DNA from: a virus | Direction: 5' to 3' (one strand) | DNA: 10,793 bases | Virus genome (UHGV): UHGV-0166775 | The notes under the pieces: model-generated | The model's input: only the letters and a program-made list of their open reading frames with translations | Told to the model about the DNA's origin: nothing | Database searches by the model: none | Shown here: piece by piece, positions 1 through 10,793 of the stretch | How the letters are laid out: each line of letters opens with the position of its first letter | Numbering within the stretch: the stretch's first letter is position 1 | Program-made: the position numbers and the translations under genes

Positions 1-49
1 TCACTGGTATCCGGTCTGTTCTCCCGTCAGCGGGGAGGAGGAGGTGGTA

Positions 50-328
50 ATGGCAAATAATCTTCCCGGATTACTGAATGCGGCGTTGTGTACGGTTATC
101 GTGCTGACGCTTTTTTTCTACCGCAGAAAAGCGTCCCGACACAAACCGCTGATATCGTGGTGTGCCTGGTGTCTGATGCTGCTGTATGCGATAACGCCGT
201 TAAGTTATCTGTGTGGTCATCCCTTGCCGGCAGACTGGCTGGTGGTGGTGCTGAATCTGGTGTTTGGTGTTCTGGTGGTGCGTGCGCGCGGTAATGTTTC
301 AAAAATTTTTGCCTTACTGAGTGGCTGA
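50..328 (+). CDS. Putative class I holin, 92 aa with three predicted transmembrane segments
   Basis: ORF track 44..328; I place the start at ATG 50, preceded by a purine-rich SD (ggaggaggagg, 36-46). Three hydrophobic stretches (LLNAALCTVIVLTLFFY, LISWCAWCLMLLYAITPLSYL, WLVVVLNLVFGVLVV) with a charged C-terminus. Stop TGA 326-328 sits 1 nt before the endolysin ATG. Function inferred from size, topology and position, not from a recognised homolog. Confidence 0.6.
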   Translation: MANNLPGLLNAALCTVIVLTLFFYRRKASRHKPLISWCAWCLMLLYAITPLSYLCGHPLPADWLVVVLNLVFGVLVVRARGNVSKIFALLSG

Positions 329-329
329 T

Positions 330-875
330 ATGAAATCGAGAGATGAAGTTTTTGATGAAATCCTGGGAAAAGAGGGGGGCTACGTCAGTCACCCTGACGA
401 TACAGGTGGTGCAACGAAGTGGGGCATAACTGAAAAAGTGGCGCGGTCACATGGGTACCGTGGCGATATGCGTGATTTGAGCCGCGGGCAGGCGCTGGAA
501 ATTCTGGAGGCAGACTACTGGTACGGACCGAATTTCGACAAGGTGGCAAACCTGTCTGCGGACATTGCCGCAGAGCTTTGCGACACGGGCGTGAACATGG
601 GTCCGGCAGTTGCGGCAAAGATGCTTCAGCGCTGGCTGAATGTATTTAACCAGAAGGGGATGCTGTATCCGGACATGGATACAGACGGGTGTATCGGCCC
701 ACGAACCATTAACGCACTACGCGTATTCCTGGAAAAACGCGGTAAAGATGGCGAACTGGTGATGCTGACAGCCCTGAACTGTACGCAGGGTGAGCGTTAT
801 CTGGCGCTGGCAGAGAAACGCGAGGCTAACGAGTCGTTTGTCTATGGCTGGATGAAAGAGCGCGTTGGTTTATAA
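330..875 (+). CDS. Endolysin, GH108-family N-acetylmuramidase with C-terminal peptidoglycan-binding domain
   Basis: ORF track 321..875 (GTG); I prefer ATG 330. N-terminus carries the EGGY signature (ILGKEGGYVSHPDDTGGATKWGIT) typical of glycoside hydrolase family 108 lysozymes such as phage N4 gp61. C-terminal half looks like a PG_binding_3-type domain. Sits directly after the holin. Confidence 0.8.
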   Translation: MKSRDEVFDEILGKEGGYVSHPDDTGGATKWGITEKVARSHGYRGDMRDLSRGQALEILEADYWYGPNFDKVANLSADIAAELCDTGVNMGPAVAAKMLQRWLNVFNQKGMLYPDMDTDGCIGPRTINALRVFLEKRGKDGELVMLTALNCTQGERYLALAEKREANESFVYGWMKERVGL

Positions 876-883
876 ACTCATCG

Positions 884-910
884 AAAAGGTCACTTCGGTG
901 GCTTTTTTAT
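884..910 (+). terminator. Intrinsic terminator-like hairpin after endolysin (UUCG tetraloop plus U-tract)
   Basis: Stem ggtcac (888-893) / gtggct (898-903) with two G-U pairs, loop ttcg (894-897), T-run 903-908. Confidence 0.5.
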
Positions 911-940
911 TGTTCAAAAAACGAAAGAACGGAGGTACGT

Positions 941-1222
941 ATGTACGCACTGAAAAAGATTACGGTAACTGAAGATGGTCGTCAGGTTGAGGAAGTGCAT
1001 GTCCTGGGGGATATGTATCGTATGGAGTTTTACCCGCGTAATACCCATCTGGCAGCAAAAATTGAGTATTGCCGGAACGGGAATATTTCATGTTTGCAGG
1101 TAGAGAAAACGGATGAGGCTTATATCACTACGCTGAACGGCGATACGATGCGTTGCATCTGTCGCGGCGACAGTAAAGCCCGGAATGAAATGGCCAGATG
1201 TCGTACTCATACCAGTGAATAA
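941..1222 (+). CDS. Hypothetical 93-aa cysteine-rich soluble protein (moron candidate)
   Basis: ATG 941 with strong SD (acggaggtacgt ATG). E. coli-like codon usage (ctg, cgt, ggt). No TM segment or signal peptide; five Cys (C44, C51, C72, C74, C87). I do not recognise the family. Occupies the position where Rz/Rz1 spanins sit in lambda. Confidence 0.5.
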   Translation: MYALKKITVTEDGRQVEEVHVLGDMYRMEFYPRNTHLAAKIEYCRNGNISCLQVEKTDEAYITTLNGDTMRCICRGDSKARNEMARCRTHTSE

Positions 1223-1267
1223 CAAGTAAAACCCCGGCGGCTGAAACAACCAAGGGGTTAACAGTGT

Positions 1268-1295
1268 AAATAAAACTGCCCATATTGATGGGCAG
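1268..1295 (-). terminator. Intrinsic terminator of bor (minus strand)
   Basis: Perfect 8-bp stem ctgcccat (1276-1283) / atgggcag (1288-1295), loop attg. On the minus strand it is followed by TTTTATTT (plus 1268-1275), 10 nt downstream of the bor stop. Confidence 0.6.
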
Positions 1296-1304
1296 CGCAT
1301 GTAA

Positions 1305-1598
1305 TTATTGTGAGCAATAGACCCGAGCTTCAAGCGGAGTATAAATGCCTAAAGTAATAAAACCGAGCAATCCATTTACGAATGTTTGCTGGGTTTCAGT
1401 TTTAACAACTTTATCTGCGCCACCACAAATTTTGGCTGCATCGACAGTTTTCTTCTGACCAATTCCTGAAACGAAGAAATGATGAGTGATGGTTTCCTTC
1501 GGTGTTACTGTTGTAGGTTTGTTTTCAACTGTAAACGTCTGTTGAGCACATCCAGAGATAAGCAGCGCCAGTGTGAAAGTGAGTAGCGTTTTTTTCAT
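1305..1598 (-). CDS. bor: Bor outer-membrane lipoprotein (serum-resistance protein, Iss family)
   Basis: 97 aa. MKKTLLTFTLALLISGCAQQTFTV... matches lambda Bor almost residue for residue from memory, including lipobox LISGC and C-terminus ARVYCSQ. Minus strand, opposite to the late operon, as in lambda. Confidence 0.93.
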   Translation of the reverse strand: MKKTLLTFTLALLISGCAQQTFTVENKPTTVTPKETITHHFFVSGIGQKKTVDAAKICGGADKVVKTETQQTFVNGLLGFITLGIYTPLEARVYCSQ

Positions 1599-1822
1599 CG
1601 TGTGATTCCCGTTGTGTTTTTAAGTTTGGTGCATCGTATTTGTGGAAATTTAAACAAAACCTAAACAATGAGTTGAAATCTCATATTGTTAATGTTTATT
1701 AAAGTATGCCAGATGTGCTGTATCTTTACTGTATACCCAGATTAACTATGGCCACAGCACCGACTGGTAACTCCTGTGTGGGAGTGCCGGCTACTGAGGC
1801 GGATCAAACCGGACGTTATGGT

Positions 1823-2233
1823 TTAGCGTGGAAAAATTTGAGTCGTGTTCTGGATGCTTTCGGTAAACAATAATGAGTTGTCAAAGGTATAGTAATATCT
1901 TTTGTGTTCGTGGATATTTGTAACCCATCGGAAAACTCCAGCTTTAGCCAGATTTACCCTGTATTCATGAAATGTGATTTCTCTTGATTTCAACTTATGA
2001 AGGTAAGTTTCTATAAGTCGCGTGTCTCTGCAAAAGCTAACATGAATAACATCATGGAAACCTTTTATTAACACCGTGTTATCGCTCTCAAATACAATGT
2101 GAATATTACCTGTGGCTAAATAGTAAATGTAATGTGAGACATTGTGGCGTTTTAGTTCAGAGTAAAACCGGTCACAGTTTAAATCTTTCCGCACTTGATC
2201 AAATATTTCTTTAAAAATGGCAACCTGAGCCAT
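1823..2233 (-). CDS. Hypothetical 136-aa protein in AT-rich accessory island; possibly YbcV/YdfO-like (DUF1398) prophage protein
   Basis: ORF on minus strand with ATG at 2231-2233 and an SD-like aagggga upstream (rc of 2239-2245). AT-rich codon usage unlike the neighbouring head genes. Same orientation and position relative to bor as borD-ybcV in the DLP12 prophage. Family assignment is from memory of gene order and size only, not verified at sequence level. Confidence 0.6.
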
Positions 2234-2407
2234 CAGTATCCCCTTGTATATGATATGAGGGGCGTAGTCTGCATGAGTGCTTTTAATACTGCAATCTGGT
2301 CAGATGTCTTTATCGTATATTGATGATTATTGTCGGATAGTATGAGGTTTTCTCAACGCATGGAAATACCGGAAGGTGCGAAAATTACTAAGTAAGAAGA
2401 GTTACAT

Positions 2408-2432
2408 AAGCCCTTCATACAGTGAAGGGCTT
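2408..2432. repeat. Perfect 10-bp inverted repeat (stem-loop) aagcccttca-tacag-tgaagggctt
   Basis: Arms 2408-2417 and 2423-2432 are exact reverse complements with a 5-nt loop. No adjacent U-tract on either strand. Confidence 0.5.
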
Positions 2433-2508
2433 CTGTAATCTTAGAAATAAAAAACCGGTCATAGGGAGCTACACAGAACCGGTCGGCGAAGACCGCCAAT
2501 ACCACCCA

Positions 2509-2520
2509 TGCATCGATGCA
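2509..2520. repeat. 12-bp perfect palindrome tgcatcgatgca
   Basis: Self-complementary 12-mer. A partial copy atgcatcga recurs at 2564-2572. A second palindrome caatagc-t-gctattg lies at 2533-2547. Confidence 0.4.
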
Positions 2521-2843
2521 ACATACTAATGACAATAGCTGCTATTGATGTAAATGCAATGTTATGCATCGACGAAAATAAAAAACCGGCAGGGGAAATC
2601 CATTGAAGACTTGCCGGTGGCAAAAGTTGCCAATGCTTTTATAACCGTAGTCACAGAGTTACGAAGTGCAACACCGAATGCTGCTGGTATATGGATGAAT
2701 GGCGTTTCAATGATGTGCATCATTCAAATCACAAATAGTATTGATACTTATTCTCGGTTTTGCGGGTCCTTTCCGGTGATCCGGCAGGCTACGGGGCGGC
2801 GACCTCGCGGGTTTTCGCTATTTACGAGTTTTTTTGAGGTGAT

Positions 2844-2852
2844 GGTTGTTGT
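2844..2852 (+). repeat. cosB repeat 1 (GGTTGTTGT), candidate small-terminase binding element
   Basis: 9-bp core ggttgttgt, about 39 bp downstream of the cosN overhang. Confidence 0.4.
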
Positions 2853-2902
2853 TTTATCGTTTGATATATCTACTTGATAAGTAATAAGAAAGAAAAATAA
2901 AC

Positions 2903-2911
2903 ACAACAACC
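2903..2911 (-). repeat. cosB repeat 2 (GGTTGTTGT on minus strand; inverted)
   Basis: Plus-strand acaacaacc is the reverse complement of the core. Flanks resemble the other copies (ggttgttgtgtt on minus). Confidence 0.4.
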
Positions 2912-2968
2912 TGATGATCTTTCTTATACGAAAAAGCATGTAAAATCAGAGGGTTTTACAAAAAACGT

Positions 2969-2977
2969 GGTTGTTGT
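2969..2977 (+). repeat. cosB repeat 3 (GGTTGTTGT), immediately upstream of Nu1 start
   Basis: Third copy of the same 9-mer in direct orientation. Arrangement direct-inverted-direct between cosN and the Nu1 start is reminiscent of lambda R3/R2/R1. Confidence 0.4.
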
Positions 2978-3010
2978 ATTGCTTTTTTGCCGGTGGTTTA
3001 TGGAGGGGCT

Positions 3011-3488
3011 GTGGCCTTTTTATTGAATAAAAGCGACATGGCCTCCTCCATCGGTATCTCAGTACAGGCATTTGATAAATGGGGTGTTCCTCCTGTTGAG
3101 CGCCGGGGGAGAGAGGTTTTCTATGACGTTAAAACTGTACTGGAGATAGATCGCGAGCGACGTCAACAAAACCAGAAATCTTCAGGTGGTGAAAATGATC
3201 TTGAGGAAAGGCTACTTCAGGCCAGGGTTAACCTGACGGAAGAACAGGCTATTGCTCAGCGGTTAAAAAACCAGGTTGCAGAGCATAAGGTGATTGATAC
3301 AGCTTTCTCTATTTTTGCCCTGTCCCGGTTATCCGGAGAACTGGCATCTGTTTTGGACAGTATTCCGCTTTCGATGCAAAGAAAATTCCCTGAATTGACA
3401 GGCAGACAATTGGCTTATCTAAAAGAGCTGGTTGCGAAGGGGGCTAATAAATGCGTTGAGTCCGCTGAAAAAATGAAGGAATTTGCGG

Positions 3489-3517
<29 letters not shown>
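3011..3517 (+). CDS. nu1: Terminase small subunit (Nu1-like), divergent N-terminal wHTH domain
   Basis: ORF track 2987..3517 (TTG). I favour GTG 3011 because of the SD ggagg at 3002-3006; the start is uncertain. NKSDMASSIGISVQAFDKW aligns with lambda Nu1 NKKQLADIFGASIRTIQNW. The middle DTAFSIFALSRLSGELASVLDSIPLSMQRKFPEL is close to lambda ETAFCTFVLSRIAGEIASILDGLPLSVQRRFPEL. The C-terminal ~35 residues are unlike lambda. Confidence 0.8.
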
Positions 3518-7195
<3,678 letters not shown>

Positions 7196-7215
<20 letters not shown>

Positions 7216-8515
7216 TCTCCCGCATATTGCCAGCATGGCCTTTAATGAGCCGCTGATGCTTGAACCCGCCTATGCGCGGGTTTTCTTTTGTGCGCTAGCA
7301 GGCCAGCTTGGGATCAGCCGCCTGACAAATGCGGTGTCCGGTGACAGCCTGACTGCCCCGGAGACACCCGCGACGCTGGCGTTATCCGGTGATGATGACG
7401 GACCACGACAGGCCCGCAGTTATCAGGTCATGAACGGCATCGCCGTGCTGCCGGTGTCCGGCACGCTGGTCAGCCGGACGCGGGCGCTGCAGCCGTATTC
7501 GGGGATGACCGGTTACAACGGCATTATCGCCCGTCTGCAACAGGCTGCCAGCGATCCGATGGTGGACGGCATTCTGCTCGATATGGACACGCCCGGCGGG
7601 ATGGTGGCGGGGGCATTTGACTGCGCTGACATCATCGCCCGTGTGCGTGACATAAAACCGGTATGGGCGCTTGCCAACGACATGAACTGCAGTGCAGGTC
7701 AGTTGCTTGCCAGTGCCGCTTCCCGGCGTCTGGTCACGCAGACCGCCCGGACAGGCTCCATCGGCGTCATGATGGCTCACAGTAATTACGGTGCTGCGCT
7801 GGAGAAACAGGGCGTGGAAATCACGCTGATTTACAGCGGCAGCCATAAGGTGGATGGCAACCCCTACAGCCATCTTCCGGATGACGTCCGGGAAACACTG
7901 CAGTCCCGGATGGATGCAACCCGCCGGATGTTTGCGCAGAAAGTGTCGGCATATACCGGCCTGTCTGTGCAGGCTGTGCTGGATACCGAGGCTGCAGTGT
8001 ACAGCGGTCAGGAGGCCATTGATGCCGGACTGGCTGATGAACTTGTTAACAGTACCGATGCGATCACCGTCATGCGTGATGCACTGGATACACGTAAATC
8101 CCGTCTCTCAGGAGGGCGAATGACCAAAGAGACTCAAACAACAACTGTTTCAGCCACTGCTTCGCAGGCTGACGTTACTGACGTGGTGCCAGCGACGGAG
8201 GGCGAAAACGCCAGCGCTGCGCAGCCGGACGTGAACGCGCAGATCACCGCAGCGGTTGCGGCAGAAAACAGCCGCATTATGGGGATCCTCAACTGTGAGG
8301 AGGCTCACGGACGCGAAGAACAGGCATGCGTGCTGGCCGAAACCCCCGGTATGATCGTGGAAACGGCCCGCCGTATTCTGGCCGCAGCACCACAGAGTGC
8401 ACAGGCGCGCAGTGACACTGCGCTGGATCGTCTGATGCAGGGGGCACCGGCGCCGCTGGCTGCAGGTAACCCGGCATCTGATGCCGTTAACGATTTGCTG
8501 AACACACCAGTGTAA
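7196..8515 (+). CDS. C: Prohead protease / minor capsid protein gpC
   Basis: ORF track 7061..8515 is an upstream in-frame extension. The lambda-equivalent start is GTG 7196 (VTAELRNLPHIASMAFNEPLMLEP...), overlapping the 3' end of B by 20 nt exactly as in lambda. 439 aa. Confidence 0.9.
7910..8515 (+). CDS. nu3: Scaffolding protein Nu3 (in-frame internal start within C)
   Basis: ATG 7910 is in frame with C, 714 nt into it, the same offset as lambda Nu3 within C. Begins MDATRRMFAQKV. Confidence 0.75.
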   Translation: MDATRRMFAQKVSAYTGLSVQAVLDTEAAVYSGQEAIDAGLADELVNSTDAITVMRDALDTRKSRLSGGRMTKETQTTTVSATASQADVTDVVPATEGENASAAQPDVNAQITAAVAAENSRIMGILNCEEAHGREEQACVLAETPGMIVETARRILAAAPQSAQARSDTALDRLMQGAPAPLAAGNPASDAVNDLLNTPV

Positions 8516-8524
8516 GGGATGTTT

Positions 8525-8857
8525 ATGACGAGCAAAGAAACCTTTACCCATTACCAGCCGCTGGGCAACAGTGACCCGGCTCATACCGCAACCGCGCCCG
8601 GCGTATTGAGTGCGAAAGCGCCTGCAATGACCCCGCTGATGCTGGACACCTCCACCCGTAAGCTGGTTGCGTGGGATGGCACAACCGACGGTGCTGCCGT
8701 TGGCATTCTTGCAGTTGCTGCTGACCAGACCAGCACCACACTGACGTTCTACAAGTCCGGCACGTTCCGTTATGAGGATGTGCTCTGGCCGGAGGCTGCC
8801 AGCGACGAGACGAAAAAACGGACCGCGTTTGCCGGAACGGCAATCAGCATCGTTTAA
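8525..8857 (+). CDS. D: Head decoration protein gpD
   Basis: 110 aa from the second ATG ([26 protein letters not shown]...), near-identical to lambda D. ORF track start 8519 adds two residues. Confidence 0.93.
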
Positions 8858-8874
8858 CTTTACCCTTCATCACT

Positions 8875-8899
8875 AAAGGCCGCCTGTGCGGCTTTTTTT
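8875..8899 (+). terminator. Terminator-like GC hairpin plus T7 tract between D and E
   Basis: Stem gccgc (8879-8883) / gcggc (8888-8892), loop ctgt, followed by ttttttt (8893-8899). The a-t pairs a8875-a8877 with t8894-t8896 could extend the stem. Confidence 0.45.
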
Positions 8900-8912
8900 A
8901 CGGGATTTTTTT

Positions 8913-9938
8913 ATGTCGATGTACACAACCGCCCAGCTGCTGGCGGCAAATGAGCAGAAATTTAAGTTTGATCCGCTATTTCTGCGTCTCTTTTTCCGTG
9001 AGAGCTATCCCTTCACTACGGAGAAAGTCTATCTCTCACAAATTCCGGGACTGGTAAACATGGCGCTGTACGTTTCGCCGATTGTTTCCGGTGAGGTTAT
9101 CCGTTCCCGTGGCGGCTCCACCTCTGAATTTACGCCGGGATATGTCAAACCCAAGCATGAAGTGAATCCGCAGATGACCCTGCGTCGCCTGCCGGATGAA
9201 GATCCGCAGAATCTGGCGGACCCGGCTTACCGCCGCCGTCGCATCATCATGCAGAACATGCGTGACGAAGAGCTGGCCATTGCTCAGGTCGAAGAGATGC
9301 AGGCAGTTTCTGCCGTGCTTAAGGGCAAATACACCATGACCGGTGAAGCCTTCGATCCGGTTGAGGTGGATATGGGCCGCAGTGAGGAGAATAACATCAC
9401 GCAGTCCGGCGGCACGGAGTGGAGCAAGCGTGACAAGTCCACGTATGACCCGACCGACGATATCGAAGCCTACGCGCTGAACGCCAGCGGTGTGGTGAAT
9501 ATCATCGTGTTCGATCCGAAAGGCTGGGCGCTGTTCCGTTCCTTCAAAGCCGTCAGGGAGAAGCTGGATACCCGTCGTGGCTCTCATTCCGAGCTGGAGA
9601 CAGCGGTGAAAGACCTGGGTAAAGCGGTGTCTTATAAGGGAATGTATGGCGATGTGGCCATCGTCGTGTATTCCGGACAGTACGTGGAAAACGGCGTCAA
9701 AAAGAACTTCCTGCCGGACAACACGATGGTGCTGGGGAACACTCAGGCACGCGGTCTGCGCACCTATGGCTGCATTCAGGATGCGGACGCACAGCGCGAA
9801 GGCATTAACGCCTCTGCCCGTTACCCGAAAAACTGGGTGACCACCGGCGATCCGGCGCGTGAGTTCACCATGATTCAGTCAGCACCGCTGATGCTGCTGG
9901 CTGACCCTGATGAGTTCGTGTCCGTACAACTGGCGTAA
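8913..9938 (+). CDS. E: Major capsid protein gpE
   Basis: 341 aa from ATG 8913 (MSMYTTAQLLAANEQKFKFDPLFLRLFFRESYPF...), near-identical to lambda E. ORF track start 8886 is an upstream GTG extension. Confidence 0.95.
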   Translation: MSMYTTAQLLAANEQKFKFDPLFLRLFFRESYPFTTEKVYLSQIPGLVNMALYVSPIVSGEVIRSRGGSTSEFTPGYVKPKHEVNPQMTLRRLPDEDPQNLADPAYRRRRIIMQNMRDEELAIAQVEEMQAVSAVLKGKYTMTGEAFDPVEVDMGRSEENNITQSGGTEWSKRDKSTYDPTDDIEAYALNASGVVNIIVFDPKGWALFRSFKAVREKLDTRRGSHSELETAVKDLGKAVSYKGMYGDVAIVVYSGQYVENGVKKNFLPDNTMVLGNTQARGLRTYGCIQDADAQREGINASARYPKNWVTTGDPAREFTMIQSAPLMLLADPDEFVSVQLA

Positions 9939-9979
9939 TCATGGCCCTTCGGGGCCATTGTTTCTCTGTGGAGGAGTCC

Positions 9980-10378
9980 ATGACGAAAGATGAACTGATT
10001 GCCCGTCTCCGCTCGCTGGGTGAACAACTGAACCGTGATGTCAGCCTGACGGGGACGAAAGAAGAACTGGCGCTCCGTGTGGCAGAGCTGGAAGAGGAGC
10101 TTGATGACACGGATGAAACTTCCGGTCAGGACACCCCTCTCAGCCGGGAAAATGTGCTGACCGGACATGAAAATGAGGTGGGATCAGCGCAGCCGGATAC
10201 CGTGATTCTGGATACGTCTGAACTGGTCACGGTCGTGGCACTGGTGAAGCTGCATACTGATGCACTTCACGCCACGCGGGATGAACCTGTGGCATTTGTG
10301 CTGCCGGGAACGGCGTTTCGTGTCTCTGCCGGTGTGGCAGCCGAAATGACAGAGCGCGGCCTGGCCAGAATGCAATAA
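9980..10378 (+). CDS. FI: DNA packaging / head assembly protein gpFI
   Basis: 132 aa from ATG 9980 (MTKDELIARLRSLGEQLNRDVSLTG...) with SD gaggag at 9971-9976. Matches lambda FI from memory. Confidence 0.93.
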   Translation: MTKDELIARLRSLGEQLNRDVSLTGTKEELALRVAELEEELDDTDETSGQDTPLSRENVLTGHENEVGSAQPDTVILDTSELVTVVALVKLHTDALHATRDEPVAFVLPGTAFRVSAGVAAEMTERGLARMQ

Positions 10379-10389
10379 CGGGAGGCGCT

Positions 10390-10743
10390 GTGGCTGATTT
10401 CGATAACCTGTTCGATGCTGCCATTGCCCGCGCCGATGAAACGATACGCGGGTACATGGGAACGTCAGCCACCATGACATCCGGTGAGCAGTCAGGTGCG
10501 GTGATACGTGGTGTTTTTGATGACCCTGAAAATATCAGCTATGCCGGACAGGGCGTGCGCGTTGAAGGCTCCAGCCCGTCCCTGTTTGTCCGGACTGATG
10601 AGGTGCGGCAGCTGCGGCGTGGAGACACGCTGACCATCGGTGAGGAAAATTTCTGGGTAGATCGGGTTTCGCCGGATGATGGCGGAAGTTGTCATCTCTG
10701 GCTTGGACGGGGCGTACCGCCTGCCGTTAACCGTCGCCGCTGA
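10390..10743 (+). CDS. FII: Head-tail connector protein gpFII
   Basis: 117 aa, GTG start after SD ggagg (10381-10385). MADFDNLFDAAIARADETIRGYMGTSAT..., near-identical to lambda FII. Confidence 0.93.
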   Translation: MADFDNLFDAAIARADETIRGYMGTSATMTSGEQSGAVIRGVFDDPENISYAGQGVRVEGSSPSLFVRTDEVRQLRRGDTLTIGEENFWVDRVSPDDGGSCHLWLGRGVPPAVNRRR

Positions 10744-10754
10744 AAGGGGGATGT

Positions 10755-10793
10755 ATGGCCATAAAAGGTCTTGAGCAGGCCGTTGAAAACCTC
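10755..10793 (+). CDS. Z: Tail protein gpZ, 5' fragment truncated by window end
   Basis: ATG 10755 preceded by SD aaggggga. MAIKGLEQAVENL matches the lambda Z N-terminus. Only 13 codons are inside the window. Confidence 0.85.
   Translation, partial: MAIKGLEQAVENL

Follow-up and report, generated by a model that had tools for sequence, protein, structure and literature searches.

A single-gene cassette with a terminator-like hairpin in front probably accounts for the 93-amino-acid reading frame behind the endolysin of a lambdoid Escherichia coli prophage

The window analysed here, meaning the whole stretch of 10,793 nucleotides of virus genome UHGV-0166775, represents the late region of a lambdoid prophage of E. 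coli. We studied the reading frame (ORF) of 93 amino acids that lies between its endolysin gene and bor, where the following features were located.

ends at 60, plus strand: Phage_holin_8 gene, 3′ end only (upstream part read in locus L001)
50..328, plus strand: holin of the Phage_holin_3_7 family with three transmembrane (TM) segments (PF05449, 2.3e-20; phrog_217, holin)
330..875, plus strand: endolysin with GH108 and PG_binding_3 domains (PF05838, 1.1e-24; PF09374, 2.2e-24)
883..908, plus strand: terminator-like hairpin, left boundary of the cassette (terminator scan and folding)
931..935, plus strand: Shine-Dalgarno (SD) sequence GGAGG, 5 nt before the ATG (read from the sequence)
941..1222, plus strand: the 93-aa ORF, ATG start, member of phrog_33497 (HMM match, 2.8e-50)
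1006..1010, plus strand: G5 run within the ORF, a G6 frameshift in most copies of the allele lineage
1230..1259, plus strand: remnant of the 3′ cassette hairpin, AACCCC...GGGGTT (alignment with L002 and L033)
1262..1273, plus strand: stub of the last 12 nt of Rz (lambda Rz/rzpD; lambda homology)
1275..1296, minus strand: bor terminator, with a T-run on the minus strand only
1305..1598, minus strand: bor lipoprotein gene, convergent with the 93-aa ORF (PF06291, 1.6e-30; phrog_260)

Beyond bor, a DUF1398 gene is followed by Nu1/terminase and lambda-type head genes. The flanking context was taken from a near-identical sister prophage (locus L001) in E. coli 357900, which is inserted between ydfJ and rspB, presumably the Qin prophage site, and has a truncated tail-fibre gene. 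The two holin-family genes stand in tandem (window 1-328; L001 10133-11453) and overlap by 11 nt, encoding a Phage_holin_8 protein of 130 aa and a Phage_holin_3_7 protein of 92 aa. Upstream of both in L001 we found TerB-family and DUF3927 (TciB-like) moron genes.

The ORF matched phrog_33497 of the PHROGs collection over residues 1-92, on positions 1-94 of the 95 in the model, as did all 19 aligned family members, and nothing set it apart from this family, which carries no functional annotation. The family is very small: 30 clusters were obtained in a search of 5.8 billion proteins, and a set of 1.84 billion proteins contained 20 representatives at 50% identity. It is confined to prophages, with hosts in E. 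coli/Shigella, Salmonella, Edwardsiella, Lelliottia, Xenorhabdus, Proteus and Providencia plus an Aeromonadaceae MAG, and every named member is annotated 'hypothetical protein'. The single record with the gene in a phage collection was that of the Stx2k-converting phage phiSTEC1575, and a scan of genome contigs gave only three loci (Edwardsiella ictaluri, Aeromonadaceae MAG). Neither the single ORF sequence nor the set of all 19 aligned members had a match in Pfam, NCBIfam or PADLOC, a literature search with the N-terminal peptide found no paper, and Rfam found no match in window positions 1-2600.

Compared with 26 distinct intact alleles, the ORF gave dN/dS values of 0.09-0.23. The family alignment, which reaches down to 50% identity, holds 19 invariant columns, including an N-terminal MYALK, and the SD sequence GGAGG is kept in the E. 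coli alleles and takes the form AAGGA or GAGGA in distant ones. The low dN/dS, the homologues in several genera and a confident AF2 model (described below) indicate that the ORF is a real, functional gene under purifying selection.

The AF2 model, built on the family alignment (pLDDT 90.2, pTM 0.78), consists of seven strands (residues 2-74) followed by a C-terminal helix (78-91), a region that is variable and is missing in members of 78-81 aa. The ORF product has no hydrophobic segment (top 19-residue Kyte-Doolittle mean 0.07) and a net charge of -0.3 at pH 7 (-4.4 to +1.7 in the family), and we found no conserved catalytic-looking motif and no membrane or export signal in it. The product is thus predicted to be soluble and cytoplasmic, with its beta domain spanning about 75 residues. 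This agrees with the first-pass annotation, which had described a soluble 93-aa protein with its own strong SD and five cysteines. Its label 'Cys-rich' applies to the window ORF but is a local trait: the cysteines number from 0 to 5 across the family, and C74 alone is near-conserved. Because the cysteines are not conserved, metal or disulfide chemistry based on them was rejected as the family function.

Structural searches gave no closer lead. Foldseek found nothing in the PDB below E 0.4, and a sequence-profile search of the PDB returned only chance matches to the Rubisco small subunit at E 0.03 or worse. The best structural neighbour, the SspB substrate-binding domain (PDB 1ou9), is also a small beta domain and superposes over 67 residues, but the match is not convincing. 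In BFVD, Foldseek found only uncharacterised proteins of like size from diverse phages, with TM values of 0.6-0.7. Homology and structure prediction thus gave no annotated family or fold match from which a molecular activity could be read.

The window carries the minority intact allele of its lineage. In all eight other loci of the allele lineage the G5 run is a G6 run and the product is cut to 33 aa; PGAP flags the gene as 'frameshifted' in strain 357900. Moreover, among the matches listed, nine of the ten E. coli sequences of at least 99% identity are 1 nt longer than the query. In a collection of 15 billion proteins, 74-aa frameshift fragments were found on 331+279 contigs versus 32+25+7 for the intact 93-aa form, which makes the fragments roughly ten times commoner than intact proteins in public data. 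Since the G6 frameshift predominates, the gene is evidently dispensable in this lineage.

The earlier reading had placed an intrinsic terminator between the endolysin and the ORF and the bor terminator downstream of it, and both were recovered. The upstream element has an A/U-extended core, GGUCAC-UUCG-GUGGC(U), with a UUCG loop, and runs into six Ts at 903-908. It folds at -12.4 kcal/mol (z = -4.83; none of 200 shuffles was as stable), and the bor terminator at -14.4 kcal/mol (z = -3.26). To compare the upstream hairpin with those of relatives we collected 88 loci carrying the gene, whose 110 nt of upstream sequence fell into 42 distinct sequences. In 49 of 51 distinct contexts the ATG was preceded, at a distance of 24-43 nt, by a hairpin with a T-run, and the interval in between holds nothing but an A-rich spacer and the SD. 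The stem occurs in several forms (GGTCAC/GTGGCC, GGTCGC/GCGGCC, GATCGC/GCGGTC, GGCTGC/GCAGCC and CCTCGC/GCGGGG), and 87% of its cells are paired compared to at most 70% in slid controls. In addition, we counted 13 double-sided stem changes versus 3.1 in shuffles, with none of 500 shuffles as high. An A-U pair and G-U pairs lie in the core of the window hairpin, which is weaker than the hairpins of relatives. With its stem-loop, U-run and conserved structure, the element at 883-908 is a predicted intrinsic terminator.

A second terminator-like hairpin lies 3′ of the stop codon in 31 of the 51 contexts. In relatives the counterpart of 1230-1259 runs into TTTTT and is scored as a terminator, whereas in the window this T-tract has been replaced by lambda-like sequence, which leaves the ORF without a complete downstream terminator on the plus strand. 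The description of the ORF as terminator-flanked held with this qualification. Elsewhere in the window, another hairpin of this type (GGCCGC-CTGT-GCGGC TTTTTTT, 8878-8898) lies between the D-like decoration and E-like major capsid genes; the motif has two matches in the window versus 0.01 expected by chance. The like hairpin at this second site suggests that such hairpins are ordinary read-through elements of this late operon.

When the surroundings of the gene were compared, its left neighbours proved to be unrelated. They include GH108, M15, GH24-type and NlpC-like endolysins, a gene for a Cys/His-rich protein of 68-71 aa, a tRNA-Phe gene and a Mu-F-like head protein. We counted at least seven different upstream neighbours and three operon positions, the gene being always co-oriented with the phage late genes. 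It stands after the endolysin in the window, in the interval between endolysin and Rz/Rz1 in others, before the holin and behind a tRNA in a third group, and among head genes in Proteus. In the Proteus prophages (L076-L089, e.g. L080 4951-5271) the Mu-F-like head protein gene precedes it and the scaffold and SPP1-gp13-like capsid genes come after it, and a hairpin terminator stands on either side, the two being near-identical. These comparisons indicate that the gene moves as a single-gene cassette made up of hairpin and T-run, an A-rich spacer of 25-40 nt, SD and ORF, often with a 3′ hairpin. The first-pass annotation had likewise suspected an independently acquired cassette, and this is borne out by its own hairpin and by its occurrence after at least four types of endolysin, after a tRNA or in a head-gene cluster.

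Several further observations were made on these loci. The twin hairpins of the Proteus copies resemble a recombination or insertion footprint. In L016 (4889-5031), the 5′ part of a gene for a 60-aa lipoprotein is fused in frame to the ORF spacer and the left hairpin arm is lost; this recombinant shows recombination exactly at the hairpin/T-run. In Xenorhabdus prophages (L062 2716-2791, L064, L067 and L079 4866-4941), a tRNA-Phe gene is found directly upstream of the hairpin. Here the hairpin could terminate a short constitutive late-promoter transcript in a tR′-like manner, and the ORF would be the first late gene. No neighbour accompanies the ORF more often across genera than the Cys/His-rich protein of 68-71 aa (phrog_4298; motif M.YY.H..DHEVH..C...YLGD..C...GC..CC..CH.S). 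Its gene was located at L006 5705-5920, L007 3332-3538 and L008 5673-5879, and also in L003, L020-24, L058, L068 and L072. In L008 it is bracketed by two hairpin copies and looks like a second such cassette.

Because the ORF holds the slot just 3′ of the endolysin, as Rz/Rz1 (PF03245/PF06085) do, the first reading had looked for spanins there. We scanned window positions 1-2700 from all starts in all frames. No ORF with a lipobox was found except Bor on the minus strand, and no ORF with an N-terminal TM domain (TMD) was found downstream of the endolysin on the plus strand, in accordance with the earlier observation. Unlike Rz/Rz1, the ORF has no TMD, lipobox, embedded gene or HMM match. The features of an i-spanin are missing from it: it lacks an N-terminal TMD and a match to PF03245, and its model is beta-rich and not coiled-coil. 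No o-spanin candidate with a lipobox was found in window 1-2700 apart from Bor, nor between Q and Nu1 in the sister locus, and neither a lipobox nor a C-terminal TMD, as in a unimolecular spanin of the T1 gp11 type, was seen in the ORF or in plus-strand ORFs downstream of the endolysin. The all-frame scan also led us to reject spanins nested within the endolysin gene or the ORF itself. The suggestion that spanins might lie upstream of the window was not borne out either: nothing spanin-like is annotated in the sister prophage from the integrase to the tail fibre, and a scan of its Q-Nu1 interval found no spanin-like ORF.

The sequence downstream of the ORF suggests how this gap arose. Similarity to other copies of the cassette ends past the 3′ hairpin at 1230-1259, at the site of the relatives' T-tract. 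Homology to lambda begins at window position 1262, which corresponds to lambda 46416, and lambda Rz ends at 46427. Furthermore, in the sampled rows of 3,497 matching E. coli genomes, homology to the bor/iss flank mostly begins at the same base, under annotated rzpD. The junction of cassette hairpin and Rz stub was found in 12 complete-genome E. coli records only. Since bor is normally preceded by Rz/Rz1 and only a 12-nt stub is present here, the absence of spanins reads as the scar of a deletion or recombination that joined the 3′ hairpin of the cassette to the last 12 nt of Rz beside bor. The window's prophage belongs to a rare, partly decayed, spanin-less lineage. Lambda mutants in Rz/Rz1 still lyse unless millimolar divalent cations stabilise the outer membrane, and a spanin-less prophage would therefore be viable in many conditions with no substitute needed.

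We also asked how the gene might be expressed. A consensus scan found no sigma-70-like promoter in 876-940, although weak or non-consensus promoters, such as one overlapping the hairpin, could escape such a scan. A clear promoter overlapping the hairpin was rejected, as the best -35 candidate 17 bp upstream of TATTGT/TATTAC matches at no more than one or two of six positions by eye and the scan found none there. From its sequence, the cassette would have no promoter of its own and would lie behind a terminator, so that essentially only terminator-resistant (Q-modified) late transcription would reach the gene. It would be shielded from unmodified read-through in the lysogen and efficiently translated late in the lytic cycle. 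The flanking hairpins may double as short joints of shared homology for shuffling the cassette between late operons.

The first-pass annotation had offered, as the other way out, that the outer membrane is disrupted by a different step in this phage. In this reading the 93-aa protein, disruptin-like or other, would replace the spanins. The window and the sister prophage do lack spanins, and near the gene Rz/Rz1 are missing from most E. coli relatives, the Stx2k phage record among them. There is also a precedent, since about 15% of the phages of Gram-negative hosts have no spanins and phiKT uses a non-spanin peptide, the disruptin gp28 of 56 aa with a net charge of +7 and a predicted helical/amphipathic character (bioRxiv 10.1101/515445). 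Like gp28, our protein is small, lacks an export signal and is encoded near the lysis genes of a spanin-less phage; however, at 93 aa, with near-neutral charge and a folded, mostly beta domain, it does not share the disruptin features. The company that the gene keeps elsewhere also speaks against a substitute. In L033 and L034 the order is Phage_holin_8, Phage_holin_3_7, M15 endolysin, ORF, a 45-aa tail-anchored protein and then a bona fide Rz with embedded Rz1 (PF03245, 1.1e-38; PF06085, 3e-21). In L058 a DUF2514 protein with a TMD comes next after the ORF, a lipobox ORF being embedded in its gene, and in Xenorhabdus and some Proteus/Providencia loci it stands ahead of holin, endolysin and Rz/Rz1. 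The gene and Rz/Rz1 occur in one cassette in Xenorhabdus, Proteus and Edwardsiella-like loci, other Proteus copies sit in the head module, the Rz stub in the window indicates a deletion, and the gene is mostly frameshifted in the very lineage that lacks spanins. A spanin pair upstream of the holin, together with assignment of the ORF to a known family, had been named beforehand as findings that would speak against the first reading; neither was found, and the idea of a substitute fails on this other evidence, which makes it very improbable. The comparison of loci argues that the protein plays no part in disrupting the envelope.

Other roles were weighed in the same way. A cytoplasmic regulator of lysis timing that binds holin or endolysin, analogous in role to T4 RIII and P1 LydB, would fit a small, soluble protein whose gene is late and co-oriented and, in nearly every context from Enterobacteriaceae and Xenorhabdus, stands in or beside the lysis cassette, in some copies even between endolysin and Rz. 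The holins involved, however, are unrelated (Phage_holin_8/3_7, Phage_holin_3_1 and others) and the endolysins are of at least four types, so that there would be no constant partner, and the Proteus copies lie among head genes far from any lysis gene; we hold such a regulator to be quite unlikely. As the gene nearly always adjoins lysis genes in Enterobacteriaceae, it may all the same have some lysis-related accessory role. The Proteus copies, lying between the Mu-F-like head protein and the scaffold, point instead to an accessory protein of virion assembly or DNA packaging, as do the inferred late expression and the fact that in many loci of E. coli and Edwardsiella the gene directly precedes the one for the small terminase. 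Here too the partner systems are non-homologous (Nu1/gpA, DUF1441, Terminase_4/HK97-type, SPP1 gp13-like capsid), most relatives of each packaging or head system do without the gene, and most copies in the window's lineage are frameshifted, which leaves this role distinctly improbable. The frameshifts in the closest copies and the lack of family annotation would also suit a chance ORF or a dead pseudogene, with the hairpins alone being of importance. This is the least probable reading, given the strong purifying selection, the invariant columns, the confident folded model and the intact window copy with its consensus SD.

We are left with a comparison to the morons of lambdoid phages, a concept of Hendrix and Juhala exemplified by lambda bor and lom and by the extra genes of HK97/HK022. 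Like a moron, the cassette is a single extra gene that is present or absent between late-operon neighbours that are otherwise conserved; it has several insertion points in mosaic prophages and uses the same hot spot as bor. A terminator-like hairpin marks its left boundary, and one also follows the gene in those 31 of 51 contexts. Its insertion is variable, as lambda and DLP12-type prophages run from Rz to bor without the gene. Classical morons come with a promoter of their own that allows expression from the repressed prophage, whereas the cassette has no promoter-like site and a conserved terminator precedes the gene instead. A further difference is its co-orientation with the late genes, which implies late lytic expression. 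The cassette is most likely a moron-like accessory gene with a terminator rather than a promoter in front. Taken together, we consider it likely that the ORF is a real gene in a late, promoterless cassette, that it is not a spanin, and that the spanins of this prophage were lost by deletion.

As to what the protein does, our low-confidence guess is that it is a dispensable accessory factor which binds another protein or a nucleic acid in the cytoplasm, acting for example in counter-defence or as a factor that modulates the host or a competitor. A more far-reaching proposal, that the cassette represents a new promoterless class gated by antitermination and hopping between late operons of unrelated prophages with terminator hairpins as recombination joints, its product, a beta domain lacking a confident structural relative in the PDB, being a late-acting inhibitor of a host defence or factor, is in our judgement unlikely.

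In about 35 IMG/VR loci and in L002 (6434-6791) and L009 (5354-5711), two small genes follow the ORF and Rz/Rz1 are not found. The same two genes occur in most E. coli relatives, including phage phiSTEC1575-Stx2k. The first encodes a protein of 45-57 aa with a C-terminal TM segment ending in RWW (phrog_1115/4493), and the second a lipoprotein of 60 aa with an LLVGC lipobox and a mature part of 30 aa with three cysteines (phrog_7528); in L033 the tail-anchored TM protein precedes a true Rz/Rz1 instead. Neither protein fits the architecture of an i-, o- or u-spanin, and together they might form an exclusion system or a non-canonical envelope factor. A bolder variant for the Stx2k-type phages of E. 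coli would join the ORF, the tail-anchored protein and the lipoprotein into a non-canonical envelope-disruption set.

These results remove a false lead, in that the absence of spanins in this prophage reads as a scar and not as evidence of a new lysis mechanism. The E. coli relatives with the tail-anchored peptide and the 60-aa lipoprotein would be a better place to look for non-canonical outer-membrane disruption. The protein family itself is a tractable target, with about 80 aa and a confident fold without a solved relative, and it is frequent in Proteus and also occurs in Stx-converting phages. The upstream terminator hairpin, which is under structural selection and moves with the gene, offers a tidy case for the study of how accessory genes are shuffled and how they are silenced except under antiterminated late transcription.

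Follow-up and report, generated by a model that had tools for sequence, protein, structure and literature searches.

A mosaic non-coding module with probable minus-strand terminators and candidate small RNAs upstream of cos in an Escherichia coli lambdoid prophage

The analysed stretch of 10,793 nucleotides (virus genome UHGV-0166775; hereafter the window) was identified as an E. coli lambdoid prophage with a GH108 endolysin, Bor, DUF1398, cos and a Nu1-type terS. Positions 2402 to ~2763 form a mosaic, horizontally shuffled non-coding module whose signals lie on the minus strand and run counter to the late operon. The structured stretch 2400-2600 described in the original prediction represents the 3' two-thirds of this module. 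From cos leftwards the module comprises a variable stretch of 40 nt, unit A, the predicted terminator tA, the optional unit B with the predicted terminator tB, and hairpin C. Outside the module, on the cos side, the plus strand carries GGGTCCT (2764-2770) and the 12-nt cohesive end GGGCGGCGACCT (2794-2805), which we take to be cosQ and cosN by comparison with the lambda sequence. Beyond hairpin C a relic of a gene referred to as geneX was detected on the plus strand (2360..2395), consisting of the last 11 codons (MEIPEGAKITK) and the stop codon. It is non-functional in the window, where homology ends at ~2359, and aligns with the 3' end of an intact gene of 115-130 aa (ending in GMELPEGAVVTE before the stop codon) in the related loci L002, L003, L006, L007 and L137. 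The end of geneX precedes hairpin C in 62 of 131 related loci.

The module was present in 243 of 5426 complete E. coli genomes (~4.5%), among them ETEC E24377A and the commensal SE11 as well as APEC (one isolate), bovine and STEC isolates. E. coli ARS-C301, another carrier, is 99.8% identical to the window. At least three unrelated left flanks join the module directly beside hairpin C. On its other side it borders at least three types of cos and, in one context, no cos; the accompanying terS genes are of the Nu1-type, the DUF1441-type or other types. The module ends ~40 bp from cosQ in 127 of the 131 related loci. In the lineage of L137, L143, L146 and L148 it is followed by a ParB-like gene without cosQ, and the right-hand junction of this non-cos lineage is located ~35-40 bp upstream of the 5' palindrome of unit A. 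Lambda lacks the module and matches the window only from ~2759 rightwards (94-96% over cos). A survey with a two-anchor pattern against one genome each of 185,579 species gave four matches, all at chance level, and thus revealed no homologues outside E. coli phages.

The structural elements reported for 2400-2600 were found where they had been placed. They include a perfect 10-bp stem (2408-2417 / 2423-2432), which extends to 16-nt arms of 94% complementarity (2402-2417 / 2423-2438), a 12-nt palindrome TGCATCGATGCA (2509-2520) with a partial copy ATGCATCGAC (2564-2573), a second palindrome CAATAGC-T-GCTATTG (2533-2547) and an exact 14-nt direct repeat AAATAAAAAACCGG (2445-2458 and 2576-2589). 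The claim that their density exceeds chance holds for the direct repeat and the hairpin but not for the 12-nt palindrome alone. When 2400-2600 was shuffled 2000 times with dinucleotide composition preserved, no shuffle contained a direct repeat of 14 nt or more and three contained a perfect stem of 10 bp or more around a loop of 3-10 nt; both are therefore regarded as non-random. A perfect palindrome of 12 nt or more arose in 103 of the 2000 shuffles and is, being near chance, unremarkable.

Conservation ranks the elements as the shuffles do. The hairpin and both repeat copies are kept in the relatives, whereas the palindromes are not. The perfect 12-mer is specific to this lineage, most relatives having TGCATTGATGCA or a more divergent form, and the palindrome 2533-2547 is broken by one-sided, uncompensated changes in L115, L019 and L001/L003. 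Both perfect palindromes are best explained as incidental.

The direct repeat corresponds to the shared 3' stem arm and U-tract (CCGGUUUUUUAUUU) of two predicted intrinsic terminators, if read on the minus strand; the potential stem-loops said to follow the repeats thus exist, with the repeat as their 3' arm and U-tract. In 1.3 Mb of DNA from related phages the 13-mer CCGGTTTTTTATT is confined to tA and tB. Terminator tA (2575-2618, minus strand) consists of a two-part hairpin at 2585-2618 (ACCGGCAAGUCUUCAAUGGAUUUCCCCUGCCGGU; -13.5 kcal/mol) and the tail U6AU4 at 2575-2585, and contains the second repeat copy (2576-2589). Terminator tB (2444-2484, minus strand) consists of a hairpin at 2453-2484 (GACCGGUUCUGUGUAGCUCCCUAUGACCGGUU; -11.4 kcal/mol) and the tail U6AU3 at 2444-2453, and contains the first copy (2445-2458).

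Conservation was assessed in 46 unique relatives gathered with an anchor outside tA, tB and the conserved block 1 of unit A. The T-tracts of both terminators are invariant (10/10 columns each). In the tA hairpin 28 of 34 columns are invariant, with a mean identity of 0.977, and both stems are kept while the loop bases vary (CATTGAAG, CATGGAAG, CAGTAAAG, CATTGAG). The stem pairs of tB are 98.5% paired; in the L002 and L119 lineages its loop has lost 8 nt and the stem is kept (-15.7 kcal/mol). A standard terminator scan with a loop limit of 3-8 nt called this deletion form (L002) terminator-like but left the hairpins of tA and tB in the window uncalled, because their loops are long and partly structured. 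As expected of intrinsic terminators, tA and tB have GC-rich stable stem-loops, the stems of which are kept in 98-100% of cells, and a U-tract lies directly 3' of each stem on the minus strand only.

The module is bounded on the left by hairpin C (2402..2438, unstranded), the 16-bp stem of which contains a single mismatch. This hairpin has a folding energy of -20.9 kcal/mol (z = -5.8), shows compensatory double changes at two stem pairs (G-C to U-A and C-G to A-U) and is paired in 98% of cells. No U-tract follows it on the plus strand, and a U-rich stretch on the minus strand is restricted to this lineage. Hairpins and T-tracts are the most conserved parts of the module, and the sequence comparison argues strongly that tA and tB are minus-strand terminators maintained by selection.

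The body of unit A (2634..2724, minus strand) contains block 1 (2696-2714), block 2 (2654-2672) and a 5' palindrome or hairpin (2709-2724). Block 1, 19 nt near the 5' end, shows a mean pairwise identity of 0.973 in the 46 unique relatives, and block 2 one of 0.926 compared to ~0.85 for the rest of the body. At one pair of the palindrome both bases have changed, from T-A to C-G, and a C·A intermediate also occurs. A small hairpin (UUGGCAACUUUUGCCA, 2618..2633, minus strand), predicted from the fold, is located directly 5' of tA; it is shrunk to UGGC…GCCA in relatives, adjoins a hotspot of 1-3 nt indels and was scored as weakly terminator-like on the plus strand. RNAalifold detected neither conserved structure nor covariation in unit A beyond the terminator, and block 1 is mostly unpaired in the consensus fold. 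A long-range pairing of CAUUGAA in block 1 with UUCAAUG in the tA loop was rejected since the loop variants CATGGAAG, CAGTAAAG and CATTGAG are uncompensated. The search for targets within the window yielded chance-level 9-11-mers only, including TTGCCGGTGG at 2987.

The region upstream of unit A (2725..2763, minus strand) is the least conserved segment (identity 0.75), and a promoter of unit A, if any, is confined to it. The best score of a sigma-70 matrix in this segment of the window was 2.2 bits, compared to a random median of 4.4 and a 90th percentile of 7.8. Across 56 upstream haplotypes a position-weight-matrix search did not exceed random scores, the variant of the window being the weakest, and a consensus promoter scan found none upstream of unit A in the window, L002 or L136. 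No haplotype has a sigma-70 promoter above random upstream of unit A or B, as far as such scans reach, which omit activator-dependent promoters and those of alternative sigma factors. Weak -10-like hexamers (TACTAT, TAACAT, TACATT), recognised by eye only, occupy comparable positions in three of four upstream haplotypes.

Unit B is an optional segment of 131 bp (2459..2589, minus strand), composed of 117 nt and one 14-nt repeat copy and bracketed by the repeat; it holds the lineage-specific palindromes 2509-2520 and 2533-2547. L006-L009 and L136 lack it, with the gap falling exactly between the repeat copies. The related loci comprise 82 with two units and 49 with one, and unit B was found in 126 genomes compared to 243 with unit A, being absent from ~40% of the copies. 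Its penultimate small hairpin (GGCGGUCUUCGCC, 2485..2497, minus strand), directly 5' of tB, is part of the RNAalifold consensus and paired in 100% of cells, although it lies inside the anchor pattern used for sequence collection, so that its conservation is not independent.

The original prediction had offered a small RNA, the regulatory region of the 136-aa gene or a protein-binding site involved in packaging. Only the small RNA is favoured by the evidence, as a candidate on the minus strand and within a unit larger than 2400-2600. In our best reading, to which we assign a probability of about one half, tA and tB terminate one or two small non-coding RNAs that are transcribed leftwards. RNA polymerase moving in this direction would be halted at tA, or failing that at tB or hairpin C, and unit A would release an untranslated RNA of ~150 nt. 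Unit B could give a second RNA of ~130 nt, or a read-through RNA of ~280 nt including unit B could be formed. Such an RNA would resemble a prophage “moron”-type small RNA and would be convergent with, and fully complementary to, the late transcript crossing the region; the conserved block 1 would be its candidate pairing region.

Both units have a terminator hairpin with a long U tail and a further stem-loop directly 5' of it, as is typical of Hfq-type base-pairing small RNAs. That tA and tB end a dedicated small non-coding RNA is a tentative proposal, which we hold to be somewhat less likely than not. It is possible, though rather doubtful, that unit A is an expressed, unannotated prophage sRNA of ~150 nt with unit B as an optional second one, and that block 1 (AUCAUUGAAACGCCAUUCA) pairs with host or phage mRNAs or the RNA acts as antisense to the lysis-head late transcript and tunes late genes. 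One-sided stem changes produce G·U pairs on the minus strand at 15 pairs compared to four pairing only on the plus strand, a count that is biased since the structure was predicted on the minus strand. Consensus folding energies are similar on both strands (unit A: -16.7 kcal/mol on the minus and -18.3 kcal/mol on the plus strand; unit B with hairpin C: -35.6 and -29.2 kcal/mol, respectively), and the strand assignment is thus based mainly on the T-tracts.

An Rfam search (E <= 1) with the window and five related loci gave no match in the module to AgvB, AsxR, STnc100, Esr41, IsrG or any other family, and ARAGORN detected neither tRNA nor tmRNA. The literature on expression in module-carrying strains, including the E24377A transcriptome, provided nothing usable, and the module sequence string had no match in the literature searched. 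Judging from the BLAST rows inspected, the module appears to be absent from O157:H7 Sakai and E2348/69, the strains used for CRAC and RIL-seq. If the RNA is made, it would be one more regulatory sRNA moved between E. coli strains by lambda-like phages and would represent a new family among the sRNAs shuttled by lambdoid phages. Such genes are uncatalogued at the site between the lysis genes and cos, and the module is missing from Rfam and from genome annotation.

The module shares several features with the intrinsic terminators flanking “morons” (Juhala et al. 2000 as cited in PMC4104026): a U-tract directly follows a GC-rich stem-loop, the module occupies a lambdoid late-region insertion site against the late operon, as do bor and DUF1398, and its elements travel within a mosaic cassette. 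However, it has no protein-coding moron between a promoter and the terminators, and its two terminators stand in tandem with an identical 14-nt tail and long, partly structured loops.

Prophage sRNAs that converge with late or moron genes and combine a conserved 3' region with a variable 5' end have been described (PMC4104026). For AgvB and AsxR (EcOnc01-03; RF02702, RF02703) of E. coli O157:H7 expression, Hfq binding and the transcription start were demonstrated (PMC4104026). The predicted units resemble these in being short, non-coding and located in lambdoid prophages, where they converge with late or moron transcripts or are antisense to them, in the strong conservation of the 3' terminator region, and in occurring as related, non-identical copies in different prophages. 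In contrast, AgvB and AsxR show neither a sequence nor a covariance-model match to the module, are 51-60 nt long compared to ~150 nt for the RNA predicted here, are located just downstream of PR' instead of between the lysis region and cos, and vary in their 5' part, whereas the 5' block of unit A is conserved. The Pas sRNAs PasA, PasB, PasC and PasD of EPEC prophages (PMC8550237; bioRxiv 10.64898/2026.05.13.724894) are likewise intergenic, prophage-borne, confined to Escherichia/Shigella and patchy, with varying copy number and sequence, but their published Northern probe sequences show, by eye, no resemblance to the module locus. The one E2348/69 small-RNA locus retrieved (EcOnc) adjoins the Q gene and not cos; the module was not equated with it or with a Pas sRNA, since those lie elsewhere.

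Alternatively, tA, tB and hairpin C could form solely a triple stop against stray leftward transcription from the cos and head-gene side, which would protect the lysis cassette, geneX or, in the window, the DUF1398-bor genes, with the units as mere spacer devoid of promoter and product. This explanation, which we regard as unlikely, agrees with conservation being strongest in the terminators and T-tracts, as opposed to the drifting bodies and upstream region, and with the lack of a promoter detectable in the sigma-70 scans. Furthermore, in phage PhiR5_1 a diverged tA hairpin immediately follows the stop codon of Rz, ahead of a different pre-cos sequence, suggesting that the hairpin has been reused alone. 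However, pure spacer does not explain why block 1 is as conserved as the terminator (0.973), nor does insulation need the conservation of loop and bulge in tA, where 28 of 34 hairpin columns are nevertheless invariant. No evident source of leftward transcription was found either, as the head genes and the cos-terS region lack a promoter-like site on the minus strand. If the module were a terminator stack only, these phages would keep strong antisense-strand insulation at the junction of lysis and packaging genes.

It seems very unlikely that the locus encodes one or more small proteins, i.e. the minus-strand ORF 2723..2562 (53 aa; ORF A) and/or a 36-codon ORF in unit B, with the hairpins as their ordinary terminators. 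The first 26 codons of ORF A are open in 30 of 32 haplotypes and begin with the recognisable start M-x-x-I-I-E-T-P-F; block 1 also encodes this IIETPF, so that a short peptide is conceivable. Moreover, five of the differences in the first 14 codons of the divergent copy L135 are synonymous third-position changes, the pN/pS of ORF A is 0.57, and PGAP annotates it in some genomes as a 52-aa hypothetical protein. However, its variable sites are distributed evenly over the codon positions (11/27, 13/26, 12/26) without three-base periodicity, and the other five frames have pN/pS values of 0.55-1.1, the 0.55 belonging to a reverse-strand frame. Indels of 1-3 nt shift the C-terminal half into three frames in different relatives, all three of which pass the terminator and its U-tract before any stop codon; a terminated ORF A mRNA would thus lack a stop codon. 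In-frame stops are present in the copies of L128 and L135, and no Shine-Dalgarno sequence was recognisable by eye. The unit B ORF has lost its start codon, acquired a premature stop or been shifted by an 8-nt deletion in different relatives.

Searches of 5.8 and 1.84 billion (representative) proteins retrieved only 7-8 short clusters of E. coli hypothetical proteins, all from the same locus, and four ORFs from the region matched no Pfam family. The initial impression of a stretch without a convincing ORF was thus correct, as neither a coding signature nor a protein family was found. ORF A was also rejected as a relic of a larger known gene because it matches only ORF calls at the same locus. 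The 52-aa minus-strand ORF and the plus-strand ORFs crossing cos, as called by PGAP or phage annotators, are probably spurious.

A DNA-level role in packaging, in which binding of terminase, IHF or another protein to the repeats and palindromes ahead of cosQ would aid cos recognition or the packaging end, is highly improbable. In lambda, cosQ and cosB are accessory sites of cos. The module resembles such sites in being located immediately upstream of cosQ. A packaging role would also agree with the nearly constant distance noted above, with the palindromes and A-tracts in the module, and with the symmetry of the palindrome 2709-2724, which is retained through a double change. Unlike cosQ and cosB, however, it is missing from the reference cos phage lambda and does not co-vary with the cos or terminase type, occurring with Nu1-type, DUF1441-type and other cos/terS types and once without cosQ. 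Its 12-nt and 15-nt palindromes are not conserved, about half of the copies dispense with all of unit B, and what is invariant, a T-tract that follows a hairpin on one strand, is a signal at the RNA level. The suggested protein-binding site for packaging thus found no support, and we regard the region as not being part of the packaging signal.

Least credible of all is a leader or regulatory region of the minus-strand DUF1398-bor genes with the terminators as attenuators; the regulatory region of the 136-aa (DUF1398) gene suggested in the original prediction is likewise unsupported. In the window the terminators do precede the DUF1398 gene on its own strand, and an ORF that continues through a terminator is reminiscent of attenuators coupled to translation, such as the pyrBI leader. 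However, most module copies lack a DUF1398 gene, with at least three unrelated left neighbours, and face a convergent plus-strand gene or the terminator of another gene instead. The stretch 2234-2359, which adjoins the DUF1398 gene, does not share the conservation of the module, and the only promoter-like site that the scan detected in 2200-3000 (minus strand, 2356..2329) is located within that stretch.

With regard to its origin, unit B could have arisen by duplication or by insertion at the tail. As to a derivation as a diverged duplicate of unit A, the two units are not significantly similar beyond the 14-mer (score 18, a value attained in 129 of 1000 shuffles). A miniature transposable element was dismissed as well: terminal inverted repeats were not recognisable by eye, no other sites were seen among the inspected loci, and the flanking repeat, 14 nt long, is the terminator tail itself. 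BLAST located unit B at 142 places in the 126 genomes, in a single context in every locus inspected.

The window represents a lambdoid prophage of E. coli; over positions 2240-2800 it shares 99.8% identity with strain ARS-C301. The genes for a GH108 endolysin, Bor (1305-1598, minus strand) and a DUF1398 protein (1823-2233, minus strand) are followed by 750 bp without genes, in which a lambda-type cos is located, and then by those for the terminase subunits, a small one of the Nu1 family and a large one. Within this cos, GGGTCCT (2764-2770) is cosQ and GGGCGGCGACCT (2794-2805) the 12-nt cohesive end; the match to lambda and its relatives begins at about 2759 and extends rightwards only. A conserved module spans 2402 to about 2763. 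With a probability of roughly 0.8 it is a mobile non-coding cassette in which two intrinsic terminators, both on the minus strand and under selection, are combined with a boundary stem-loop.

The original prediction had listed a stem-loop, palindromes and a direct repeat in 2400-2600 as denser than expected by chance, and all of these elements were found where it had placed them. When 2400-2600 was shuffled 2000 times with dinucleotide composition preserved, none of the shuffles contained an exact direct repeat of 14 nt or longer, three contained a perfect stem of 10 bp or longer, and 103 a perfect palindrome of 12 nt or longer. The excess over chance therefore holds for the repeat and the hairpin, whereas the 12-nt palindrome is only borderline. 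Neither this palindrome nor the 15-nt one is conserved in relatives.

Read on the minus strand, both repeat copies are CCGGUUUUUUAUUU, each comprising the 3' arm of a hairpin and a U-tract. The proposed terminator of the cos-proximal unit A, tA, consists of a hairpin at 2585-2618 (-13.5 kcal/mol) and a tail at 2575-2585, that of the optional unit B, tB, of a hairpin at 2453-2484 (-11.4 kcal/mol) and a tail at 2444-2453; small minus-strand hairpins precede them at 2618-2633 and 2485-2497, respectively. Hairpin C, the boundary stem-loop (2402-2438, -20.9 kcal/mol), lies after both. Two units are present in 82 related loci and one in 49; the segment absent from single-unit relatives corresponds exactly to the 131 bp separating the repeat copies. 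Outside the common tail no significant similarity between units A and B was detected. The 13-mer CCGGTTTTTTATT is not a generic motif, since 1.3 Mb of related phage DNA contain it at tA and tB only. One arm of tA (2609-2618), the 10-mer TTGCCGGTGG, is found again at 2987-2996, a short distance before the ribosome-binding site of terS; this is probably coincidence, as a 155-nt query would yield about three such matches in the window by chance alone.

Conservation was assessed as mean pairwise identity and invariant columns in 46 unique relatives, anchored at 2485-2507, outside most of the tested elements. The T-tracts of tA and tB are both fully conserved (identity 1.000, 10/10 columns invariant), followed by the tA hairpin (0.977, 28/34), in which both stems are kept and the loop varies. 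Within the unit A body, block 1 (2696-2714) reaches 0.973 (11/19) and block 2 (2654-2672) 0.926 (5/19); the remainder of unit A shows about 0.85 with few invariant columns, the unit B body 0.925 (34/67) and the sequence upstream of unit A (2725-2763) 0.751 (5/39). A tB variant with an 8-nt loop deletion forms a better hairpin and is called a terminator by the consensus scan. Compensatory double changes were found at two pairs of hairpin C and one in the 2709-2724 palindrome.

Compared with shuffles, 2395-2760 folds more stably on both strands (minus z = -5.3, plus z = -3.6), and the consensus folding energies of the strands are similar. One-sided substitutions in unit B and hairpin C mostly keep G·U pairing on the minus strand; by our own count 15 pairs are G·U-compatible there versus four on the plus strand only, a count biased because the minus strand was used for predicting the structure. 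The assignment to the minus strand thus derives mainly from the invariant U-tracts.

tA and tB would, tentatively, be best explained as ending one or two short leftward non-coding transcripts, a small-RNA reading which the original prediction had also offered. It is suggested by the unit layout (5'-proximal conserved block, variable central part, small hairpin, terminator with long U-tail), by the moron-type location pointing against the late operon, and by the precedent of lambdoid prophages, whose known small RNAs include convergent ones with a conserved 3' end (PMC4104026). Consensus folding of unit A yields little beyond the terminator and no covariation, and upstream of either unit no sigma-70 promoter scored above random. 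A stack of terminators without any product is the less likely reading. No Rfam family matches the module, its sequence occurs in no paper of the literature searched, and the prophage small RNAs described in EPEC and EHEC are located elsewhere. The module is a new, unannotated prophage terminator or small-RNA cassette of a known kind, and of modest importance unless it is shown to be expressed.

The region is judged to be non-coding. In the 53-aa minus-strand ORF of unit A (2723..2562) variable sites are spread evenly over the codon positions (11/27, 13/26, 12/26), and its pN/pS of 0.57 resembles that of one reverse-strand frame (0.55; other frames 0.74-1.1). Owing to 1-3 nt indels around 2625-2645, its downstream half occurs in three different frames, each with a stop codon only past the U-tract, and two haplotypes carry in-frame stops. 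The 36-codon ORF of unit B has, in different lineages, lost its start codon or acquired a premature stop or a frameshifting deletion. Protein searches with the ORFs of the region returned only ORF calls of the same locus and no Pfam family. A small residual chance of a short peptide stems from the first 26 codons of ORF 2723..2562, open in 30 of 32 haplotypes. Some records list plus-strand ORFs as hypothetical proteins, namely 2554-2877 in the window and 1622-1858 in the related locus L135, which both cross cosN, and 2635-2838 in L001, which ends before it; they are probably spurious, being broken by the same indels as the minus-strand ORF.

Unit A (2574-2735) was detected in 243 and unit B (2459-2575) in 126 of 5426 complete E. 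coli genomes, and the module is carried by the phages phiSTEC1575-Stx2k, phi458 and cdtI and by more than 130 IMG/VR contigs; a survey of 185,579 species (one genome each) gave chance matches only. In most genomes PGAP leaves it unannotated; a few have a hypothetical protein of 52 aa called on the minus strand. The module is mosaic: of 131 loci, 62 have on its left an intact 115-130 aa gene on the plus strand, without Pfam match, 23 a different gene that brings its own terminator, and 46 something else. On the right at least three cos types and terS types occur, and in one phage lineage (IMG/VR contigs L137, L143, L146, L148) a ParB-like gene without cosQ or cosN, then other genes and, farther off, a terminase-like ORF; the joint is about 35-40 bp upstream of unit A's 5' palindrome. 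This distribution contradicts both a packaging site and regulation of the DUF1398 gene, the other roles originally proposed.

Of the 115-130 aa gene, which many related prophages carry intact upstream of hairpin C, the window has kept no more than the final 11 codons and the stop codon (2360-2395). This relic marks the recombination joint, at about 2359, at which the DUF1398-bor segment was inserted. The sole sigma-70-like site detected in 2200-3000 (TTGAGA-16-GACAAT, 2356..2329, minus strand) lies outside the module, some 95 bp before the start of the DUF1398 gene, and is a plausible candidate promoter of the DUF1398-bor pair.

The stretch from cosN to the start of the Nu1-type terS contains GGTTGTTGT three times (2844-2852, plus; 2903-2911, minus; 2969-2977, plus), a number reached in 0/200 shuffles; by comparison with lambda R3, R2 and R1 the copies are likely cosB-type small-terminase binding sites. 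In phage PhiR5_1 (L154) a diverged tA hairpin with its small hairpin (1500-1560, 81.5% over 54 nt) directly follows the Rz stop codon and precedes a different pre-cos sequence (1627-1845), a type which is far commoner, occurring in 2106 of the 5426 E. coli genomes, O157:H7 included.

Follow-up and report, generated by a model that had tools for sequence, protein, structure and literature searches.

The window, a 10,793-nt stretch of viral DNA, very probably represents a natural recombinant lambda-like prophage. It combines lambda-type cosQ and cosN, and a large terminase (TerL) that is lambda-type from codon ~27 onward, with a self-consistent 738-bp specificity cassette from another lineage of the same family, for which N15/Monarch-type packaging specificity is predicted. 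Our comparisons confirmed the chimera as a real module swap, of a kind that has already been described.

Lambda and lambda-like E. coli phages match the greater part of the window, and prophages in complete E. coli chromosomes are 99.8–100% identical to it. In an identical copy in E. coli 357900 (RefSeq annotation), holins, a GH108 endolysin, bor and a DUF1398 gene lead up to TerS and TerL, and W, portal, protease/scaffold, D, E, FI and FII lie 3' of TerL. TerS, TerL and all head ORFs are intact in the window. That RefSeq prophage has a frameshift annotated in a spanin-like gene upstream, in the lysis region, and given this lesion the competence of the prophage may be incomplete.

A replaced block between cosN and the TerL body

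Using BLASTN against lambda, we found 94.2% identity over 2759–2827 (cosQ and cosN) and 98.46% identity over 3566–10793 (gpA codon ~27 through the head genes), the latter gap-free with 111 mismatches. BLASTN found no lambda counterpart for the 738 bp between them (2828–3565), and this block, when aligned globally by force, agreed at 386 of 752 positions (51%). Further left, 1262–2352 is 82–86% identical to lambda (BLASTN). The replaced block is continuous and contains cosB, the whole TerS gene (3011–3517) and the first ~26 TerL codons.

Alignment with lambda had been named in the initial annotation as the check between block replacement and scattered point mutations, and it revealed a block with sharp edges, so that the interpretation given there proves essentially correct. 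The proposed lambda-like cosQ and cosN were borne out, and the onset of lambda-like gpA, placed at about residue 30, could be set at about residue 27 (610/615 identical from there on). The cosB, the Nu1 N-terminal domain, the Nu1 tail and the start of gpA all differ from lambda, as had been claimed, but the swap is not limited to the two ends of Nu1, because the middle of the protein is replaced too (38–54% amino acid identity, no nucleotide match). The span first assigned to the module, 2826–3060, covers only cosB and the first 17 TerS codons; the module extends 500 bp further, to ~3565.

Both edges are narrow. The last lambda-identical base, 2827, is nt 34 from the nick, and identity changes between 98.5% and 51% inside about 12 bp; right of the right junction, lambda identity is 97–100% per 30-nt bin. 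GC content is an independent discontinuity marking the block (cosB 32.8%, TerS 44.6%, TerL 54.1%; lambda Nu1 53.1%). The edges lie at functional boundaries, as the initial annotation had supposed: the left falls between cosN and the R3 box of cosB, and the right, at TerL codon ~27, falls exactly where a family-wide hypervariable 5' segment turns conserved. Across the family, the first 90 nt of TerL show 43–59% mean pairwise nucleotide identity, and downstream conservation is mostly 71–85%, with one 30-nt bin at 64%.

The chimera recurs in E. coli. Among 5,426 complete E. coli genomes, 22 carry the exact chimera, with both junctions every time, and 227 have any match to the module; the ~205 further genomes match part of it, and those examined carry an O121-type version, ~79% identical across cosB and 5' TerS. 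Immediately left of cosQ the 22 copies vary, with matches beginning at 2700, ~2741 or ~2760. The TerL bodies of other loci with the same TerS tail class (class A, below) are 87–92% identical to lambda and that of the window is 99% identical, so the window lineage is a discordant, recombinant combination.

In E. coli, no copy of this exact module turned up next to a TerL of another type; each of the 22 full-length copies has the one lambda-type TerL, so no donor emerged, and among full-length relatives of TerS the nearest reach just 80% identity. When the module was compared with 50,697 phage records at the DNA level, for near and for distant matches, only the cosQ–cosN island and 128 bp of N15 gene 1, in the part that encodes the DNA-binding domain (74% identity), gave a match, which makes N15 the only phage with detectable DNA similarity in the block and leaves no isolated phage able to serve as donor. 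The same records hold no isolated phage with a TerS >50% identical, and virion production by the lineage is therefore presumptive. Twelve IMG/VR contigs contain the same R3 region, in every case internally, and so are uninformative on real DNA ends. One related copy (L006) is a deletion remnant.

Features of the terminase and cos region in the window (positions of the whole 10,793-nt stretch)
Feature	Position	Strand	Basis
cosQ, packaging termination signal, GGGTCCT	2764..2770	+	Identical to lambda bp 48473-48479 in nick register; function from lambda literature
cosN, predicted nicking site	2792..2807	+	Identical to lambda and phage 21
Left mosaic junction, lambda nt 32-35	2825..2828	.	Between cosN and cosB; ungapped lambda register near-perfect to 2827, then no similarity
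R3 box GGTTGTTGTTTT, predicted main TerS binding site	2844..2855	+	nt 51-62 from nick; N15 R3 core; invariant in relatives
Candidate IHF site I1 TATCAAGTAGATA	2867..2879	-	nt 74-86; one mismatch to WATCARNNNNTTR; conserved in relatives
R2 box GGTTGTTGTGTT, inverted	2900..2911	-	nt 107-118 from nick; coordinates as R2 of phage 21 and lambda
R1 box GGTTGTTGTATT	2969..2980	+	nt 176-187 from nick; core invariant in relatives
TerS, Nu1 family, 168 aa, GTG start	3011..3517	+	GGAGGGG at 3002-3008; RefSeq annotation of identical prophage
TerS winged helix-turn-helix DNA-binding domain, residues ~1-60 (predicted)	3011..3190	+	N15 gp1 similarity; AF2 model
TerS C-terminal tail, class A, predicted TerL-binding	3425..3517	+	6/27 vs lambda; role inferred from lambda (PMC9026076)
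Non-lambda TerL 5' end, residues 1-26, predicted TerS-docking segment	3489..3565	+	11/26 vs lambda
Right mosaic junction, TerL codons 26-30	3566..3579	.	Lambda identity resumes; GC step 44.6% (TerS) to 54.1% (TerL)
Lambda-type gpA body, ATPase and nuclease domains	3566..5414	+	Residues 27-641: 610/615 vs lambda

Cos signals and terminase subunits

Lambda-type cos sites were recognized by a 12-nt 5' cohesive end with conserved flanking CG and a 7-bp cosQ about 24–30 bp upstream. The window has both the cohesive end and the cosQ: the 12-nt end GGGCGGCGACCT, at 2794–2805, is identical to lambda's and in register, and cosQ, whose function as a packaging termination signal is known from lambda (PMC4669245), is invariant in five diverged relatives. 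Only three single-base differences from lambda (2784, 2789 and 2825) occur in the cosQ–cosN island. Homology to lambda thus predicts cos nicking and packaging from 2794–2805. A promoter and terminator scan around cos yielded nothing useful.

Across the whole 10.8-kb window the 9-mer GGTTGTTGT has exactly three occurrences, all of them in cosB, at 2844 (+), 2903 (−) and 2969 (+), compared with 0.11 expected, and none of 200 shuffles reached three; the extended boxes read GGTTGTTGTNTT. The order R3, R2, R1 with R2 inverted (+/−/+) is that of a complex cosB. Sites annotated in phage 21 are R3 at 50–65, I1 at 74–86, inverted R2 at 107–122 and R1 at 150–166, and the positions of R3, I1 and R2 in the lambda sequence are the same as in the window. 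Within the TerS gene (3011–3517), no further box within two mismatches was found that could represent a copy of rR2.

An IHF consensus scan allowing one mismatch found 16 sites in the window where 12.9 would be expected, a number too close to chance to be significant, and a second such match lies adjacent to the I1 candidate at 2854–2866, on the minus strand between R3 and R2. The strand and the nt 74–86 position of the candidate equal those of I1 as annotated in phage 21 and in the lambda sequence, and it is this position, together with conservation, that points to a putative IHF site at 2867–2879. Our alignment of cosB took in an E. coli copy of 96.7% identity and three of ~79% (O121 RM8352, E. 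albertii and Escherichia sp.); the box cores and the I1 candidate are invariant across these relatives and the spacers have diverged to about 79%, with a 12-bp difference in R2–R1 spacing between subgroups.

The small terminase belongs to the Nu1 family (Pfam Phage_Nu1, PF07471; 77 bits against a cut-off of 30, residues 6–148), and its GTG start aligns with the ATG of relatives. Identity to lambda Nu1 is 37% overall and, in segments from the N to the C terminus, 18/58, 17/45, 19/35 and 6/27. The N-terminal domain shares 39 of 59 residues with N15 gp1 (63–66%) and 18 of 58 with lambda, and its recognition helix SVQAFDKW (about 3059–3082) is identical to that of N15. An AlphaFold2 model built from a 47-sequence alignment (mean pLDDT 83) has a strand-helix-helix-hairpin-helix arrangement over residues 4–55 (pLDDT about 80) followed by long helices, and this predicted structure agrees with the three-domain layout of lambda TerS (PMC9026076). 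A PDB sequence search with TerS returned only non-significant matches (1J9I and 6HN7 at E = 0.5–0.9), and Foldseek with the model found no significant match (best MerR-like, E > 0.1), so the fold assignment rests on family membership.

The TerL gene (3489–5414) overlaps TerS by 29 nt, and both Pfam GpA_ATPase (PF05876) and GpA_nuclease (PF20454) match its product. Residues 1–26 are identical at 22 of 26 positions to those of a Citrobacter prophage (L010) with the same TerS tail class. This class, A, is shared by prophages of Pluralibacter, Citrobacter and Enterobacter, in each case together with the matching TerL N terminus.

Reassortment and co-variation in related loci

We gathered related loci from TerS homologues, their genomic contexts and a scan of one genome per species. 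Their comparison shows TerS to be assembled from parts that reassort. The N15/Monarch DNA-binding domain occurs with a lambda-class C-terminal part in N15 (residues 91–168, 63/77 identical to lambda), with class B (…GANQCARAGDKLPDLLDEYIR…) in O121, E. albertii and Escherichia sp. prophages, and with class A in the window and Pluralibacter gergoviae. A PhiR12_2-type DNA-binding domain, associated with CATGTCCGGTT boxes, is joined to class B in PhiR12_2 and to class A in Citrobacter and Enterobacter prophages.

The tail class pairs one-to-one with the class of the TerL N terminus in 49 of 49 loci: the lambda tail with NISNSQV…RPEPQTA, class B with NISEQQLNNMM… and class A with (S/N/T)ITE.Q(M/L).N(F/L)…MT(P/A). 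Pairwise identities of the tail and of the TerL N terminus are strongly correlated over 26 non-redundant loci (r = 0.92, Mantel p = 5e-4; partial r = 0.91 with the TerL body controlled), and the TerL N terminus correlates more weakly with its own body (r = 0.62). Some of this linkage is expected because the genes are adjacent, with a 29-nt overlap, and the co-variation is compatible with a functional TerS–TerL interface without being proof of one. In line with the initial idea that the specificity parts must co-vary, the TerS tail and the TerL N terminus do so across these loci (Mantel r = 0.92); the DNA-binding domains reassort freely.

The position of the exchange point, at TerL codon ~27, suggests that the TerL determinant for matching TerS lies within the first ~26–29 TerL residues. 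We tentatively propose, as a possibility somewhat short of an even chance, that lambda-like terminases have two independently exchangeable locks, one formed by the cosB boxes and the TerS DNA-binding domain and the other by the TerS C-terminal part and the first ~26–29 TerL residues, the second existing in at least four classes (lambda, phage 21, B and A).

Purifying selection has also acted on the chimera, which forms an established lineage. A ~3%-divergent copy (96.7% identical) differs on both sides of the right junction, and comparison with it gave dN/dS values of 0.06 for TerS and 0.08 for the first 200 TerL codons. For the DNA-binding domain against the O121-type copy, dS is 0.49 and dN/dS 0.08.

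Known systems, alternative readings and mechanism

The closest described systems are N15 and its relatives. The Monarch group, a published set of four (Feiss et al., Virology 2015, as presented in PMC4669245), is described as having the N15 recognition helix and R3, a lambda-like tripartite cosB, an IHF site and no rR2; a second subgroup, of N15-like prophages, has a simple cosB and a remote rR2 inside the TerS gene (PMC4669245). Compared by description, the window has all four Monarch features (the helix, R3, a complex cosB with a candidate IHF site, and no rR2), and the published description, as far as available to us, does not include a class-A tail or a TerL body of lambda type fused at codon ~27. 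N15 itself resembles the window in its R-box core, recognition helix and lambda-like cos family, but differs in its simple cosB (R3 and a remote rR2 in gene 1), its cohesive end GGGCGGCGTCCG, and its lambda-class TerS C-terminal part (63/77) and TerL N terminus, where the window has class A. In a Trabulsiella guamensis prophage (L017) the layout is the simple one of N15, its inverted box lying about 200 bp further downstream.

Phage 21, which forms with lambda the classical specificity pair differing in cosB, TerS and the TerL N terminus, has the same cosQ and cosN as the window and agrees in the coordinates of R3, I1 and R2. Unlike the window, it has a TerL body only about 73% identical to lambda, the whole terminase being diverged, and its box sequence and recognition helix differ from the window's. 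The laboratory hybrids lambda N15hy4 and lambda-21hy51 (Feiss laboratory) are lambda genomes with a left end of ~600 bp (cosB and 5' TerS) swapped to alter packaging specificity, and they keep the lambda TerL; they cross over inside TerS, so that tail and TerL N terminus remain lambda, whereas the window crosses over at TerL codon ~27 and has thereby exchanged TerS as a whole along with its docking partner. The literature already contains the N15/Monarch specificity type (PMC4669245), the modular logic by which lambda-family terminases are built and laboratory hybrids designed in the same way. What may be new here, modestly, is a natural lambda-TerL chimera with a codon ~27 crossover, the class-A pairing and the two-module combinatorial picture.

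Gradual divergence from lambda in place, by point mutations under diversifying selection and with no exchange, might account for the homology to lambda that remains in the block (TerS 37%, TerL N terminus 11/26) and for a TerL 5' end that evolves fast across the family. It is effectively refuted by the sharp edges and the reassorted TerS halves: a drop from 98.5% to 51% in about 12 bp is incompatible with gradual change, GC content is about 9 points lower inside the block, and the same TerS halves are otherwise combined in Klebsiella, Citrobacter, Pluralibacter and E. albertii. PICIs, in which a lambda-like cosN stands beside an unrelated cosB at the same position (PMC9026076), offered the precedent for another reading, that of a satellite cos redirecting a helper terminase to a non-phage cosB. 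We rejected this as next to impossible, as the element has its own terminase and head genes (a full set of TerS, TerL, portal, protease, decoration, capsid and FI/FII directly after cos), contains no Rpp-like gene and carries boxes that match its own TerS type. It is also improbable that the chimera is a dead relic, its junction having produced a mismatched or inactive terminase in decaying prophage DNA. The deletion remnant L006, the frameshifted lysis-region neighbour in the identical RefSeq prophage and the want of an isolated phage with this TerS would fit such decay, but TerS, TerL and the head ORFs are intact, with 7.2 kb gap-free against lambda; dN/dS is 0.06–0.08 across the junction, over a dS of about 0.1 accumulated after the chimera formed; the boxes are invariant; and the tail and the TerL N terminus were transferred together, so the interface is not mismatched.

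A subtler alternative concerns the specificity that the module confers. The R3 core GGTTGTTGTT occupies nt 51–60 in the window and nt 50–59 in N15, both inside the interval of about bp 48–60 from the nick that served as criterion for an N15-type R3. An N15-related module might nevertheless have a packaging specificity of its own, set by its three boxes, differing wing and linker residues and the 1-bp R3 shift, with no cross-packaging with N15 or lambda. The DNA-binding domain does match N15 at only 39 of 59 positions, R3 is offset by 1 bp and differs outside the core (GGTTGTTGTTTT here, GGTTGTTGTTTA in N15), and the specificity difference between lambda and phage 21 hinges on single residues and base pairs (PMC4669245). 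We consider a new specificity unlikely, however: the SVQAFDKW helix and the 10-bp core that is mutationally critical in N15, where scrambling of bp 54–59 lowers yield about 100-fold (PMC4669245), are both identical, lambda tolerates shifts of 1–2 bp in cosN–R3 spacing, and Feiss et al. predicted a shared specificity for exactly such an arrangement. As the boxes and recognition helix are those of N15, N15/Monarch-group specificity is predicted for the recombinant prophage, not that of lambda or phage 21.

For the natural recombinant, we infer DNA binding, IHF bending, TerS–TerL contact and the actual specificity by analogy with lambda. TerS dimers would bind the GGTTGTTGT boxes through their winged helix-turn-helix domains (lambda homology; PMC4669245, PMC9026076), with R3 and R2 bridged across an IHF-induced bend at I1 and R1 acting as an accessory site. 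The TerS C-terminal tail would hold the matching TerL N-terminal segment and thereby place the lambda-type nuclease on cosN, where it would introduce the 12-nt staggered nicks. The terminase complex would then dock on the portal, the lambda-type ATPase would package DNA into lambda-type proheads, and cosQ and cosN of the next cos would end packaging.

The exchange most likely occurred by homologous recombination in conserved flanks, namely cosN with some 20 adjoining bp at the left junction and TerL codons ~28–65 at the right one. Recombination in such flanks would move the variable segment as a unit, so that mosaic edges match functional boundaries; their coincidence with domain boundaries is largely explained by conserved DNA, allowing homologous exchange, on either side of the variable specificity segments. 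The swap could have run in either direction: the likeness of the phage to lambda is confined to the part right of TerL codon ~27, and the lysis genes are not those of lambda.

None of this overturns current understanding. The window is a natural counterpart of the hybrid phages used for mapping terminase specificity domains, and the module matches in 227 of 5,426 E. coli genomes indicate that N15/Monarch-type recognition elements are not rare. If the two-lock reading is true, about 26 N-terminal TerL residues would suffice to re-match a lambda TerL to a foreign TerS. The scheme of separately reassorting DNA-recognition and subunit-docking modules, drawn from the related loci, could guide the engineering of packaging specificity. 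The prophage may show a packaging asymmetry like that of N15; a lambda-headed, N15-type phage that inherited it might package lambda-specific DNA while staying invisible to lambda terminase, which could be an advantage in hosts with several lambdoid prophages. The module scheme could also help to predict cross-packaging and interference among co-resident prophages.

Flanking genes and a decaying copy of the module

The stretch between the DUF1398 gene and cosQ (2353-2723) has no match to lambda and carries no annotation in RefSeq; its features are collected in the table. Just upstream of cosQ, a subset of the 22 copies of the non-lambda module departs from the window sequence, left of about position 2741 or 2760. 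A defective copy of the module was found in E. coli MEI7BO1-21 (L006), in which TerS ends after about residue 107 and is fused to a 5'-truncated TerL, with truncated tail genes adjoining tRNA-Ser further downstream. The prophage at this locus is of the same type as that in the window and survives as a decaying remnant. In the lysis region, the gene that follows the GH108 endolysin is marked as frameshifted in the RefSeq annotation of the identical prophage (L003), and the lysis cassette of the prophage may be impaired.

Features of the window outside the coding sequences of the terminase subunits
Feature	Position	Strand	Context
Gene in spanin-like position	940-1222 (L003 10115-10397)		After GH108 endolysin
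Short ORFs, 53-60 aa	Within 2353-2723	minus	Between DUF1398 gene and cosQ
AAAAAACCGG, two copies	2451-2460 and 2581-2590		Between DUF1398 gene and cosQ
IHF-like match AATCAGAGGGTTT	2944-2956		R2-R1 spacer of cosB; conserved in alignment with L007, L015 and L016

Spacing of the cosB boxes

Using an alignment of the window (2912-2968) with the compared loci L007, L015 and L016, we found that the spacer between predicted TerS-binding boxes R2 and R1 differs by 12 bp between window-type and O121-type cosB, made up of one 10-bp block and two single bases, whereas the R3-I1-R2 spacing is constant between the two types. The change in the R2-R1 spacer corresponds to roughly one helical turn.

Lambda sequences in unrelated assemblies

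A scan of genome contigs recovered lambda Nu1 and A sequences from assemblies of unrelated organisms, including Bradyrhizobium, Kitasatospora, Paenibacillus, Oceanobacillus, Shewanella and Pseudomonas (L021, L033, L035-L039, L041, L043, L047, L048, L051, L052, L056-L060 and L062-L065). Those loci that were translated were identical to lambda, and the carrier contigs were often ~48.4 kb, or tiny with low coverage. These sequences look like contaminating lambda control or spike-in DNA in public assemblies.

TerS domain types and packaging specificity

Under a scheme of separately reassorting modules, phage N15 gp1 (gene 1 of L002) is itself a chimera. Its DNA-binding domain is of the Monarch type, with 63-66% identity to the window and 36% to lambda, whereas its C-terminal part is lambda-class (63 of 77 residues identical to lambda), as is the N15 TerL N-terminus. 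A further type of TerS DNA-binding domain, MATQ(T/V)EVA..L.LT(D/E)RQLRRLQKLPG, occurs in PhiR12_2 (L005), Citrobacter (L010) and Enterobacter kobei (L012), accompanied by tripartite boxes with the core ATGTCCGGTT. The phage 21 boxes, CATGTCGG, are similar to these cores yet distinct from them. This pairing of domain and box sequences may represent another packaging specificity.

Follow-up and report, generated by a model that had tools for sequence, protein, structure and literature searches.

We found that the three 9-bp repeats preceding the terminase small subunit (TerS) gene of a lambdoid prophage of E. coli are very probably the R3, R2 and R1 TerS sites of a lambda-like cosB, which uses the recognition code of phage N15 and belongs to the type described for the Monarch group. 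The prophage DNA analysed here is a single stretch of 10,793 nucleotides, hereafter referred to as the window. Genes for a GH108 lysozyme, bor and a DUF1398 protein lie upstream of the cos region, and those for a Nu1-family TerS, a gpA-type TerL, gpW and a lambda-family portal lie downstream of it. The features of the region are as follows.

2764-2770, plus strand: cosQ (GGGTCCT), the packaging-termination subsite, near-invariant (6/7 columns) in 27 aligned cos regions.
2794-2805, plus strand: the 12-nt cohesive end of cosN, GGGCGGCGACCT, an exact match to lambda, the first base of which is cos bp 1.
2844-2854, plus strand: R3, the predicted TerS site closest to cosN, GGTTGTTGTtT, cos bp 51-61.
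2867-2879, minus strand: candidate I1 (IHF) site, TATCAAGTAGATA, one mismatch to WATCAANNNNTTR, cos bp 74-86.
2901-2911, minus strand: R2, the inverted predicted TerS site, with an exact 9-mer; the minus strand reads GGTTGTTGTgT.
2969-2979, plus strand: R1, the third predicted TerS site, GGTTGTTGTaT, with an exact 9-mer; the TerS start codon is 34 bp downstream.
3011-3517, plus strand: the TerS gene, 168 aa, GTG start; Pfam Phage_Nu1, E = 2e-21.
3489-5414, plus strand: the TerL gene, gpA-type ATPase and endonuclease; Pfam GpA_ATPase, E = 1e-50, and GpA_nuclease, E = 2e-74.

The GGGTCCT at 2764-2770 is identical to cosQ of lambda. This 7-bp subsite is strongly conserved (PMC4669245). The start of TerS was set at the GTG codon at 3011 by alignment with annotated 507-bp TerS homologues, which overruled the upstream TTG of the mechanical ORF; the relatives use ATG at this point. 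For TerL, the start at 3489 was adopted from RefSeq, as annotated for the identical stretch of L005; this E. coli prophage and the window have cosBs that are 100% identical. A cosB with 100% identity to that of the window is present in E. coli FDAARGOS_1058 (NZ_CP065970). Since TerS begins at the GTG (cos bp 218), the repeats fall between cosN and the Nu1-family gene, where the sequence-only reading had placed them. Two mechanical ORFs overlapping cos, at 2554-2877 (+) and 2748-2939 (-), are without a RefSeq counterpart in the identical region and are probably not genes. A terminator-like hairpin is present at 2616-2632, and the stretch from the DUF1398 gene to cosQ (2380-2740) bears no relation to the module with YbcW and YlcI/YnfO that occupies this place in the prophages with identical cosB.

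The 9-mer GGTTGTTGT occurs in the window as exact copies at 2844-2852 (+), 2903-2911 (-) and 2969-2977 (+), corresponding to cos bp 51-59, 110-118 and 176-184, in agreement with the direct-inverted-direct arrangement reported earlier. With both strands counted, the base composition predicts 0.078 copies of the 9-mer per window, and about 4e-8 three-copy clusters within 134 bp. A genome-wide count, proposed in the sequence-only reading as a safeguard against chance, bore out its claim: no further exact copy was found on either strand of the 10.8-kb window, and a lone copy with one mismatch lies elsewhere in the window, at 8138. When 40 kb of the L005 prophage was searched, five copies were found, three of them in cosB and two elsewhere, and one of these two extra copies sits in a lambda-derived module that the window does not have. 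The density of copies with two mismatches in the window was not above that of shuffled sequences. Because such copies are as common as in the shuffles, the exact cluster is the sole unusual feature. The copies had also been described as having similar flanks; the similarity is only modest, and the conserved unit is GGTTGTTGTnT, which is the consensus of 78 distinct pooled instances, followed by a T-rich tail.

In 33 related loci, an exact copy of GGTTGTTGT is also present about 285 bp upstream of R3. We considered this copy as an R4-like fourth site and rejected it, as it falls in a YlcI/YnfO module that is 99% identical to the right end of lambda. Given that lambda uses other R sequences and that the window has unrelated sequence at this place, the fourth copy was judged coincidental. 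In L005 it occupies positions 19734-19742, about 235 bp left of cosN and within a YlcI/YnfO-family ORF, the module corresponding to lambda 48094-48324. An N15-specific terminase is known to package lambda DNA (PMC4669245), and in view of this the right-end copy of L005, coincidental as we judge it to be, is curious.

The sequence-only reading had stated that the recognition sequence differs from that of lambda and is paired with a divergent Nu1. Both points proved correct, and the different recognition sequence, judged by sequence comparison, is R3 of phage N15. At the left end of N15, which contains the sequence ATGAGGTTGTTGTTTAATC, the 9-mer occupies bp 50-58. In N15, R3 was delimited by block mutations to bp 48-59, GAGGTTGTTGTT, and scrambling of bp 48-53 and of bp 54-59 lowered the phage yield about 7-fold and about 100-fold, respectively (PMC4669245). 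Window 2842-2853, ATGGTTGTTGTT, equals N15 R3 at 10/12 positions, including the entire critical GTTGTT block, and this block is complete in three of three window copies. As measured from cosN, the first 9-mer of the window lies 1 bp farther out than that of N15 (bp 51-59 vs 50-58).

The protein side of the interaction shows the same relationship. The DNA-binding domain of TerS is predicted at about residues 1-48, encoded by 3011-3154. The recognition helix falls within residues 16-26 (ISVQAFDKWGV), which agree with N15 gp1 at 11/11 positions and with lambda Nu1 at 2/11. TerS is 75% identical to its N15 counterpart over residues 1-48 and 36% identical over residues 49-168. With the R sequence and an identical recognition helix both present, the window would share the packaging specificity of N15, and we predict that its cos would be cross-packaged by an N15-specific terminase. 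The homology of TerS to lambda Nu1 is backed by the Pfam match and by an alignment. A single-sequence AlphaFold model of TerS, which was poor (mean pLDDT 57.5), displayed a strand-helix-helix-hairpin-helix order in residues 4-57. A Foldseek search of this model against the PDB gave nothing at E <= 0.001, the matches being weak and of the MerR family only, and a phmmer search of the PDB with TerS gave no match. By tblastn of phage records, no phage TerS was found with more than 50% identity to that of the window. The protein is itself mosaic: residues 25-168 are 50% identical to Nu1 of the E. coli phages PhiR12_1 to PhiR12_5, the N-terminal residues of which do not align with the window TerS.

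In a complex cosB, three R sequences are present, R2 running opposite to the other two, and the R3-R2 interval includes an IHF site (PMC4669245, PMC9026076). In lambda, where R3 spans bp 50-65 (PMC9026076), the R cores likewise run +,-,+ at bp 53, 109 and 155. The window displays these complex-cosB features, namely the +,-,+ triple, the position of R3, and the location between cosN and a Nu1-type TerS gene with TerL next. The earlier suggestion that the repeats mimic the R3-I1-R2-R1 layout of lambda was thus upheld, the order being that of lambda and an IHF-like core standing at the place of I1. The motif itself is not that of lambda, as no copy of GGTTGTTGT was found in lambda bp 1-800.

The spacer between R3 and R2 is 50 bp long and contains 80% A+T, as compared with 47% for the window, so the AT-rich stretch noted in the sequence-only reading is real. 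There is, as that reading also remarked, no exact WATCAANNNNTTR in this spacer; instead, two minus-strand matches with one mismatch are found, at 2854-2866 and 2867-2879. For calibration, the R3-R2 spacer of lambda, which contains the established I1, was scanned identically. Its sole core with one mismatch or fewer occupies cos bp 79-91, likewise on the minus strand, and the second match of the window lies at bp 74-86. A core with one mismatch turns up in 22% of composition-matched shuffles of the spacer and is therefore not significant alone. The block TTGATAAGTAA at 2873-2883 shows a mean majority frequency of 0.94 in 24 relatives and is kept among the E. coli-type relatives. In the structure of IHF bound to H', the bend centre is near the first base of WATCAA. 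The corresponding bend centre in the window would presumably be at about 2879-2880, within 2-3 bp of position 2877.5, midway between R3 and R2. Given its position, strand and conservation and the analogy to lambda, 2867-2879 is a plausible, putative IHF site (I1). A conserved element that resembles an IHF core, ATCA(A/G)nnGGTTTT, is also present in the R2-R1 spacer at 2944-2956, with two mismatches in the window (AATCAGAGGGTTT) and one in the commoner subtype described below (TATCAAATGGTTT). This element could be a second, putative bending site.

To place the window among its relatives, loci were recruited with TerS peptide patterns, which gave 105 loci; species-representative genomes contributed 25 of these and viral contigs 80. 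The motif, with one mismatch or fewer, was present upstream of TerS in 82/82 distinct upstream regions, in hosts ranging from E. coli to Pseudomonas, Halomonas and Aeromonas; as the recognition helix was part of the recruiting peptides, lambda is the only contrast for the association of helix and motif. In every relative with a recognisable cosN, the motif begins at bp 50-51. We aligned 27 complex-type cos regions, of which 24 were retained after setting aside a Pluralibacter-type variant. The three sites stand out in the alignment as nearly invariant. In these 24 relatives, the invariant columns were 9/9 for R2, 8/9 for R1 and 7/9 for R3, and R3 likewise shows 7/9 invariant columns over all 27 relatives. 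Diverged members match the window at 100% in each of the three sites, whereas their spacers drop to 43-66% identity; taken separately, the ranges are 58-80% for the R3-R2 spacer and 43-57% for the R2-R1 spacer.

Several arrangements of the same site were observed. The complex layout occurs as two subtypes, that of the window with +,-,+ sites at -167/-108/-42 from the TerS start, and a commoner one with sites at -178/-119/-41. The R2-R1 spacer of the window (2912-2968) is 12 bp shorter than that of the commoner subtype (L002:1587-1655), the start-to-start distances being 66 and 78 bp. A step of 12 bp is close to one turn of the helix, so that R1 might retain its rotational phase. In the simple N15 layout, a single site at -39 to -62 is accompanied by an inverted copy about 200 bp away within the gene; this layout was found in Trabulsiella, Erwinia, Pseudomonas, Halomonas and Aeromonas, and the pattern of R3 plus rR2 is shared by N15 and at least 20 relatives. 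The cultured Pseudomonas phage F10 (L111) has GGTTGTTGT at 52-60 and an inverted copy at 249-257 within its TerS gene, which is the N15-type layout of R3 and rR2, and if its record begins at the cohesive end, the distance from cosN to R3 is kept too.

The Pluralibacter-type variant (L006 and L051-L055, comprising Pluralibacter gergoviae and viral contigs) carries R3 as AGTTGTTGT and R2 as GGTTGTTAT, at about -156 to -100 from the TerS start. It has neither a recognisable R1 nor the TTGATAA spacer block, and its TerS gene is intact. This cosB may represent a transitional form connecting the complex architecture with the simple one. A compact layout was seen in L014, with sites at -90/-32/+139 from the TerS start; here R3 and the inverted R2 are 58 bp apart and the third copy, a direct one, is within the TerS gene. 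The label of this locus, Chryseobacterium sp. 18061, is odd for an otherwise gamma-proteobacterial family and may reflect contamination. Five further loci (L003:1300-1345, L070, L071, L077 and L082) combine an N15-type complex cosB with a quite different cosN, GGGGGTCGGCAGACGCGCAAAAAC, and with cosQ retained. These prophages appear to provide further evidence for the independent assortment of cosN and cosB.

A second sign of such assortment is found in the window itself. Its likeness to lambda-like phages spans cosQ and cosN and ends near 2825, and a mosaic junction lies immediately to the right of cosN, at 2806-2843. To the left of the junction (2700-2824), an Stx2k phage is 96% identical and lambda-like phages are 90-95% identical; to the right, no sequenced phage matches except N15, weakly, within the TerS gene. 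In searches of 50,697 phage records by megablast and blastn, no close match to cosB and the 5' part of TerS was found, the exception being a match of 128 bp (about 74% identity) to N15 gene 1 and one Enterobacter phage, located where the N-terminal part of TerS is encoded. Judging from these alignments, cosQ and cosN seem to form one module, and cosB and the DNA-binding domain of TerS another, each reassorting on its own. In complete E. coli genomes, a region with at least 97.5% identity was present in 23/5,426, and the region was covered to at least 80% in 24. The sole annotation of these copies throughout is 'terminase small subunit'. About 0.5% of the complete E. coli genomes thus carry a member of this prophage family, relatives of which are spread over the gamma-proteobacteria. 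For annotation, the assignment of the three sites would fix the packaging origin, the ends of the virion chromosome (2794-2805) and the N15-type specificity.

On the basis of the sites observed, where they lie, how well they are conserved and the helix identical to that of N15, a mechanism may be proposed by homology to lambda and N15. Dimeric TerS would read R3 (2844) and the oppositely oriented R2 (2903) through its winged-helix domains. R3 and R2 would be set face to face in a hairpin by bending of the AT-rich spacer near 2867-2883, for which IHF is probably responsible, and R1 (2969) would raise the affinity. Bound TerS would then position TerL to introduce nicks 12 bp apart at cosN (2794-2805), and packaging would run rightward from there.

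The chief live alternative is that R3 alone works as the TerS site, and that R2 and R1 are dispensable remnants of a lambda-like ancestor. A single R3 suffices for the N15 terminase, with the remote rR2 being non-essential, and one upstream site is likewise enough for many relatives of N15 (PMC4669245). As the N15 terminase runs on one R3, R2 and R1 might be unneeded in the window, and the Pluralibacter-type variant has indeed lost R1 together with the TTGATAA block while its TerS gene is still intact. We nevertheless consider this alternative unlikely, as the strict conservation of R2 and R1 speaks against it. Both sites are kept in the 24 complex-type relatives, nearly without a variable column, while the flanking spacers drift down to 43-57%, a degree of preservation that would not be expected of neutral leftovers. 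Furthermore, R2 and R1 of lambda add measurably to fitness (PMC4669245, PMC9026076).

It is considerably less probable, to the point of being highly improbable, that the repeats are the target of some protein besides TerS, for instance a transcription regulator for which they would be the operator of the terminase operon, or a hijacker like Rpp, encoded by a phage-inducible chromosomal island (PICI). Operators typically are direct or inverted repeats close upstream of a gene start, and PICI Rpp proteins redirect lambda-like terminases to their own cosB (PMC9026076). However, no sigma-70-type promoter matches were found in 2400-3200, where 2.1 were expected by chance, and the motif follows the TerS recognition helix across genera and is, in N15, the genetically defined TerS site (PMC4669245). 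The window codes for a full phage head module and is not a PICI; moreover, the cosBs of PICIs are without repeated R sequences (PMC9026076). The least probable reading, that the repeats are functionless products of chance or of slippage in (GTT)n low-complexity sequence, could appeal to the short, trinucleotide-like character of GGTTGTTGT and to the exact copy in the right-end module of lambda, a phage that does not use the motif, but it is effectively refuted by the conservation data, that is, by two orientations, fixed distances to cosN and to the TerS start and cross-genus conservation despite spacer divergence, besides the expectation of only about 4e-8 such clusters per window.

Returning to the assignment of the repeats as R3, R2 and R1, we may ask what the range of arrangements signifies. 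Those counted comprise the complex layout (two subtypes, 12 bp apart), a form without R1 and the IHF block, a compact form, and the simple N15 form with rR2. It is possible, though on balance we doubt it, that one code (GGTTGTTGTnT, read by a helix QAFDKWGV) serving several distinct cosB architectures across gamma-proteobacteria amounts to a natural experiment on how the assembly initiating packaging is built up or simplified. It would be one if the 12-bp step and the distance of about 200 bp reflect limits of helical phase and looping on TerS assembly. If true, this would extend the proposal of Feiss that the N15 cosB derived from a Monarch-like one.

Compared with lambda, the window has an identical cosQ and 12-nt cohesive end, the same order and orientation of subsites, R3 near bp 50, and a Nu1-family TerS followed by a gpA-type TerL beyond cosB. 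The distance between the centres of R3 and R2 is 59 bp in the window and 56 bp in lambda. On the other hand, the R sequence of lambda is unrelated (core CGTTTCC...), and its helix shares only the 2/11 residues given above. The distance from R2 to R1 is 66 bp in the window vs 46 bp in lambda, and TerS starts at bp 218 vs bp 191.

With N15, the window has in common the R-site core, the recognition helix and a TerS N-terminal domain of 75% identity. In contrast, the upstream part of the N15 cosB consists of R3 alone and has no IHF site, whereas the window has R2 and R1 as well; N15 carries instead its non-essential, inverted rR2 about 200 bp away within gene 1. The N15 TerS gene begins at bp 89, as compared with bp 218 in the window, and the N15 cohesive end departs from that of lambda at bp 9 and 12, whereas that of the window is the same as lambda's. 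No copy of rR2 was found within the window TerS gene (3011-3517) at one mismatch or fewer. A simple cosB of the N15 type is excluded for the window by the upstream R2 and R1 together with this lack of rR2 in TerS.

The combination of N15 specificity with a complex cosB is already published as the Monarch group (Feiss et al. 2015, Virology 482:260 and PLoS One 10:e0141934, PMC4669245). Monarch prophages show a strong match to N15 R3, an N15-identical helix and three R sequences with no rR2; their R sites were deduced from sequence, and the IHF site between R3 and R2 was rated 'likely' (PMC4669245). The window shows the sequence features by which PMC4669245 defines the group, and an IHF site is 'likely' in both. 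The window would accordingly be assigned, on its sequence features, to the Monarch class of cosB; should it prove to be Monarch or among the four relatives already described, it would simply be known. The class, the recognition sequence and the likely mechanism were all published in 2015, so that the present finding is correct but ordinary. In the comparison with the Monarch group, which was made through its published description, we found no difference in kind: the two have in common N15-type R sites and helix, an inverted R2, a likely IHF site and a lambda-like cohesive end.
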